Below are positions 1 through 64,000 of a DNA stretch of 64,000 nucleotides, in pieces. The translations under genes were made by a program, and so were the position numbers. A model generated the notes under the pieces. That model worked only from the letters and a program-made list of their open reading frames with translations. It did no database searches and was not told where the DNA came from. Position 1 is the first letter of the stretch. Every line of letters starts with the position of its first letter. The stretch is from Minisyncoccota bacterium (GTDB taxonomy: Bacteria > Patescibacteriota > Minisyncoccia > Phycocordibacterales > UBA918): contig JAJOLD010000001.1 of the NCBI GenBank assembly GCA_021129515.1, positions 61,633 to 125,632 of the forward strand. The letters run 5' to 3'.

Positions 1-297
1 ATCACCGAAACACAGCGACGTAGAGAACTCCAGCTTGCGTACAATGAACAACATGGTATCACCCCAGAAACCATCAAAAAAGAAATTCACGACATCACGA
101 GCCAACTTCATACCGAGCACACCGAGACGGTAAACACACTACTCACTGTAGACGCTGAGCGATATGCACAAAATCCAAAGAAAGTTATCAAGGAAAAACG
201 AGCACAGATGGAGGAAGCGGTCAAAATACTCGACTTTGAAACCGCAGCAATCCTACGCGACGAAATAGCAGCACTCGAATCACTCAACAAAAAGTAA
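1..297 (+). CDS. uvrB: Excinuclease ABC subunit B, C-terminal fragment (5' end outside window)
   Basis: Frame-1 translation ITETQRRRELQLAYNEQHGITPETIKKEIHDI...FETAAILRDEIAALESLNKK matches the UvrB C-terminus and UVR domain; TAA stop at 295-297. Confidence 0.85.
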   Translation: MTETQRRRELQLAYNEQHGITPETIKKEIHDITSQLHTEHTETVNTLLTVDAERYAQNPKKVIKEKRAQMEEAVKILDFETAAILRDEIAALESLNKK

Positions 298-322
298 TCG
301 GCACATACCACACTACGCCGTA

Positions 323-341
323 TTAGGGATGCAATCCCTAA
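323..341. repeat. REP palindrome family A, copy 1 (just downstream of uvrB)
   Basis: TTAGGGATgcaATCCCTAA. Confidence 0.7.
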
Positions 342-406
342 TGATGCAGGGTAGTTATCGACAGGCATATATGTCATGGCGTGATGCACTTTGTATACTG
401 TAGGTA

Positions 407-2683
407 ATGGCGACCAAAAAAGTCACCACTTCTAAACGAGTAGGTACAAAAAAAGCAGCCACGAAAAAACGTACAACGAGAGCACGAAGTGCAAAAAAAA
501 CAACAAAAAAGCGAGCTTCAAAAGCACCAACACGTGCAGTTAAAAAACGTGCCGCAACAACAAAAAAACCTACGCAAAAACACAGAGCACTGATGAAGCG
601 TCCTTCAGTTGCACTCAGTGCACGCCGTTTACAACTCTCCATACTCTCTCCGTTTCGTCTTCCTATTAACCATGATGCGATACTCACACAAACAGCACGC
701 TATGCTGGGTGGGCACTTATGAGTATTGGGGTGTGTATTGCATCATTTCAGATACACCACGTACATACCTTCTACGCACAGGTGGTCGCGCAGCAAGCAA
801 GTACTATTACTGCCACGACGGCTACTTCAAGTGGTGCTACTTCTACAGCACCAACAGCTACCGCACCCATTTCAGTGACGCTTGGCACGGCTAACCCATT
901 ACACGATACAACAGGAATACGCATTGAAGCCACTGATGCAGCTGGGGTAACTGCCGTGCTTTTTCATACAGCATCACAGCAATTCATAACACTTGGAAGC
1001 GGCAGCAAACAAGAACAGCATATATGGTACATACCGTGGGACACCACCATGTATCCCGATGGAATCTACACCCTTAAACTAATTGTAAAAGACACATCAG
1101 GCACCTATGACTGGGAGTACGGTGACTCGCTCGTTGTACAAAACACACCCGACCAGCAAAACACGCTCTTTGCAACGACCACAACAGAAACAGCTACCAG
1201 TTCTGCACACACCAGCTCACAGGAAGATGTTGTGCCGTACAACACGACCACTGCTGCCACACACCTCACACCGACCACCACCATACACTTTGCACATGAC
1301 GGCCCCTATAGTGGTCATGTACCGTTTGTTCTAACGGTTGCACATGCAACATCTGTTGAAGTCTATGCGCAACACCACACGGGTCGCCTTGAACAGTATC
1401 TCGGCACCGCACAAACACTTGATGCTGCACGATGGCGTTTTGGATTTGATTCAACAGCACTTCCAAACGGCATCTATACACTTGTCTTTAAAATAACCAC
1501 CCCGTATGGCGTGCACACAGACACGACACACTCACTTACCATTGCAAACGAAATACACACTCCATACACCGAAGCACAGCAAGCCTATATAGACAGTCTT
1601 ACCGTAACGCAGATACCGACACTCACCACACACGACACGCATGCAACGACGAGTACCACACCACCACAAGCAGGGCAGATAGTTACTTCAGCAACTGCGG
1701 ATGCAGCTATACAACCATTGCTCGAGGAGCATCACGAAGCTATTACCGAAGTGCAATTATCGCTTGCGCAAGCAATTCGTTCTGGTAATCAAGACCGCAT
1801 CCATACCGCTCGTGAAGCAGTGCAGACACTCAAACAGACCATTATCGATACACTCGACATCCAGGCAACAACAACCATGCATACCTATACGCAGACACTT
1901 TCACAGGCGTTTGAAGCAATCACCATTGAAACTGAGCGTAATGAACGCCTCATTCGTAGCCGTGTTGGCGATGCAGTTACCGCAGATACCGATGCAGATG
2001 GTGTGACTGATTATGATGAGATAAATTTATACAGTACCAATCCATTTTCAGCTGACACCGATGGTGATGGCTTTACCGATGCCTACGAGATAGCCTCAGG
2101 ATTCAATCCATTAGAGAGCACACCTGAAGCATTGGTCACCTATGCATCACCTAAAGACTCGGGCACAGAGCGTGCAGATATACTTTCAGTGACCGACATC
2201 ACCGCCCTCACTCATGAACATACAGACGCACCGAGCGCAGACATGCCCCCAGCGGCACTTATTACGGGCACCGCACTCCCAAACAGTTATGTCACACTGT
2301 ATATCTTTAGTACACCAATTATGAGCACCGTACGCACTGATGCGGCAGGGAACTGGAGCTATACCTTTGATAAAGCCCTTGAAGATGGCACCCATGAAAT
2401 ATATGTGGGTATGACCGATAACACCGGCGCACTCATTGCAAAAAGTAAGCCGTTTATGTTTGTAAAACGAGCCGCAGCATTTACCCCTGCTACAGCACAC
2501 ACAGCGCATCCACCAGTACCGTCTGAGACACCGACACTAGCAACTGATACAGAGTCGTCGTTCCTTGCGCAACACGTTATTTTGCTCATACTCTCGTTTA
2601 CCATTATTGTGCTTGGACTTGCATTACTTCTTATGGGACTCCATATCAAACCAGAGGCACCTCCTGCGTCCGCACAGGCGTAA
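407..2683 (+). CDS. Large membrane-anchored surface protein. Lys-rich H1-like N-terminal tail, Thr-rich linkers, Ig-like segments, thrombospondin-type-3-like Ca-binding repeats (DTDADGVTDYDE / DTDGDGFTDAYE), C-terminal TM anchor
   Basis: 758-aa ORF. N-terminal KKAATKKRTTRARSAKK... followed by a TM helix (WALMSIGVCIASF); D-x-D-x-D-G repeats; hydrophobic C-terminus (VILLILSFTIIVLGLALLLMGL). Confidence 0.7.
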   Translation: MATKKVTTSKRVGTKKAATKKRTTRARSAKKTTKKRASKAPTRAVKKRAATTKKPTQKHRALMKRPSVALSARRLQLSILSPFRLPINHDAILTQTARYAGWALMSIGVCIASFQIHHVHTFYAQVVAQQASTITATTATSSGATSTAPTATAPISVTLGTANPLHDTTGIRIEATDAAGVTAVLFHTASQQFITLGSGSKQEQHIWYIPWDTTMYPDGIYTLKLIVKDTSGTYDWEYGDSLVVQNTPDQQNTLFATTTTETATSSAHTSSQEDVVPYNTTTAATHLTPTTTIHFAHDGPYSGHVPFVLTVAHATSVEVYAQHHTGRLEQYLGTAQTLDAARWRFGFDSTALPNGIYTLVFKITTPYGVHTDTTHSLTIANEIHTPYTEAQQAYIDSLTVTQIPTLTTHDTHATTSTTPPQAGQIVTSATADAAIQPLLEEHHEAITEVQLSLAQAIRSGNQDRIHTAREAVQTLKQTIIDTLDIQATTTMHTYTQTLSQAFEAITIETERNERLIRSRVGDAVTADTDADGVTDYDEINLYSTNPFSADTDGDGFTDAYEIASGFNPLESTPEALVTYASPKDSGTERADILSVTDITALTHEHTDAPSADMPPAALITGTALPNSYVTLYIFSTPIMSTVRTDAAGNWSYTFDKALEDGTHEIYVGMTDNTGALIAKSKPFMFVKRAAAFTPATAHTAHPPVPSETPTLATDTESSFLAQHVILLILSFTIIVLGLALLLMGLHIKPEAPPASAQA

Positions 2684-2742
2684 CACAGACGCACAGCATC
2701 ACTATGCATTGTGTGGTATATTCATAGACGCATTATTCTTGT

Positions 2743-5382
2743 ATGGCATCAAAAAAACAACCAAAAACTGGCTGGCATGCACGCGATGACGAACACATCA
2801 TCATCCGCGGCGCACGCACACACAACCTCAAAAATATTGACGTCGATATGCCACGCAACAAACTGGTGGTGATTACTGGACTTTCTGGATCGGGCAAGTC
2901 ATCACTTGCATTTGACACTATCTTTGCAGAAGGGCAGCGACGCTATATTGAATCACTATCAGCATACGCACGACAGTTTCTTCGGCAAATGCAAAAACCC
3001 GACATCGATGAAATCTCAGGGCTTTCTCCCGCTATTTCAATTGACCAAAAGTCAGCATCGCGCAATCCACGCTCCACTGTAGCGACCATTACCGAAATAT
3101 ATGACTATTTGCGCATCCTCTATGCGCGCATAGGGCAACCCTACTGTATTGATACCGATGTACCTATTCAAAAACTCTCACAAGATGAGATTTTAGGTAT
3201 TATATTGAAGTCAATCGAAGAAAAAGAAATCAAAAAAGCGACCAAGGCCTCTGCTCAAGAGGTCATGGGTGTGTCAGTAAGTACCGCAAAGGTAGCCATT
3301 TTTTCACCAGTAGTTGTTGGAAGAAAAGGTGAATACTACCAACTTCTCTACGATTTGCTCGGTAAAGGCTACGAAACGGTCAAAATCGATGGGGAAGTGA
3401 AGCAGCTTCGTGAGAAAATCACCCTGAGCAAAACAAAACGCCATGACATAGATGTGCTCATCGACAAAATCTATGTCAGTGAGTTTACAGACGATCCTAA
3501 AGGATCAAAAGAGCGTCTTTCAGAAGCGGTAGAACTCGCACTCAAAGAATCTGAGGGTCTGGTCAAAATTGAGAACCCTGATGGCACCGAGCGCACCCTC
3601 TCTGCAAAATTTATTTGTCCGGTTGATGGCTCCTCATTCCCAGAGGTAGAGCCACGCCTTTTTTCTTTCAATTCGCCCTATGGTGCCTGTGAGGAGTGTA
3701 ATGGACTTGGTACCGTGGGTCTCTTTAATACTGACATTTGTCCAAGTTGTAAGGGTGCACGACTCCGCAAAGAAGCACTTCGGGTATATCTTGGTGGCGA
3801 TGGTAAAAAAGATTTAGGTAAGAACATTGTCGATTTCACCTCTATGACCATCGAGGAAGCCGCTGACTTTATCGCCAATCTCAAACTCAGTAAAACAGAA
3901 CAAGACATTGCATGGCCTGCATTACGTGAAATCATTGAACGCTTGCAGTTTATGATAAATGTTGGTATTGAATACCTCACACTCGATAGACGTGCGAACA
4001 CCCTCTCAGGTGGTGAAGCACAGCGTATTAGGCTTGCCTCACAACTCGGTTCAGGACTGGTAGGAGCACTCTATGTGCTTGATGAACCCACAATAGGGCT
4101 CCATCAACGCGATAATGACCGCCTCATAAAAACCCTTACCGAACTGCGTGACCTTGGCAATACCATCGTCGTAGTCGAGCACGACGAAGACACTATCTAT
4201 GCAGCAGATTATATCGTTGACATTGGTCCTGGAGCAGGAGTCCATGGGGGAGAAGTGGTTGTGTCTGGCTATCTCGACACGTTGCTCGATGCAAAAACCA
4301 ATCCTTCAAAGTCGGTCACACTTGACTATCTCCGCGGAGACAGAGCCATCCCCATACCTGAGCAACGACGAGATGCAGAAAAGGGCTCCCTCAAAATTCG
4401 CGGTGGCAAAGCATTCAACATCAAAAACGCGCAGATAGATATACCGTTGGGTAGATTTATTGCTGTTACGGGTGTTTCAGGATCAGGAAAGTCAACATTT
4501 ATGTATGAAATTGTACACAAAAACCTCAGGTCACGCCTTGATAAAAAATACCGCACCCCAGATACCTACAACGCAAAAAGCGTTACCGGCACCGAGTATC
4601 TTGGGCGCACTATCCTTATAGACCAGTCACCAATTGGGCGCACTCCACGCTCTAACCCTGCGACATATACAGGTGCATTTACCCATATTCGTGATTTATT
4701 TGCCGCAACCAGTGAGGCACGCGCGCGCGGTTGGAAATCTGGACGATTTTCTTTTAACGTCAAAGGTGGTCGGTGTGAGGCGTGTCAGGGTAATGGTATG
4801 GTTGCTATTGAGATGCATTTTTTGCCAACTGTGTATGTAACCTGTGACGTTTGCAACGGCACCCGATTTACCAAAGAAACACTCGACGTTACCTATAAAG
4901 ACAAAAATATCCACGAGGTACTCCATATGACCATTGAAGAAGCCGACAACTTTTTCATTGACGTACCAGCTATTCATGAGCGACTTAAGGCGCTCCTCGA
5001 CGTCGGACTTGGTTATCTTGAGCTTGGACAAAGCGCAACGACACTCTCTGGAGGGGAAGCACAGCGTGTCAAAATTGCGTCAGAGCTCTATCGTCCACAT
5101 ACAAGCAAAACCATGTACCTACTCGATGAACCGACTATCGGACTGCATTACGAAGATGTTCGAAAATTAATTGAAATTCTCCAAGAATTGGTCAACCGAG
5201 GCAACACCGTTATGGTCATTGAGCACAATCTTGACCTTATTAAATGCGCAGACTATATCATTGACATTGGACCTGAGGGTGGCGCACGCGGTGGCAACAT
5301 CGTTGCAAAGGGTACACCGGAAGATGTGGCTAAAAACAAAGACTCTTTCACCGGTCACTATCTCAAAAAGCTTTTGAAATAG
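2743..5382 (+). CDS. uvrA: Excinuclease ABC subunit A
   Basis: Two ABC ATPase modules ([12 protein letters not shown]..., [12 protein letters not shown]...), LSGGEAQR signatures and Cys-rich zinc-finger segments; 879 aa. Confidence 0.95.
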
Positions 5383-5474
5383 TATCGAATGTGCATAACA
5401 CAGACACGTTGTATCAATAAAAAGGTATAATGGGTTTTTAGAGGTTCTCACTTACATCCATACGGAGGTACACC

Positions 5475-5648
5475 ATGGAGAGCAGGGCACTTACTTTCGA
5501 AGAGAGTAGACATTTACGAGAGGTGTATGAAGCATATCGAGACGCACCTCTAGGATTATTGCGGCGTGTATATTGGTATAAGCAATATCACAAGACATCA
5601 TTTATGCGCATAATAAAGGCAATGTGTACACCTCGTACACACAAATGA
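5475..5648 (+). CDS. Small ORF (57 aa) with a strong Shine-Dalgarno
   Basis: acGGAGGtacaccATG; MESRALTFEESRHLREVYEAYRD...; below the ORF-track size cutoff; lies between the uvrA stop and a bidirectional terminator. Confidence 0.3.
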   Translation: MESRALTFEESRHLREVYEAYRDAPLGLLRRVYWYKQYHKTSFMRIIKAMCTPRTHK

Positions 5649-5656
5649 TGTATAGG

Positions 5657-5689
5657 CAAAAAACCTGGGCAAACTGTCCAGGTTTTTTC
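5657..5689. terminator. Bidirectional rho-independent terminator between convergent uvrA and the DEAD-box helicase gene
   Basis: aaaaaACCTGGgcaaactgtCCAGGTttttttct: an A-run and a T-run flank a 6-bp stem. Confidence 0.7.
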
Positions 5690-5707
5690 TCATATATCTC
5701 TCATACG

Positions 5708-7036
5708 CTACTCAGCAATAAAGGTGAGGGCTTTACCACGCTGTGTACCACGACCAGTGCGGCCAATGCGGTGTACATAGTCTTCAAAAGTGCTCGGCAG
5801 GTCATAATTGATAACATGTGAGACATTATCAACATGAATACCGCGCGCGGCGACGTCGGTTGCAACAAGCACGCGTGCATTTCCGCTCTTAAACTTTCGC
5901 AATGAGTGCTGTCGCTGTCCATGGCTCTTGTTACCATGGATTGATTCTGAGGCAATACCGTGCGCCACCAGTGCCTTCGAGAGCTTCTCAACACTGTGTT
6001 TCATAGCACCAAAAATAATGACGCGCTTGAACGCTGGGTCCTCAAGGAGCTCAGTCAATGTGTGGAATTTGTCACTATGCGCGAACGGTACGACGTCTTG
6101 CTCAATACTATTAGTCACGTCTTTCTTCTTTACGGAAATAGTGACAGGGTCGGTAAGGAAGTCGTGCACCAGTGCTTCAATGTCCTTTGACATCGTCGCT
6201 GAGAAAAAGAGCGTCTCATGTGCATGTGGCACTGCGTCCATAATCTTGCGCATGTCATGAATGAATCCCATGTCGAGCATACGGTCTGCCTCGTCGAGTA
6301 CCACCGTGCTGATGCGGTCCATTTTTAGATTTCCACGATCGATAAGGTCGAGGATACGACCTGGTGTACCAATAATGAAATGGTTTTTGCGACGGAGTGC
6401 ATTGATTTGTGGACGAATGTTGGTACCACCCACGCAGGTTGTTGCATACTGCTTAAAACTCTTTGAGAGCTTTCGAAACTCAGCTTCTATCTGCAGTGCA
6501 AGCTCACGGGTTGGGGTTAGAATAATGGTTTGGCGATTGTACTCCTTATCTGTTTTGTGAATGAGTGGAAGCAAAAACGCAGCTGTCTTTCCCGTACCGG
6601 TCTCTGCAAGCCCTATAACATCGCGACCCTTCAAGATTTCAGGAATTGCTTGGTCCTGAATAGGTGATGGGGTTGTGATGCCGAGGTTGTGGACGGTCTT
6701 TACCAATCGATACACCAGCCCAAAGTCTTTAAAGGTGTGCTTTGGTGTATAGATTTCTTCTTTCTGTTCGACAGGGTTTTTGTTGATGAATTGAGATGGA
6801 TCAAATGTTGGCTGTACTCGTCCACCACGACCAGTGCGACGTCCTTTACCGTGGTGTCGACCACCACGAAATGACCCACCGCCACGGCGAGGTCCTTGAT
6901 TGCTTATATTGTTGTTTCGGCGACGTGACCCGCTACTTGAAAACGGGCGTCGCTTGCTCGAATTAGAGCCATTCCGATTGTGTCGGGGGCTCGAACTAGA
7001 GCCATTCCGACTTCGTCGGTGTTGTGTTGTTTGCAT
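5708..7036 (-). CDS. DEAD-box ATP-dependent RNA helicase with an Arg/Gly/Ser-rich N-terminal tail
   Basis: Motifs AETGTGKTAAF, PTRELA, VLDEADRMLDMGF, SAT, HRIGRTGRG. N-terminal RRSRNGSSSS...RRGGGSFRGGRHHGKGRRTGRGGR. Confidence 0.9.
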   Translation of the reverse strand: MQTTQHRRSRNGSSSSPRHNRNGSNSSKRRPFSSSGSRRRNNNISNQGPRRGGGSFRGGRHHGKGRRTGRGGRVQPTFDPSQFINKNPVEQKEEIYTPKHTFKDFGLVYRLVKTVHNLGITTPSPIQDQAIPEILKGRDVIGLAETGTGKTAAFLLPLIHKTDKEYNRQTIILTPTRELALQIEAEFRKLSKSFKQYATTCVGGTNIRPQINALRRKNHFIIGTPGRILDLIDRGNLKMDRISTVVLDEADRMLDMGFIHDMRKIMDAVPHAHETLFFSATMSKDIEALVHDFLTDPVTISVKKKDVTNSIEQDVVPFAHSDKFHTLTELLEDPAFKRVIIFGAMKHSVEKLSKALVAHGIASESIHGNKSHGQRQHSLRKFKSGNARVLVATDVAARGIHVDNVSHVINYDLPSTFEDYVHRIGRTGRGTQRGKALTFIAE

Positions 7037-7240
7037 CTATAGTTGTTGTTTAGTGTGTGGGAGTTACTGAGACAAGCACGAGTACTTTCTGCAGGACATT
7101 ACTAACGAGAGGGTAGTTCTGCATGTCGAAGAGAAACACCCCATGCTTCTGGACCCCACACGAGTATCAAAAGCGTTGCGGTAAAATAACATATTTTTTA
7201 TTATTCGTCAATGTTTCTGTGGAATGATTCGTGATTATAT

Positions 7241-8284
7241 ATGTGCAGAACACACGTATCTTCCACAATCAGTTCGAGAGGAAAAAATCATGTTTACACA
7301 CCTTTTTCATCTCCACAAAGCGTATCTCAGGTACCAGTACCACATAGGGTTGCAAGACCATTGCAAACATGCGCTTCGCTATACGAGCACGAAATTAAAC
7401 ATATTTGGCGAGGCACAGTGCCGCTTCTTGCACATATCAATGATGTGTCGAGACTGCTTGCACATAATACATCAGAGCGCACACTTATAGCCCTTTTGGC
7501 ACCTCAAGCATTTTTAACTGCACGTTTTCTTCCAGGTATTTCGCATGCACAGCTACACACTACTTTGAGCAAAGGTCTTGCAGACATGTCTGCTGCACAG
7601 TTCAATGTAGCAACAGCAGATGCAGATATAGTGAAATTTCTCAAGGTACTTCTGACGTACAACCAGCAGTTCTCTAGAAGACACAATCTACAAGACCTCA
7701 GGAGCACTGCATTCTATAGTGAACTCTTTCTTGATTTAGCGAATACTGCTGAAACACATCAGCTCCCTGACACTGCACAATGGTGCATTGCGGAAGGACT
7801 CACAAGAAGTAGGATGAGCCACGACATCACTCTGTTATACAGCACATTCTTTCGGAAGTTGTTGTCGGCACCTTTGAATCAGCAATACAAAAGATATGGT
7901 GCTTGGAGTATCAAAAACAGCATACTGGAAATACATTCTGAACTAAGACCCCCACATCTGGAATTGTATTGGTCCGTGGTCAGCGATGCCGTAGATGGTG
8001 GAATAGAAAATTTTTCACTCACAGAATCAATTACCTTTCTTATGTCTCAAAAATTTCATTTTACAACACCTGTTGCAAGAATTTTTGGGAAGCTGTATGA
8101 AGAAAACCCCGTATGTGCCAAAGATTTCCCAACCTATCTACTTGATGGGGACGAGGAATGGAAACCTAACGCACTGAATCTCCAAGCACTATATAGGCAG
8201 GTAACATCTCTTCGTGATGCTGGATTATCAGGAGTTTTGGACGCTTCTATAGAAAAAGATGCGGAGGATACAGCAGTACAGTAA
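7241..8284 (+). CDS. Hypothetical protein (347 aa); start uncertain
   Basis: Long ORF with normal amino-acid composition and no recognisable domain. The only SD-supported ATG (7292) is in another frame; see findings. Confidence 0.5.
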   Translation: MCRTHVSSTISSRGKNHVYTPFSSPQSVSQVPVPHRVARPLQTCASLYEHEIKHIWRGTVPLLAHINDVSRLLAHNTSERTLIALLAPQAFLTARFLPGISHAQLHTTLSKGLADMSAAQFNVATADADIVKFLKVLLTYNQQFSRRHNLQDLRSTAFYSELFLDLANTAETHQLPDTAQWCIAEGLTRSRMSHDITLLYSTFFRKLLSAPLNQQYKRYGAWSIKNSILEIHSELRPPHLELYWSVVSDAVDGGIENFSLTESITFLMSQKFHFTTPVARIFGKLYEENPVCAKDFPTYLLDGDEEWKPNALNLQALYRQVTSLRDAGLSGVLDASIEKDAEDTAVQ

Positions 8285-8322
8285 CGAAGCAGGACCACGG
8301 TAACGCCGTGGTCCTCATTGTG

Positions 8323-9363
8323 TTACCGACCCTGACCATAAACCTCCTTTAGTTTTGCCACATGCTCCGCATAGGTCACCGAACAGTAGAAGTTGCTTTT
8401 TGTATCGTGAAAATAGAAGAGGCAGTCCGTGCGGCGCGGGTTGAGTGCTGCGAGCACCGCTTCGGGTGCTGGGTTAGCAATAGGCGATGGCGGTAAACCC
8501 GGATGCTCGTAGGTATTAAATGCAGACGTAATATATTTATCATCAGGCACTACTTTCGGCCACCAAGGTCCGTAGGGAAGTGAACCTTTCGCATACTGCA
8601 AACTAGCATCGAGCTGGAGATTCATATCAATAAAAAGTCGATTCCAAATGACACCGGCAATGTAGCGCATGTCGGTAAAGTCGTAGGCTTCCCGCTCAAT
8701 GAGGGACGCAATAATAAGCGCATCTTTAAGCGGTACGAGCGCGGCAGCTTCATCACTATACCGAGCAATAACCTCGGTATTGAATCGATCAATAACCAAG
8801 TGTGCAACCTGTTCGGGTGTTGTGTCCTTCAGTACGGTATAGCTGCCGGGAAAATAGGTGCCGTCGGAAATATGTGGAGTTGCCTCGTGCATGAGGTTGG
8901 TAAACCGGCGACGCTCCTCTACATTCCAGCGCAAAATATCGGCAAAATTTTTGGCAATTTGTTCTTTACGTTCGCCTGGTTGAATGACTAAAATGCGACT
9001 CATTGGAGATGCGAGGTTTTGGAAAAGGTGCGACCTAGTAAGTGCTGCAAGTGTGCGACGAAACCAACTGGTGCGTTTGCTTGCGGCAGGAGTCTTTGCG
9101 ATATGTGTTTCAAAGAATGCATCAACCAGTGCATGCTCAGTGATTGTTTTTGTGATTGGATTCACACCTATCGGAAATTGTGCATGTGGAGATTCGGCAG
9201 GTACAGTGTCGCTAGTGAAAAATTGTACCGATGTATCAAACGCTACCTCTTTTGCTTTCAAAACAAAGAGCAAGGTCAGACTCATACAACACAATATGCT
9301 AAGCAGTATATACAGAACGAACCGACGGTTAGCAGGTGGTGGTGTGTTTACAGGCATACGCAC
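8323..9363 (-). CDS. mltG: Endolytic murein transglycosylase MltG/YceG family
   Basis: N-terminal TM; conserved LIIASLIEREA and NTYEHPGLPPSPIANPAPEA motifs typical of YceG. Confidence 0.85.
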   Translation of the reverse strand: MRMPVNTPPPANRRFVLYILLSILCCMSLTLLFVLKAKEVAFDTSVQFFTSDTVPAESPHAQFPIGVNPITKTITEHALVDAFFETHIAKTPAASKRTSWFRRTLAALTRSHLFQNLASPMSRILVIQPGERKEQIAKNFADILRWNVEERRRFTNLMHEATPHISDGTYFPGSYTVLKDTTPEQVAHLVIDRFNTEVIARYSDEAAALVPLKDALIIASLIEREAYDFTDMRYIAGVIWNRLFIDMNLQLDASLQYAKGSLPYGPWWPKVVPDDKYITSAFNTYEHPGLPPSPIANPAPEAVLAALNPRRTDCLFYFHDTKSNFYCSVTYAEHVAKLKEVYGQGR

Positions 9364-9463
9364 AAATTACCTGCTTAGTGTACCATTGTTGGTATCGTTT
9401 TTTCTTGTAGTACGAGTATACGAGTGATGCCCGGACGCTTGCGTCCAGGCCGTTGCAGATCTT

Positions 9464-9934
9464 TTAGTGATGTTGCGCACTGACTTTGTGAGTCACTGTT
9501 GCTGCTATGCTCTGGTTTTCAGATGTAATGTCGCAAAGCGCTTCGACCACCTTTTGCATTAAGATTGGTCTATCTTGGAGCGTTTCAATCTGCACATCTT
9601 TGCCACCGGCATCATAATAGTCTTGAATAAAAGGCATCCAGAGCTTAAATATGAGGGCAAAACAACGTTGACCATCTTGGCTCTGAAGCATTTAGAGAAG
9701 CTTGCCAACGTCAATGCCAATTTGTGCAAGCATCTGCCACAACTCTTTTGCCTGTGCCGTATTACTCAGATTAATATGGTAAGTACTTTCAAGCATAGCA
9801 TACAGGCGTTCAGGCAGTTACTTGTGCATCGCCTGCGCCTGCAAAAAGGATATACGTTGAGCATTGCATGTATAGAAGTTTGCAGCTGCTGAAGCAAGAC
9901 TGTCTACGGACAGTTGTTGCTGTCTTCGACTCAT
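9464..9934 (-). pseudogene. Disrupted ORF: three collinear same-frame fragments separated by two in-frame TAA codons
   Basis: Minus-strand reading gives MSRRQQQLSVDS...AMHK* LPERLYAMLESTYHINLSNTAQAKELWQMLAQIGIDVGKLL* MLQSQDGQRCFALIFKLWMPFIQDYYDAGGKDVQ...; no identifiable family. Confidence 0.3.
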
Positions 9935-10177
9935 TCGTTCCCGTCGTTGCTGCCGCTGCCTGCGCGCTTTCTTTGTTTCGGGAGGTGATCTTCGAAGAGA
10001 TATTCTCTGAGAAGCTTTAGGCTACTTTCCACACTTTTGTTTATGACGAACTGTACCACTGCGCCGTTTACCGCAAAGCTTTGCACTTGGGTTCACAAGG
10101 TACTCCTTCTGGACTTTCCAGATGTGTTGAATATTATCCCGTAATATCACAAAAAAATAAAAAAGGAAGTGACATCC

Positions 10178-10213
10178 AAAAAAAGCACCATCATAGTTGA
10201 TGGCGCTTTTTTT
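10178..10213. terminator. Hairpin with flanking A/T runs (bidirectional terminator-like)
   Basis: aaaaaAGCACCATCAtagtTGATGGCGCTttttttt. Confidence 0.5.
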
Positions 10214-10365
10214 AGTGAACTTGGGTTTTTATTTTGAACTACAACCTCCGATGGAGATTGCAACGCTGTTTCTTCGAGCACAATGCGTCTCCTAATCGAG
10301 GTTGAAGGAATGATGTAAATGTTCTTATTTTTGACTACCTATAACGGTACCAATCATGAATAGCG

Positions 10366-10872
10366 GTGTCAAAAAGTCTGAATATCTGCGCTCTTTTGTG
10401 TCATCACTTTGGTATACTAAACAAAATGAGACCGCATACATATACACAACGCATTGAGAAACTTAAGAGCCGTATGCAATTCTCGGTGGTCTTGGCTTCG
10501 TTTTTTCCTGTGTTATTGCAGGCGATATTTTTTGGGAGCGATGCGACAGCAAACCGTATTATTTTGCTTTGGGGTTTTGTGGTTGCCGTACTAATCACAA
10601 GCTACATGCTGATTGAAATATCACGTGGTGTGATTCATGCAAAAATTCTCTCATACACCAATGCGATGGTACTCCTCAACACCGCGTCATATATTCCGGT
10701 CATGATCATTGCAGCGTTAGTACAGGGAAGTGAAGTTTCGTTTGTGCTTGAGGCACTCTTTCAACTGAGTATGCTTGGTGTATTGGTGATACCGGTAGCT
10801 ATCACCACCTTGCTTGTGTGCAATGTAATACTCAAGGCGTTTCGGATTCAAATTGATGCACCTACGGAGTAA
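10366..10872 (+). CDS. Hypothetical polytopic membrane protein
   Basis: Multiple hydrophobic helices. A probable extended -10 (TGGTATACT, around 10405-10413) suggests the real start is Met 10426 (MRPHTYTQ...). Confidence 0.55.
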   Translation: MSKSLNICALLCHHFGILNKMRPHTYTQRIEKLKSRMQFSVVLASFFPVLLQAIFFGSDATANRIILLWGFVVAVLITSYMLIEISRGVIHAKILSYTNAMVLLNTASYIPVMIIAALVQGSEVSFVLEALFQLSMLGVLVIPVAITTLLVCNVILKAFRIQIDAPTE

Positions 10873-11036
10873 GTGCGAATTTGTGTTTTATGCAAAATAC
10901 AGTTGCACTGATTTTTTCAGACATCGTCTATAGACAGACACTCGCAGGTGTGGTTGTATGTAGCAACAAAACAGGGGTAGGGGTGGTCGAGCTCAGTATG
11001 CGCCGTTTTGGATACAATAAATTTTAAGCAAGAACT

Positions 11037-11300
11037 ATGAAAGGAACCATTGCAAACCTCAGTGACCGAGGTTTTGGATTCATCACTCCTGAAAACGGAG
11101 AGAAGGATTACTTCTTCCATGCTCGATCGCTTGTAGAGGGTGTAGAGTACAATGATCTTAACGTTGGTGACGTTGTTATGTTCGACGTTGAAGACGGAGA
11201 GAAGGGACCAGCTGCTGTGAACGTAAGCGTTGCAGAAGGTGGTGCGGAAGCTCCTGCTGCGGATGATGCAGCTATGGATGCAGATGACGCTGCAGAATAG
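11037..11300 (+). CDS. csp: Cold-shock protein (CspA family) with an acidic C-terminal tail
   Basis: MKGTIANLSDRGFGFITPENGEKDYFFHARSL... contains the RNP1/RNP2 motifs; followed by a strong terminator. Confidence 0.9.
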   Translation: MKGTIANLSDRGFGFITPENGEKDYFFHARSLVEGVEYNDLNVGDVVMFDVEDGEKGPAAVNVSVAEGGAEAPAADDAAMDADDAAE

Positions 11301-11319
11301 GTCGTTCATCAAAGCAAAA

Positions 11320-11353
11320 AGCACGCAAAACCAAAGGTTTTGCGTGCTTTTTG
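11320..11353 (+). terminator. Rho-independent terminator of csp
   Basis: AGCACGCAAAACCaaaGGTTTTGCGTGCTtttt. Confidence 0.85.
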
Positions 11354-11367
11354 TATACCTACCGTAC

Positions 11368-11730
11368 TTAGATAATTCTCGAAATAATAATTGCGCCAAC
11401 AGCTAGTGCCGCAAATGTATGTGCCACCACAACCGCAGCAGCTGCCACATCCTTGCTTTGCCCAATGTGTTCATGTCGTTCAGGATGAAGTCTATCAAGT
11501 GCCATCTCGAGGGCAGTGTTCTGCAACTCGGTAATGAGCAGCAGCGTCCAAGACAATGTGAGCGCAACGAGCTCAAACGGGGAGAGCGGCCAGAGCACAT
11601 ACCCTAGTATGAGGTAGAGCACGCCAACCCCAACCTCCATGCGAAAACTTACATCATCACGAAACGCGACATACAGCCCATGCATGGGATGTGCAACTTT
11701 CTTTGCTGCTTTGTGTACAAGTGTCTTCAT
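11368..11730 (-). CDS. dgkA: Diacylglycerol kinase / undecaprenol kinase (DgkA family)
   Basis: 120 aa, three TM helices, conserved ELQNTALEMALDRLHPE segment. Confidence 0.8.
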   Translation of the reverse strand: MKTLVHKAAKKVAHPMHGLYVAFRDDVSFRMEVGVGVLYLILGYVLWPLSPFELVALTLSWTLLLITELQNTALEMALDRLHPERHEHIGQSKDVAAAAVVVAHTFAALAVGAIIISRII

Positions 11731-11915
11731 GTCTATACAGTATACACGGCATTATCAACACACATGAAGGAACAATGACTGATACGCAGTTCCATGTCTA
11801 TAGTATGATATAATGTAACGTCATACTATAACCGTTACATACGGTTGATGCAAAAAGTGTCTCTGGCGACATCGCTACCGCTGAAGGACTTGCATTTAGT
11901 ACCGATGGTACCGCA

Positions 11916-12770
11916 ATGTTTGTACTCGACACCTCAGGCAACGATGTGCATGAGCATATACTCTCAACCGCATGGGATGTATCGACCGCATCACATGAGT
12001 CAAACTATGACTTTACCACCTACGAAACGAGTGCACAGGGCATCACCTTCAACACCGACGGTACTGCTATGTGCATTTCAGGTATTGATAGTGACGAAAT
12101 ACAAACCTTCTCACTTTCTGTAGGGTATGACCTCTCGTCAACCATTACCCATGAGCATTCCCAGAGCATATCGACACATATTGTTGATCCAAATGGTCTT
12201 GTATTTAACAACGACGGTACACGACTCTATGTCGTTGACGCAGACCCTGAAGATGTGACCATGTATGATTTAGATGCTGAAATGAGCGCACATGTCGTTC
12301 TTGATGGCACTGAAAATAGTCATACAGCCACAAGTACCACACCCGTGATTGGACGGGGTAAAATAGGGCAAGGGATTGCACTCGATGGTACCGCTGATTA
12401 CATCGATGTTGGAAATGTAGCATCAGGGATTCAAACGATAGCTTTTTGGATGAAGGCAGATGACATCACCACTCGAGATATTATTGATATTGACGGTACC
12501 GATAGAATTGAAATAAATGGATCAAGCACCATTGTTGCCACAAGCTTTCCAACATATACCATCTATGTAGATGGTTCTTCGAGTTCAGCAACCATTGATA
12601 GTGATTGGCATCATGTGGCAATTACTGTGTCTGCGGGCGTAAACGCAAGCGACTTTGAAATAGGACGGGCAGATGGAGGCTTCTTTGATGGAAACATTGA
12701 TGACGTGCGGCTCTATACAAGTGTCTTAACACAAGACGAGATTACACAACTGTATGGACTTGGCAGATAG
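11916..12770 (+). CDS. LamG / concanavalin-A-like lectin domain protein preceded by beta-propeller-like repeats; possibly 5'-truncated
   Basis: C-terminal GTADYIDVG...FDGNIDDVRLYTSVLTQDEITQLYGLGR (LamG hallmark). The repeat units (F.TDGTAM.V.D) continue upstream of the first ATG with no in-frame canonical start back to the stop at 11829. Confidence 0.55.
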   Translation: MFVLDTSGNDVHEHILSTAWDVSTASHESNYDFTTYETSAQGITFNTDGTAMCISGIDSDEIQTFSLSVGYDLSSTITHEHSQSISTHIVDPNGLVFNNDGTRLYVVDADPEDVTMYDLDAEMSAHVVLDGTENSHTATSTTPVIGRGKIGQGIALDGTADYIDVGNVASGIQTIAFWMKADDITTRDIIDIDGTDRIEINGSSTIVATSFPTYTIYVDGSSSSATIDSDWHHVAITVSAGVNASDFEIGRADGGFFDGNIDDVRLYTSVLTQDEITQLYGLGR

Positions 12771-12794
12771 GCTTTTGCAATGACTATTACTTTT

Positions 12795-13499
12795 TTACAA
12801 TCCCAAATCCTTTAAAAACTGCTTCTGTTCTTCTCCAGTGATTTTGCGAAACTGTCCAGGCTTAATGTCTTTAATTGCAATATCCATAATACGCACTCGC
12901 TTCAATCGCTGGACTTGGTAGCCGAGTGCTGCACACATACGGCGGATTTGGTGTTTCTTACCCTCGGTGAGGGTAATAGTAAATGAGTTCTTTTGCTTGG
13001 GGTGTACCTCAGCTGGCTTAGTTGTGTAGCCCTCTATGTCGACACCCTCTTCCATATGCTTTTTGAAGTGACCGGTAAGGTTCTTATCTACCCAGACGGC
13101 ATACTCTTTTTCATGTGCATTATCGGGATGGAGCAGTCGGTCAGTAATACGCCCATCGTTGGTGAGTATAATGAGTCCTTCGGAATCCTTGTCGATACGA
13201 CCAACAGGGAAAACACCAGTGAGTCCATAGTCCTTTTTAATACGGGCCTCAATATCAGTTTCTCCTTCAGCCGGTGAATGAGTAATAACACCGCGCGGCT
13301 TGTAGTACGCAAGGTATTGGTATTGCTTGGCAGGCTTAAAGCGGACGTCAACGACATCGCCTTCGTTTATTTTCTGCCCAACCGCTGCAACCTCGCCATT
13401 AACCAGCACTTTGCCAGCGGCAATCAACTCATCAGCAGCCCGGCGGGTACAGTGCCCCTTGTGTGCAAGATATTTGTTTATACGAATTGGATATTCCAT
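12795..13499 (-). CDS. Pseudouridine synthase, RsuA/RluB family (S4 domain + PseudoU_synth_2)
   Basis: KYLAHKGHCTRRAADELIAAGKVLVNG (S4); GRIDKDSEGLIILTNDG catalytic Asp motif. Confidence 0.85.
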   Translation of the reverse strand: MEYPIRINKYLAHKGHCTRRAADELIAAGKVLVNGEVAAVGQKINEGDVVDVRFKPAKQYQYLAYYKPRGVITHSPAEGETDIEARIKKDYGLTGVFPVGRIDKDSEGLIILTNDGRITDRLLHPDNAHEKEYAVWVDKNLTGHFKKHMEEGVDIEGYTTKPAEVHPKQKNSFTITLTEGKKHQIRRMCAALGYQVQRLKRVRIMDIAIKDIKPGQFRKITGEEQKQFLKDLGL

Positions 13500-13522
13500 A
13501 CATGTGAGAATTTTCCCTAAGT

Positions 13523-13543
13523 GTCCTAGGGGACCCCTAGGAC
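13523..13543. repeat. REP-like palindrome family B (GTCCTAGGGG-A-CCCCTAGGAC), copy 1
   Basis: Perfect 10-bp arms; identical 21-mer at 23315-23335; sits in the divergent intergenic region. Confidence 0.7.
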
Positions 13544-13626
13544 ATAGCAGGTGGTCAGAGACTCCCTCTGACCATACGGTATATTTCCTTTGAATTAGAG
13601 AGTTATTGTGCTAATATTTCGGCTCT

Positions 13627-14859
13627 ATGTCAAGTTACGACGTCATCATTATAGGAGGAGGACCATCAGGCATGATGGCAGCCGGTCGCGCCGCAGAGCG
13701 TGGACGTCGGGTTTTGTTGCTTGAGAAGAACCGCGTGCTTGGCAAGAAGCTCTCCATTACTGGTGGTGGACGCTGCAATATTACCAATGCGGAGATGGAT
13801 GTACGCACCTTTCTTGACCACTATGGTGAAAATGCAAAATTTTTCTTCAGTGCGTTTTCTCAGTTTGGGGTGCAGCACACCTTCCACTTTTTTGAATCAC
13901 ATGGCTTGCCGCTTGTAACTGAAGCGCACAAACGCGTATTCCCGCGCTCGCAATCTGCTGAGGACGTGACTAAGACTATGAAAGCCTATGCGTCACATTC
14001 AGGAGTAACCATTCGTACCGCAGTCCGCGTTGATGGGTTCATCATGAATGAGGGGAAGATTGTGGGTGTGAAGACGAATCACGGTGACTTTAAGGCTGAA
14101 AACTTCGTGCTTGCAACTGGTGGGCTTTCCCATCCTGAGACGGGTGCAAGTGGTGAAGGTTTTTCATGGCTGCGTGAGCTCGGGCACTCGGTTACTGAAC
14201 CAAATCCTGACATTGTACCGCTCACGGTAGGGGAGGACTGGGTCAAAAATGCCTCAGGACGTACACTCTCATTTATGAAGATTACTTTCGGCGAAGGAAA
14301 GCAGAAATTCTTGAAGGTAGGAAAGATTCTCTTTACTCACTTTGGGCTTTCAGGACCGTTGATTTTAAATAGCGCACATCAGGTAAAGAAGCTTCTCAAG
14401 GATGGCGATGTCCCCGCGACGATTGATATGTATCCCGATACCGATGTGGTAACACTCCGCAATCGAGTACTCGCAGTGTTTGATGCGAACAAGAACAAAC
14501 AACTCAAGAATGTGCTGAAGGAATGTGTGCCGCATGGCATGGAGGGTGCGGTACTTGAGCAGCTTGATACCGAATTAGCAGAAATGAAAGTGCATAGCGT
14601 TGGAAAAGAGGAACGACTTGCGCTTGTTGACCGCCTTAAAGCAATGCCACTGACGGTCACGGGCACCATGGGTTTTGAATGGGCTGTTGTCTCTGATGGT
14701 GGTGTTGACCTGACGGAAGTTGATACACGAACCTTTGCGTCAAAAATCCATCCCAATCTTTTCTTGACCGGAGATGTGCTCAATGTGAACAGACCTTCTG
14801 GTGGATTTTCACTGCAACTGTGTTGGACTTCAGGCTACATCTCAGGTTCTCATGTTTAG
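13627..14859 (+). CDS. FAD-dependent flavoprotein, HI0933/BaiN family
   Basis: N-terminal YDVIIIGGGPSGMMAAGRAAERG dinucleotide fold; 410 aa. Confidence 0.85.
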   Translation: MSSYDVIIIGGGPSGMMAAGRAAERGRRVLLLEKNRVLGKKLSITGGGRCNITNAEMDVRTFLDHYGENAKFFFSAFSQFGVQHTFHFFESHGLPLVTEAHKRVFPRSQSAEDVTKTMKAYASHSGVTIRTAVRVDGFIMNEGKIVGVKTNHGDFKAENFVLATGGLSHPETGASGEGFSWLRELGHSVTEPNPDIVPLTVGEDWVKNASGRTLSFMKITFGEGKQKFLKVGKILFTHFGLSGPLILNSAHQVKKLLKDGDVPATIDMYPDTDVVTLRNRVLAVFDANKNKQLKNVLKECVPHGMEGAVLEQLDTELAEMKVHSVGKEERLALVDRLKAMPLTVTGTMGFEWAVVSDGGVDLTEVDTRTFASKIHPNLFLTGDVLNVNRPSGGFSLQLCWTSGYISGSHV

Positions 14860-14869
14860 AGGGTGCTTG

Positions 14870-15325
14870 TCATTCTGAAGGATTGAGCTGCAGTTGCGTG
14901 GTCTCATTAAACGAGAAGGGGAGGTGAGTGACCGCAAGGCGGTACTGACCATCAACAGCGATGGTGTGTGGCGTAAATACGGTAAAGAGGGTAAATGTCT
15001 TTTTGGTACCAGCAGGAACTTTGTACATACCATTTTCAATGGTGGCATTACTAATAACCATACTGGTGGTGTCACCATCTATGGTTGTGTCGTCCGTACC
15101 ATAGAGTGCATAGGTAAGCGCGGTGTTGCCCCTGTCTTCGGTGGTGGCAGTAATGGGTACGTAGATGTCATGATTCCCGTGCCCGAGCTTAAATGTAATG
15201 AGGTAGATACCAGCAGTGTTGTCGAGAGTAAATGCGGTTTGGTCAGTGATCTTATATCCGTGACTCGAAAGTGGCATCAAGATACATACGGCACAGAAGA
15301 GTGTGAAGAATCCAAAATGTTTCAT
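14870..15325 (-). CDS. Secreted hypothetical protein (signal peptide)
   Basis: MKHFGFFTLFCAVCILMPLSSHG signal peptide. The overlapping plus-strand ORF 14894-15340 was rejected. Confidence 0.5.
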   Translation of the reverse strand: MKHFGFFTLFCAVCILMPLSSHGYKITDQTAFTLDNTAGIYLITFKLGHGNHDIYVPITATTEDRGNTALTYALYGTDDTTIDGDTTSMVISNATIENGMYKVPAGTKKTFTLFTVFTPHTIAVDGQYRLAVTHLPFSFNETTQLQLNPSE

Positions 15326-15408
15326 ACAAAATATAAATAGAATCACTTAATCACACTACATACTATGGCAATATCGAATATGCAGTAATGACACACGTTA
15401 GTGTATGT

Positions 15409-15439
15409 CGACGTCAAAAAGCAACGCTTTTTGACGTCG
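15409..15439. repeat. 31-bp hairpin with perfect 14-bp arms in a divergent promoter region
   Basis: CGACGTCAAAAAGCaacGCTTTTTGACGTCG. Confidence 0.6.
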
Positions 15440-15610
15440 TTACGAGCGAATGCGAAGCAATCCAGAATCTTTGCTACAAAGTACGACTTAAGATATGAAT
15501 TTTAATTAACATAGGTGCCCAGGAAGATACTTGACGTATTAAGAATGTGATGTAGAATATTTCGCAGTAATTAGTTATTCTTATCTTTCTACATCTACTG
15601 GGAGACCGAC

Positions 15611-16603
15611 ATGGTCACACGATTTTTAGTCGTATCCGTAAGTTTTATCCTGCTTGCCATTACAGGCTGTGCAGGTCCGCATATCAAACCAAACGAGGAG
15701 CAAACAAAACGCTGGCAGGCAGCAAATGAAGCAATAGGGGAGCAACATGCTGAATCGCATATATTGGATGCAGAGGAAAACGCTGCTGCCTGGAAGCAGG
15801 TAAATACAGAACGGGGGAATCGTCAGCAAGAGATTGTTGCTGCAGAACTTCGGTTTCGTAAGGAGCAGGCGCAGTGTTGGCGTCATCCACGCGCGGTGAG
15901 TATACGCGGACGATGCGAAATACCACCTGAGGTTGCAGCACGACCCGTGCTGCAACAGCCTGTAGCATCATCGCAATCTACCCAAATACAAGCCCCACAG
16001 AACAAATCTTCTATAAAATCGAGAAACACGGCAGCAGCGTCACAATCTGCTTACCGTAGTGCGACAAAAACAAGTCAGATAGCATTGCAGCACGATCAAC
16101 ATGCTCATGCTTGGGATGCAAGCGGGCGACGTCCATATACACCCCCTGCGTACATTAATCACAGAAAGGGCACAACCTATTCAATGTTTGAGGATATTCC
16201 TCCTGGGAAAAACAGTGTCACACCACTCTCGAAAGCAGGTCTAAACACTATGTTACAGCAAGGTGCAACAGTTGAAGATATTACACGCGCCTTTTGGGCA
16301 GATGTGCCCATTATGACCACAGCTGCATTTTGTGAGTCTACGTTTCGTCAGTGGGATACAAAAGGAAAGGTATTGAGTGGAAAAAAACACGCTCTCGATA
16401 AAGGTGTTATGCAAATCAATATAAAAGTTCATGGTACAGAACTACGGACATTAGGACTTGATGTGGCAGAGTTGTATGACAACCTGTTATTTGCTCGCAC
16501 GCTCTATAACAGGAATGGCGTCAGTGACTGGAGCGCTTCATACCAGTGCATGCTCAGAAAGCATGACGAGATAACGAACGGGCAGCCATATGTACTGAGT
16601 TAA
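15611..16603 (+). CDS. Lipoprotein with a C-terminal lytic transglycosylase (SLT) domain
   Basis: Lipobox LAITGC; C-terminal FCESTFRQ...GVMQIN...LYDN...W matches the SLT E-S...GLMQ catalytic motif; paralogue of 26342-26716. Confidence 0.7.
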   Translation: MVTRFLVVSVSFILLAITGCAGPHIKPNEEQTKRWQAANEAIGEQHAESHILDAEENAAAWKQVNTERGNRQQEIVAAELRFRKEQAQCWRHPRAVSIRGRCEIPPEVAARPVLQQPVASSQSTQIQAPQNKSSIKSRNTAAASQSAYRSATKTSQIALQHDQHAHAWDASGRRPYTPPAYINHRKGTTYSMFEDIPPGKNSVTPLSKAGLNTMLQQGATVEDITRAFWADVPIMTTAAFCESTFRQWDTKGKVLSGKKHALDKGVMQINIKVHGTELRTLGLDVAELYDNLLFARTLYNRNGVSDWSASYQCMLRKHDEITNGQPYVLS

Positions 16604-16643
16604 GAGAGTTTCGTAGAAGTCCCAGGAGTAAAACGGGACATAA

Positions 16644-16672
16644 AGCCGCAGCAGCAATGCTGTGGCTTTTTT
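16644..16672 (+). terminator. Rho-independent terminator
   Basis: AGCCGCAGCAgcaaTGCTGTGGCTtttttt (one G-U pair). Confidence 0.7.
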
Positions 16673-16706
16673 ATGGTTTACCTTTAGTTGACCCACCAAT
16701 GCCTGC

Positions 16707-17960
16707 ATGAGAAAATTGATACACATGAAACAGACGGCAAAAGACCTCTTTATTCCACATGAAGGCAATGCATATGCGCCAAATGTATTGCAGCGAGTAT
16801 CGATAGGAATCATGGCAGTATTGGTCCTACTCTCGTTTGCCCTCGCGAACCTGCAAGCCTTGTTGTGGATTGGTTCAGATTGGATGGTGGGTACCGTACT
16901 GCCGGCGGTCATTGTCGAACTCACGAATGATGAACGTGCAGATGATACACTCGGTATGCTCACACGAAATGCACTGCTTGATGCTGCAGCAACCCAAAAA
17001 GCAAAACATATGGCACAGCATGAATACTTTGCACACTATAGTCCAGATGGCACGTCTCCATGGCACTGGTTCGATGCCGTAGCATATGACTTTGTGCATG
17101 CGGGGGAGAATCTCGCGGTACACTTTAGTGAATCAGACGCTGTCGTGCATGCATGGATGGACTCACCAGGACATCGTGCAAATATTCTCAACGGTGACTA
17201 CACAGAAATTGGCGTTGGGACGGCACAGGGAACTTATAAGGGCTTCCCAACAGTGTTTGTAGTACAACTCTTTGGAACACCACAGGCTATAGCTGCACCA
17301 CCTGAAACGGTTACCCAAGAACCTCCGAGTACCACCACGCAGCCAACCACCACAACACCCACGACAACCAACAATCCACAGGGTGCACAGCCAACACCGA
17401 CCACCACTCCAATCGAAACTCCACTACTCCAAGATACTGAAGTGGCTGGTGTCGATATCATTGCGTTACCTGTGGTTGAAGAAATAGCACTCGCAGTACC
17501 CACCACCACACCTGCAACTGTCGCTTCTTCTGAAGACACCCCTCCAGAGACCAGCTATGCATCCCCGTCAGATACAGCACTTCTCACCGAGCACCATGAA
17601 ACGGCACCCGCAGAAGAAACGGTACATGAAGTACTGGTGGTATACTCAGATTTTGCGACCACATCACGCAGTGGTGTAGCAGCAATGCTTGGTGCTGATT
17701 CGTTTAGTCATGCTACCTCAGGTGGCACCGCACCAACGGCAGGACTCATGGAGCGGAGCGCTACACAGTCAAGCACCTGGCTCCAAGCAGTGTACGTAAC
17801 GCTTGCTGCGTTTGTCGTCATCGCACTCGTGCTCTCTATTGTGGTTGAGTGGCGAAGACAACATCCTGCGCAAATTGCATACGGCACGGGGCTCTTGGCA
17901 GGAATGGCACTGTTATTCTACGCACATACACTACTAGTCGGCGGTGTCACGATTGTGTAA
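16707..17960 (+). CDS. Membrane-anchored CAP/SCP (YkwD-like) domain protein with Thr/Pro-rich linker and C-terminal TM
   Basis: HYSPDGTSPWHWF...HAWMDSPGHRANILNGDYTEIGVG CAP-domain motifs; TM helices at both ends. Confidence 0.7.
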   Translation: MRKLIHMKQTAKDLFIPHEGNAYAPNVLQRVSIGIMAVLVLLSFALANLQALLWIGSDWMVGTVLPAVIVELTNDERADDTLGMLTRNALLDAAATQKAKHMAQHEYFAHYSPDGTSPWHWFDAVAYDFVHAGENLAVHFSESDAVVHAWMDSPGHRANILNGDYTEIGVGTAQGTYKGFPTVFVVQLFGTPQAIAAPPETVTQEPPSTTTQPTTTTPTTTNNPQGAQPTPTTTPIETPLLQDTEVAGVDIIALPVVEEIALAVPTTTPATVASSEDTPPETSYASPSDTALLTEHHETAPAEETVHEVLVVYSDFATTSRSGVAAMLGADSFSHATSGGTAPTAGLMERSATQSSTWLQAVYVTLAAFVVIALVLSIVVEWRRQHPAQIAYGTGLLAGMALLFYAHTLLVGGVTIV

Positions 17961-18022
17961 TAAGGATTGTCTATACAAGAAACAACTATACACATACTCG
18001 GCTCGGGACACTCAAGGAATCA

Positions 18023-18409
18023 CATGACCCGAAGATACTCTATCGTTCGCGTCCAGCAGCGGGGTTTCCCGTTCCAGGAGACGACGCAGTAGAACAAATC
18101 CTCGATATTAATGACCTTGTGGTGAAGAATCCTTCAGCCACCTTTTTTGTACGCGTCGAGAGTGACTCAATGAAACATGCGGGTATTTTTTCTGACGATG
18201 TATTAGTCATCGACCGCTCGGTACAGCCAACACATGGATGCATTGTCGTTGCTGCCGTGTATGGTGAGATGGTTGTTAAGCGGCTCGCACTCACAGACAA
18301 TACGCTCACATTGGTTTCAGAAAATCCTGACTATGCACCGATAGTGGTATCGGACTCCGAAGACTGCCATATATGGGGTGTCGTTGTGGGGAGTATCCGA
18401 GTGTTTTAG
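18023..18409 (+). CDS. umuD: UmuD-like S24 peptidase (LexA C-terminal domain only); start codon unresolved
   Basis: PAAG|FPVPGDDAVEQILDINDLVVKNPSATFFVRVESDSMKHAG...VVKRL aligns with E. coli UmuD including the Ala-Gly cleavage site and Ser/Lys dyad. The ORF-track reading (from 17849) overlaps the upstream gene; no in-frame ATG, GTG or TTG after 17960. Confidence 0.55.
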   Translation, partial: HDPKILYRSRPAAGFPVPGDDAVEQILDINDLVVKNPSATFFVRVESDSMKHAGIFSDDVLVIDRSVQPTHGCIVVAAVYGEMVVKRLALTDNTLTLVSENPDYAPIVVSDSEDCHIWGVVVGSIRVF

Positions 18410-19101
18410 TCCACGATACATGGGAAGGTGAGGGTGAACGTTGCACCCTTATGTTCAGTACTGGTTACTGTGAGTGTGGCATTGTGTTTTTCTGCAATGG
18501 TCTTTGCAATTACAAGCCCGAGTCCAGACCTCTGCATGCCTGCATGCTTGGCATTGTGCGATCGATGGAAACGTTCAAAGACATGCGGCAGATCTTCTTG
18601 CGGTATACCAATACCCGTATCACTAATCGAGAGTACCGCATGGTCTGCGTCTTTGTGTAAGGTAATAGTAATACGTTTCTCGGCTGCTTTTTTCGTGTAT
18701 TTTTCTGCGTTACTTAACAAACTCAGGAGCAATTCTTTGAGTTTTGGTGTATTACCTAATATCGTCACTCCTGAAGCAATATCACTGGTAACGGTCATGC
18801 CACTATGCGCTGCTGAAATTGCAAAATATTCCACAAGGCCAGTGAGTTCAGTACTCAAGTCAATGCGGTCAGTACGTAGATGCTCATTATTAGATTCAAG
18901 TTCTGTGAGTTTCAATAAATCATAGATAAAGCGTGAAATATCATCGATACTTTTTTCAAAGAGCGCTATTTTATCCTGATGTGGAGCATGTGCATGGAGA
19001 AATCCTTCTTCACCATCTTCGGCGACGTCCACAGCAAAACACTCAGCCTCAAGGCTTTTTTTGAGAAAATCACTAATTTTCTTTTCATCTTCTACAAGCA
19101 A
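18406..19101 (-). CDS. Histidine-kinase ATPase half fused in-frame to the first ~33 aa of an OmpR-type receiver; lacks H-box His and sensor (probable deletion remnant)
   Basis: N-term MLVEDEKKISDFLKKSLEAECFAVDVAEDGEEG (REC start), then the post-H-box region (RFIYDLLKLTELESN) and the HATPase_c N, G1 and G2 boxes (NAEKYT, DTGIGIP, GLGLVIAK). Confidence 0.6.
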   Translation of the reverse strand: MLVEDEKKISDFLKKSLEAECFAVDVAEDGEEGFLHAHAPHQDKIALFEKSIDDISRFIYDLLKLTELESNNEHLRTDRIDLSTELTGLVEYFAISAAHSGMTVTSDIASGVTILGNTPKLKELLLSLLSNAEKYTKKAAEKRITITLHKDADHAVLSISDTGIGIPQEDLPHVFERFHRSHNAKHAGMQRSGLGLVIAKTIAEKHNATLTVTSTEHKGATFTLTFPCIVD

Positions 19102-19414
19102 GAATGCGCATAGAGCGGGGATTCATACCAATTTGCAGATTTGATATTTATTTTAAGTTTACTTTAACTAGATTTTAAAACGAGTGCGTATACTAAGGCA
19201 GGTCTGCAAAAGTGTTATTGGGACAAAAGAGCAACAACACACTGTTACTCTTCACTAGAACTCGAACATATACTGTCCGTCGACCTGTGCGGTATATGAA
19301 GTAGGTTGTTATTGCAGAGGCAACACACTTGACCGAGTTCTAGTGAAGGGACACAGTACTGTCTTGAGTTGTGTACTGCAGTGTACACGAGCTGTTGCTC
19401 AACTCAGTAGGTCG

Positions 19415-20155
19415 TTAATGCGTACGATACCTACTAACAAATGCTTTAAGAATATGCGCGGGATAGACAATATCTTGCGTTGCACAATGCGCTTTTACAT
19501 GCTCAGCGTCTTCGGGCTTAAAGTATCCTGCATGCTTATAAAAATCAATACGCAGACAAATACTTTCATAATCAAGCTCCGGATGAAATTGTGTTGCGTA
19601 TATATTTTCTTTAATCCGGAACATTTGTACAGGACACACATCGGAGGTAAGGAGCAATGTTGCTGATTCGGGGACCTCTTGGCACGCTTCTTGATGTCCA
19701 CAAAGTGCGTAGAAATCGTCAGGCAGGTCACGCAGCAATATATCTTGTGCTCCTGCTTCAGTTTTATAGACATGCGTTGGACCCACCTCCTCGCTATACT
19801 TTTCTTTCGAGACACACGCACCTTGGTGTGCTGCAAGAATACCAATACCATAACAAGCGCCCATGTAGGGAATATCGTGCGCATAGACCACATCGCTGAG
19901 TTTGAAGAGATCCGCATCAAACTTCAGTTGTTCGGGCGACTGATCTTCTTTTGGTGTACTAACGCACGTAGGACCACCACCAACAATAATACCTGCATAG
20001 TCTTGCGGATTGATGTCATCGGGAATACCGTTGTGTTCAATACGCACCCGATGTACCTCGTCTTCAGTGAGCCCTCCCATACGCAGCATGGCATGGAATT
20101 CATTGTCTGCCACCTCGTCATCTGCACGAAGTTGAAGAATTAAAAATTTTTTCAT
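19415..20155 (-). CDS. Class-I glutamine amidotransferase-like protein
   Basis: Catalytic GACYG Cys and FHPE His motifs; real start MKKFLILQL at 20155. Confidence 0.8.
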   Translation of the reverse strand: MKKFLILQLRADDEVADNEFHAMLRMGGLTEDEVHRVRIEHNGIPDDINPQDYAGIIVGGGPTCVSTPKEDQSPEQLKFDADLFKLSDVVYAHDIPYMGACYGIGILAAHQGACVSKEKYSEEVGPTHVYKTEAGAQDILLRDLPDDFYALCGHQEACQEVPESATLLLTSDVCPVQMFRIKENIYATQFHPELDYESICLRIDFYKHAGYFKPEDAEHVKAHCATQDIVYPAHILKAFVSRYRTH

Positions 20156-20183
20156 ATGAGCAAATATACCATGACTCGACATG

Positions 20184-20209
20184 AAAAAAGCCCGCGCTAT
20201 CGCGCGGGC
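20184..20209 (-). terminator. Rho-independent terminator (minus strand)
   Basis: GCCCGCGCtatcGCGCGGGC followed by T6 on the minus strand; downstream of ORF 20235-20504. Confidence 0.75.
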
Positions 20210-20234
20210 CTTGCAAGCATATCCTTGAGTAAAA

Positions 20235-20504
20235 TCAAAAAAATATTTCAACATTGCCACTACCAGGAACAGAAGCACACACTATGTATGGCTTGTCTGG
20301 ATTAAATAGGAGAGCAGTAACCTCTGTAGGTTTAGTGACTCCAGATCGAGCGCACACAAGCTCTATTCTCTTTATAATTTCAGGGTGTGCTTTTGCGTCC
20401 ACTGATTTGGAAGCAATAACCAGGAACACATGTTTCTGTGGTTGAGAGTTCCGCTTATTTATTGTTACCGTGACACGGTATAGTCTTTCTTTTTTTACTG
20501 CCAT
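20235..20504 (-). CDS. Hypothetical small protein (89 aa)
   Basis: ORF with its own terminator; no recognisable domain. Confidence 0.4.
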   Translation of the reverse strand: MAVKKERLYRVTVTINKRNSQPQKHVFLVIASKSVDAKAHPEIIKRIELVCARSGVTKPTEVTALLFNPDKPYIVCASVPGSGNVEIFF

Positions 20505-20634
20505 GATGGCTCCTTTGTGAGTTGCATGTGTCGACCATATACATACCGTACATAGTCAAAAGAGAAAGGTATCTAGTGCAGAATTTAACAATATATATAA
20601 GACAAGTCAAGTAATCTCTGCGGATTTTAGAGAC

Positions 20635-21261
20635 TTGCTATGCTATGCTACTCATATGTTAATTTTGGATGTTGAAGCCTCAGGCACCGAGTATTACAAG
20701 CACTCAATCGTCTCGATTGGTGCGGTTGATGTACTTAATCCTGAGAATCGCTTTTATGGTGAGTGCAAAATCTGGGATGGTGCACATATTATGGACGGTG
20801 CGCTCGAGGTAAATGGATTTACCGAGGAAGAAATCACCGATGAAACCAAGCTCACAGAAGGGGAGCTGGTGCAGCAATTTCTTGAGTGGGCTGAACCAAT
20901 CGAAGACCGAACCCTCACTGGGCAAAACGTCTCCTTTGACCGCGATTTTGTAAAAGCGGCGTGTGAACGCGCGGGTATCGCATACAATCTCGCATATCGC
21001 ACACTCGATACACACACCATGTGTTGGATGCATATGGTCAAGCGAGGCATGGATGTGCCTATTGATGCAGAACATCACCGTTCCAAATTGAATCTCGATG
21101 CAGTCCTCAACTACTGTGGTATTCCCGAGGAGCCTGAACCACACAATGCACTCACCGGCGCACTCTGCCATGCTGAAGTGACCGCTCGACTCCTCGACGA
21201 CAAGAAGCTCCTTCCTGAATTTGAGCAATACGACATGCCGTGGTTGAAAAATAGCACGTAG
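20635..21261 (+). CDS. DEDDh 3'-5' exonuclease (DnaQ / RNase T-like)
   Basis: Exo I LILDVEASG, Exo II GQNVSFDRDF, Exo III H-x4-D (HNALTGALCHAEV). Start may be Met 20659. Confidence 0.8.
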   Translation: MLCYATHMLILDVEASGTEYYKHSIVSIGAVDVLNPENRFYGECKIWDGAHIMDGALEVNGFTEEEITDETKLTEGELVQQFLEWAEPIEDRTLTGQNVSFDRDFVKAACERAGIAYNLAYRTLDTHTMCWMHMVKRGMDVPIDAEHHRSKLNLDAVLNYCGIPEEPEPHNALTGALCHAEVTARLLDDKKLLPEFEQYDMPWLKNST

Positions 21262-21284
21262 CGCTGAGCACCTAGTACTTAGAA

Positions 21285-21320
21285 AGCACCCGAAAGCCAA
21301 CGGCTTTCGGGTGCTTTGCT
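21285..21320 (+). terminator. Rho-independent terminator
   Basis: AGCACCCGAAAGCCaacGGCTTTCGGGTGCTttgct. Confidence 0.7.
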
Positions 21321-21406
21321 GTGAATGTTCTATCTATATCCCCCATACGCTCGTGCTACACTAGTAGCATAAAATGTTAGTACTTTTAACTGCATAGCAA
21401 AAACAT

Positions 21407-22126
21407 ATGAAAAAGAAAAAAACGTCAAAGAAAGACGAGGAAATGATGCATTGTCGGGTCATCACCGATCTATTTGAAAGCGATGACGCAGTGCAATCAT
21501 GGCGGACCTTCCGCATTATGTCTGAGTTTGTGCAGGGATTTGAGGTACTCCGCAAGTATGGCACTGCCGCTACATTCTTTGGAAGTGCGCGGACCGTCGC
21601 CGGTGACGATGTATACAAAGCAGCAGAAGAGCTTGGCGCACGACTCGCCAAGGCAAACTTTGCCGTTATTACCGGTGGTGGACCGGGTGTTATGGAAGCT
21701 GGGAATGTGGGCGCCTTCAAGGTGGGCGGCAAATCGGTAGGGCTCAATATCGAGCTACCCATGGAGCAAAAGCTCAATCCCTATGTGACCGAGAGTGAGG
21801 ACTTTCACTTTTTCTTCTCACGCAAGGTGATGCTCTCCTTTGCCTCTGAGGTATATGTCTACTTCCCAGGAGGATTTGGCACCATGGATGAGTTCTTCGA
21901 AATCATCACACTCATCCAGACCAAAAAAATCTCTCGTATTCCAATTGTACTCTACGATAAGGAGTACTGGGAGCCACTCCTAAAATTCTTCAAAACCACA
22001 TTACTTAAAGAATACAAAACCATCAGCAAAGAAGATTTAGATTTATTCCATGTAGTTGATACGGTTGATGATGCGTATGAATATATTATGAAAAATGTTG
22101 ATGTGAACACCCCGCGCCAAATCTAA
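21407..22126 (+). CDS. LOG-family (TIGR00730) Rossmann-fold nucleotide-binding protein
   Basis: FGSARTVAGDD...VITGGGPGVMEAGN...PGGFGTMDEFFE hallmark motifs. Confidence 0.85.
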   Translation: MKKKKTSKKDEEMMHCRVITDLFESDDAVQSWRTFRIMSEFVQGFEVLRKYGTAATFFGSARTVAGDDVYKAAEELGARLAKANFAVITGGGPGVMEAGNVGAFKVGGKSVGLNIELPMEQKLNPYVTESEDFHFFFSRKVMLSFASEVYVYFPGGFGTMDEFFEIITLIQTKKISRIPIVLYDKEYWEPLLKFFKTTLLKEYKTISKEDLDLFHVVDTVDDAYEYIMKNVDVNTPRQI

Positions 22127-22271
22127 AAGAAAAGCATACGCAGGTGGCAAACTTCTTTATCCTTTCCGTCGTTCGGACGCTCACCGTATAGGCATACGGC
22201 TCGCGTCCTCACTCTGTCACTCCTCGAATTTTACTCACCTGTGTATACTTTTAAGTAAGTAGACAAAATAA

Positions 22272-23306
22272 TTGCAAAGCATATGTCACAGTTTCGCTCC
22301 CTGGTTCCTCGAAATGCATCCAAACCTACGTACCCTAAGTGATGAGTACATTAAAAAAGAGACTATGAGCTACCCAAACAAACAAATTCTCGACACCTTC
22401 ACCGAAGAAACACTGCCTGACTTAGATGTGGTCACGCTTGGTGCGCTCGAGCTCCTTGGTGGTGCCGCGCTCCCAAATATCGACACACTCTTGAGTAAAC
22501 GCACACTTGTGGTCGGCAGTGGCAACGCAGGCGTCACCGGTCGGATCATCTTTGATGGTGTCAAAGCACTTCACGCAGACGAAGGCACCTACAAGCAAAT
22601 TCTTTCAACTGCAAAAGAAAGTCTCGACAGCGCCGTACTCATCTCTGCGTCAGGAGGGAAGCATGCGGTCGAAATCGCTGAGGAATTGAAGCGTTCAGGA
22701 CTCATGGTGCATCTCATGACCACAAATTCAAAAGCAGAGGCAGCGGTCTTTGTCGACAAAGACCGCTGGTATACATTCCCAAAGAATCGAGAGCCATACA
22801 CCTACAACACCTCAACCTACATGAGTATGTTGCTTGCAAAAACAGGGGAAAGTCCGGCGGCAATTTTGGCATTTCTTATGGAAGATACGGCGCGCAGATT
22901 GCCCGATACCTTGGGGCAGTACGACGCCTTCTACTGCATCATTCCACCTGAATTTGCAGCCATGCGCGAGATGTTCACCACAAAGTTTGATGAACTCTTT
23001 GGCGCAAAAGTATCCGGGCGTGTATTTACCTATGAGCAGACCAAGCATGCAAAGACCGTGGTTCCTGGCGACAACGAATGTTTCATAAGCTTTGGAGCAG
23101 AGAACACCACCTTTGGCATCCCCGGCTGCCGCGTGCATGTACCACTTCCACGCGAGGTGGGATGTGTCGGTATGATGGCAGTTGCGTATTACACCATCGG
23201 ACAAATCCAAAAACAGCACCCGCCATACTATAGAGACAACATCCAAAACTACACCCGCGAAGCATCCAAATTATTCGGAAGCATCATTACACCGGTAGTT
23301 GAATAA
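22272..23306 (+). CDS. Hypothetical protein with a possible SIS-like (sugar isomerase) N-terminal fold
   Basis: LVVGSGNAGVTGRII...AVLISASGGKHAVEIAEELKRSG pattern. Start may be MSYPNKQ at 22365. Confidence 0.45.
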   Translation: MQSICHSFAPWFLEMHPNLRTLSDEYIKKETMSYPNKQILDTFTEETLPDLDVVTLGALELLGGAALPNIDTLLSKRTLVVGSGNAGVTGRIIFDGVKALHADEGTYKQILSTAKESLDSAVLISASGGKHAVEIAEELKRSGLMVHLMTTNSKAEAAVFVDKDRWYTFPKNREPYTYNTSTYMSMLLAKTGESPAAILAFLMEDTARRLPDTLGQYDAFYCIIPPEFAAMREMFTTKFDELFGAKVSGRVFTYEQTKHAKTVVPGDNECFISFGAENTTFGIPGCRVHVPLPREVGCVGMMAVAYYTIGQIQKQHPPYYRDNIQNYTREASKLFGSIITPVVE

Positions 23307-23314
23307 ACCCATAC

Positions 23315-23335
23315 GTCCTAGGGGACCCCTAGGAC
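23315..23335. repeat. REP-like palindrome family B, copy 2
   Basis: Identical to 13523-13543; 8 bp after the stop of the upstream gene. Confidence 0.7.
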
Positions 23336-23368
23336 ACTAGTAAATAAAGAAGAAGGGAATTGATAATT

Positions 23369-23400
23369 AAAAAAGCCGCCCTGACCTGGGCGGCTTTTTG
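23369..23400. terminator. Bidirectional terminator
   Basis: aaaaAGCCGCCCtgacctGGGCGGCTtttt. Confidence 0.7.
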
Positions 23401-23547
23401 GTTAACGCACGCTGCGCGTTATGTAGAGATGTCTTCTTCTCCGGAGTTTTCGGAGTCGTCCTGCTCCGTGTTGTCCACAAGCGTCTCCTCGCCATCATCA
23501 TGTGTTCAAACTTAAAAAACCCGAGATTTTAGCTCTCGGGTTTTATT

Positions 23548-24040
23548 TTATGCTTTAGCAACAACACACATCCACCGCAACTGAATATCCGATTTTGATT
23601 CAGGATACATCGGAACCCTAGAATTTGCCTCATAGTCGAGCCATAGTCTGAGGAATTTAATTTTTCCCATTTTTAACATCTTACCAGCTGTAGGTTCGGC
23701 TAGGTAAATATGGTCTTCACAAACTTTTTCTAGAACACTCAGATGTCCAATGTATCCATCTAACATCCAGTAAAGAATAATGACAGAATCTTTAGTGTTT
23801 AATTCTGTTAATTCGTCCCATGAAACATTCTTTAGCACCTTTGTTTTAAGTCCATAGTGTTTCAGAGCAGTCACAAGCTGTTTGTTGTATATACCACCCT
23901 CTTTTTTGTAGTTAGTTTACCTTGGCAATATCTGCAACTGTATATGGTACTCCAAAGTATCTTAAAGTCATTTCAATACAAGTTGGTCCACAGGCACTAG
24001 TGTCTCTTTGTTTGATAGGTCTTATTTTGGTATTCCTCAT
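23548..24040 (-). pseudogene. C39-like papain-fold peptidase domain gene split by a frameshift
   Basis: N-terminal fragment MRNTKIRPIKQRDTSACGPTCIEMTLRYFGVPYTVADIAKVN* (24040-23912) and 108-aa ORF with GH...L.EP.G (23874-23548) are in different frames, joining near 23912-23920 next to an A6 run. Confidence 0.5.
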
Positions 24041-24051
24041 ATAACCACCAG

Positions 24052-24585
24052 TTACTTTTTAACAATACCAAAATGGAGTACATTGACTCGCTTTCCGTTT
24101 TTTACCCGAGCTGACTCAAATAGCCCATCCTGTGTGAAGCCGATTTTTTCGAGCACCTTTGTCATTGGTACATTTTCTGCTTCGACCTCGGCGCTGATTC
24201 TCACAATACCCATATGTGCAAAGGCATAGCGCACCAGAGCAGTAAGTACTTCAGTTGCAACACCCGTACCCCAATAATTTTTGTCACCAATCACAATACC
24301 AAGGTCTGCAACACCATGGTGCTTGTTGAATTCAGTGAAGGCAACAGTCCCAATAGTCACACCATCTGTAGTTTCGATTGACCAATAGTATCCTTCCTCA
24401 TCAGCCTCACATGCTTCGATGTATGCACATTGTTCTGCAATGTCTTCTGGTTCATTGAGCGGTCCAGGCATATGTGCCTGTACTTCAGGGTCAATATCCC
24501 ACACCTGCCATAACGCAGCATCGCTCTTTGTAAAAGGTCGAAGCATGTAGTGGATTGATTCAATCGTTGGAGATTTCATATGCAC
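24052..24585 (-). CDS. GNAT family N-acetyltransferase (RimJ/RimL-like)
   Basis: IGTVAFTEFNKHHGVADLGIVIGDKNYWGTGVATE acetyl-CoA-binding motif. Confidence 0.85.
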   Translation of the reverse strand: MHMKSPTIESIHYMLRPFTKSDAALWQVWDIDPEVQAHMPGPLNEPEDIAEQCAYIEACEADEEGYYWSIETTDGVTIGTVAFTEFNKHHGVADLGIVIGDKNYWGTGVATEVLTALVRYAFAHMGIVRISAEVEAENVPMTKVLEKIGFTQDGLFESARVKNGKRVNVLHFGIVKK

Positions 24586-24714
24586 AGTATACTAAAATGG
24601 TTTTTTAATCATCCTCATGCTCACCACATCATCGGCGTCGAGAATTCCGTCATGGGGGTTATTGCACCAAATTTGTTTGGGTGGTGAATGTCCTTGTATT
24701 AAATATCGCAGTAA

Positions 24715-25062
24715 GTGACTGACAAAGTAAAAGTTATCCGGATAACTGCTATAGGGACCTTGATTAAACATGCCTTTTCTCCTGACAGAGTACAGCCGCC
24801 AAATCCTCAACCGGTGCCGGAGTTGTCCGTTACTAACAACTTTAAACGACCTGACGGTAGTGATTTCGAAGATACGACAGTTCAAAACATAACTGTCGGT
24901 CATGGTCTACTTGCTCGTGCGATATGGAAAGCTTTCAGGAATCCAATCAGTCATGAGTTGGCTGCCGACCTACGTGATTCTGGACTATATACAGAGCAAG
25001 ACTGCTTGGATGCTCTCGGCTTGCTGTCCCATCTCTTCAGACGGCTCGATAATTCAGCATAA
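24715..25062 (+). CDS. Possible gene fragment with a TIGR02391/Hypoth_Ymh-like C-terminus
   Basis: C-terminal FRNPISHELAADLRDSGLYTEQDCLDALGLLSHLFRRLD recalls the conserved RNP.SH...RRLD motif of that family. The N-terminal half looks non-genic. Confidence 0.3.
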   Translation: MTDKVKVIRITAIGTLIKHAFSPDRVQPPNPQPVPELSVTNNFKRPDGSDFEDTTVQNITVGHGLLARAIWKAFRNPISHELAADLRDSGLYTEQDCLDALGLLSHLFRRLDNSA

Positions 25063-25140
25063 CAGATAATCTATCTCTGATTATTCAAACAACATAAAAA
25101 CTGCTATATTGTCTGTATTAGAAAGCTAAGTATTTGAGTT

Positions 25141-25899
25141 ATGCAGTGGATTTTTATTGCGGTTATTATTCTTCTCATCTCATTTCTCCGTGAGGTGAAG
25201 CAGTATGAGCGCGGTGTCATGCTTACCATGGGTAAGTACACGGGGCTTCGGAATCCGGGGTGGAGTATTGTGGTCCCTATCTTTCAGAAGATGATTAAGG
25301 TGGACCTCCGTGTGAAGGCGGTGGATGTGCCTGACCAGAAGGTGATTACCCGGGACAACGTGTCTGCGAGTATTAACGCCGTGATTTACTACAAGGTATC
25401 GGACGCGGCGAAGGCAGTGCTCGAGGTAGAGGACTTCCGGCATGCGGTCTCGCAGCTTGCGCAAACGACTATGCGTAACGTGGTTGGTGGTGCGGAGCTC
25501 GACCAGGTGCTTGCGGAGCGTGAAGAGCTCTCAGCACGTATTAAGGAAGTGATTGACCGTGAGACCGACCAATGGGGAATTGCGGTAGAGAATGTGGAGC
25601 TCAAGGACTTCTTCCTGCCCGACGACATGGAACGAACCATTGCAAAGCAGGCTGAGGCAGAGCGAGAGCGACGTTCGGTGATTATTAAGGCGGAAGGGGA
25701 GGTTGCTGCGGCTGAAAATATGGCAAAGGCGGCTGCGATGCTTGCGTCTGCTGATGGTGCGCTGCATTTGCGCACACTCCAAACGCTGAACGACTTGAGC
25801 TCAGACCAGTCAAATACGGTAGTGTTTGCAACGCCGATTGAGGTTTTGCGTGCACTAGAAGGACTTGCGCCTAAGAAACGTACCGATAATCAAGGGTAG
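25141..25899 (+). CDS. SPFH/band-7 (stomatin/prohibitin-like) domain protein
   Basis: N-terminal TM, then the conserved YERGVMLTMGKY...VITRDNV...AVIYYKV SPFH core and an Ala/Glu-rich coiled-coil tail. Confidence 0.9.
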   Translation: MQWIFIAVIILLISFLREVKQYERGVMLTMGKYTGLRNPGWSIVVPIFQKMIKVDLRVKAVDVPDQKVITRDNVSASINAVIYYKVSDAAKAVLEVEDFRHAVSQLAQTTMRNVVGGAELDQVLAEREELSARIKEVIDRETDQWGIAVENVELKDFFLPDDMERTIAKQAEAERERRSVIIKAEGEVAAAENMAKAAAMLASADGALHLRTLQTLNDLSSDQSNTVVFATPIEVLRALEGLAPKKRTDNQG

Positions 25900-25912
25900 G
25901 TGGGTGACTTCT

Positions 25913-26092
25913 GGATTGCTTCGTCATTCCGTTTCACTCCACTTCTCGCAATGACGTCTAGCTGAAACTTACTGTATCCGACTAATTAGTCGGATACAGT
26001 ACGTATGTTGTGTGCTGCGACGGCTAAAAGCGAAGATTTTAGCCGGTGACGAACGCGAAGCGTTCGTCATTGCGAACGGAGTGAAGCAATCC
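25913..26092. repeat. Dense inverted-repeat cluster / MITE-like structured element
   Basis: Terminal inverted segments (GGATTGCTTC...TCGCAATGACG vs CGTCATTGCGA...GAAGCAATCC). Central 30-bp perfect palindrome ACTGTATCCGACTAATTAGTCGGATACAGT (25971-26000). Two further perfect hairpins (CGGCTAAAAgcgaagaTTTTAGCCG; GACGAACGCgaaGCGTTCGTC). Confidence 0.6.
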
Positions 26093-26201
26093 AGTAGGTA
26101 AAAAATCCTGAAAATAGGGGCTAAACTAGAGTAACACAGAAAAAACGGCTTAAAACATGCCTATTGTAACTATTGACACACATCCGAAGTCATTGCATAA
26201 C

Positions 26202-26229
26202 TTGACTTTGGGTATAGGTGTGCTATAAT
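26202..26229 (+). promoter_or_regulatory. Near-consensus sigma70-type promoter (TTGACT-16-TATAAT)
   Basis: TTGACT at 26202-26207, TATAAT at 26224-26229. Confidence 0.5.
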
Positions 26230-26341
26230 AGGCGCATAAGCGGCTAACGCCGTTTTTTTTGTTGGATAAGACTCTTGGCTTATTTTATCAAGCGTTATTA
26301 CTGCAATTCTTGCGGTAACACAGATTGGCGCAGTTCCTGCA

Positions 26342-26716
26342 TTGGATACTGCATATGGGCACATTGCAACAAATGAAGCACTCATCGCTGAAACACTCGA
26401 AGAAATGACTACCGAAGAAGCGGTACGTACATACTTCAGCGATATACCGGTTATGATCCACATTGCTCGCTGTGAGTCAACGTTTCGACACACACTTGAA
26501 GATGGTTCAGTTCTTCAGGGACGGGTAGACCCAGCAGATACTGGGGTAATGCAAATTAACAAGCGTTACCACGAAACTACTGCTGATACCCTTGGTCTTG
26601 ATTTGGACAACCTCTACGATAATATGGCGTACGCGCGTAATCTCTATGAGAGACAAGGCGTACAGCCATGGAGTGCTTCGGCACCGTGTTGGGGAAAGAC
26701 CATTGCGATGCGTTAA
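26342..26716 (+). CDS. Small SLT (lytic transglycosylase) domain protein, TTG start, no signal peptide
   Basis: IARCESTFRH...GVMQINKRYH...LYDNMAYARNLY...W; paralogue of the C-terminus of 15611-16603. Confidence 0.6.
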   Translation: MDTAYGHIATNEALIAETLEEMTTEEAVRTYFSDIPVMIHIARCESTFRHTLEDGSVLQGRVDPADTGVMQINKRYHETTADTLGLDLDNLYDNMAYARNLYERQGVQPWSASAPCWGKTIAMR

Positions 26717-26782
26717 ACCCTATAACAAAAGCCGCACCCACTTCGTGGGTGCGGCTTTTGTTGTGCCTGCGTGTGGCACTAC

Positions 26783-26801
26783 TTAGGGATACGAACCCTA
26801 A
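26783..26801. repeat. REP palindrome family A (TTAGGGAT-acg-AACCCTAA), copy 2
   Basis: One mismatch from copy 4 at 33178-33196; lies between convergent genes. Confidence 0.7.
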
Positions 26802-26811
26802 GAGTTGGTGG

Positions 26812-27213
26812 TTATCTTTTCATTGCCCAGCCCTCACCAGGACCATACGCCATGACATAGAGGAGCCCTCCCATGATTGCGAGGTTCTTGAAGAGTCCAT
26901 GGTCGTTGATATCCAAATGGAAGAAGAGTGTGGCAAGCGCGGTAAAGCCAAGAAGGAGAAACGCACCGCACCCGACACGGTAGCCGAGGATAAGTGACGC
27001 GCCACCAAAGAGCTTCACGGCGAGGACCAGCCATGCGAGGAGTCCTGCAAGTGGCAGTCCCGCGTTCATAATCATGCTGGCAGTACCTTCCATACCCCCG
27101 GGGGTCATAAGCATACCAACACCACTAAAGAAAAAGAGCAATCCCATGAGCACACGTCCCACCAAGGTGCCGTGGCTCCGGAGCATTGCTCGCTGTGATT
27201 CACTCATCATCAT
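26812..27213 (-). CDS. DoxX family membrane protein
   Basis: Four TM helices; DoxX-like GLLFFFSGVGMLM...LAVKLFGGASLILG. Probable start MMMSESQ. Confidence 0.75.
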   Translation of the reverse strand: MMMSESQRAMLRSHGTLVGRVLMGLLFFFSGVGMLMTPGGMEGTASMIMNAGLPLAGLLAWLVLAVKLFGGASLILGYRVGCGAFLLLGFTALATLFFHLDINDHGLFKNLAIMGGLLYVMAYGPGEGWAMKR

Positions 27214-27485
27214 AATACGTTTTGGTTGTATGAATAATGTGGAGAGTCTTAGAGTGTGTTCAAAAAGACTTCGAGTTTCAAAGATGGTCAAAATTGGTGG
27301 CAAAAAATTGATAAAATTTCGAGCAATACTAAGCTATGGGGAGAAATTATAGCCGTTTTTTGATCAAATTTTGGCAATCGACGAACAGAAACAAATAGAA
27401 AGTTTAAACTATTTGTGTAGGATTTTTGAACATGCTCTACTATACATTATATCGTGTTTGCGCCATTATATATATAATTTCTATG

Positions 27486-27944
27486 CAATATTGGTTAATG
27501 AAGAGTGAACCGTCGTGTTATTCGATTGACGACCTAGCGCGCGATGGTGTTGAACCGTGGGATGGTGTCCGCAATTACCAGGCGCGCAACCTCATGCGTG
27601 ACGATATGCAGGTAGGGGACATTGCCTTTTTCTACCACTCCAATGCAAAAGAGATTGGTATTGTGGGGCTCATGACCATTGCAAGCGCGGCGTACCCCGA
27701 CCCGACCCAATTTGACAAACAAGAAGACCATTACGACCCGAAATCTACCAAGGAAAATCCACGATGGCTCTTGGTTGATGTGAAATTCAAGCAGAAGTTC
27801 ACGGATATTATTCCGCTTGCAGTTCTGAAGAACGACCCCGCATTTGCCGACATGGCACTGACCCAGAAGGGGATGCGGCTTTCGGTACAACCCGTGAAGG
27901 AGAAGCATTACAAGAAAATAATGAAGATGGTAGGACAGTCATAA
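27486..27944 (+). CDS. EVE (PUA-like) domain protein
   Basis: MQYWLMKSEPSCYSIDDL...VRNYQARNLMRDDMQVGDIAFFYHS matches the EVE/DUF55 N-terminus. Confidence 0.8.
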   Translation, partial: QYWLMKSEPSCYSIDDLARDGVEPWDGVRNYQARNLMRDDMQVGDIAFFYHSNAKEIGIVGLMTIASAAYPDPTQFDKQEDHYDPKSTKENPRWLLVDVKFKQKFTDIIPLAVLKNDPAFADMALTQKGMRLSVQPVKEKHYKKIMKMVGQS

Positions 27945-27956
27945 CAACGTATTTGT

Positions 27957-29159
27957 ATGGAACGATTTGTAGTAGTAGCACGACGGTATCTCTTTATGCA
28001 GAGTTCAAGCATGGCGTTTGTGAAGCTCTTTGTCACCAAGCGGCTCATTCATGGTGCAGCAACCGCACTGCTTGGGGTGTTTGTCCCTATTTTCCTCTAT
28101 GTCACAACCGGCGAAAACTTCTATGTTGTGGGGACGTTTTTTGCGGTGGTGTCGCTGGCGTACTTCTTAGTATTAGTACCCGCAGCGCAGATTATGAACC
28201 GCTTTGGTACGCGCGTCTCTTTGGTGATTGCGGGTATCTTTAATGTCTCATTCTATGTGATACTCTACTTTGCCGACGAGACCAATATCTGGATGTTGCT
28301 TGGTCCGTTGTCTGGTGCACTCTTACTCCTGCGACTCTTCCACTGGGTGCCGTATCATGTCGACTTTGCAACCTTCACCAAAGACGGACAGCGTGGCAAA
28401 AGCGTTGGGCTGACCTACGCGACCATTGCGTTTATGGGCATTATTGGTCCCATTCTTGCAGGGTACATCATCAAAAATTCCGGATATGATGTGCTCTTTG
28501 CTATTTCCGTGATACTGCTGGGGGCTGCAGCGGTGTCGTATGCCTTTGTCCCTAAGACACACGAGAAGTTCACCTGGACGTATGGAGAAACACTTAGGCG
28601 CATGTGGTCACCCGAGTATCGACCCATGGTCTATGGCTCTTTTGCCAACGGGCTTGAAATACCAATCACCCTCATTGCGTGGCCCATCTTCCTCTATGAG
28701 ATTCTCGACGGCAATGTATTTGAAATTGGTGCAGTATCAACCTTGGTGACTGCCATTACCATATTGTTGCAACTGGTATTGGGCAAATATCTCGACGGTG
28801 CAAAAAGCGCAAAACAAAAAACGCTGCGTGTCGGGAGTACGCTTTACGCCATTGGATGGATTATCAAGATTTTTGTCTTGAGTGCCGCACAAGTGTTTTT
28901 CGTCGGACTCTACCACAACATCACGAAGGTCTTTACCAAGACACCCTTTGATACCATTCTCTACGATATGTCTGCCGACCAGGGTCGGTATGTCGATGAG
29001 TTTACCGTCATGCGTGAAATGTCCAACCACCTCGGGCGGGCCGTTTCTCTCGCACTCATTGTACTTATGACGCTCTTTATACCGCTCAAATGGACCTTCG
29101 TTATTGGTGCAGGCGCAGCGCTGTTGCTCAATGTGGTGTACAAAGCAATACACGATTAA
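27957..29159 (+). CDS. MFS transporter
   Basis: About 12 predicted TM helices; internal start possible. Confidence 0.8.
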   Translation: MERFVVVARRYLFMQSSSMAFVKLFVTKRLIHGAATALLGVFVPIFLYVTTGENFYVVGTFFAVVSLAYFLVLVPAAQIMNRFGTRVSLVIAGIFNVSFYVILYFADETNIWMLLGPLSGALLLLRLFHWVPYHVDFATFTKDGQRGKSVGLTYATIAFMGIIGPILAGYIIKNSGYDVLFAISVILLGAAAVSYAFVPKTHEKFTWTYGETLRRMWSPEYRPMVYGSFANGLEIPITLIAWPIFLYEILDGNVFEIGAVSTLVTAITILLQLVLGKYLDGAKSAKQKTLRVGSTLYAIGWIIKIFVLSAAQVFFVGLYHNITKVFTKTPFDTILYDMSADQGRYVDEFTVMREMSNHLGRAVSLALIVLMTLFIPLKWTFVIGAGAALLLNVVYKAIHD

Positions 29160-29201
29160 CGGCACAAACTAAAGCTTAAAAGTTATCAACACAAGAAAAA
29201 C

Positions 29202-29230
29202 TTGACGGTGAACGAACGTTCACCTATACT
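29202..29230 (+). promoter_or_regulatory. Promoter (TTGACG-17-TATACT) with an SOS/Cheo-type LexA box (GGTGAACGAACGTTCACC) filling the spacer
   Basis: The 8-bp inverted arms GGTGAACG/CGTTCACC contain the GAAC-N4-GTTC core; located 45 bp upstream of the small ORF + lexA. Confidence 0.65.
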
Positions 29231-29275
29231 ATATGTATCACTTGGAGAGGAGATTATACATTTAGGTCAAGGTAT

Positions 29276-29476
29276 ATGAGCAAAAAAGAATACATCAAAG
29301 CACTCAACGAAGAAATCCAAAAGCTAAACGGTCTTATCGACTACAAAATCATCCATGACGATGACTACCGCAGGGAAGCGCGCCGTCACAAAAAGCTCCT
29401 TGCACAGATTCGTAGGGAAGAGGCAGGACGAATGGTCAACCGACTCATGCGTACCCTCGTACCATCATGGAAATAA
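29276..29476 (+). CDS. Small basic protein (66 aa), first gene of the putative SOS operon
   Basis: MSKKEYIKALNEEIQKLNGL...RREARRHKKLLAQIRRE; AAGGT 4 nt upstream of the ATG; ends 10 bp before lexA. Confidence 0.5.
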   Translation: MSKKEYIKALNEEIQKLNGLIDYKIIHDDDYRREARRHKKLLAQIRREEAGRMVNRLMRTLVPSWK

Positions 29477-29485
29477 TCACACAGT

Positions 29486-30064
29486 ATGAGCAAGTACGAA
29501 TCATACAAAGAAAAAATATTCGCATTCTACGAAGCGCAAAAGCGCATGCCCAGCTATGCCGAAATCATGGAGCTCGTCGGCTTTAAGTCAAAAAATGCCG
29601 TATCAAAACTCATCGACAAGCTCATGGATGAAGGACTTATCGATAAAGATGCACAGGGGAGACTCATCCCCGCGTCACTCGACACCGGTGTACCACTCTT
29701 GGGGCTGGTAGAAGCCGGCATTCCCACCATGGCAGATGCCGACATGCTCGACTCTATTAGTCTTGATAACTACCTAATAGAAGATAAAGCAAAAACCTTC
29801 ATCCTCGAGGTAAAGGGTGACTCAATGATTGAGGCGCATATCGAAGAAGGCGACTACGTCATTGCAGAACGCACCGAAGATGCACGCGACCGCGATATTG
29901 TCGTGGCAGAAGTCGATGGAGAGTGGACGCTCAAATATCTCCGTAAAGATCCCGCACAAAATACCATCTGGCTTGAACCGGCAAACAAGAACTATGCACC
30001 CATTCATCCCGCGCATTCATTGCGCATTGCAGCAATTGTAAAGGGTGTATTAAGGAAATATTAG
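29486..30064 (+). CDS. lexA: LexA repressor
   Basis: N-terminal winged HTH (AEIMELVGFKSKNAVSKLIDKLMDEGLI), Ala-Gly cleavage site (VEAG), S24 peptidase with GDSM and KYL Ser/Lys dyad. Confidence 0.9.
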   Translation: MSKYESYKEKIFAFYEAQKRMPSYAEIMELVGFKSKNAVSKLIDKLMDEGLIDKDAQGRLIPASLDTGVPLLGLVEAGIPTMADADMLDSISLDNYLIEDKAKTFILEVKGDSMIEAHIEEGDYVIAERTEDARDRDIVVAEVDGEWTLKYLRKDPAQNTIWLEPANKNYAPIHPAHSLRIAAIVKGVLRKY

Positions 30065-30106
30065 TTAGTCAGATAAACTACACGCTTAGTTTATCTGACT
30101 AACTAA
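30061..30106. repeat. Perfect 20-bp-stem hairpin overlapping the lexA stop codon
   Basis: TTAGTTAGTCAGATAAACTAcacgctTAGTTTATCTGACTAACTAA; no U-run. Confidence 0.7.
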
Positions 30107-30252
30107 TTCCGTGTCATCATTGCGAAGCATGGAGCAGAGCGGAATGCTGAAGCCTGACTGCATGCGACGCACCTGTTTGCGTAAGTATACGCACAGGCAA
30201 TCCAGAAAGGGTAACCAACATAAAACTTTTTATGTTATAACGTCTATCACAT

Positions 30253-30993
30253 ATGAAGATAGGCTTTTTTGATTCAGGACTCGGGGGACTCACCATTATG
30301 GATGCGGTACGAGCGGCGATGCCGCAGTACGACTACTATTACTACGGAGACACCGCGCACGTGCCGTATGGCGATAAGACCGAAGCAGAAGTATACGAGC
30401 TCACAAAAGCTGGTGTGACACACCTCTTTGAACAAGGTGCGCTCATCGTGATTATTGCCTGCAACACCGCGTCTGCAGAAACACTCCGCAAACTGCAAGA
30501 CACTTTTTTAGTAGAAGCATATCCTGACCGGCGTATTCTCGGCATGATAATTCCCACCATAGAAACCCTCTTAGCTGCAGGCAGCACAAAACCCTTACTC
30601 ATAGGAACCAAGCGCACCGTTGATTCAGGCAAGTACCAAATTGAGCTTGATAAAGTTTCAGAAACACATATTGCGTTACAATCCCTCGCAACACCAACAC
30701 TCGTGCCGTATCTTGAAGCAAAAAGTAGCAACAAGGCGTGTGCGGAACTCACGCAACTGTTGCATGCCTACGCACACCCCTTTGATGCACTTATTTTAGG
30801 ATGCACGCACTACACGATACTTACTGACTGCGTACGTAACCAATATGGTGACCAATGTGTCGTACTCTCACAAGACGAAATCATTCCAACCAAACTCCAA
30901 GAATATCTCAGTCGACACCCAACACTTGAACATGCCTTGACTAAGGGTAGAAACACAACTTGTTACTATAGTGGAGCGTCACACACTATCTGA
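30253..30993 (+). CDS. murI: Glutamate racemase
   Basis: FDSGLGGLTIM, ACNTAS and LGCTHY active-site motifs. Confidence 0.9.
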   Translation: MKIGFFDSGLGGLTIMDAVRAAMPQYDYYYYGDTAHVPYGDKTEAEVYELTKAGVTHLFEQGALIVIIACNTASAETLRKLQDTFLVEAYPDRRILGMIIPTIETLLAAGSTKPLLIGTKRTVDSGKYQIELDKVSETHIALQSLATPTLVPYLEAKSSNKACAELTQLLHAYAHPFDALILGCTHYTILTDCVRNQYGDQCVVLSQDEIIPTKLQEYLSRHPTLEHALTKGRNTTCYYSGASHTI

Positions 30994-31091
30994 GTTGCTG
31001 TGTGCAATAATTCTGGACAAATATTTTCTTAGTGGCATACTACATTTGGACATACAAGTAATATTTGTTTTTTCATAAAGGAGACAGGGCT

Positions 31092-31223
31092 ATGAGTAAC
31101 CATCAGAAAAAACCACCCACAACACCACCTACAAAAAGCAGACCCGCAGAGCCGGTTTCAACTTTTGCGTTGATTGCATTTAGCCTGTGTGTAATATACA
31201 TAGGCATCACTGGTTCTGAATAA
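31092..31223 (+). CDS. Small single-TM protein (43 aa) with a strong SD
   Basis: AAAGGAGAcagggctATG; MSNHQKKPPTTPPTKSRPAEPVSTFALIAFSLCVIYIGITGSE. Confidence 0.35.
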   Translation: MSNHQKKPPTTPPTKSRPAEPVSTFALIAFSLCVIYIGITGSE

Positions 31224-31350
31224 ATCTGTCGCTGTCGTGGACATCTCTTGATGCCCACATCTTTACGCCATTGTATAGTGGTTGAAAATAATCGATAAAT
31301 ATTACTCCGTAGATTACTGCATAGGCAAATATAGTCGAGAGGTTCTTTAA

Positions 31351-31560
31351 ATGGCTGCAATCGTTTTACAGAGACCCTGTATGGGTACACACCCAAGAGA
31401 TACAGTTAACCACTTCTGCCAACACTGTCATAAAGCAGTATCTCCAAGTCATTGTGGATCGAAAAGCCTCACCATTAATGGTATCTTTGTATGGTTTTGT
31501 GATGATGTATGCGAAAATGCTCATCTAAAAAATAGAAAGATCACACCTGATCACAGATAA
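31351..31560 (+). CDS. Small Cys/His-rich protein (possible zinc ribbon)
   Basis: CQHCHK...HCGS...FCDDVCENAH; followed by a clear terminator. Confidence 0.35.
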   Translation: MAAIVLQRPCMGTHPRDTVNHFCQHCHKAVSPSHCGSKSLTINGIFVWFCDDVCENAHLKNRKITPDHR

Positions 31561-31571
31561 GTCTAAGAACC

Positions 31572-31600
31572 GCCGAGAAAACTTCTCGGCTGGTTTTTAT
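31572..31600 (+). terminator. Rho-independent terminator
   Basis: GCCGAGAAaacTTCTCGGCtggttttt. Confidence 0.75.
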
Positions 31601-31897
31601 TTTATCTGCTACGAAATATAGCGTTGCACACTAAATACCCGAGATAAAGAGGGAAGCAGTGATGGAAAAAATTAGCATGTATCTCAAATCACTTACAAAT
31701 GCAGCCGGAACGATAGATAGTGAAGTTGAGTGTGAGTAGTGTATGGCACGGGTCCAGCGTTGTAACACAAAACCTTTGCTGGCATAGTTTGCAAAAGGAA
31801 TTCCTGATAGTGCAATAAAAAGAGAAGTGGCTTTACGCCACGCTTTTATAATTATATAAGCGTCGTACAATATATCTTTTGCGACATATAGAATACT

Positions 31898-32384
31898 TTA
31901 AATACGTTCTAATATATATCCTGTACCATCCCACAATAAACGACTTGTTGTATCGTTGTTGATACGTAAGTCGCGCATGTTTTGTGTGTAGGTATCCAAT
32001 ACTTCAATTGTTTGTATCGTATAGAAAAAATTTTCTATTGCATCAAAACTTCCTGTTTCGCTTTGCAAAAAAATGCTACTCATACATCCTGCATTACCAC
32101 ATGAAATATCTGATTCCAGAACAGCAACTATGTCCTTACGATCATCATTATTGATATCAACATACTGGGTATTAAGATGAAAGTCCTTAAAATCGATTTT
32201 AGAGCCTTGTGGCACACCGATTCGGTCAATAAAGTGCTGAATGATTTTTGCCTCAGTTTGGGTACCGCTGATGCCAGACAAAATCAATGCAGCCGGCATG
32301 TCGTTTGTAAATTCTGTATATACGTTTTGTCCAAGCAAAAAAAATAATTCCCAACAATATGAGTGTCACCAAGAGTCGCTTCAT
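31898..32384 (-). pseudogene. Secreted hypothetical protein gene interrupted by a +1 frameshift in a T8 homopolymer
   Basis: ATG at 32384 encodes signal peptide MKRLLVTLILLGIIFF. The 146-aa ORF (31898-32338) continues in another frame; deleting one base of the A8/T8 run (32337-32344) restores MKRLLVTLILLGIIFLLGQNVYTEF... Confidence 0.5.
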
Positions 32385-32487
32385 ACTATCAGTGTAGCAT
32401 CAAAAGTACTGATTTTTGGTGTCCGGTAGGGGTTTTGCAACCTACCCCTCCCCTGAGCACAACCCCCTAAATAGGTCGCACAATTTA

Positions 32488-32506
32488 TTAGGGTTCGTAT
32501 CCCTAA
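32488..32506. repeat. REP palindrome family A, copy 3 (left flank of RAYT-1)
   Basis: TTAGGGTTCGTATCCCTAA; inverted relative to copy 4. Confidence 0.7.
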
Positions 32507-32513
32507 TACAAAA

Positions 32514-33143
32514 TTATTCCAGTAAGCATGCGTCATTAAATCTGCGTTTTTTATATATTGACTGTGCGAGTCTGGCAGCTTCTCGCGCATTGTATGCACT
32601 AGTATGTTTTGTGACTGAGTCAGGCATGAGTACACTTCTCTTTTTACCTGTGTAATGTAACGAGCTTGTATACCAAATATGCTGTGGCACTGCTACGTCG
32701 TGAACAGTATGATTTTCGTTTATATACGCAAAAAGGTATTGATACTGTTCCTCACTTACAACATGCACTCGCTTAAATCGTCCTTGAAATAATGCGCCGC
32801 TTCTTTCATTTTTTTCATTGAAATACCCTGCATACCCCACGCTTACGCGTCTCATGAACTCAGTAATGCCATCCTCGATCACTTGTTTGATGAGCAAATG
32901 AAAACGGTTTCCTACCAAGGCATACGCATGAATATCGACCAATTGCTTATTAGAATCATGTCGGTGTATGTATGCCTGTTGAAAGTTAATGATTGGTTCT
33001 ACTGTATTAAAGAGCTGCAGTGAATAATAGAATCGCTTGTAATCAGCTTCATTGCAGAAAATGGTGCGTGTATCCACACCTCGACTATATATATGGTAGA
33101 TTTCATTGGTTATGAGCGGAACTTTTTTGTACGGCATAGGCAA
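32514..33143 (-). CDS. REP-associated tyrosine transposase (RAYT; IS200/IS605 Y1 HUH family), paralogue 1
   Basis: YHIYSRG, HUH motif RFHLLIKQ, catalytic-Tyr motif LFAYINENHTVH; flanked by family-A palindromes. Confidence 0.8.
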   Translation of the reverse strand: MPMPYKKVPLITNEIYHIYSRGVDTRTIFCNEADYKRFYYSLQLFNTVEPIINFQQAYIHRHDSNKQLVDIHAYALVGNRFHLLIKQVIEDGITEFMRRVSVGYAGYFNEKNERSGALFQGRFKRVHVVSEEQYQYLFAYINENHTVHDVAVPQHIWYTSSLHYTGKKRSVLMPDSVTKHTSAYNAREAARLAQSIYKKRRFNDACLLE

Positions 33144-33177
33144 TTATCACAAAAAGAATAATAATTGACCTGTGGTA

Positions 33178-33196
33178 TTAGGGATACGATCCCTAA
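33178..33196. repeat. REP palindrome family A, copy 4 (right flank of RAYT-1)
   Basis: TTAGGGATacgATCCCTAA, 8-bp stem with 3-nt loop. Confidence 0.7.
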
Positions 33197-33202
33197 GAAT
33201 TT

Positions 33203-34516
33203 TTAGCGTTGAGGTAGATAGAGCATCGGGTCGATATAGGCATCAGTAGGTGCTACTGGTGTAGTCGCAGCTCCACAACCAGTCACCGTTTTGATTTCGT
33301 TGAATTTCCGAATAGTAACAGCTTCTTGTACATATACCGTAAAGTGAAGGTGTGGACCGGTCGAGTATCCTGTATTTCCGATATAACCTAATATTTCCCC
33401 TGTTGCTAGTATGTCCCCAGGGTTCGATGAAATAACACTCAAGTGAGCATAGAGCGTTGAAAGACCATTTGCATGATCAACCAGCACCCATTTACCCCAA
33501 GAATAGCAACCAGGCACTGCATCAGTATTTCCAACTGCACGCACGGTTCCCGCAAGTGGTGCATAAATTGGTGTACCTCGAGGAGCACCAAAATCGACAC
33601 CTGGATGGTATGGGCGCCCGCCATATACGTGCGCATTCCGCTTAGCAAATTCTGTACCCCCAAATAGTTGTGTGATAATAGGGTTTGCTACTGGCCAGTT
33701 AAACACCACGGTACCTGGAACAGGAATAGTATTTGGATCAAGAATAAATTGGAGTTTGGACTCAAAGTCGCGCAACTCTTTCAAAAGCTGCTCCTGCGCA
33801 GCTTTCCTGTCTGCTAAAAGCCGCTGATACTCCACCTCTTCGTTCTTGGTTTGTTTCAAAAGATCATCTTTCTCAGATTGGTTATTGACCAATACTTCGT
33901 TTTGGTCTGAATATTGTGCCTTAAGTGATACAAGCTCTTCTCGTTTATAGGTACTGCTCACTTTTTTTTCTTCAAGCAGCACTTTCTGTGAAACAAGACT
34001 TTTGACCCGGTCGCTCATAACACTTCGTACTTGTTCCAGCTCTTGCACAGTGTTCCAAAATGCAGAGAGATTCTCATGGTTCAATAGCGACTCAACAAGT
34101 GGCACCTCATCAGATTCATGAATGCGGCGCAGAATTTCGCTAATTGCTTGCTCATTAACCGTTATGGTGTCACTTGTGTCCCTAATCTCGATACTGAGGC
34201 GGTTGATTTCAAGATCGGTAGCACCGATTTTGTTTTGAGTGTAGCTGATGTCAGCATTCACTTTTTTTCGCTCAAGCTCGAGTTGATTAATAGCGCTTTG
34301 GAGCGTGCTTTTTTCTGCACCTACCTTTTGAATTTGTTGTTGATATTCTGCTATCTCTTGTTCAATTTCTTTTAGTCGTCCCTGTCGGTCATCGATTTGG
34401 TTTTGAAGTTTTTCAACCTCTGTTTGTGCAAAGGCATCATAGGTTGTATACGCAAAAAACGGCGTACAAACGACACTTATGCAAAGTATGTATAGAGCAA
34501 ATCTACGTTGTATCAT
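33203..34516 (-). CDS. M23 (LytM) metallopeptidase with N-terminal coiled coil (EnvC-like)
   Basis: HPGVDFGAPRGTPIYAP...GNTGYSTGPHLHF M23 motifs; long Q/E/K-rich coiled coil. Confidence 0.85.
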   Translation of the reverse strand: MIQRRFALYILCISVVCTPFFAYTTYDAFAQTEVEKLQNQIDDRQGRLKEIEQEIAEYQQQIQKVGAEKSTLQSAINQLELERKKVNADISYTQNKIGATDLEINRLSIEIRDTSDTITVNEQAISEILRRIHESDEVPLVESLLNHENLSAFWNTVQELEQVRSVMSDRVKSLVSQKVLLEEKKVSSTYKREELVSLKAQYSDQNEVLVNNQSEKDDLLKQTKNEEVEYQRLLADRKAAQEQLLKELRDFESKLQFILDPNTIPVPGTVVFNWPVANPIITQLFGGTEFAKRNAHVYGGRPYHPGVDFGAPRGTPIYAPLAGTVRAVGNTDAVPGCYSWGKWVLVDHANGLSTLYAHLSVISSNPGDILATGEILGYIGNTGYSTGPHLHFTVYVQEAVTIRKFNEIKTVTGCGAATTPVAPTDAYIDPMLYLPQR

Positions 34517-35871
34517 GCACTTAAAATTGTATCACATGCAGACTGTACGCGTTTGTATGACTCTGCTGAACCAAGAATATGAATGAGTGTAAATGGATCT
34601 GGAGACCGTTCGCGTCCTGAGAGCGCAACCCGGAGTGGCCAGAGCACCTCTCCCTTCCCTATCTCTTCAGCATAGTTCCAGAGGGCGTTTTTTGCATCGT
34701 CAGCTGTACATGCATCTGGAATAGTTGAGAGAATCTCAGCCACTTTTTGGAGTCGCGGCAATGGATCACGAACATGTTCGTCTTTCTTCCACATAAGCAT
34801 TTCAGCGGGTGGTTTCGGTGCAGCAAACGCAAAGTCATACTCGCCTTTTTCTGCTTCTTGCGCGATGTCATATGCAACACTGACGCGCTCACGAATAATC
34901 GGCGCAAGTTTTTCAAGACGCGCACCCGTATACTGCGGAAGTGCTTTTTGTGTATCAGGCATACGATCGGTAACCATAATACGAAATTCGTCGTCGCTGA
35001 GGCGACTCATGTGTTCACGATTCATCCAGCGTAGTTTCTCGATATCGAAAATAGCACCTCCCTTCTGCACACCAGCAATATCGAATTCTGACACAAGCTC
35101 ATCAAGCGTGAAGACTTCTTGATCGGTGCCTGGATTCCAACCGAGCAGTGCAAGATAGTTTGTAATCGCACCAGGCATATAGCCTTTTTCAGCATATTGG
35201 GTAAGTGAAACTGGTCCATGTCGCTTGGAAAGCTTTGAACGATCAGGCGCCAAGAGTAGTGGTAGGTGTGCATAGGTTGGGCGTTCAAATCCAAGTGCTT
35301 CTTGGATAAGTATTTGCCGTGGCGTGTTGGGGATATGATCTTCACCTCTAATGATATGTGTAACTCCCATTTCATGATCATCAACGACATTGACAAAATG
35401 AAAGAGTGGGTCGTCGATAGCGCGTGCAATAACAAAATCCCCCAAGTCTGTGGTGTCCATGGTTACTTCACCACGTATTTCATCTTCAAAAGTGATAGTT
35501 TTGTTTGGGTTCTTCAATCGTACCACCTCAATTTCTGTACCTGGCTCACGAGTACTATCCTCTTTTGAGCGGTATGCAGCACCGTCAGCAATTGCCTGTT
35601 CTAGATACGGACGATATACCTCGCTGCGCTCTGACTGACGATAGTAGGCATCCCACGACATACCAAGCCATGTGAGTCCTGCTATAATTTCTTCTTCAAA
35701 TGCAGCGGTACTTCGTTCCTTATCGGTATCCTCACAGCGCACAATAAAATCACCACCCTTGTTCTTTGCGTAGAGATAGTTATAGAGTGCGGTTCGTGCA
35801 GTACCGACATGCAAATGCCCGGTGGGGCTTGGCGCCATACGGGTCACTACTTTTTTTCCGTGCGTAAACAT
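34513..35871 (-). CDS. gltX: Glutamyl-tRNA synthetase
   Basis: HIGH motif (PSPTGHLHVGTAR) and KLSKR (KMSKS); 452 aa. Confidence 0.9.
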   Translation of the reverse strand: MFTHGKKVVTRMAPSPTGHLHVGTARTALYNYLYAKNKGGDFIVRCEDTDKERSTAAFEEEIIAGLTWLGMSWDAYYRQSERSEVYRPYLEQAIADGAAYRSKEDSTREPGTEIEVVRLKNPNKTITFEDEIRGEVTMDTTDLGDFVIARAIDDPLFHFVNVVDDHEMGVTHIIRGEDHIPNTPRQILIQEALGFERPTYAHLPLLLAPDRSKLSKRHGPVSLTQYAEKGYMPGAITNYLALLGWNPGTDQEVFTLDELVSEFDIAGVQKGGAIFDIEKLRWMNREHMSRLSDDEFRIMVTDRMPDTQKALPQYTGARLEKLAPIIRERVSVAYDIAQEAEKGEYDFAFAAPKPPAEMLMWKKDEHVRDPLPRLQKVAEILSTIPDACTADDAKNALWNYAEEIGKGEVLWPLRVALSGRERSPDPFTLIHILGSAESYKRVQSACDTILSA

Positions 35872-35876
35872 AAGTA

Positions 35877-37004
35877 TTAGGTATGCTCCAGACCAATTTC
35901 AAGCAGCGTTGAAGCGAGCATGTGTGCAGCCTGTCTTGGTGCAAATGCTATTGCCGCTTCAGACATTGATCGATAGGTCATAGGGTCGCTCATAATACGT
36001 GTTATCTCACCAGTAAGCAAGCCATCAGTAAGGTTTTGTTCTTCCATCACCACAGCAGCGCCAGTACGTGCATATGCGTAGGCATTGGTACGCTGATCAT
36101 GACTGACATCCTCAGGAATCGGAATGAGAATAGCAGGTTTTCCTTTGACCGCAATTTCGTGAATACCAGTGCTTCCTGCTCGAGAAACAATAATGGTAGC
36201 ACTATGCATTGCCATGTTGAGTGTTTCGGCAGACATAAACGCAACAGGATGATAGTGTCGGAGTAACTCAGTATCCGTAATGAGTGTTTTTGCAGTTTCG
36301 GTAATCACATCAAATGAAGCCTTGCCTGTTTGATGAATAATGGTGTACTCTGGCAACAACTCATCAAGCGTTTCCAGTATGAGCTTATTGACTCGTTCGG
36401 CACCTTGTGAACCTCCCAAGACTACTATGACAGGGCGCGAAGCATCGATTCCCAACCGTTCATGTAGATTATCAACTGGTGCAGCAAGCATCTTTTTTCG
36501 CATTGGAATGCCGGTAAAGGCAGTCTTGCTCTCAGGAAAATATGTTATAGCATCATTGTATGAAATAGCGATATAGCGTGCAAAAAGTCCTCCTATACGA
36601 TTTGCAGACCCAGCTACCGCGTCAGACTCGTGCACAACGATTGGAATACGCAAGAGTCCTGCTGCAATGGTGACCGGTACACTCGTGTAGCTCCCTTTGC
36701 TCATCACGACATCAGGATAGAGTATAAACAACTTCCACAGCGCAACTAAAATGCCAAAACTTGTTTTAAAAAAATCGAGTATATTAAGTGGCGAGAAATA
36801 TCGTCGACGCTTTCCTGCCGGACATGCAATAAAACGAATACTGCGCGCCGTAAGCGCTGCTTCATCATACGTATCTGGCCCCATGTAGTATAACTCTGGA
36901 GTATCAATTTTTTTTTCCTTGGCAACATCATACACAGCATCAGCAATTGCCATTAATGGATAGAAATGTCCTCCCGTACCTCCTGCGACAAACACAATTC
37001 TCAT
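35877..37004 (-). CDS. murG: UDP-GlcNAc:lipid I N-acetylglucosaminyltransferase MurG
   Basis: GGTGGHFYPLMAIA N-terminus; GT28 architecture. Confidence 0.9.
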   Translation of the reverse strand: MRIVFVAGGTGGHFYPLMAIADAVYDVAKEKKIDTPELYYMGPDTYDEAALTARSIRFIACPAGKRRRYFSPLNILDFFKTSFGILVALWKLFILYPDVVMSKGSYTSVPVTIAAGLLRIPIVVHESDAVAGSANRIGGLFARYIAISYNDAITYFPESKTAFTGIPMRKKMLAAPVDNLHERLGIDASRPVIVVLGGSQGAERVNKLILETLDELLPEYTIIHQTGKASFDVITETAKTLITDTELLRHYHPVAFMSAETLNMAMHSATIIVSRAGSTGIHEIAVKGKPAILIPIPEDVSHDQRTNAYAYARTGAAVVMEEQNLTDGLLTGEITRIMSDPMTYRSMSEAAIAFAPRQAAHMLASTLLEIGLEHT

Positions 37005-37016
37005 ATGTTCTTTATT

Positions 37017-38120
37017 TTAGCATGCTGTACGCCGTTGGTAGCGTGACACACTGAGAATAATACCCACCGCAGTAAGCGTCGCCAACAACGCAGTTCCACC
37101 ATGACTAATAAACGGCAACGGCAATCCCGACAACGGTGCCAGCGCAAGCATGGCAGCAATATTGAGAAAGGCTTGTACCAATATTAGTGTTATGAAGCCA
37201 ACAACAAGCAACATACCAAAGAGATCTTTTGCATGCGAAGCAATACGGTAGCCTCTAAAACCAAGTACCGTAAAGAGCATAATGAGCACCACACTTCCTA
37301 TAAATCCAAACTCTTCCGCATACACGGCAAACACGGAGTCTCCGATAGGCTCTGGAAGATACTCAAATTTTTGAATACTTTGTCCAAAACCACGTCCCAC
37401 CGCACCACCTGAACCAACGGCAATGAGTGATTGATGTATCTGATAACTCGACCCCTGCGGATCAATGGTGGGATCAAAAAAGGTAGTAATTCTGTCCATG
37501 ATGTATGGTCTGGAAAATGCCAATGCAGCAATAAGCACGACACCGGCAAGCACCATTAAACACACATCACGCAGTCGCCCTCCTGCGGTAATAAACATTG
37601 CCACACCTGCGGCACACATAATTGCGTACGTATCTGTATCGGGCTGCAAGAGCATCACCACCCCTACTAACGCAGTAATACCAACAAACGGCAAGGTACC
37701 CCGCACAAACTTCTTCACGTGTGTGTGCATACCAGAGAGCCAGGTTGCCATATAAATCACAAAGGCTATTTTAAGGAATTCTGCCGGTTGAAATGAAAAA
37801 CCACCGAGCAAAATCCACCGCTTGGCACCACCATGACTCATGCCGAGCCCCGGAATAAACACCAAAAGTGTTAGCAGGAGTGCCCCAACAAATATATAAA
37901 AGGCATATTTTCTCCAAAAACGGTAATGCATGGAACTGGTAATAAAAAGCGCAATAGACCCACCGACAATACCGAACAGTCCGTGATTCAACGCAACCGA
38001 AGAAAACCGTGCACCCGAACGCGAGAGCAGCCCGAGTGACGCAGATGAAAATATAAAGAATCCCATGACCACGAGTATGATTACAATCGTGAGGAGTGTT
38101 CTATCAATTTTTTTAGGCAT
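37017..38120 (-). CDS. ftsW: FtsW/RodA/SpoVE (SEDS) family protein
   Basis: About 10 TM helices, SEDS motifs; start MPKKIDR at 38120. Confidence 0.85.
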   Translation of the reverse strand: MPKKIDRTLLTIVIILVVMGFFIFSSASLGLLSRSGARFSSVALNHGLFGIVGGSIALFITSSMHYRFWRKYAFYIFVGALLLTLLVFIPGLGMSHGGAKRWILLGGFSFQPAEFLKIAFVIYMATWLSGMHTHVKKFVRGTLPFVGITALVGVVMLLQPDTDTYAIMCAAGVAMFITAGGRLRDVCLMVLAGVVLIAALAFSRPYIMDRITTFFDPTIDPQGSSYQIHQSLIAVGSGGAVGRGFGQSIQKFEYLPEPIGDSVFAVYAEEFGFIGSVVLIMLFTVLGFRGYRIASHAKDLFGMLLVVGFITLILVQAFLNIAAMLALAPLSGLPLPFISHGGTALLATLTAVGIILSVSRYQRRTAC

Positions 38121-38121
38121 A

Positions 38122-39195
38122 TCAAAAAACAACTGACAAAATAACACCAATGAGTGCAAACACAAATCCAAGAATCCAGTAGCGCATCGTTACCTTTTCT
38201 GCAGGCCAACCGATTGCCTCAAAATGATGATGTATGGGTGCAATATGAAATATTTTTTTGCCCCGTACTTTTTTAGAGAGTACCTGGAGCACATCTGAAG
38301 CAACGGTAAGCACGAGCAAAATACCAATGACCGGAAGAAGTGAGACCCCCTCTCCACCAGCAATGCTGTCGGTCATAAAGGCAACGATGGTGAGAGTCAT
38401 CGTGAGCGCCATGATACCTGTTTCAGTCATGTAGAAACGTGCAGGCGGCACGTTGAACCATAAAAATGCAAGGATGCCGCCCACAATAGTGGCACAGTAT
38501 GCAGCGAGGTCTACCTGATTCTGCAGCAACGCAATACCTGCATACGCAGAGAAAATAAACATAAACGTGCCACCTGAAAGCCCATCGAGCCCATCAATGA
38601 CACTACTTGCATAGATACCCACTGCCACGAGCACAAAAAACGGTATGAAATATATACCGAGATCAAGTGGTCCATGTCCAATAAGCGTGACAGTTGACAC
38701 CTCTAGTTTTTCATAAAACCACCATGCTGAAAAACTCGCAGTGGCAGCAACAACCATAAGACGATGTGAAAGCGGAATACCACCCGCAAAGTGAGTACCA
38801 CTGCCCCGCACCACAACCAAATCATCCACAAAGCCGACCACAGCACCGATCAGCAATGCAAAGAGTGGCAGCCACGTCTGTGAACGACTCAGAAAATCAA
38901 GTGAAGCAAGAAATGAGTTGGGGAAGATAAATTGTAGAATCCAAATCACAAAAATGGTCAGCAGTACACTCATCCAAATCACGATACCGCCCATTCGTGG
39001 TGTATTTGTATCTTTTTCTTTGTGCAGCGCATCAAAGAGCGGTGTATTTCCTCCCCCATAGCCAGTCCCCTTACCCGCTTTCTTCTTCCACATTTTATGT
39101 TTGTAGAGGTAGTGCGTGACGAGCGGTGTGATAAGCATCCCAATACCAAAGGCCACAGCCGTTGGTGCAAATACTTTGATAATGACACTTTCCAT
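38122..39195 (-). CDS. mraY: Phospho-N-acetylmuramoyl-pentapeptide transferase MraY
   Basis: Polytopic; conserved DD/ NVPPARFYMTETG-type motifs; start MESVIIKV at 39195. Confidence 0.9.
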   Translation of the reverse strand: MESVIIKVFAPTAVAFGIGMLITPLVTHYLYKHKMWKKKAGKGTGYGGGNTPLFDALHKEKDTNTPRMGGIVIWMSVLLTIFVIWILQFIFPNSFLASLDFLSRSQTWLPLFALLIGAVVGFVDDLVVVRGSGTHFAGGIPLSHRLMVVAATASFSAWWFYEKLEVSTVTLIGHGPLDLGIYFIPFFVLVAVGIYASSVIDGLDGLSGGTFMFIFSAYAGIALLQNQVDLAAYCATIVGGILAFLWFNVPPARFYMTETGIMALTMTLTIVAFMTDSIAGGEGVSLLPVIGILLVLTVASDVLQVLSKKVRGKKIFHIAPIHHHFEAIGWPAEKVTMRYWILGFVFALIGVILSVVF

Positions 39196-39202
39196 ACAAT
39201 AC

Positions 39203-40300
39203 TTATTGCACGAGCTGTGCACGAGCTGCACGGGTTAATGCTAATACATCACGAAACCTTCCCTCACGTGAAGAACCAAGGACCGAAACAATAATCGGTC
39301 GATTAAGCCCTGCATCAAATGCCACTACCAGATTCCCACCAGCAAGGGTTGTATAGCCTGTTTTGGAGGCAATTAATCCAGGGATTGCTTCTGTATACGC
39401 ATTGGTGTTTTGTGCCGCATGTGCAGCCCCACTATCATTTGCAATATGCGTAAAATCCTCACGCGTGCTCTCAAGCAATGACGGATAGGTAGTAATAATA
39501 TGCTCCATCAAAAAGGTGACATCACGGGCCGACCCGTACGCACCACTCTGTGTCTCCGACACATCAAGTCCTGTAGTGTTATAGAACCGTGTTTGTGAGA
39601 GTCCAATATCCTCGGCACGGATATTCATCGCGCGCACAAATGTCTGCTCAGCATTGCGATCAGGAAAGAGCGACGCACCCGCAGCCGCTGCCAAGGCATA
39701 CGCACCATCATTTGATGAAGTAATCAACGTGAGATCGGTCAAATTTTGCATACTAAATGTCTCCCCACCAAGCAGACCGCTATCACCATCCTGATGCAGT
39801 GCTTCAGTCGTGATTTCCACAGCGTCAGTGCCTTCTAGCAATTCATATGCAACCATCGCCGTCATCAGCTTTGTAATGGACGCAAGCGGGAGTTTTGTGT
39901 CAGCGTCCTTGTTGTAGAGTACCCGCTGTTCGCGCACATCCCATACATATGCTGATTGTGCTTCAAGATACACTTCAGCAAACATATCAGTCTCCACTGA
40001 CTCCTCAGGAACGACTACATGGTCAACACGAGCGGCAGGCACTGCTGCAGGTGCATGGTGCTGTTCTGCAGGCATGTTTTTTTCTTTTTGTGCAAGGACG
40101 GATAGTACATCATCAATATACGAAGTGCCAAAAATAAGCAAGAGTATACCGAGCGTAATACCCAACTGCTGCACAACAGGGATCCGTGTTTCTGTATCGT
40201 GCAGCACAGCATTCACATCAAAATCCTCAGCAGCATCTGGTGCATCTGCTTTAGCGATAGTTGTATCTACCTCAATGTCCGGAAGTGGTTCTGTACTCAT
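39203..40300 (-). CDS. Serine-type D-Ala-D-Ala carboxypeptidase (S11/PBP5-like)
   Basis: SITK (SxxK), SSND (SxN), KTGYT (KTG) motifs. Confidence 0.8.
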   Translation of the reverse strand: MSTEPLPDIEVDTTIAKADAPDAAEDFDVNAVLHDTETRIPVVQQLGITLGILLLIFGTSYIDDVLSVLAQKEKNMPAEQHHAPAAVPAARVDHVVVPEESVETDMFAEVYLEAQSAYVWDVREQRVLYNKDADTKLPLASITKLMTAMVAYELLEGTDAVEITTEALHQDGDSGLLGGETFSMQNLTDLTLITSSNDGAYALAAAAGASLFPDRNAEQTFVRAMNIRAEDIGLSQTRFYNTTGLDVSETQSGAYGSARDVTFLMEHIITTYPSLLESTREDFTHIANDSGAAHAAQNTNAYTEAIPGLIASKTGYTTLAGGNLVVAFDAGLNRPIIVSVLGSSREGRFRDVLALTRAARAQLVQ

Positions 40301-40306
40301 ACGTTT

Positions 40307-40864
40307 CTATTGTGGTGCCTTTTCTGCGTCTTCAGATTCTTTCTGACTCGCTTCAAATGCATCCAATGCATTCAGAATGTCCTCATATTGCGGAAGTTCT
40401 TCTTTTTTTGCAATACCCAAATGACCAAGCAGTGTTGGCGTCACAGTGTATTGAAAAGTCAGCTTTCCTTTTACGTTGACCCGCTCAATGAGTCCTCGAA
40501 TCAAAAGATTTCGTAAGATAAAACTTGAGTTCACACCCCGAATTTTATCAATCTCTGCTCGTGCAACAGGTCCGCGATACAGGATAATAGCAAGCGTTTC
40601 AGCGCCCGCTTTACCAATCGTCTTAGACAATTCGTCTTTGCGCAACCCCTCAATAAGGTCACTCAATTCTGGTGCGGTCGTGAGCTGCACTTCGGTATCG
40701 GTACGCACAAGGCGTGTTGCCCCCGCCTGCAAGCGTGTTTCAAGTGCCGTGAGTGCTTCACGAACGGTCTCTTCTTGCTCCTCAAAAAAAGCCGCAAGCG
40801 TCTTTATTTTCATAGGTTCTGTTTTATAAAACAAAACACCCTCAATTTGTTGCTCAAGGCTCAT
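40307..40864 (-). CDS. scpB: Segregation and condensation protein B
   Basis: IEGVLF, paired winged-helix architecture. Confidence 0.85.
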   Translation of the reverse strand: MSLEQQIEGVLFYKTEPMKIKTLAAFFEEQEETVREALTALETRLQAGATRLVRTDTEVQLTTAPELSDLIEGLRKDELSKTIGKAGAETLAIILYRGPVARAEIDKIRGVNSSFILRNLLIRGLIERVNVKGKLTFQYTVTPTLLGHLGIAKKEELPQYEDILNALDAFEASQKESEDAEKAPQ

Positions 40865-40916
40865 ACCTGTAGTATACCAGCAAAAACCATTATTTTAAGC
40901 GGTATACACACCCTGC

Positions 40917-40953
40917 ATACACCACTTGGGGTTTTAACCCCCAAGTGGTGTAT
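40917..40953. repeat. Perfect 15-bp-stem hairpin in the scpA-scpB spacer (GGGG...CCCC core)
   Basis: ATACACCACTTGGGGttttaacCCCCAAGTGGTGTAT. Confidence 0.6.
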
Positions 40954-40989
40954 ATACTCATACTACATACTTATACGAAATACTTGCTG

Positions 40990-41760
40990 CTAGATATAGC
41001 GTGGCACCTGATTACTTTCCCGTTCAATTTGAATATCTGAAAAGCGCGCATGTTGCTTCACAAGGACATTGCCCTGCTTTACCATTTCAAGTACTGCCAA
41101 AAATCCCACAATCACCGTAGTAGGTTCTTGCGAGTGCCCGGTAAATTCTTTAAATCCAAAACGCAATTGCCGTTCAACACGCTGCTTTAATCTATCAATC
41201 ATTTCTTCCAAAGACACCACCGGACGAACCCGAACCTTTTGCCTTACTTCTTTCTTTGGGAGTTTTGCAATCACCTCTTGTATCGCAGTCGCAAGCATAT
41301 CGGTTTCGGTAAACTTGTCGGTTACAAAAAGTGGTTCGCTATAGGGCGCATATGTTTTCTTATACGCAATCTGTTTTCCAAAGCGATCTGCAACTATGTT
41401 ACCTGCATCTCTGAAAATCTGGTACTGCTTCAGGCGATCTTGCAGGTCCTCAATACTCTCTTCCTCTTCACTGGTGAGTGAGAGTACGGGAAGTAGTGAC
41501 TTTGATTTAATCAAAAGGAGTGTTGACGCAAGCGCAACAAAGCGCGTGGTTTCTTTAAGCGGATTACGCTCCATTTCAGCGACGTGCGCAATATAGTCAT
41601 CAGTGACCGTTGCAAGTGAGATGTCGTTTACGAGGAGCTTACGCTTTTCAATAAGTTCAATCAGCAACTCCAAAGGCCCCGAAAACACTTCGGTTTGCAC
41701 AGCAAAATCAGTCACTGATGTAGGGTGCTCTACGTCCTGCATGTCTGTATAGTATAGCAC
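40990..41760 (-). CDS. scpA: Segregation and condensation protein A
   Basis: FSGPLELLIELIEKRKL N-terminal motif. Confidence 0.85.
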   Translation of the reverse strand: MLYYTDMQDVEHPTSVTDFAVQTEVFSGPLELLIELIEKRKLLVNDISLATVTDDYIAHVAEMERNPLKETTRFVALASTLLLIKSKSLLPVLSLTSEEEESIEDLQDRLKQYQIFRDAGNIVADRFGKQIAYKKTYAPYSEPLFVTDKFTETDMLATAIQEVIAKLPKKEVRQKVRVRPVVSLEEMIDRLKQRVERQLRFGFKEFTGHSQEPTTVIVGFLAVLEMVKQGNVLVKQHARFSDIQIERESNQVPRYI

Positions 41761-41796
41761 CCTTATTTCAAGGCTGTATTTTGGTTATACACCATT

Positions 41797-41830
41797 AAAA
41801 ACAACTAGGTCTGATTCAGTTGTTTTTGTA
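41797..41830. terminator. Bidirectional terminator
   Basis: aaaaACAACTaggtctgattcAGTTGTtttt. Confidence 0.7.
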
Positions 41831-41837
41831 GATTTTT

Positions 41838-43265
41838 TTAATATTGTTCCAAAAATCGAACCAGGAGTCGGACCGGTTCTCCGGTTGCGCCTTTTGCGAG
41901 TTTGTCTGAGGGAACAGCATCCATACGTGGCGCCATATCGATATGTGCCCAAGGCACATCCTTCGGCGCAAAGTGTGAGAGAAACGTCCCACCTTCGATA
42001 CAGCCACCCCATCGAGAAAAATTTGGTGCCATATTTGCAATGTCCGCCCGCGTACTCTTCAGGTGTGCTTTGTATTCATCCCAGAGCGGCAGTGGCCACG
42101 TGTAATCGCCACTTTCCTCACCGAGCTCTTTGAGCTTCGCTTCAAGCTTCGCATCTTTAGTCATGCAGGCGCTTGCGTGTTGACCGAGTGCTACAAGTGA
42201 TGCCCCGGTCAGTGTTGCAACATCGAGCATAACACGTGGATTGTACTTTGTTACGTATGAGATACCGTCAGCGAGCACCAAGCGCCCCTCAGCGTCGGTG
42301 TGAATGACCTCAATGGTTTTTCCTGCATGTGAACCAATAATATCGCCTGCGCGCATTGAGCGGTCTGAAATAGAGTTTTCAGCAGCAGGGACAACTGCCA
42401 CAATGTTTTTCTTAAGTCCCAGCTTTGCAGCACATACAATACTCGCAATAACTGCTGCACCCCCCGACATATCGAGGTGCATCTCATGCATAGCGCCTGC
42501 TGGTTTTACATTAAGCCCACCTGAATCATAGGTAATGCCTTTCCCAACAAGCGCAATAGGCTGCTTCTTTTTGTCTTTTGTTCCTTTGGTTGGCTTTCCT
42601 GCGCCGTAGTACTCCATGAGAATAAAGCACGGAAGGTCGTCAGCTCCTTTCCCCACTGCCCAGAGTGCTGGGAAGTCTTTCTTTACCTTTTTGTGGTCAA
42701 AGATGGTGACTTTCACACCCGTTCCTCGTGCAAGTTTTTGTGTGGTTTTGCCGAGGATTGACGGCGTCATGTCGTCACCCGTGGTATTGGCAATATCACG
42801 TGCCTGGTTGGTGTACTCGCCGACGGTGCGTCCTTCGGTAAATGCTTTTTTCTCCTTTGGGCTCATGCTGCCACAAACAAGTACTTCTGTAAGTTTTTTC
42901 TGCTTGGCAGTACTCGTTTTGTACTTCGTGAACTCATACGCTGCAATAGTGAGATTCTCTGCGAGTGTACGCATCATCCAGGTATCACCATGCTCTGCAA
43001 GTTTCGGGAATACTGTGTTTGAGAGTTGCAGTGCAAGATGTTCTATCTGGTGGCTCTGTGCTGCCTGCACAATGGTCCGCACAAAGATGATAAACCCGCG
43101 TGGTGTCATATCCTTCCACTTCCCTGCACCCAGACGGTACTCAAGTGTGCCGTCCTTGCACTCAACAAGACGATGTACACTTGGTGCGTCTTCGGTTACA
43201 ACAAGCCGACAGTACTTCTTGTGCGCACCGGAAATATCCTTAGTCGTTGTCTTTATCTTCGTCAT
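41838..43265 (-). CDS. pepA: Leucyl aminopeptidase (M17)
   Basis: NTDAEGRL-type HTDAEGRLVLADG and VGKGITYDSGG motifs. Confidence 0.85.
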   Translation of the reverse strand: MTKIKTTTKDISGAHKKYCRLVVTEDAPSVHRLVECKDGTLEYRLGAGKWKDMTPRGFIIFVRTIVQAAQSHQIEHLALQLSNTVFPKLAEHGDTWMMRTLAENLTIAAYEFTKYKTSTAKQKKLTEVLVCGSMSPKEKKAFTEGRTVGEYTNQARDIANTTGDDMTPSILGKTTQKLARGTGVKVTIFDHKKVKKDFPALWAVGKGADDLPCFILMEYYGAGKPTKGTKDKKKQPIALVGKGITYDSGGLNVKPAGAMHEMHLDMSGGAAVIASIVCAAKLGLKKNIVAVVPAAENSISDRSMRAGDIIGSHAGKTIEVIHTDAEGRLVLADGISYVTKYNPRVMLDVATLTGASLVALGQHASACMTKDAKLEAKLKELGEESGDYTWPLPLWDEYKAHLKSTRADIANMAPNFSRWGGCIEGGTFLSHFAPKDVPWAHIDMAPRMDAVPSDKLAKGATGEPVRLLVRFLEQY

Positions 43266-44601
43266 TATCTTTAGTCTTAGAGAGTAATGTATCGATACGG
43301 TTAATATCGCGCGGGAAGTACGTTGCTTCCTTTACATTGTGTACACCCGTGAATTTTTGGGTGAGTCGTTCAAGACCGAGCCCAATACCGCCGTGTGGAG
43401 GCATGCCGTGTTTGAAGGCTTGGAGATAGTAGTCAAATTTTTCTGGCTCAAGCCCTTTTTCTTCAAGTCGAGCCACCACGTCATCGTACTTGTGGACACG
43501 CTGACTTCCTGAACACATCTCGAGTCCACGGAAGAGGAGGTCAAAGCTGCGGGTGAACTTGGGATCTTCAGGCTCTATATAGGTATAGAATGGTCGCTTG
43601 CTCGTTGGGAAATGTGTGACGAATACAAAATCTGAGTCAAGATTTTTGTTTACATACTCACAGAGAAATCGTTCATCTTCTGGTTCTAGGTCTGGTTCAT
43701 TGGTCTTGTCAACGCCTGTTTCTTTAAGGATGAGCTCTTGCGCTTCGCGAAGTGTAAACACGGGGAATGCCTCGGGAGCTTTTGCCGGTTCCATCTCAAG
43801 AAGCGTGAGTTCGTCCGCGCATTCAGTCGCAACAGCATCTGCAACAGCACGCATGAGTTTTGTGGTCATATCCATCACATCGGTATGGTCTTTAATGAAT
43901 CCCATCTCGAAATCAAGCATGGCGATTTCGCTGAGGTGGCGTGAGGTGGCACTTCGTTCTGCACGGAAGGTAGTACCAGTTGCAAACACGCGTTCGAATA
44001 CACCGACGAGGATTTGTTTGTAGAGTTGTGGGCTGGTTGCAAGGAACGCGTCTTGGTCGTTGAAGTACTCTACCTTAAACACTTCCGCACCTCCTTCAGC
44101 ATCTCCTCCGACAAGCTTTGGTGTTTGAAACTCAGTAAACCCTTCTCCAGCAAGGAATGAACGGAATGTGTTTACTATTGTGTGCTGTACTTTAAAAATT
44201 GCTTGCTCATGCTCACGGCGAAGCGTGATTGGTCGATAGTCAAGGAGTGTGTCGATAGTGAGCTCACTCTCAAGATCAAAGGGCAGTGCATGTGCTTCGT
44301 TGAGGACTTCGATACCAGTGATTTCAATTTCAATATCACCATTTTGCACATCTGCTTTGCGCATGTTTTCTGGTCGTTCGTTGACCACTCCCGTAATAGC
44401 AACCACCCATTCGGCCTTAAGTGTCTTTGCCACCTCAAGCACTTCGGGTTTCCCAAAGACCACCCCCTGCACTTTCCCCGTGCGGTCACGAAAGTCGAAG
44501 AACGCCATCTTTCCTTGATTGCGTTCAGTGTCTACCCAACATTGAATAGTCACTTCCTTTCCTGTATGTTCCGACAAATCTGTAATCAATATTCTCTCCA
44601 T
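43240..44601 (-). CDS. aspS: Aspartyl-tRNA synthetase (short, archaeal/type-2-like length)
   Basis: Class II motifs FRAE...RH, GGIGLGLERL; TSPQLYKQ (the AspRS QSPQ signature). ATG at 44601 has an AAGAAAAGG SD. Confidence 0.85.
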   Translation of the reverse strand: MERILITDLSEHTGKEVTIQCWVDTERNQGKMAFFDFRDRTGKVQGVVFGKPEVLEVAKTLKAEWVVAITGVVNERPENMRKADVQNGDIEIEITGIEVLNEAHALPFDLESELTIDTLLDYRPITLRREHEQAIFKVQHTIVNTFRSFLAGEGFTEFQTPKLVGGDAEGGAEVFKVEYFNDQDAFLATSPQLYKQILVGVFERVFATGTTFRAERSATSRHLSEIAMLDFEMGFIKDHTDVMDMTTKLMRAVADAVATECADELTLLEMEPAKAPEAFPVFTLREAQELILKETGVDKTNEPDLEPEDERFLCEYVNKNLDSDFVFVTHFPTSKRPFYTYIEPEDPKFTRSFDLLFRGLEMCSGSQRVHKYDDVVARLEEKGLEPEKFDYYLQAFKHGMPPHGGIGLGLERLTQKFTGVHNVKEATYFPRDINRIDTLLSKTKDNDEDKDND

Positions 44602-44617
44602 ACCTTTTCTTGTTACG

Positions 44618-44636
44618 TACAAGGTCCGACCTTGTA
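44618..44636. repeat. Diverged family-C-like palindrome (TACAAGGTC-c-GACCTTGTA) between the T-box terminator and the aspS RBS
   Basis: 9-bp perfect arms; shares the GGTC.GACC core with the RAYT-2 flanking palindromes. Confidence 0.5.
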
Positions 44637-44639
44637 GAT

Positions 44640-44990
44640 TTAATAGTGAATAAAAAACACCCCTACAAACAAACCATAACCCTTAAGGAATGATGTGTTT
44701 GTAGGGGCGCTCGTGGCGCGGTGCCACCCTACGTTCTCCAACCGTATGCAAAGCACATGGTATAGGACTTCATTGTGCGTGTGTCGTACGCGAACGGAGG
44801 GTTCTACTCAATGGGCAACGTTGTATTGACTGCGACATCCAGCAATTTGCTTTAGGTAAGAAGCAAATTGGGATGAAAATTCGCAATAGTCGCGTACGCT
44901 CGTTTACTCATTTTTCCTCCCTCACCTCAGCAGAGTTAGCTGCATCATAGGTGTAGCATCAATACTAGGATGAGCGCTACAATTTGTCAA
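44640..44990 (-). ncRNA. Putative T-box riboswitch leader of aspS, including its promoter and terminator
   Basis: Minus strand: TTGACA-17-TAGTAT promoter (44990-44962); T-box sequence UAGGGUGGCACCGCG (complement of 44717-44730); terminator hairpin CCCCUACAAACA...UGUUUGUAGGGG followed by a U-run (44707-44652). Confidence 0.6.
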
Positions 44991-44995
44991 AGTGT

Positions 44996-46000
44996 TTAGA
45001 ATGTAATGCCAATAGCTTCTCGCACACGAGCAAGTTGTTGGTGCGATACTTCGCGCGCCTTAGTTACCCCTATTTCGAGCACCTGCTCAATATCAGCATC
45101 AGAGATGTTTTTATAATTTTCTCGCATTGGGGCAACCACAGCTTCGATATCTGCGACAAGTGCTTTCTTGAGGTCTCCGTAGCGTCCTTCATGTTCTGTA
45201 TAGAGCGTTTCAAGTTCTGCTTCATCCTTAAATAGTTTGTGGATGGCATATACGTTCTCAGGGCGCTTCCCTTCAGAGTCGGTTACGATACCCATCACGG
45301 CTTTGCTGATTTCTTCTTCTGACCCAAAGAGTGGGATAGTGTTTTTGTAACTCTTACTCATTTTTGCGCCATCAGTACCAGGCACCACACCAACAGCTTT
45401 GAGAATAAGCTCTTTTGGTTCTTTTAGTGTTCCACCGTAGGTATTGTTAAATTTGGTTGCGGCTTCGCGGGTGTATTCGAGGTGCTGCCGTTGATCTTCT
45501 CCTACCGGTACCACATCAGCATTATAGAGCATGATGTCTGCCGCCATAAGCATTGGGTAGGTAAAGAGTCCTGCATTTGCTTCAAGACCTTTTGCAACCT
45601 TATCTTTATAGGCATGTGCTTGCATCAAAAAGGGCACGGTCACCAGACAATTAAGGATCCATGCAAGTTCCATATGGTCTTGATTATCTGATTGTCGAAA
45701 TAGGGTTACCTTTTCTGAGTCTATCCCTGCTGCAAGGTAGGTGCGCACAATGTCATATATATTGGCACGAAGTGCCTCTTTGTCGCGAATAGACGTGAGC
45801 GCATGATAGTCAGCAACCATGAGGAAGCTCTCATATTCCTCATACATATCCTGAAATGGCTTGAGTGACCCAAAGTAGTTCCCAATATGAAGCGTGCCTG
45901 AAGGTTGGAGACCAGTGAGTAACACTTGCTTCTTTTGCTCGCTTGGAAGAACGATACTATCATCTCGCTCGGAAGTAAGTAATCGTGTTTTCTGTGACAT
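44996..46000 (-). CDS. trpS: Tryptophanyl-tRNA synthetase
   Basis: GLQPSGTLHIGNY (HIGH-like) and KMSKS. Confidence 0.9.
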   Translation of the reverse strand: MSQKTRLLTSERDDSIVLPSEQKKQVLLTGLQPSGTLHIGNYFGSLKPFQDMYEEYESFLMVADYHALTSIRDKEALRANIYDIVRTYLAAGIDSEKVTLFRQSDNQDHMELAWILNCLVTVPFLMQAHAYKDKVAKGLEANAGLFTYPMLMAADIMLYNADVVPVGEDQRQHLEYTREAATKFNNTYGGTLKEPKELILKAVGVVPGTDGAKMSKSYKNTIPLFGSEEEISKAVMGIVTDSEGKRPENVYAIHKLFKDEAELETLYTEHEGRYGDLKKALVADIEAVVAPMRENYKNISDADIEQVLEIGVTKAREVSHQQLARVREAIGITF

Positions 46001-46018
46001 ATAGGAATAGTAGCAAAG

Positions 46019-46053
46019 ACGCCGCGGAAATGCTATGCATTTCCGCGGCGTCG
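46019..46053. repeat. Perfect 16-bp-stem hairpin downstream of the histidine kinase gene
   Basis: GACGCCGCGGAAATGCtatGCATTTCCGCGGCGTC. Confidence 0.6.
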
Positions 46054-46073
46054 TGCGTATAACACCACTTCCC

Positions 46074-47252
46074 TTATACCGTTGGCATTTCTACCGTAAA
46101 CGCAGAACCCTTTCCTTCTCCTTCTGACGTTACCGCTATCGCACCTCCCATTTCCTCAACCATCTTCTTTGCAACAAACAGTCCGAGTCCAGTGCCAGTT
46201 GTATTTATATTGTTTGCATTTTTTGCACGCACAAACTTATCAAACACATCTTCAAGTGCTGTGGCATCCATCCCCACACCGGCATCTTGTACAGTGATGC
46301 GCATCTTTTTGGTAGCGACATCGTTGTGTGCAATCACGTCAATACTTCCCTTTGGGGTGTATTTCATAGCATTATCAACAAGATTTTGAATGACCTGCCG
46401 CATTTTACCAATATCGGCATTGACCACACACGACCCATCGCAATCTGAACGATACATGAGCACCAAACCTTTCTTCACTGCAGTTGGACGCATATCATCA
46501 ACAAGTTTTTCAGTCTCCTCGGCAAGGTTAAAGTCGCTCATTTCATAGCACATATTACCTGCTTCAATCCGAGACACATTCAAATAATCCTCAATGGAGA
46601 GCGCCATAAACCTGCTCGACTCAGCAATACGCTCCACCGCCTCAGTTGATTTTTTTGAGAGTGCACCAAATGAACCTTCAAGCAGCATTGAGGTATATCC
46701 ACGAATAGCCGTAAGCGGACTCCTGAGTTGGTGCGATGCAATCGAAACAAACTCTGACTTCATCTTATCGAGCACCTTGAGCTTTTCGTCTGCCTGCGCA
46801 AGCATCGCTGCTGACTCTTTTAAAGACGCAGTATACCGTCTCGACGTCATAATAATGATGAGCGTCAAAATAGTAATCAATAGAATCAAAAAGATGATAA
46901 ATATCAAAAATGGAAGGAGTGTCTGTGTGATGATGGTGAAGAAGTCGTCAGCCTTAATATCAGTTGCAATGACTGCCGCGACCGAATAGAATGATTCGGT
47001 GTAGCTAAAGGCGAGCGCTTCCTGCAAGTGACCAATCGCAATATCTTGCAACATCTGACTCACCGCAACACCGACAGCAAACAACACCAACTTTATGCGG
47101 TATGACCACTTACTAAAGGCGGTATACCCATCTGCCATCCCAAACAGTATAAGTCCTACTACAGTGACCAAAATCGCTATCATTTGTCCTGTAGAGACAC
47201 TGTCGGTATATATCGAAAATTGTGCAAGAAGTATGGAAAGCACCAACACCAC
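46074..47252 (-). CDS. Sensor histidine kinase (no response regulator gene seen in the window)
   Basis: H-box SHQLRSPLTAIRGY; N, G1 and G2 boxes (NAMKYT, DAGVGM, GTGLGL); N-terminal TM segments. Confidence 0.85.
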   Translation of the reverse strand: MVLVLSILLAQFSIYTDSVSTGQMIAILVTVVGLILFGMADGYTAFSKWSYRIKLVLFAVGVAVSQMLQDIAIGHLQEALAFSYTESFYSVAAVIATDIKADDFFTIITQTLLPFLIFIIFLILLITILTLIIIMTSRRYTASLKESAAMLAQADEKLKVLDKMKSEFVSIASHQLRSPLTAIRGYTSMLLEGSFGALSKKSTEAVERIAESSRFMALSIEDYLNVSRIEAGNMCYEMSDFNLAEETEKLVDDMRPTAVKKGLVLMYRSDCDGSCVVNADIGKMRQVIQNLVDNAMKYTPKGSIDVIAHNDVATKKMRITVQDAGVGMDATALEDVFDKFVRAKNANNINTTGTGLGLFVAKKMVEEMGGAIAVTSEGEGKGSAFTVEMPTV

Positions 47253-47268
47253 AACACCACCATAGGTG

Positions 47269-47625
47269 TTACCCCCTCATACAACGACAATTCTGTAGCA
47301 CCCCCACAAGTTTAGCTTCCCGTGTATCTGCAGGAAACATCACCAAGAAATAGAACCAGTTTGCCCAAATCAGGACAACACCTGCCATGCATGCAATGCC
47401 AGCGGGCAGCAACGGCACCAGGTGCCAATGTACATTCCACGCAACAAACGGATAGTTATCAACAAATGTAAAAATGAACATCGGCACAGTAAGCAGCGGT
47501 ACAATCGCACTGACAATCATCGCATGTGCCGACCGAGTATATACCTTTAAGCCTGCAAAGACGATATCCATGATATAGAACAGCCCCATTGCAAGGGCAC
47601 TTACCAATGCAAATTGATAGTGCAT
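47269..47625 (-). CDS. Hypothetical membrane protein
   Basis: Four predicted TM helices. Confidence 0.5.
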   Translation of the reverse strand: MHYQFALVSALAMGLFYIMDIVFAGLKVYTRSAHAMIVSAIVPLLTVPMFIFTFVDNYPFVAWNVHWHLVPLLPAGIACMAGVVLIWANWFYFLVMFPADTREAKLVGVLQNCRCMRG

Positions 47626-47709
47626 AATATCTACTTATGTGTGATAAAAACTGATACAGTTATACTATGAATTTAGTGAAAAGCAATAGAGTGGCATCAT
47701 GCAATACCC

Positions 47710-49656
47710 CTACCGCACGGTCCATCCCTGTGCAATGACGGCTGCGTTGACAGTTTCCATAATTTCATTCACCTCTTCATCGGTGAGTGTTCGTTCGTCT
47801 GATTGGAAGACGAGTTTATATGCATACGATACCTGCGAAGTGCCATCTTCGTTTTCTTTCGTAAAGACATCAAAAAGTCGTGGTGCACGCACAAGCAAAT
47901 CACCTCCCGCTTTGGTTAGTATATGCTCAAGCGCTGTCTGATCTGCTTCACTAGGTACAAAAACAGCAATATCGCGAGACATATGCGGATATGGTGAAAT
48001 AGGTGCAAACGTACACTCAGGCGCACCTGTTTCGAGCACAGTATCGTAGGTGTCTGGTTGCGGAAGCACTTCAATGAGTGCAGTAAAGTCAATTTGCACG
48101 GTAGCACCACCCTCGTGTCGGTCGACGATGTCTCCAGGCACCTCTATACCAAGGTCTTCTGAAAGTTTCTTAAGTACCGCTTCGAGCGCTGCCTGCTCTC
48201 CTGCTTTGCTCTTCTTTCGCTTTGGATTATGGTAGCCAATACCCAATGCCGTATATTCTCTCTCTGGGGTGAATATCGCACCAAATTCAAATATATTCAC
48301 TGTGTCTGCACCAAGCAAATCAAGATTACGTGCGTTGAGTATCAGACTATCGGTGATACCATCATGTATATTGTCACGTAAATATGGGCGGTCTTTTGCC
48401 AGTGGGTTTTCAAGCACAAGAGCACCTGTTGCACGAAGCACGTAAGTCTGTACTTCAGAGTACCCATAGTCATTGAGTACCTGACGGATTTTATTTCTAT
48501 AATAAAACTCCTTGAGGACAGTTGGTGCAAAATCCATAGCACTCGGTAGTTCCTCAGGTACCTTGTCGTACCCGTATATACGCGCAATCTCCTCAATGAG
48601 GTCTTCAGCGATACGCATATCCAGCCGCTCATGCGGCACAGTAATGGTAACGTCGGTATCAGTCGCATCATATGGAAAACCAAAGGCTTCAATAATACGG
48701 ATAACTTCGTCACAGGGCACCTCAATACCAATCACTTGGTTAATCTTTGCATATGACACGGTTATCGTTGCCTGCGTTTCTGAATGTGGGTATACATCAG
48801 TACATGGTGCTACCACAGTATCGTCAGTGCCTGCAAGTGCTTGTATCAGTGCTGTTGCCATCTCGATACCGTGCGCAGCCATTTCTGAGGTAATACCATT
48901 TTCATAGCGCTTTGATGCATCAGTTTTAATCTGTGTTTTCTGCACTATTTTGCGCACCAATACGGAATTAAAATTAGCCGACTCAATCACAATGTTGGTG
49001 GTATGCTCGTCTACTTCCGCTTTCTTGCCACCTTTAATACCCGCGAGTGCTATTGGGTCCTTGCCGTCTGCAATCACGAGCACCGTTTCGTCGAGTTCGA
49101 TTTCTCTGTTATCGAGTGTGGTTATGGTTTCACCTGCACGAGCAGAACGAATCCTGATTTCACCATCCTCAATCTTGTCCGCATCAAACACATGCAGTGG
49201 TTGCCCCATGCCAAAGAGAACGTAGTTGGTAATATCAACAATATTGTTGATAGACCGTTGTCCGAGAGACTCAACGCGTTCCCGCAACCAATCCGGTGAT
49301 GGTCCCACGGTCACATTTGCCATATAACGACCAATATATCGAGGACAAAGCGCTTCGTTTTCAATGGTTACTGACAGTTTTTCACGCAAGGTTTCATCTC
49401 CTGGTACTGGTTCGTACACCTTCTCTGTGACCGGTGTATTGGTAAGGACACCAATTTCACGTGCAATACCTCGATGACAGAGACAGTCGTGCGCACGGTT
49501 TGGCAGCACATCAACATCGATGAGGTAGTCGTCCCCCTGCGGAGTCACTTGCTCAATCTCAAAAGCACCCTTGGTAATACGGGTAACCAGTTCCCTAGGA
49601 TCGGGCAATGTGCCATTGAAATACTCTTCTGCAAGCCATTTATATGAAACGTCCAT
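47710..49656 (-). CDS. pheT: Phenylalanyl-tRNA synthetase beta subunit
   Basis: N-terminal MDVSYKWLAEEY..., B3/4 and B5 domains. Confidence 0.9.
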   Translation of the reverse strand: MDVSYKWLAEEYFNGTLPDPRELVTRITKGAFEIEQVTPQGDDYLIDVDVLPNRAHDCLCHRGIAREIGVLTNTPVTEKVYEPVPGDETLREKLSVTIENEALCPRYIGRYMANVTVGPSPDWLRERVESLGQRSINNIVDITNYVLFGMGQPLHVFDADKIEDGEIRIRSARAGETITTLDNREIELDETVLVIADGKDPIALAGIKGGKKAEVDEHTTNIVIESANFNSVLVRKIVQKTQIKTDASKRYENGITSEMAAHGIEMATALIQALAGTDDTVVAPCTDVYPHSETQATITVSYAKINQVIGIEVPCDEVIRIIEAFGFPYDATDTDVTITVPHERLDMRIAEDLIEEIARIYGYDKVPEELPSAMDFAPTVLKEFYYRNKIRQVLNDYGYSEVQTYVLRATGALVLENPLAKDRPYLRDNIHDGITDSLILNARNLDLLGADTVNIFEFGAIFTPEREYTALGIGYHNPKRKKSKAGEQAALEAVLKKLSEDLGIEVPGDIVDRHEGGATVQIDFTALIEVLPQPDTYDTVLETGAPECTFAPISPYPHMSRDIAVFVPSEADQTALEHILTKAGGDLLVRAPRLFDVFTKENEDGTSQVSYAYKLVFQSDERTLTDEEVNEIMETVNAAVIAQGWTVR

Positions 49657-49659
49657 ATC

Positions 49660-50445
49660 TTAAAATTGATTTACAAGCCTCAGATCACCACTCGACATAA
49701 GGCGAATATCAGTAATGCCATACTTGAGCATTGCAAGACGCTCCACACCCGTACCAAATGCAAATCCCTGATACCGCGTAGCATCAATACCTGCAGCGTT
49801 TAGTACATTTGGGTGCACCATGCCAGCGCCAAGAATTTCTATCCAGCCACTTTGCTTGCAAGTTGGGCAGCCGTCACCACCACACTTAAAGCACACCATA
49901 TCAATTTCAACACCAGGTTCCACAAATGGGAAAAAGCCTGGACGAAACTGCGTTTGCACATCGTCACCGTAGAGCTTGCGGAGATAATGATTCAACGTAC
50001 CTTTAAGATGCGCCATAGTGACATCCTCCCCAACAACAAGCCCTTCTACCTGATGAAATTGAAAATCATGAGTCGCGTCAGTTGCTTCATTACGAAAGAC
50101 ACGCCCCGGTACAATTATTTTAAACGGTGGCTTTTTTGTCTCCATGTATCGTCCCTGCACAGCTGAGGTCTGTGTGCGGAGGACTGTTTCCTTGAGTCCC
50201 TTGACCCAAAAGGTATCCTGCATATCACGTGAAGGATGGTCACGCGGGACATTCAGTATGTCAAAATTATACTGCTCAGTTTCCATCTCTGGTCCAGCAG
50301 CAACTTCAAAGCCCATCTCAATCAGTGGACGTGCAATGTCGTTAATAATATGTGTTACTGGATGCGTATGCCCTTTCTGTGTTTCCATAATCGTACTCGC
50401 GATTATACCGCTAAAAATAGAAATAATAAAGGAAAGCACTTGCAT
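49660..50445 (-). CDS. pheS: Phenylalanyl-tRNA synthetase alpha subunit (short form)
   Basis: Class II motifs FRPGFFPFVEPG, GAGMVHPNVL. Confidence 0.9.
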   Translation of the reverse strand: MQVLSFIISIFSGIIASTIMETQKGHTHPVTHIINDIARPLIEMGFEVAAGPEMETEQYNFDILNVPRDHPSRDMQDTFWVKGLKETVLRTQTSAVQGRYMETKKPPFKIIVPGRVFRNEATDATHDFQFHQVEGLVVGEDVTMAHLKGTLNHYLRKLYGDDVQTQFRPGFFPFVEPGVEIDMVCFKCGGDGCPTCKQSGWIEILGAGMVHPNVLNAAGIDATRYQGFAFGTGVERLAMLKYGITDIRLMSSGDLRLVNQF

Positions 50446-50447
50446 GA

Positions 50448-50912
50448 GTGTCGTTTTTTGTGCATCATCAATCGCAGGTGTGCATACCTGTGAGGTGCGT
50501 CATGAATGATGATGAATTGCGGCAACATAACGAACAATGTTTTGAAGTGTCACAAGGACCGCTACGTGGATTCATTGATTATACTGAGCAGTTTGCGGCA
50601 TTTCTGTATGCGGTTCTCTTAATACAGAAGGACAGTGAGACATGGGATCAGCTTGTGTCTTATCTGCAAAAGGAATGCCCAAACGGTTATCTCTCATTCA
50701 GAAACTATACGATTTGTGCAGTTAAGCGGTGTACTGCTGAGGTATACATCGCTGGACATCCAGAACTGGAAGACAACATGCAGATGCAAAATCTCATCCT
50801 AGGTGATATTGAGCATCATGAAGTGAAGGTGTTTGTGTGCACTGAAAAATATTTGTCAGTGAGAACCATGCCTATATCAGTCTACGAAGCGGCGTCGCAT
50901 AGCGATGCTTAA
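50448..50912 (+). CDS. Hypothetical protein
   Basis: ORF ending at a bidirectional terminator. Confidence 0.45.
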   Translation: MSFFVHHQSQVCIPVRCVMNDDELRQHNEQCFEVSQGPLRGFIDYTEQFAAFLYAVLLIQKDSETWDQLVSYLQKECPNGYLSFRNYTICAVKRCTAEVYIAGHPELEDNMQMQNLILGDIEHHEVKVFVCTEKYLSVRTMPISVYEAASHSDA

Positions 50913-50918
50913 AATAAA

Positions 50919-50946
50919 AAGAGTCTGCAACAGCTGTTGCAGACTC
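50919..50946. terminator. Bidirectional terminator (12-bp perfect stem)
   Basis: aaaaAGAGTCTGCAACagcTGTTGCAGACTCT. Confidence 0.75.
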
Positions 50947-50952
50947 TCTGTG

Positions 50953-51441
50953 TTATAGAAAGAAAAGTCCAAGAAGGGGCAACAGCATCCACCAGAAGAA
51001 GTGTGCCTCAGACGCAAAGAGTGTATGAATTGGTGAACCGGGCGTAATAAGGTCGGTAACCGGGAGTACATGATAGCTATATGCCATCACAAGCACTGAC
51101 GCCATGATTGCGAACAGTGCTTTTTTTCCAAAACCTTCAAAGGCGGTTTCATCAGGATCAATGGGCATCAAGCGACCAAACAACATCGTGCTCAAGATGG
51201 TAAAGACTGCAAAGATAATAATCATGATAATCGAGTCACTCGACTGGTCCCCCACCTCTCCACTTAAGAATGATTCAAAGTATGGAAATTCAAGTGTAAT
51301 GAGGAGTGCGACATAGAGTCCCAAAATTAAGTTAATGAGCGACTGCCGCCCACGAATCATTGCAAACATCATGAATGCACAAAACACCAAAATCAGAAAT
51401 AATGATTCATGCAAAAAGCTAACCAATGTTGCTGTGTCCAT
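50953..51441 (-). CDS. Membrane protein (CvpA-like topology)
   Basis: Four TM helices. Confidence 0.5.
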   Translation of the reverse strand: MDTATLVSFLHESLFLILVFCAFMMFAMIRGRQSLINLILGLYVALLITLEFPYFESFLSGEVGDQSSDSIIMIIIFAVFTILSTMLFGRLMPIDPDETAFEGFGKKALFAIMASVLVMAYSYHVLPVTDLITPGSPIHTLFASEAHFFWWMLLPLLGLFFL

Positions 51442-51494
51442 AACGACATTATATGGTCATGAAACCAAATTTTCTTATAAGCCTCGGGATAAGA

Positions 51495-51517
51495 ATACAG
51501 GGGTCGGACCCCTGTAT
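51495..51517. repeat. REP palindrome family C (ATACAGGGGTC|GGACCCCTGTAT), left flank of RAYT-2
   Basis: Perfect 23-bp palindrome. Confidence 0.75.
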
Positions 51518-51533
51518 AGGATATACTAAAATC

Positions 51534-52157
51534 ATGCCAAGAAATCTTACTCCCCTTATTACGGGCGAAACATACCATATATACAATAGAGGTACTGAGA
51601 AGAGAAATATTTTCTGTGATAAGCAAGATTACCTCAGGTTTTATGCATCATTAGACCGTTTCAATATTGAAGAACCAGTTTTGAGCTTGCGGGATGCGAA
51701 AAGAAATAGTGATACAGATATCAAGCGTCTTGTTTCTATATCTGCATATTGCTTACTTCCAAATCATTTCCATCTTATGATGACTCAGTTATTGGATGGC
51801 GGTATTAGTGAATTCTTAAAAAGAGTCACTGGTGGTTACAGTGGCTATTTTAATGAAAAAAACAATCGTTCAGGCTCTCTATTTCAAGGTAAATTTAAAC
51901 GCATTCATGTAGATAGTGAAGCATACAGGCAATATTTGCTTGTATACATCAATGAAAATCATCATGTACATAAACTTGATGGTGTTTGTGATATATATCA
52001 TACAAGTTCCGTGCATTATCAGGGTCTCAAGCGCAGTAATCTTATTCAAGACAGTCATATCGAAAAATATTCAACACAAGAAGCCAAAAAGTTGGCAGCT
52101 GATATATACCAAAGACGAAATGCTGAAAAGAAACTACTTCAAGTCTTAGGTGAATAA
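51534..52157 (+). CDS. REP-associated tyrosine transposase (RAYT), paralogue 2
   Basis: YHIYNRG, HUH motif NHFHLMMTQ, Tyr motif LLVYINENHHVH; about 55 % identical to paralogue 1; flanked by family-C palindromes. Confidence 0.8.
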   Translation: MPRNLTPLITGETYHIYNRGTEKRNIFCDKQDYLRFYASLDRFNIEEPVLSLRDAKRNSDTDIKRLVSISAYCLLPNHFHLMMTQLLDGGISEFLKRVTGGYSGYFNEKNNRSGSLFQGKFKRIHVDSEAYRQYLLVYINENHHVHKLDGVCDIYHTSSVHYQGLKRSNLIQDSHIEKYSTQEAKKLAADIYQRRNAEKKLLQVLGE

Positions 52158-52163
52158 ATACAC

Positions 52164-52188
52164 TATACAGGGGTCGGACCCCTGTATA
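52164..52188. repeat. REP palindrome family C, right flank of RAYT-2
   Basis: TATACAGGGGTCGGACCCCTGTATA, perfect 25-bp palindrome. Confidence 0.75.
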
Positions 52189-52204
52189 CAGGCTTGTGTG
52201 TATG

Positions 52205-52621
52205 TTACATGCGATTTATTGCATAGGTTGTGGCGTCCTGTACGTGTTTAAATCTATCTCCCATAAGCTTGATGCCACCAAACCAGCGGGTGACACAGAC
52301 GACACAGTTTGAGACATCTTGTTTTTGCATAATGCGGAGAATGACCATACCGGCACCGGTCTCACCGTCGTCATTCTTTGTTTCAAAAATAGCTCCATCT
52401 TTGCTAATACGTGCTGCCCATGAGTTGTGTGTTGCTTTTGCGTACTTTTTGTTTTGTTTGAGTGTTTTGAGGAATTGTTTGATATCTTCCCCACCTTCGA
52501 CTCTTCCGATACTCACAGAATAGATACTGCCACGGTCTTTGATAATCTTTTCATACAGCACAAAAGAACCTTGCGGTTCTTTTGTGTCTCCAAAATCAAA
52601 TTGTGTGTTTTGCTTGGGCAT
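52205..52621 (-). CDS. IMPACT/YigZ (UPF0029) family protein
   Basis: ATHNSWAAR...DDGETGAGMVIL...VCVTRWFGGIKLMG. The longer ORF-track N-terminus overlaps dnaJ and was trimmed to Met 52621. Confidence 0.75.
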   Translation of the reverse strand: MPKQNTQFDFGDTKEPQGSFVLYEKIIKDRGSIYSVSIGRVEGGEDIKQFLKTLKQNKKYAKATHNSWAARISKDGAIFETKNDDGETGAGMVILRIMQKQDVSNCVVCVTRWFGGIKLMGDRFKHVQDATTYAINRM

Positions 52622-52733
52622 GATGTGACTATGGAGATGTAAGTGGTCGCTCTCTGGATTGCCTGCCTGTGCATGTTCACATGCAATCGGGCTTGTCACT
52701 TCACTTCGTTTCGCTCCTCGCAATGACGGTAGG

Positions 52734-53798
52734 CTATATTCCTTCATTTCGTAAGTCCTCCACGAGCTTTTTTGCTTTCCGTGACAGTTTCTGTGGAATA
52801 TCGATTGCAACCTTAACCATGAAGTCGCCGCGTTTGCCCTGTACAGGCACCCCCTTTCCTTTGATGCGGAGCATTTCTCCATGACTGATGCCTGCAGGTA
52901 TCTTGATAGTCACTTCTCCATCGAGGGTCTCTACAGCGTATGAGCTGCCGAGTATTGCATCAGATAGTTTTACGCGGAGTGGGCTGATGAGCGTTGCACC
53001 TTCGCGTTTGATGCTCTCGTGTGGTGCAACGTGAATCTTTACATAGAGATCGCCCGGTGTACCGCCAGGCACTGCTTCTCCATGTCCGGTAAGGCGGACC
53101 ATTTCACCATGTTCGATGCCTGCTGGGATGTTGATTTGTACCTCGTCATCACTACGGCGCACGCCAGTTCCAGAACAGTTTGCACAGACCTCCTTCGGAA
53201 TCTGTCCCTTGCCGTGACACTTGCTACATTCGCGAACGGTCGCAAAATTCCCCATGATACTCTGACGCACTTCACGTATTTTTCCATTTCCGTTACACAC
53301 GTCGCAGGTAGTCGTCTCAGATGGGTTTTTTGCTCCTGTTCCGTTACAGGTCGTACATTCGTTGTTCTTGGTGAGCTTGAGTGAACGCTTGGTACCAAAC
53401 ACTGCTTCTTTGAATGAAAGCTCAATATCGACAGAGATATCGTTACCCCGCGCACGACCGCCTCCTCGCCCGCCACCAAACATATCACCAAAGTTCTCAA
53501 AGATGTCGTTAATATCAAACTCAACGCCACCTTGTCCTCCCTGGAATCCGCCAAAGCCACCGAAGCCTGCACCTGGTCCACCTGCAGCCCCGTTGTATGA
53601 ACGACCATAGGTATCGTACTCGGCACGTTTTTTGTCATCAGAGAGCACTGAGTATGCCTCGCTGATTTCTTTGAACTTGGCTTCGTCTCCCGTTTTTTTG
53701 TCAGGGTGGTACTTACCGGCGAGTTTGCGAAAGGCCTTCTTCACGTCAGTCTTCGACGCGCTTTTTTCGACACCAAGAATTTGATAGTAGTCCTTCAT
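52734..53798 (-). CDS. dnaJ: Chaperone DnaJ
   Basis: J-domain with HPD; four CxxCxGxG repeats. Confidence 0.95.
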
Positions 53799-53981
53799 CC
53801 CGTTAGAGTTTATTAATGATAATTCTATGTCACTATAACACTTCCTTCACAACTAAGTTCTTTGTACCAGAATACTCTTTTTTATAAACTCTAACGGGAT
53901 TCATCCCTGGCACTATAGAGTTTAGTTTACAATCCAAGCAAATGAACGCCTTTATCTCTAACGGGATTCATTGTTCAAATA

Positions 53982-55901
53982 CTATTTTGAATCGTCAGTT
54001 TTCTCTTCGTCAGTCACTTCTGCGTCACGCACAGCATCCTCTGATTGTGGAGCTTCCTGCGTGTCAGCATCTGCCTCTGGTGCGGCTCCTGCATCACCTC
54101 CCTGCTGTTGCATGGCCTCACCAATCTTTTGCATTTCGGTTGAGAGTGTTTCGGTTGCTGTGGTGATTGCGTCCTTGTCGTCTTTGTCTTTCACCTCTTT
54201 TACACCAGCAATCGCTTTTTCGACTGCTTCTTTCACGTCGTCACCGATTTTATCCTTGTGGTCAGTCAGCGACTTCTCTGCAGTGTAGATGAGCTGCTCT
54301 GCAATATTGCGCGTCTCGATGAGCTCTTTCTTCTTCTCATCTTCACCTGCATGCTCTTCAGCTTCCTGCTTCATGCGTTCGATATCGTCTTCTGAAAGAC
54401 CTGAGTTAGCTTCGATGCGGATTGACTGCTCTTTTCCGGTTGACTTGTCTTTTGCAGTTACATTGAGCACTCCGTTTGAGTCAACGTCGAAGGTTACCTC
54501 AATCTGTGGCACGCCGCGTGGTGCTGGTGGAATACCATCGAGCACAAAGCGTCCAAGTGACTTGTTGTCAGTCGCCATCGGTCGTTCTCCTTGGGTGATG
54601 TGAATCTCAGTACTGGTTTGGTTGTCAGCTGCGGTTGAGAACACCTGCTCTTTCTTGGTTGGGATGTGGGTGTTCTTGTCGATAAGTTTTGTTGCAACAC
54701 CACCCATAGTTTCAATGCCGAGTGAGAGTGGAATCACATCAACAAGCGTGATGTCCTGTACGTCGCCCTGGAGTACACCTGCCTGAATTGCCGCTCCTTG
54801 TGCAACCACTTCGTCAGGGTTAATGCTCTTGTTTGGCTCTTTACCAAAGAGTTCTTTTACTGCCTCCTGGATACGTGGCATACGAGTCTGTCCACCAACG
54901 AGAATGACTTCGTTGATTTCTTCCTTTGAGAATGATGATGCCTCGATTGCGCGCTTGGTGATTTCGATTGAGCGGTCGATGTATTCTGCTGAAAGCTCTT
55001 CAAGCTTCGCTCGAGTGAGGGTAAGAATAAGGTTCTTCGGTCCATCTTCACCGTAGGTAATGAATGGAATCTGAATTTCAGTCTCAGGTGTTGCTGAGAG
55101 CTCCAGTTTTGCTTTCTCAGCAGCGTCGTCGAGTCGCTGGAGTGCGAGTGGGTCCTTTCCAAGGTCGATACCTTCTTCTTTTTTAAATTCTTCAATAAGG
55201 TGTCGCACGATAGCACGGTCGATATCACGACCACCCATATGTGAGTCACCGTCAGTAGACTGCACCTCAACCACGTCGTCACCAACTTCAAGTACGGTCA
55301 CGTCAAAGGTGCCACCACCGAAGTCGTACACCACAATCTTTTCGTCTTTCTTTTTGTTGAATCCGTATGAAAGTGCCGCTGCAGTTGGTTCGTTGATGAT
55401 GCGCTTTACGTCGAGCCCTGCAATTTTCCCTGCATCCTGTGTTGCCTTTCGCTGTGCGTCGTTGAAGTATGCTGGTACAGTAATCACCGCTTCAGTAATC
55501 TTCTCACCAGTCTTTGCCTCAGCATCAGCTTTGAGCTTTGAGAGAATCATTGCTGATACCTCTTCTGGGCGGTACTCCTTCTCACCCATGACCACAATAG
55601 CACCACCATCCTCGCCCTTCTTGATTTCAAATGGCACGATATCCTGATCGTCTTGTACAGACTTGTCATCAAAATTGTGCCCCATAAGGCGCTTAATGCC
55701 GTAGATAGTATTTTGTGGGTTGGTTTCAGCTTGTCGCTTCGCGATTTGCCCAACGAGCCGCTCGTTCTTCTTTGAAATTGCAACGATAGAAGGCGTTGTT
55801 CGATTACCTTCTGCGTTTTCAATGATTGTTGGTTCACCACCGTCAACAATAGCCATTGCTGAGTTGGTGGTTCCAAGGTCGATTCCTAAAATTTTTGCCA
55901 T
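53982..55901 (-). CDS. dnaK: Chaperone DnaK (Hsp70)
   Basis: [17 protein letters not shown] and other signature motifs. Confidence 0.95.
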
Positions 55902-55908
55902 ACGTTTG

Positions 55909-56496
55909 TTATGAGTTACTTATGATTACTTTTGCTGGACGAATAATAGTGCCGTTTCGTTCGTAGCCGTATTGGATGACTTTCAGTACCGTATCTTTTG
56001 GTGCATCAGCATTTTCTTCAATCTTCATTGCCTCGTGACGCTCTGGGTCGAATACCTCTCCTTCTGGATGTATTTCGGTGACACCGTGCATGGTGAGAAT
56101 ATTCTTCAGTTGTGCATGGATTCCCTCTACGCCGACACGCCAGTTCTTGTCGACTGCCTCCCAGGCTTCTTTGTTTGCCATTGCCATGGTGAAGCTGTCG
56201 CACAGTGGCAGGAGGTCTTGAATAAATCCTTCGGTAATACGTTCGGTGTCACGCGAGAGCTGTTCTTCCAGTCGTTTCTTGCTGTTGAGGAAGTCTGCTT
56301 TCGTGCGCTGGAGATTTTCGAGGTGTTGCATTTTTTCCTCCTCACAGACTTTGAGCTTTTCACGCAAGGCCTTCATTTTATCGCCTGATTGTGCTTCTTC
56401 CTCTTCTAATTCGAGTTCGGGAGGAGCTTGGTCTTCCGTTTCGGGAATAAATTCCTCCTCGTCAAGGTGCTTTTCTTCTTTCATAGTGAACAACAT
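55909..56496 (-). CDS. grpE: Nucleotide exchange factor GrpE
   Basis: Conserved C-terminal GrpE domain; start at Met 56496 or 56484. Confidence 0.85.
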
Positions 56497-57183
56497 TATA
56501 AATGGAAAAGAGTGTTGTGTAAAGAGAATTTTAGGGCTTGTATAAAGGGTATAATAGTGATGTAAAGATTCCTGGTTATTTAGGCGCCGCCGCGCTTGCT
56601 TATTAACCAACTGTGCTCGTGCTACGAGAACAGTTAAACCAATAAAAAATATTACAACTTATTTTGTGATTAAAAAACCCTGAAATTTTATTTCGGGGGG
56701 TTAATAGAGCTACACACATCAATCAAAGAATTCGTCAGCGGGCTCTATATTGAGCTCTACTACCATCTTAATAATCTCATTCCGAGTAACTAATTGTGGA
56801 ATCAGTGATTCATGACCAAGATACATGGGCGAATATATATAGTTCCTTGCTCGTCTTTGTTTCCGAATGAACTCAGGTATTACTTCGTCTACGGGTATAT
56901 TTTGCGTATTTGCAATCAATTGCTTGAACAAAGGTTCAAGGTCAGTACCCGAATATTACTGAATAATTTCTAGGTTTGTCACTGCTTGTCTCCTTTGGAA
57001 CGAAATCAAACTTTCAACTACCATATCTGCATATAAAGTGCATGATATTTTTTATCGTTTACCTCACAAGTTGCTAACTATTTTAAGAAACTGCGTTTTT
57101 AAAATAGTAAGTACTCGCGAGCCCGCCTCGCGGTTCGTCGCCCTAGGTTAGGGGCGACTCACAACGCTCCGGCCGTCGAAACT

Positions 57184-57211
57184 AAAAAAAGCCGCGAAGG
57201 CGGCTTTTTTT
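57184..57211. terminator. Bidirectional terminator-like hairpin (unit 1)
   Basis: aaaaaaaGCCGCgaagGCGGCttttttt. Confidence 0.7.
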
Positions 57212-57322
57212 AACGCTTTGGCGTCAGGTTTGTAACTCGCTGCGCTCCTAACAACCTCCTGCCCGGGCTCGCTCGTTTCGGCATGTAGGAATAGCCGAAA
57301 CATTGCTCCGCCTGTCCAAGCT

Positions 57323-57350
57323 AAAAAAGAGCCCGCAGGGGCTCTTTTTC
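57323..57350. terminator. Bidirectional terminator immediately downstream of rpsI (unit 2)
   Basis: aaaaAGAGCCCgcaGGGGCTCTtttt. Confidence 0.75.
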
Positions 57351-57752
57351 TTAACGCTTGGACCACTGTCCGCTCTTTCGAGCTTTCTTGAGACCAAATT
57401 TCTTTCGTTCTACTGAGCGTGGGTCTCGCTTGAGGAATCCTGCTTTCTTGAGTGGGACACGTCGTTCTGCGTCTTCTTTCACGAGTGCGCGCGCAATACC
57501 GAGTCGAATTGCTTCTGCTTGTGAAGAGAGTCCGCCGCCATGCACCTTTGCAGTAATGGTGTATGTGCCTGCAGCTGCATCTTCAGTATCAAGTACTGAA
57601 AGGACATCTTTCTGGAGTGCCTCAGCTGCAAAGTATTCTGCAAGCGCTTTGTCGTTTACGAGGATTGACTGCTCTTTCGCAGGAGTAATACGAACGCGTG
57701 CTGATGCGGTCTTTCGTCGTCCGATTCCCTCAATGTATTGTGTCGTTGCCAT
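57351..57752 (-). CDS. rpsI: 30S ribosomal protein S9
   Basis: Full-length match to the S9 family (...GLKKARKSGQWSKR). Confidence 0.95.
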   Translation of the reverse strand: MATTQYIEGIGRRKTASARVRITPAKEQSILVNDKALAEYFAAEALQKDVLSVLDTEDAAAGTYTITAKVHGGGLSSQAEAIRLGIARALVKEDAERRVPLKKAGFLKRDPRSVERKKFGLKKARKSGQWSKR

Positions 57753-57766
57753 ATATTAATAAATGA

Positions 57767-58117
57767 TTACTCGGTTACTTCTAGATTATGCATACGAAGC
57801 TTCTGAAGCTTGTTCTTAGGAAGCATGCCGTTTACTACGCGACGTACTACCTCAGCGTATCCTCGTCGTGCTGCGAGGTGTCCGAGGGTTTCTTCCTTGC
57901 GTCCCCCTGGGTATCCAGAATAGGTCTGAAATACTTCAGTCGCTCGTTTTTCTGAGATATCAAGCTTGCTTGCGTTCTCGATTTTGACCGTTACAGGTGC
58001 AACTACATTTTTTGCAAACTCAGGAGTATCTTTCCCAATGAGTATAGTTGCAGCTTCAGTTGCTACACGACCAAGTCGCTTCCCTGTTGCGTCGATGATG
58101 TGTTCTCGTGTTTCCAT
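57767..58117 (-). CDS. rplM: 50S ribosomal protein L13
   Basis: IIDATGKRLGRVATEAATILIGK. The ORF-track N-terminal extension overlaps rplQ and was trimmed to Met 58117. Confidence 0.9.
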   Translation of the reverse strand: METREHIIDATGKRLGRVATEAATILIGKDTPEFAKNVVAPVTVKIENASKLDISEKRATEVFQTYSGYPGGRKEETLGHLAARRGYAEVVRRVVNGMLPKNKLQKLRMHNLEVTE

Positions 58118-58121
58118 ATAC

Positions 58122-58475
58122 CTATACAAATTCGATAACTGCCTCCTCACGTCCGGCAGGAGTTGAACCAGTCTTAATGATACGGGTGTAGCCACCGTCT
58201 CGATCCTTATAATTCACTGCAATCTCATCAAAGAGTTTTTTAATAACATCGCTCCGTGGTTCACCAAGCTTTGTTGCAGCGTTTCGACGTGCAGCAACAG
58301 TTCCTTGCTTTCCATAGGTGACGAGTCGTTCTACGTATGGACGAAGTTCTTTTGCCTTTGCCTTCGTAGTCTGAATCTTTCCGTGTTCAATCAACGAGAT
58401 TGCAAGGGTGCGCAAAAGTGCTGTACGTCCACGACGGGTTCGTCCGAATATTCTGTTTTTATTATGGTGACGCAT
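58122..58475 (-). CDS. rplQ: 50S ribosomal protein L17
   Basis: MRHHNKNRIFGRTRRGRTALLRTLA... Confidence 0.95.
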   Translation of the reverse strand: MRHHNKNRIFGRTRRGRTALLRTLAISLIEHGKIQTTKAKAKELRPYVERLVTYGKQGTVAARRNAATKLGEPRSDVIKKLFDEIAVNYKDRDGGYTRIIKTGSTPAGREEAVIEFV

Positions 58476-58498
58476 AATGCTTAGTAATCAGTTAGAGC

Positions 58499-59461
58499 TT
58501 AATCTTTGAGCTGGATACCCATATCCTTAAGGAGCACTTCAATCTCTTCAAGTCCTTTGTCTCCAATACCGTCGAGCGCAAGAATATCATCTTTTTTCTT
58601 TCGCACAAGTCCTCCGACAGTGCGGATGTTTGCATGTTCAAGTGCTGCAAGGGTTCGACCCGACAGGTCAAGTGTTTCGATGCGTGTTTTGAGCGCGTCA
58701 GAATCCACTTCTTGCTCCTCAGCTTCAGCCGCTTCGGGAAGTACTTCTTCTTCTGGCTCAGGAGTATCTTCTTGGAATCCAATCACTGCTTTGAGCTGGT
58801 GAATCATGATTTCAATAGAATTTTCAAGCGCTTCACGAGGTGTGAGTGTGCCGTCAGTTTCCACAAATACACGCAGACGGTTGTAATCAGTACGGTCGCT
58901 GACACGCATGTTCTCTACTTCGTAGTTTACGCGGCGGATTGGGGTAAACACGGCATCAAGGGCAATAGTACCGATTTCAACTTTGTCCTTCTGGTGTACT
59001 TCGCGTGGCACGTAGCCGAGTCCTTGCTCAACCGTCATCTCAACTTCAAGCTTAGTGCTTTTGTTGGTGATTTCTGCGATTGGCTGTTCTGGGTTCAACA
59101 CCTCGATTTGTGATGGCGCTTCAATCTGTGCAGCCGTTACTACTCCCTGACCGTTTGCCTTAAGCGTCATGGTCACAGGCTCATCGCCATGCATTGCGAT
59201 ACGAACACGCTTGAGGTTAAGCAGCATAGTAATAACATCCTCCTTTACACCTGCAAGGGTGGCAAATTCGTGCTCTGCACCATCAATTTTTACCTGCGTA
59301 ATTGCAGCACCCGGAAGTGATGAAAGAATGATACGACGAAGTGAATTACCGAGGGTATGTCCGTACCCTGGGTAGAGCCCGTCAATTTCAAACGTTCCCT
59401 GAAATTTATCTTCAGATACAACTCGTGGCTTTGATGGTAGTGTTACATTTGTCTCAAGCAT
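58499..59461 (-). CDS. rpoA: DNA-directed RNA polymerase alpha subunit
   Basis: N-terminal dimerisation domain and C-terminal alpha-CTD (LDLSGRTLAALEHANIRTVGGL). Confidence 0.95.
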   Translation of the reverse strand: MLETNVTLPSKPRVVSEDKFQGTFEIDGLYPGYGHTLGNSLRRIILSSLPGAAITQVKIDGAEHEFATLAGVKEDVITMLLNLKRVRIAMHGDEPVTMTLKANGQGVVTAAQIEAPSQIEVLNPEQPIAEITNKSTKLEVEMTVEQGLGYVPREVHQKDKVEIGTIALDAVFTPIRRVNYEVENMRVSDRTDYNRLRVFVETDGTLTPREALENSIEIMIHQLKAVIGFQEDTPEPEEEVLPEAAEAEEQEVDSDALKTRIETLDLSGRTLAALEHANIRTVGGLVRKKKDDILALDGIGDKGLEEIEVLLKDMGIQLKD

Positions 59462-59500
59462 AGTAATTGCTAATTAGTGGTGAATAATAATTGGTTCCTA

Positions 59501-60109
59501 CTATCGGCTATAGTACTCAAGTACTTGCTGTGGATCGAACTGTGTTTCTGAAGGTTCGTATGTCGGCATATCTTTCATTTCTCCAGAGAGTTTCTTCAAG
59601 TCAAAACCGAGCCAGTTTGGCACACCTGCTGCTTCATGCGTATCAACAAGTGTTGCAAAGAGTGGAGATTCTACACTACGAGCTCGTACCGCAACGGTAT
59701 CGCCTACGCGCACTTTGTGTGATGGTACTTTTACACGCTTTCCATTTACGTCGATATGTCCATGTGCAACGATTTGTCGTGCAGCCTGACGAGTCTTTGC
59801 GAGCCCGAGGCGGAATATAACGTTATCAAGACGTGATTCAAGTCGACCAACAAGCAAGGTAACTGGCTGATGACTCTTTGCAGTTGCTTCATCAACATAG
59901 CGGCGGAGCTGCTTTTCTGAGATACCGTAGGTAAAGCGCATCTTTTGTTTTTCGATAAGCTGACGCTTATAGTCACTCATCTGACCAGGACGCTTGCGGT
60001 TGGTACGACCAGAGCGCTGCTCTGAAAGTGCAAATTTTGCAGTTTGTGTTTTTGCAAAGATTGGTGCGCCAAGACGCTTTGCAATTTTATATTTTGGACC
60101 AATTATCAT
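59501..60109 (-). CDS. rpsD: 30S ribosomal protein S4
   Basis: S4 N-terminal region plus S4 RNA-binding domain. Confidence 0.95.
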   Translation of the reverse strand: MIIGPKYKIAKRLGAPIFAKTQTAKFALSEQRSGRTNRKRPGQMSDYKRQLIEKQKMRFTYGISEKQLRRYVDEATAKSHQPVTLLVGRLESRLDNVIFRLGLAKTRQAARQIVAHGHIDVNGKRVKVPSHKVRVGDTVAVRARSVESPLFATLVDTHEAAGVPNWLGFDLKKLSGEMKDMPTYEPSETQFDPQQVLEYYSR

Positions 60110-60122
60110 AATGCATTAATTA

Positions 60123-60554
60123 CTACACGCGACGCTCTTTCGGTGCACGAGGACCGTTAAATGGTACCGGTGTATGATCAGTAATCTTAGTAATAGCAAT
60201 ACCTTTTCCAGCAAATGCTCGAAGTGCAGACTCACGACCCGGACCTACACCACGTACAACAATAGTTGCCTCCTTCATACCCATCTGCTGTGCTTTTTCA
60301 CCGATTACTTCACCCACCTTTGCAGCTGCAAACGGTGTACTCTTTCGAGACCCCTTGAAGCCAAGCGCGCCGCTTGACGCAGCAATAATCGCATTTCCTT
60401 TTGTGTCTGCAAGCGTGAGGATGGTGTTATTAAATGTTGCAAGAATATTAAGTGTACCTGCTGCAACTTTCTTTTTTGGTACACGAGTAAGGGCACGTGA
60501 TGTACCTGCCACGTCAGAACCGCCCTTTTTCTTTATGATTCGTTTCTTACCCAT
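60123..60554 (-). CDS. rpsK: 30S ribosomal protein S11
   Basis: Full-length S11 match. Confidence 0.95.
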   Translation of the reverse strand: MGKKRIIKKKGGSDVAGTSRALTRVPKKKVAAGTLNILATFNNTILTLADTKGNAIIAASSGALGFKGSRKSTPFAAAKVGEVIGEKAQQMGMKEATIVVRGVGPGRESALRAFAGKGIAITKITDHTPVPFNGPRAPKERRV

Positions 60555-60583
60555 AGGAATGTTGAATATCTAGATAGCAAATA

Positions 60584-60961
60584 TTAAGTCTTTTCGAGCT
60601 TACGACGACCAGATCCCATAGTCTTCTTAACCCCCTTCAATGTGCGTGCATTGGTCTTGGTACGCTGACCCCGCGCAGGGAGACGACGTGCATGTCGCAT
60701 GCCTCGGTACGATGTAATGTCTTTGAGGCGCTTAATATTAGCTGAAACTTCACGCTTGAGTTCCCCTTCAATAGTAAACGACTCTATTTTGTCACGAATA
60801 GCATTCTCCTGATCTGTTGAGAGATTGGTTGGCTTCTGTGATGCTTCAATATTGAGTTCTGCAAGAATCTGCTCAGCACGTGCGCGACCAATACCGTATA
60901 CGGCAGTCAAGCCGTATCCGAGTTGTTTTGTGTCTGGAATTGTAATACCTGAAATTCGCAT
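60584..60961 (-). CDS. rpsM: 30S ribosomal protein S13
   Basis: MRISGITIPDTKQLGYGLTAVYGIGRARA... Confidence 0.95.
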   Translation of the reverse strand: MRISGITIPDTKQLGYGLTAVYGIGRARAEQILAELNIEASQKPTNLSTDQENAIRDKIESFTIEGELKREVSANIKRLKDITSYRGMRHARRLPARGQRTKTNARTLKGVKKTMGSGRRKLEKT

Positions 60962-60969
60962 ATGTAATA

Positions 60970-61086
60970 TTAACCTTGTCGCTGCTTATGGCGAGGCTTT
61001 TTCTTATTAATGACGTATACACGCCCGCGCCGGCGAACAATAATGTCGTCCGGGCTCATTTTTTTAACTGATGATCGTACCTTCAT
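60970..61086 (-). CDS. rpmJ: 50S ribosomal protein L36, lacking the zinc-ribbon cysteines
   Basis: [38 protein letters not shown]; the canonical C-x2-C...C...H residues are replaced. Confidence 0.8.
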
Positions 61087-61223
61087 ATGTTTCTTTATGA
61101 AATTTCCTACACACTGTAGATGCATATGCTCCAGGTGCAAAAATGTTGCGCTGATGCCGTATCGCAATACGGCAATTGAACAAGATTTCGAAACTGGTGC
61201 AGATGCGTTACGTATGGAAGAAA

Positions 61224-61448
61224 TTACAGACGTTTAGTTATGCGCCCTTTACCACCGTAGGGGTCCGGGACAATCGCAACTTTATCGCCCACAAGTACAC
61301 GTATGCGAAACTTCCGCATCTTACCTGCGAGGTATGCGATTTGTGATTCTTCTTCTCCGTCTATCAGAACACGAAAAAGGGCGTTCGGTAACGCCTCTTC
61401 TACCGTTCCGTAGATGAGTTTTTCCTTGTCTGAATGTTCTTGCATCAA
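61224..61448 (-). CDS. infA: Translation initiation factor IF-1
   Basis: [14 protein letters not shown]...[16 protein letters not shown]...GRI S1-like fold. Confidence 0.9.
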
Positions 61449-61489
61449 ACGACAATGACTTTAACAAAGTTGCTGGATTTCGTCAACTC

Positions 61490-62842
61490 CTATGCATCTG
61501 GTTTATCCCCAATGACGGTGTGTACCTCAATCTCAGAAACAGTATCAGGGAATGCTTGTTTCCAAAATGGTCGAACCACAGCCTCGGCACGTTCAATTGC
61601 AGGATACCCAGACAACACATTTGGTAACGCAGTCTTCGATACACCAGTAATATCATTGAGCAATGCGGCGTCGTTATACTGCCACACAATACGCGATTGT
61701 CCTGCAAGGTTAAATGAGAGTTCCGTGTGCGGCGCGATATCACTCGTAGTGGTCGTTGGTGAGGTATACGCAAAGGTCAATGTAAATGGATCTGGCAGTG
61801 CAACTGGCGCACCTTCATATCCCGCGACGGTGTTTTTAGCGAGATATGCAGCAAATTCTGATTCCTTGAAAATAGGCACCTGCAGCCGTGCACGCTCCTT
61901 GATAGTTGCAAGCTCATTCCCATACTCAGTTGCTGGCAACGTGTCGAAGGCAAAGGTCACAGCATCTGGATAGAGCACAAAACCTGCAGGACGTTCTTCA
62001 TCAATACGCGCGAGTAGTGCATTGCGCAACTCAAGCTGGAGCGCCTGCTTTGCTGTCGTGAGTTCGTCGTCATCAATAATAAACCGCTTCCCTTCAAAAC
62101 CGCCCATGAAGCCTGTGTTAGATGTTGCGTACATCTTGTCGTACTGCTCGCTTCCCTTCAGACCGGGAATGGTAAATTGTCCTGCAGCAATGTTGTATTG
62201 CTCACCGGTACCATCGGCAAATACTGTTGCGGTAATAACACCAGGCACCAGCTTCCCATCCGCATCTTTGGTAGCACCAGGCACCACAACCGATTCATTG
62301 ATACGGAAAATGAGCCCCTCTGGTGATTCGAATCGGGTGTTTTTAATGAGTCGCTGTGTATCTGTACTGTATGCGTTATAAATGAAAATATCGCCCATTG
62401 CCCGCTCTGACACCTCTTCTTGCCCGGTTGCCGACACCTGCCGCTCGCCGTCGGCTTCAATGGTCAGCAATTCATAACTCAACTCACCAGCACCCGGTGT
62501 GCGGTGTGCGGTAAAGGTTGCCTGGACCGTTGCGTCCTTAAACTTAGGATAGACTGTAATTTCTGCACCACTGAGGAGCGTGCTCATAAAGAACCCACCT
62601 CCCAAAATAAGTGCAGCAACAATCGCAGCAGTAAACACCCGCTTGCGCTTAGACGCGCCACCATCGAGAATTTCAAGTGTGGTCACATCGTCAGTATGCT
62701 CAGTATGCGACGGCTCATGTGCGGGTCGCCGCGTCGGGCGCACCATATCCTGTTGTGGACGATTCGATGCCTTTGGGCGCGCGCTACTCCGCTGCGGTCG
62801 TTCAGGCGGCTTAATATCCTGGAGATTCCATTTTTGTGACAT
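61490..62842 (-). CDS. Hypothetical bitopic membrane protein (basic cytoplasmic N-terminus, single TM, large extracytoplasmic domain)
   Basis: TM FTAAIVAALILGGGFFMSTLL around aa 70-92; 350-aa C-terminal domain with no recognised family. Confidence 0.55.
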   Translation of the reverse strand: MSQKWNLQDIKPPERPQRSSARPKASNRPQQDMVRPTRRPAHEPSHTEHTDDVTTLEILDGGASKRKRVFTAAIVAALILGGGFFMSTLLSGAEITVYPKFKDATVQATFTAHRTPGAGELSYELLTIEADGERQVSATGQEEVSERAMGDIFIYNAYSTDTQRLIKNTRFESPEGLIFRINESVVVPGATKDADGKLVPGVITATVFADGTGEQYNIAAGQFTIPGLKGSEQYDKMYATSNTGFMGGFEGKRFIIDDDELTTAKQALQLELRNALLARIDEERPAGFVLYPDAVTFAFDTLPATEYGNELATIKERARLQVPIFKESEFAAYLAKNTVAGYEGAPVALPDPFTLTFAYTSPTTTTSDIAPHTELSFNLAGQSRIVWQYNDAALLNDITGVSKTALPNVLSGYPAIERAEAVVRPFWKQAFPDTVSEIEVHTVIGDKPDA

Positions 62843-62860
62843 AGGTATAGTATAGCTTCT

Positions 62861-64000
62861 TTACGACATCTCGAGGTCACCACAACCATGTAATTTGTGG
62901 AAAAATCGACTGCTGAGTGCAATAAAGATATCAGGGTTCTGTGTCTGTGCTGTTTCCTGTAAGAGTGCTGCGCGTAATTCAAGGGCAGTATAGGTGCTTT
63001 TGCTCCGTGACTCCATCGTCGTTGGTAACAAAGTACTAAAGAGTGTCTCTAATTCTGGATCAGCAGTCACAATCATAGTGAGTGGTATCCGCCGACTCTT
63101 CTGTAATGAATCAAATACCGTACCTACTGACTCTGTGTATGTAGCAAGCGCTTTTTTAATCACGCTCATATTACTTGGTGCTAAGGTGCCTTCTGCATGC
63201 GACCTGAGCAAGGATACCGCATCATCATGTGTGCCTTTTGTCTGCTCCTGCACCGCACGCACCAGTGTGTGACTCCCCGTGGGTACATGCGACGTCTCTC
63301 GCAACACACCCACTTCAACAATACCAATCTCAGTTGATTCACTGGTGATATCAACAATACAAAATGATGGCATCTCTGAAAACAAATCACGCATCACACA
63401 ATACGCAACCAACATATAGGTATGTACCGAAATTGATGCATTCACAAAGGTCTTATCATGCATTTCATCAATTGTTTCAAGCATTGCCCCTGGAATCAGC
63501 CCCGTGATGTGTGACAGGTCGATGGTCGTACCTTTGAGCCCCACTGGATCTTTTACCAGATATCCATTAACACGGACATCGACAGTATTGCGCTCAACAA
63601 CGTGTAATCCAAGTTTTTCAATAATTGCTGACTCTTCAAGGGTATTTGCAATTTCATCTTCAGCACTCGCAATTAAGTCTGCAATTAATCCTTTAGTAAT
63701 ACGGTCACGCTCCTCATGGTCATATGAGATACTGCGCGAAATAGTGTGTGACCAGGGTGATGAGCACGTCACCAACACCTTTTCTATCGTGGCATGTTTT
63801 GCATGCGCACGTAATGCCGCTAATCCGTCACCATTGAGTACCAGCAATGCCGCAAAGAGTGCCTCGCGCAACTTACGCATACGCACATCACGGTTTTTTG
63901 ATATCGCACCCGTTGTGCGTAAATACTCTCGGTGTGTAAAGAGAAGCTGCGGTACAGCAGCACCTTCACGAGACGCAACAACCCCAACCCCAACACTTCC
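62861..64000 (-). CDS. Actin-fold (FtsA/PilM- or Ppx/GppA-like) ATPase domain protein; N-terminus beyond the window
   Basis: The reading frame stays open to the window edge. IVDITSESTEIGIVEVGVL...PTGSHTLVRAV resembles the second subdomain of actin-like ATPases. Confidence 0.45.
   Translation of the reverse strand, partial: GSVGVGVVASREGAAVPQLLFTHREYLRTTGAISKNRDVRMRKLREALFAALLVLNGDGLAALRAHAKHATIEKVLVTCSSPWSHTISRSISYDHEERDRITKGLIADLIASAEDEIANTLEESAIIEKLGLHVVERNTVDVRVNGYLVKDPVGLKGTTIDLSHITGLIPGAMLETIDEMHDKTFVNASISVHTYMLVAYCVMRDLFSEMPSFCIVDITSESTEIGIVEVGVLRETSHVPTGSHTLVRAVQEQTKGTHDDAVSLLRSHAEGTLAPSNMSVIKKALATYTESVGTVFDSLQKSRRIPLTMIVTADPELETLFSTLLPTTMESRSKSTYTALELRAALLQETAQTQNPDIFIALSSRFFHKLHGCGDLEMS

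Follow-up and report, generated by a model that had tools for sequence, protein, structure and literature searches.

REP/RAYT systems have been studied chiefly in Proteobacteria and Cyanobacteria, and there is still debate over how repeats and the transposase gene that they accompany, itself present in single copy, persist together. In the arrangement termed a REPtron, REPs lie on both sides of the tnpAREP gene to which they belong, and every paralogue has a single REP family (PMC6006769, PMC3733652, PMC5581495), and a GT[AG]G tetranucleotide at the 5′ foot of the hairpin defines the REPs (PMC6006769). Class 2 TnpAY1 proteins are characterized by a Y---NP tyrosine motif and a tryptophan motif, W[EQ] (PMC6006769). 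Within this class, the TIRYT genes correspond to TnpAY1 subclass 2.1 (PMC6006769), to which Bertels group 1 is equivalent, and this group has also been reported in Clostridia (PMC5581495). A GGGGWSAS motif has been reported in the repeats flanking TIRYT genes (Di Nocera et al. 2013, PMC3733652), and in-frame REPs within tnpAREP have been described as a trait of subclass 2.4 alone (Quentin et al. 2018, PMC6006769). A search of the literature on Patescibacteria/CPR for RAYTs identified no description of a RAYT-REP system, only one incidental KEGG annotation. The locus described here lies in a tiny Saccharibacteria genome and so differs from the known REPtrons in having a host from the Patescibacteria; it represents a new branch of the known REP/RAYT system and not a new kind of system.

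The main gene is located on the plus strand at positions 51534 to 52157 of the window, the 64-kb stretch of DNA that was analyzed as a whole, and encodes a RAYT-like Y1 HUH protein of class 2 (207 aa). Mechanical ORF calling returned a longer frame (51453 to 52157) that traverses the palindrome upstream of the gene. The closest of 2,610 homologues are 201 to 215 aa in length and begin with MPRK at the position aligned with ATG 51534; the start was therefore placed at this codon and the 207-aa reading adopted. An earlier note on this DNA had taken ATG 51534 to be the probable start, with the palindrome inside the ORF call, and the starts of the homologues bear this out. Just one other aligned sequence, P0037, was extended at the N terminus, and this extension is likewise a read-through of a GSDP-coding hairpin. 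A longer conserved CDS across the upstream palindrome was rejected, given that homologues start at ATG 51534. The same note had named a 5′ flank belonging to a CDS conserved in homologues as grounds for giving up its reading; this was examined and does not hold.

Two perfect palindromes bracket the gene (coordinates of palindromes are given without strand throughout). The upstream cognate palindrome, ATACAGGGGTCGGACCCCTGTAT, covers 23 nt at 51495 to 51517 and consists of 11-bp arms around a central G (ATACAGGGGTC-G-GACCCCTGTAT), with its center 29 nt before ATG 51534. The downstream cognate palindrome, TATACAGGGGTCGGACCCCTGTATA, covers 25 nt at 52164 to 52188 and has 12-bp arms around a central G (TATACAGGGGTC-G-GACCCCTGTATA); it begins 6 nt past the stop codon and is centered 18 nt past it. 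As the same center base lies on the plus strand in both palindromes, they are in direct orientation. The 21-nt core was found in exactly two copies in the 64-kb window and in none of 100 dinucleotide-preserving shuffles, so that the 23-bp and 25-bp perfect palindromes first reported around this gene were confirmed at their positions. No copies beyond the flanking two were identified when the window was searched with the 13-nt core GGGGTCNGACCCC, allowing up to 2 mismatches. Folding of the palindromes as single-stranded DNA gave −9.7 and −9.9 kcal/mol, with none of 200 shuffles equally stable, and the predicted hairpins have stems of 10 to 11 bp (10 bp in the upstream copy) and a 3-nt loop. The palindromes are flanked by aagaATACAGGGG and cactaTACAGGGG, and a 5′ GT[AG]G foot was absent from both hairpins.

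The HUH motif of the main gene, NHFH, corresponds to aa 77 to 80 (51762 to 51773, plus strand), and alignment placed the catalytic tyrosine at Tyr138 (51945 to 51947, plus strand) within the sequence YINENH. In the alignment of 38 sequences, N77, H80, and Tyr138 were invariant and H78 was present in at least 90%, while NH[FYV]H was found in all 120 of the top 120 homologues. Tyr138 sits on a modeled helix spanning residues 129 to 140. Against the Pfam family Y1_Tnp (PF01797), the main gene scored 22.9 bits (gathering score, 23.0), and a precomputed PF01797 match is present in most homologues. A profile search (E value, ≤1e−30) put the size of the family at 1,141 clusters at 50% identity. Sequence searches of the PDB with the single protein and with the family profile returned nothing significant, the best hit being ISDra2 TnpA (E value, 0.26). 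An AlphaFold2 model was then built on the homologue alignment (mean pLDDT, 89.9), and the top match to this model in the PDB using Foldseek was 4er8_A, E. coli TnpAREP with a REP hairpin bound (E value, 3e−6), followed by structures of IS608 and ISDra2 TnpA. All of the top 25 Foldseek matches in the PDB were Y1 transposases (4er8, 2vic, 2a6m, 2xm3, and others). The link from the main protein to TnpAREP was found by the fold search only and not by sequence searches of the PDB. The main protein is a Y1 HUH enzyme and, as modeled, is in shape closest to RAYTs; its HUH and tyrosine motifs and the TnpAREP-like model thus support the description of the gene as Y1 transposase or RAYT-like that had been made from the sequence.

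The protein departs from canonical RAYTs in several respects. The class 2 motifs Y---NP and W[EQ] were not found in the main gene, which carries YINENH and LFQG. Across the 120 homologues, the tyrosine motif reads Y[IV]NxN with H, N, D, or Y as the next residue, giving Y[IV]NxN[HND] where canonical RAYTs have Y---NP, and LFQG, shared by the main gene and 115 of the 120 homologues, places FQ where the tryptophan motif W[EQ] is expected. With the NCBIfam model NF047646 (REP_Tyr_transpos), the main gene scored 30.0 bits, far under the equivalog cut-off of 80 bits, and the second Y1 gene of the window (paralogue 1) scored 22.3 bits. The combination of NH[YF]H, FQ, and SS motifs with a GGGG-type repeat is closest to subclass 2.1/TIRYT. 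As in TIRYT genes and TIRtrons (subclass 2.1, Bertels group 1), the HUH motif is of the NH[YF]H type, FQ stands in place of WQ, a conserved SS motif follows the core, and the copy number of the repeats is low. The main-gene palindrome also includes a GGGGWSAS-like motif, GGGGTCGG, that agrees with the TIRYT motif at 7 of 8 positions, and a variant of the same palindrome from other genomes, GGGGTCAG, agrees at 8 of 8. The repeats here are, however, self-complementary, each being a complete palindrome in itself instead of a single arm from a terminal inverted repeat. Subclass 2.1 has been described as being without REP-like structures, whereas hairpin palindromes are present at this locus. Its C-terminal HTH-like domain (Bac_DnaA_C, HTH_23, HTH_28) was not detected here by Pfam, which returned Y1_Tnp only, and the C-terminal tail of the main protein was modeled as one long helix (residues 181 to 206).

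A metagenome scan yielded 80 loci encoding relatives, and a relative was encoded by no fewer than 567 candidates. The scan loci with enough flanking sequence were combined with both genes of the window, two loci from Clostridia, and three loci that are syntenic, making a set of 83 loci. A gene was scored as bracketed when an upstream palindrome whose arms measured 7 bp or more had a downstream match with no more than 3 mismatches in 17 nt. Matched palindromes were found at both gene ends in 55 of the 83 loci, mostly on Patescibacteria-type contigs, whereas the controls, all remaining ORFs in these loci with a length of 150 aa or more, passed in 5 of 319 cases. Three syntenic loci that were fetched later (L132 to L134) have matched pairs too and, together with the 55 bracketed loci, gave the 58 loci used in the analyses of co-divergence and promoter motifs. 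Most often, the center of the upstream hairpin precedes the ATG by 27 nt and that of the downstream hairpin follows the stop codon by 13 nt (29 and 18 nt, respectively, for the window gene). A palindrome pair with a fixed spacing to both the start and the stop codon is a family-wide feature.

The palindromes of the family follow the consensus (C)ACTTGG...CCAAGT(G) and vary between loci (e.g., CACTTGGCGGTTTAACCGCCAAGTG, ATTTGGACGTCCGACGTCCAAAT, and TTGTAGGTGTCCGACACCTACAA), while the two copies within a locus match. Stem differences between loci were always even numbers, indicating that both arms changed together. Of the 55 loci, 31 had the loops of the paired copies in direct orientation and 24 had them inverted; orientation is thus not fixed in the family. 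Distances between proteins and between stems were correlated over the 58 loci (Spearman, 0.395; 0 of 2,000 Mantel permutations as high), a correlation that is also expected for any linked sequence sharing the phylogeny of the protein. Gene and hairpin co-diverge, in agreement with the earlier invocation of RAYT/REP co-evolution. Distant relatives additionally carry in-frame palindrome copies inside the gene, before the HUH motif (∼aa 60) and after the tyrosine (∼aa 152), and these two fixed in-frame sites are found in most Parcubacteria-type relatives. In-frame cognate palindromes are a feature that these relatives share with subclass 2.4 (Bertels group 4), and an HUH motif of the form NH[IFV]H is a further point of agreement, but the insertions in these relatives do not lie between the HUH motif and the tyrosine, and the YIxNNP and WQ motifs of that subclass are missing. 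No intragenic copy was found in the window gene or in its Saccharibacteria clade.

Another palindrome, TACAAGGTCCGACCTTGTA, lies in the aspS leader (44618 to 44636), with a terminator-like hairpin on one side and the ATG of aspS (44601) on the other, and is present as a single copy in the window. The palindrome had been reported to sit between a T-box terminator and aspS, of which the position stands; the T-box itself matches weakly, at 21.7 bits for a gathering score of 93, and an Rfam scan of the whole window at the gathering threshold returned nothing. TACAAGGTCCGACCTTGTA may be an orphan relative of the main-gene palindrome and fits the general architecture of the family.

The main gene lies between a gene for a 162-aa membrane protein on one side and yigZ (Impact_N) on the other, beyond which are dnaJ, dnaK, grpE, and then ribosomal-protein genes; an identical locus is present in two independent assemblies. 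The six other close homologues that were examined (51 to 57% identity) were all located at the same yigZ-dnaJ-dnaK site, making seven of seven with the window gene, and each of the seven syntenic loci has its own, different perfect palindrome pair. The cores are TACAGGGGTCGGACCCCTGTA in the window, GTAAGGTGTTAAACACCTTAC in L124, GTAAGGGGTCCGACCCCTTAC in L125, TTTAGGGGTTTAACCCCTAAA in L127, TGGAGGGGTTTAACCCCTCCA in L132, GTAAGGGATCGGATCCCTTAC in L133, and CTTAGGGGTGACACCCCTAAG in L134. The cassette has thus kept one chromosomal site in Saccharibacteria while its palindrome has been replaced, in both copies and in both arms. In L124, it is inverted relative to the neighboring genes. In two more distant genomes, the membrane-protein gene comes immediately after yigZ and no palindrome separates the two, and in one closer genome an unrelated gene is found at the cassette site. 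YigZ is 75 to 80% identical among these genomes, indicating that the Y1 gene evolves much faster than yigZ. The shared site, low identity (51 to 57%), and empty sites argue for long residence rather than recent transposition, and the distribution fits a Y1 gene that is long resident, vertically inherited, and sometimes lost.

Paralogue 1 (33137 to 32514, minus strand; 207 aa) was the sole paralogue identified by tblastn. It is 52% identical to the main protein over 198 aa by tblastn and 51% identical in the MAFFT alignment. The second Y1 gene of the earlier note thus exists, at an identity slightly lower than the ∼55% given there. Its best match, P0039 (55%), is located at the yigZ site, i.e., that of the main gene. 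Each of the two paralogues is as distant as the other from every relative, which gives no date for the duplication. The HUH motif of paralogue 1 is NRFH, the first His being replaced by Arg where the top 120 homologues have NH[FYV]H, and this substitution suggests that its metal site may be impaired. The gene is bracketed by palindromes of a different type, here called family A: TTAGGGATCGTATCCCTAA (gene strand) upstream at 33178 to 33196, and the imperfect TTAGGGATACGAACCCTAA (gene strand) downstream at 32488 to 32506, the two being mutually inverted. Two dispersed copies, both extragenic, were also identified, TTAGGGATGCAATCCCTAA at 323 to 341 and a copy at 26783 to 26801 that lies between convergent gene ends and is the exact reverse complement of the copy at 32488. 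Family A therefore numbers four copies in the 64-kb window, against 0.14 expected. A further palindrome, family B (TCCTAGGGGACCCCTAGGA; 13524 and 23316), is without an associated gene in the window.

Dispersal of the main-gene palindrome was assessed with an exact-match scan for TACAGGGGTCNGACCCCTGTA across 185,579 species genomes (GTDB representatives, the source genome not being among them), which identified 41 loci. Four other Saccharibacteria MAGs have 1 to 4 loci each, and no Y1 gene was detected near these loci at all but one. At L016, a Y1 gene lies ∼5 kb from the exact match, next to a doublet of the core, and L003 and L035 have inverted doublets of the 21-mer core of the REPIN kind. 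Several further Patescibacteria also contain the exact 21-mer; across 15 Patescibacteria loci with it, the copy is extragenic in 10 and falls within a mechanical long ORF in 5. The exact 21-mer was found in two actinobacterial MAGs as well. Extended to GCGTATACAGGGGTCWGACCCCTGTATACGC, it is present in high copy number in one Oscillospiraceae MAG and one Clostridia MAG, often in composite tandem arrays, and in these two MAGs two copies bracket a 250-aa Y1_Tnp gene with ∼30% identity to the window protein. The high-copy occurrence of the same 21-mer in Clostridia was unexpected. As its copies in the 64 kb number no more than the flanking two, the main-gene palindrome may be a private pair and not a REP family. 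The proposal that each RAYT has its own REP family consequently holds in part: each gene has its own matched pair, and family A is dispersed (323 and 26783), but dispersal of the main-gene palindrome was not seen within the 64 kb.

The reading that we favor, with a probability of roughly 70%, is that of a resident class 2 Y1 endonuclease gene whose cognate hairpins stay identical through conversion or the action of the enzyme, gene and hairpins together forming a REPtron-like cassette. The RAYT/TIRYT-type product most likely recognizes the two hairpin palindromes that bracket its gene. It would bind the extruded hairpin on single-stranded DNA and could cut and rejoin DNA near the foot of the hairpin, with a metal at H78/H80 and with Tyr138. 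Activity of the enzyme, or gene conversion between the copies, would keep the flanking palindromes identical, and the same activity or conversion could occasionally seed palindrome copies elsewhere. As in REPtrons (E. coli TnpAREP, 4ER8; Pseudomonas and Stenotrophomonas RAYTs), a protein with a 4ER8-like model is bracketed by hairpin repeats and each paralogue has one repeat type. The low copy number, divergent paralogues (52% identity), and apparently vertical inheritance (seven of seven loci syntenic) that mark REPtrons are likewise found here, and gene and repeat co-diverge. The differences from REPtrons lie in the repeats, which are perfect symmetric palindromes without the 5′ GT[AG]G foot, in the direct loop orientation of the flanking copies (mixed in the family), and in the lack of dispersed copies of the main-gene palindrome in the 64-kb window.

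A more far-reaching interpretation, which we offer tentatively and consider possible rather than probable, is that the Patescibacteria genes represent a distinct, undescribed subclass of domesticated Y1 endonucleases in which the hairpin is continually rewritten in concert at all gene-attached copies. These would comprise the upstream site overlapping the promoter, the downstream site, and, in most Parcubacteria-type relatives, the two in-frame sites within the coding sequence. If this were true, the enzyme, or the conversion that it triggers, would edit its own locus, and streamlined genomes of ∼1 Mb would keep the enzyme for a function at the level of the host in the processing of single-stranded DNA and not as a parasite.

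The region from 51495 to 52188 (694 bp) could alternatively be an autonomous IS200-like IS, with the palindromes as its ends and the cassette as the transposing unit. It resembles IS200/IS605 elements (IS608 and ISDra2) in the fold of the protein, in hairpins that lie exactly at the edges of a ∼700-bp unit, and in their direct orientation in the window copy; the site is also filled in some Saccharibacteria and empty in others, and the inversion in L124 would be compatible with a mobile unit. However, the two window copies are only 52% identical and have different hairpins, and no near-identical copies were found in the window, where an IS200/IS605 element (subclass 1.1) would be expected to have several. 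Seven of seven close homologues are syntenic yet 51 to 57% identical, which indicates long residence. The protein has 207 aa compared with ∼150 aa and carries class 2 motifs (NHFH, Y---N in the form YINEN) in place of the DH[VI]H and Y---Q of IS200, and the ends are identical perfect palindromes, whereas the left and right hairpins of IS200/IS605 elements are distinct and imperfect. We consider a transposing IS an unlikely explanation of the locus.

The expression signals around the main gene enter into the favored reading and also bear on a second alternative, in which the palindromes are ordinary signals of this gene and the adjoining ones, an operator at the promoter and a bidirectional terminator, and the protein is a DNA-binding regulator or an inactive relic, with no cleavage or mobilization. 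A −10-like hexamer, TATACT, is located at 51522 to 51527 (plus strand), i.e., −12 to −7 relative to ATG 51534, and no Shine-Dalgarno-like sequence was identified at the usual distance before this ATG. A TAnnnT hexamer starting exactly at −12 was found in 30 of the 58 family loci and a Shine-Dalgarno-like motif in only 7 of the 58. With the hexamer at −12 and no Shine-Dalgarno sequence, the main-gene mRNA is probably leaderless, with its −10 box just downstream of the upstream palindrome, a promoter and leaderless-mRNA reading taken solely from motif position. This arrangement suggests that the upstream palindrome would occupy the −35/spacer region, where it may mediate autoregulation. In many relatives, the TTGG arm of the palindrome is usable as a −35 element; none was recognizable in the window copy. 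Read on the minus strand, the downstream palindrome received a terminator-like score with respect to yigZ, which converges with the main gene, and it could double as a terminator or as an mRNA-end hairpin shared by both genes.

The conserved distance between the upstream copy and the −10-like box, the terminator-like downstream copy on the yigZ strand, the restriction of the palindrome to two copies in 64 kb, and the damaged HUH motif of paralogue 1 are what a purely regulatory role would predict. Nevertheless, the HUH motif and tyrosine are invariant across the main gene and 120 of the 120 top homologues, which is unexpected for a pure regulator, and in related genomes copies of the same palindromes lie apart from the gene, as inverted doublets and arrays. 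The in-frame intragenic copies of distant relatives, at their two fixed positions, also speak against this role, as does the absence of a T-tract at the upstream copy and on the plus strand of the downstream copy. A solely regulatory function is accordingly judged improbable. A chance origin or an assembly artifact was rejected as having next to no likelihood, given that the pair was absent from 100 shuffles, the locus is identical in two independent assemblies, and dozens of homologous loci have the same architecture.

The REPtron-like cassette extends the same REP/RAYT logic to the smallest free-standing bacterial genomes. As the gene keeps a single chromosomal position, it can be compared orthologue by orthologue, and along this series the palindrome has been replaced seven ways in seven lineages, in both arms and both copies each time. 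The syntenic series therefore constitutes a clean natural experiment on the co-evolution of protein specificity and DNA target, and the compact 207-aa protein and its 21-nt perfect hairpin make a convenient pair for biochemical tests.

Extra copies of the cognate palindrome lie in frame within the coding sequence of 41 of the 53 relatives of the RAYT-like gene at 51534-52157 (+) that carry matched flanks. These intragenic copies occupy two fixed sites, at approximately nt 185 to 200 and nt 443 to 491 of the gene, and were found at loci L057, L066, L068, L071, and ∼37 further metagenome loci. In the Y1 gene of L068 (5980-6642), the palindromes have their centers at nt 188 and nt 467 of the coding sequence; in one example, the palindrome encodes the peptide QLGGETSKL. 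Between lineages, the three to four palindrome copies associated with each gene change together. Neither the window gene nor its Saccharibacteria clade carries intragenic copies. In-frame REPs are also reported from the subclass 2.4 tnpAREP genes (PMC6006769); however, in subclass 2.4 they are placed between the HUH and Tyr motifs rather than at the two sites described above.

Two of the Saccharibacteria orthologues at the shared yigZ-dnaJ-dnaK chromosomal site, L124 and L125, carry further palindromes. In L124, the entire cassette between its two palindromes (6459-7215) has the reverse orientation with respect to yigZ and the membrane-protein gene; such an inversion could be mediated by the perfect palindromes, identical in sequence, at its two ends. 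Directly after the peptidase M17 gene of L124 lies AATACAGGGGTTTAACCCCTGTATT (17068-17092), which is similar to the window palindrome, while the Y1 gene of L124 has a different palindrome. A third copy of the palindrome belonging to L125 was identified within a called peptidase M17 ORF (1569-1595). At the window locus, the mechanical ORF of the convergent yigZ (52205-52882, −) is 225 amino acids and the called gene 180 amino acids, and almost all homologues are ∼138 amino acids; the real start probably lies downstream of the called one, close to 52621.

In paralogue 1 (32514-33137, −), the HUH motif is replaced by NRFH at codon 78, the sole case among the 121 sequences checked. The palindromes flanking this gene are shorter (8 bp), and one of the two is imperfect. 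Given the NRFH replacement together with these reduced flanks, the paralogue may be undergoing decay or have altered chemistry.

Across the whole window, 32 palindromes with arms of ≥8 bp were identified, compared with ∼5 in shuffles. Family B, (G)TCCTAGGGGACCCCTAGGA(C), has two extragenic copies of identical sequence, separated by 10 kb (13524-13542 and 23316-23334). It has the general architecture of the palindromes flanking relatives, such as TAGGGGTTAAACCCCTA of L045, and no Y1 gene was found near either copy; family B may represent an orphan repeat family. Three long perfect palindromes with zero-length loops, at 25970-26001 (32 bp), 22741-22768 (28 bp), and 50920-50947 (28 bp), are unrelated in sequence to family A (the palindromes of paralogue 1), family B, or those flanking the main gene. 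The aspS leader (44700-44957, −) contains AGGGTGGCACCGCG and a terminator hairpin. It scored only 21.7 bits against the Rfam T-box model (gathering score, 93) and looks like a divergent T-box missed by standard thresholds.

Two MAGs of the class Clostridia, Oscillospiraceae SIG609 SVQE01 and Clostridia CAMYWU01 (L009, L013, L023, L026, L028, L030, and L033), contain exact matches to the 21-mer of the palindrome flanking the main gene at high copy number. There, the 21-mer is often part of composite units with a repeat period of 138 to 320 bp, and its copies bracket a 250-amino-acid Y1_Tnp gene. The same 21-mer occurs in MAGs assigned to Bifidobacteriaceae and in actinobacterial MAGs (L005, L012, and L040). 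A 21-nt hairpin identical across phyla could reflect either a conserved recognition motif or horizontal transfer.
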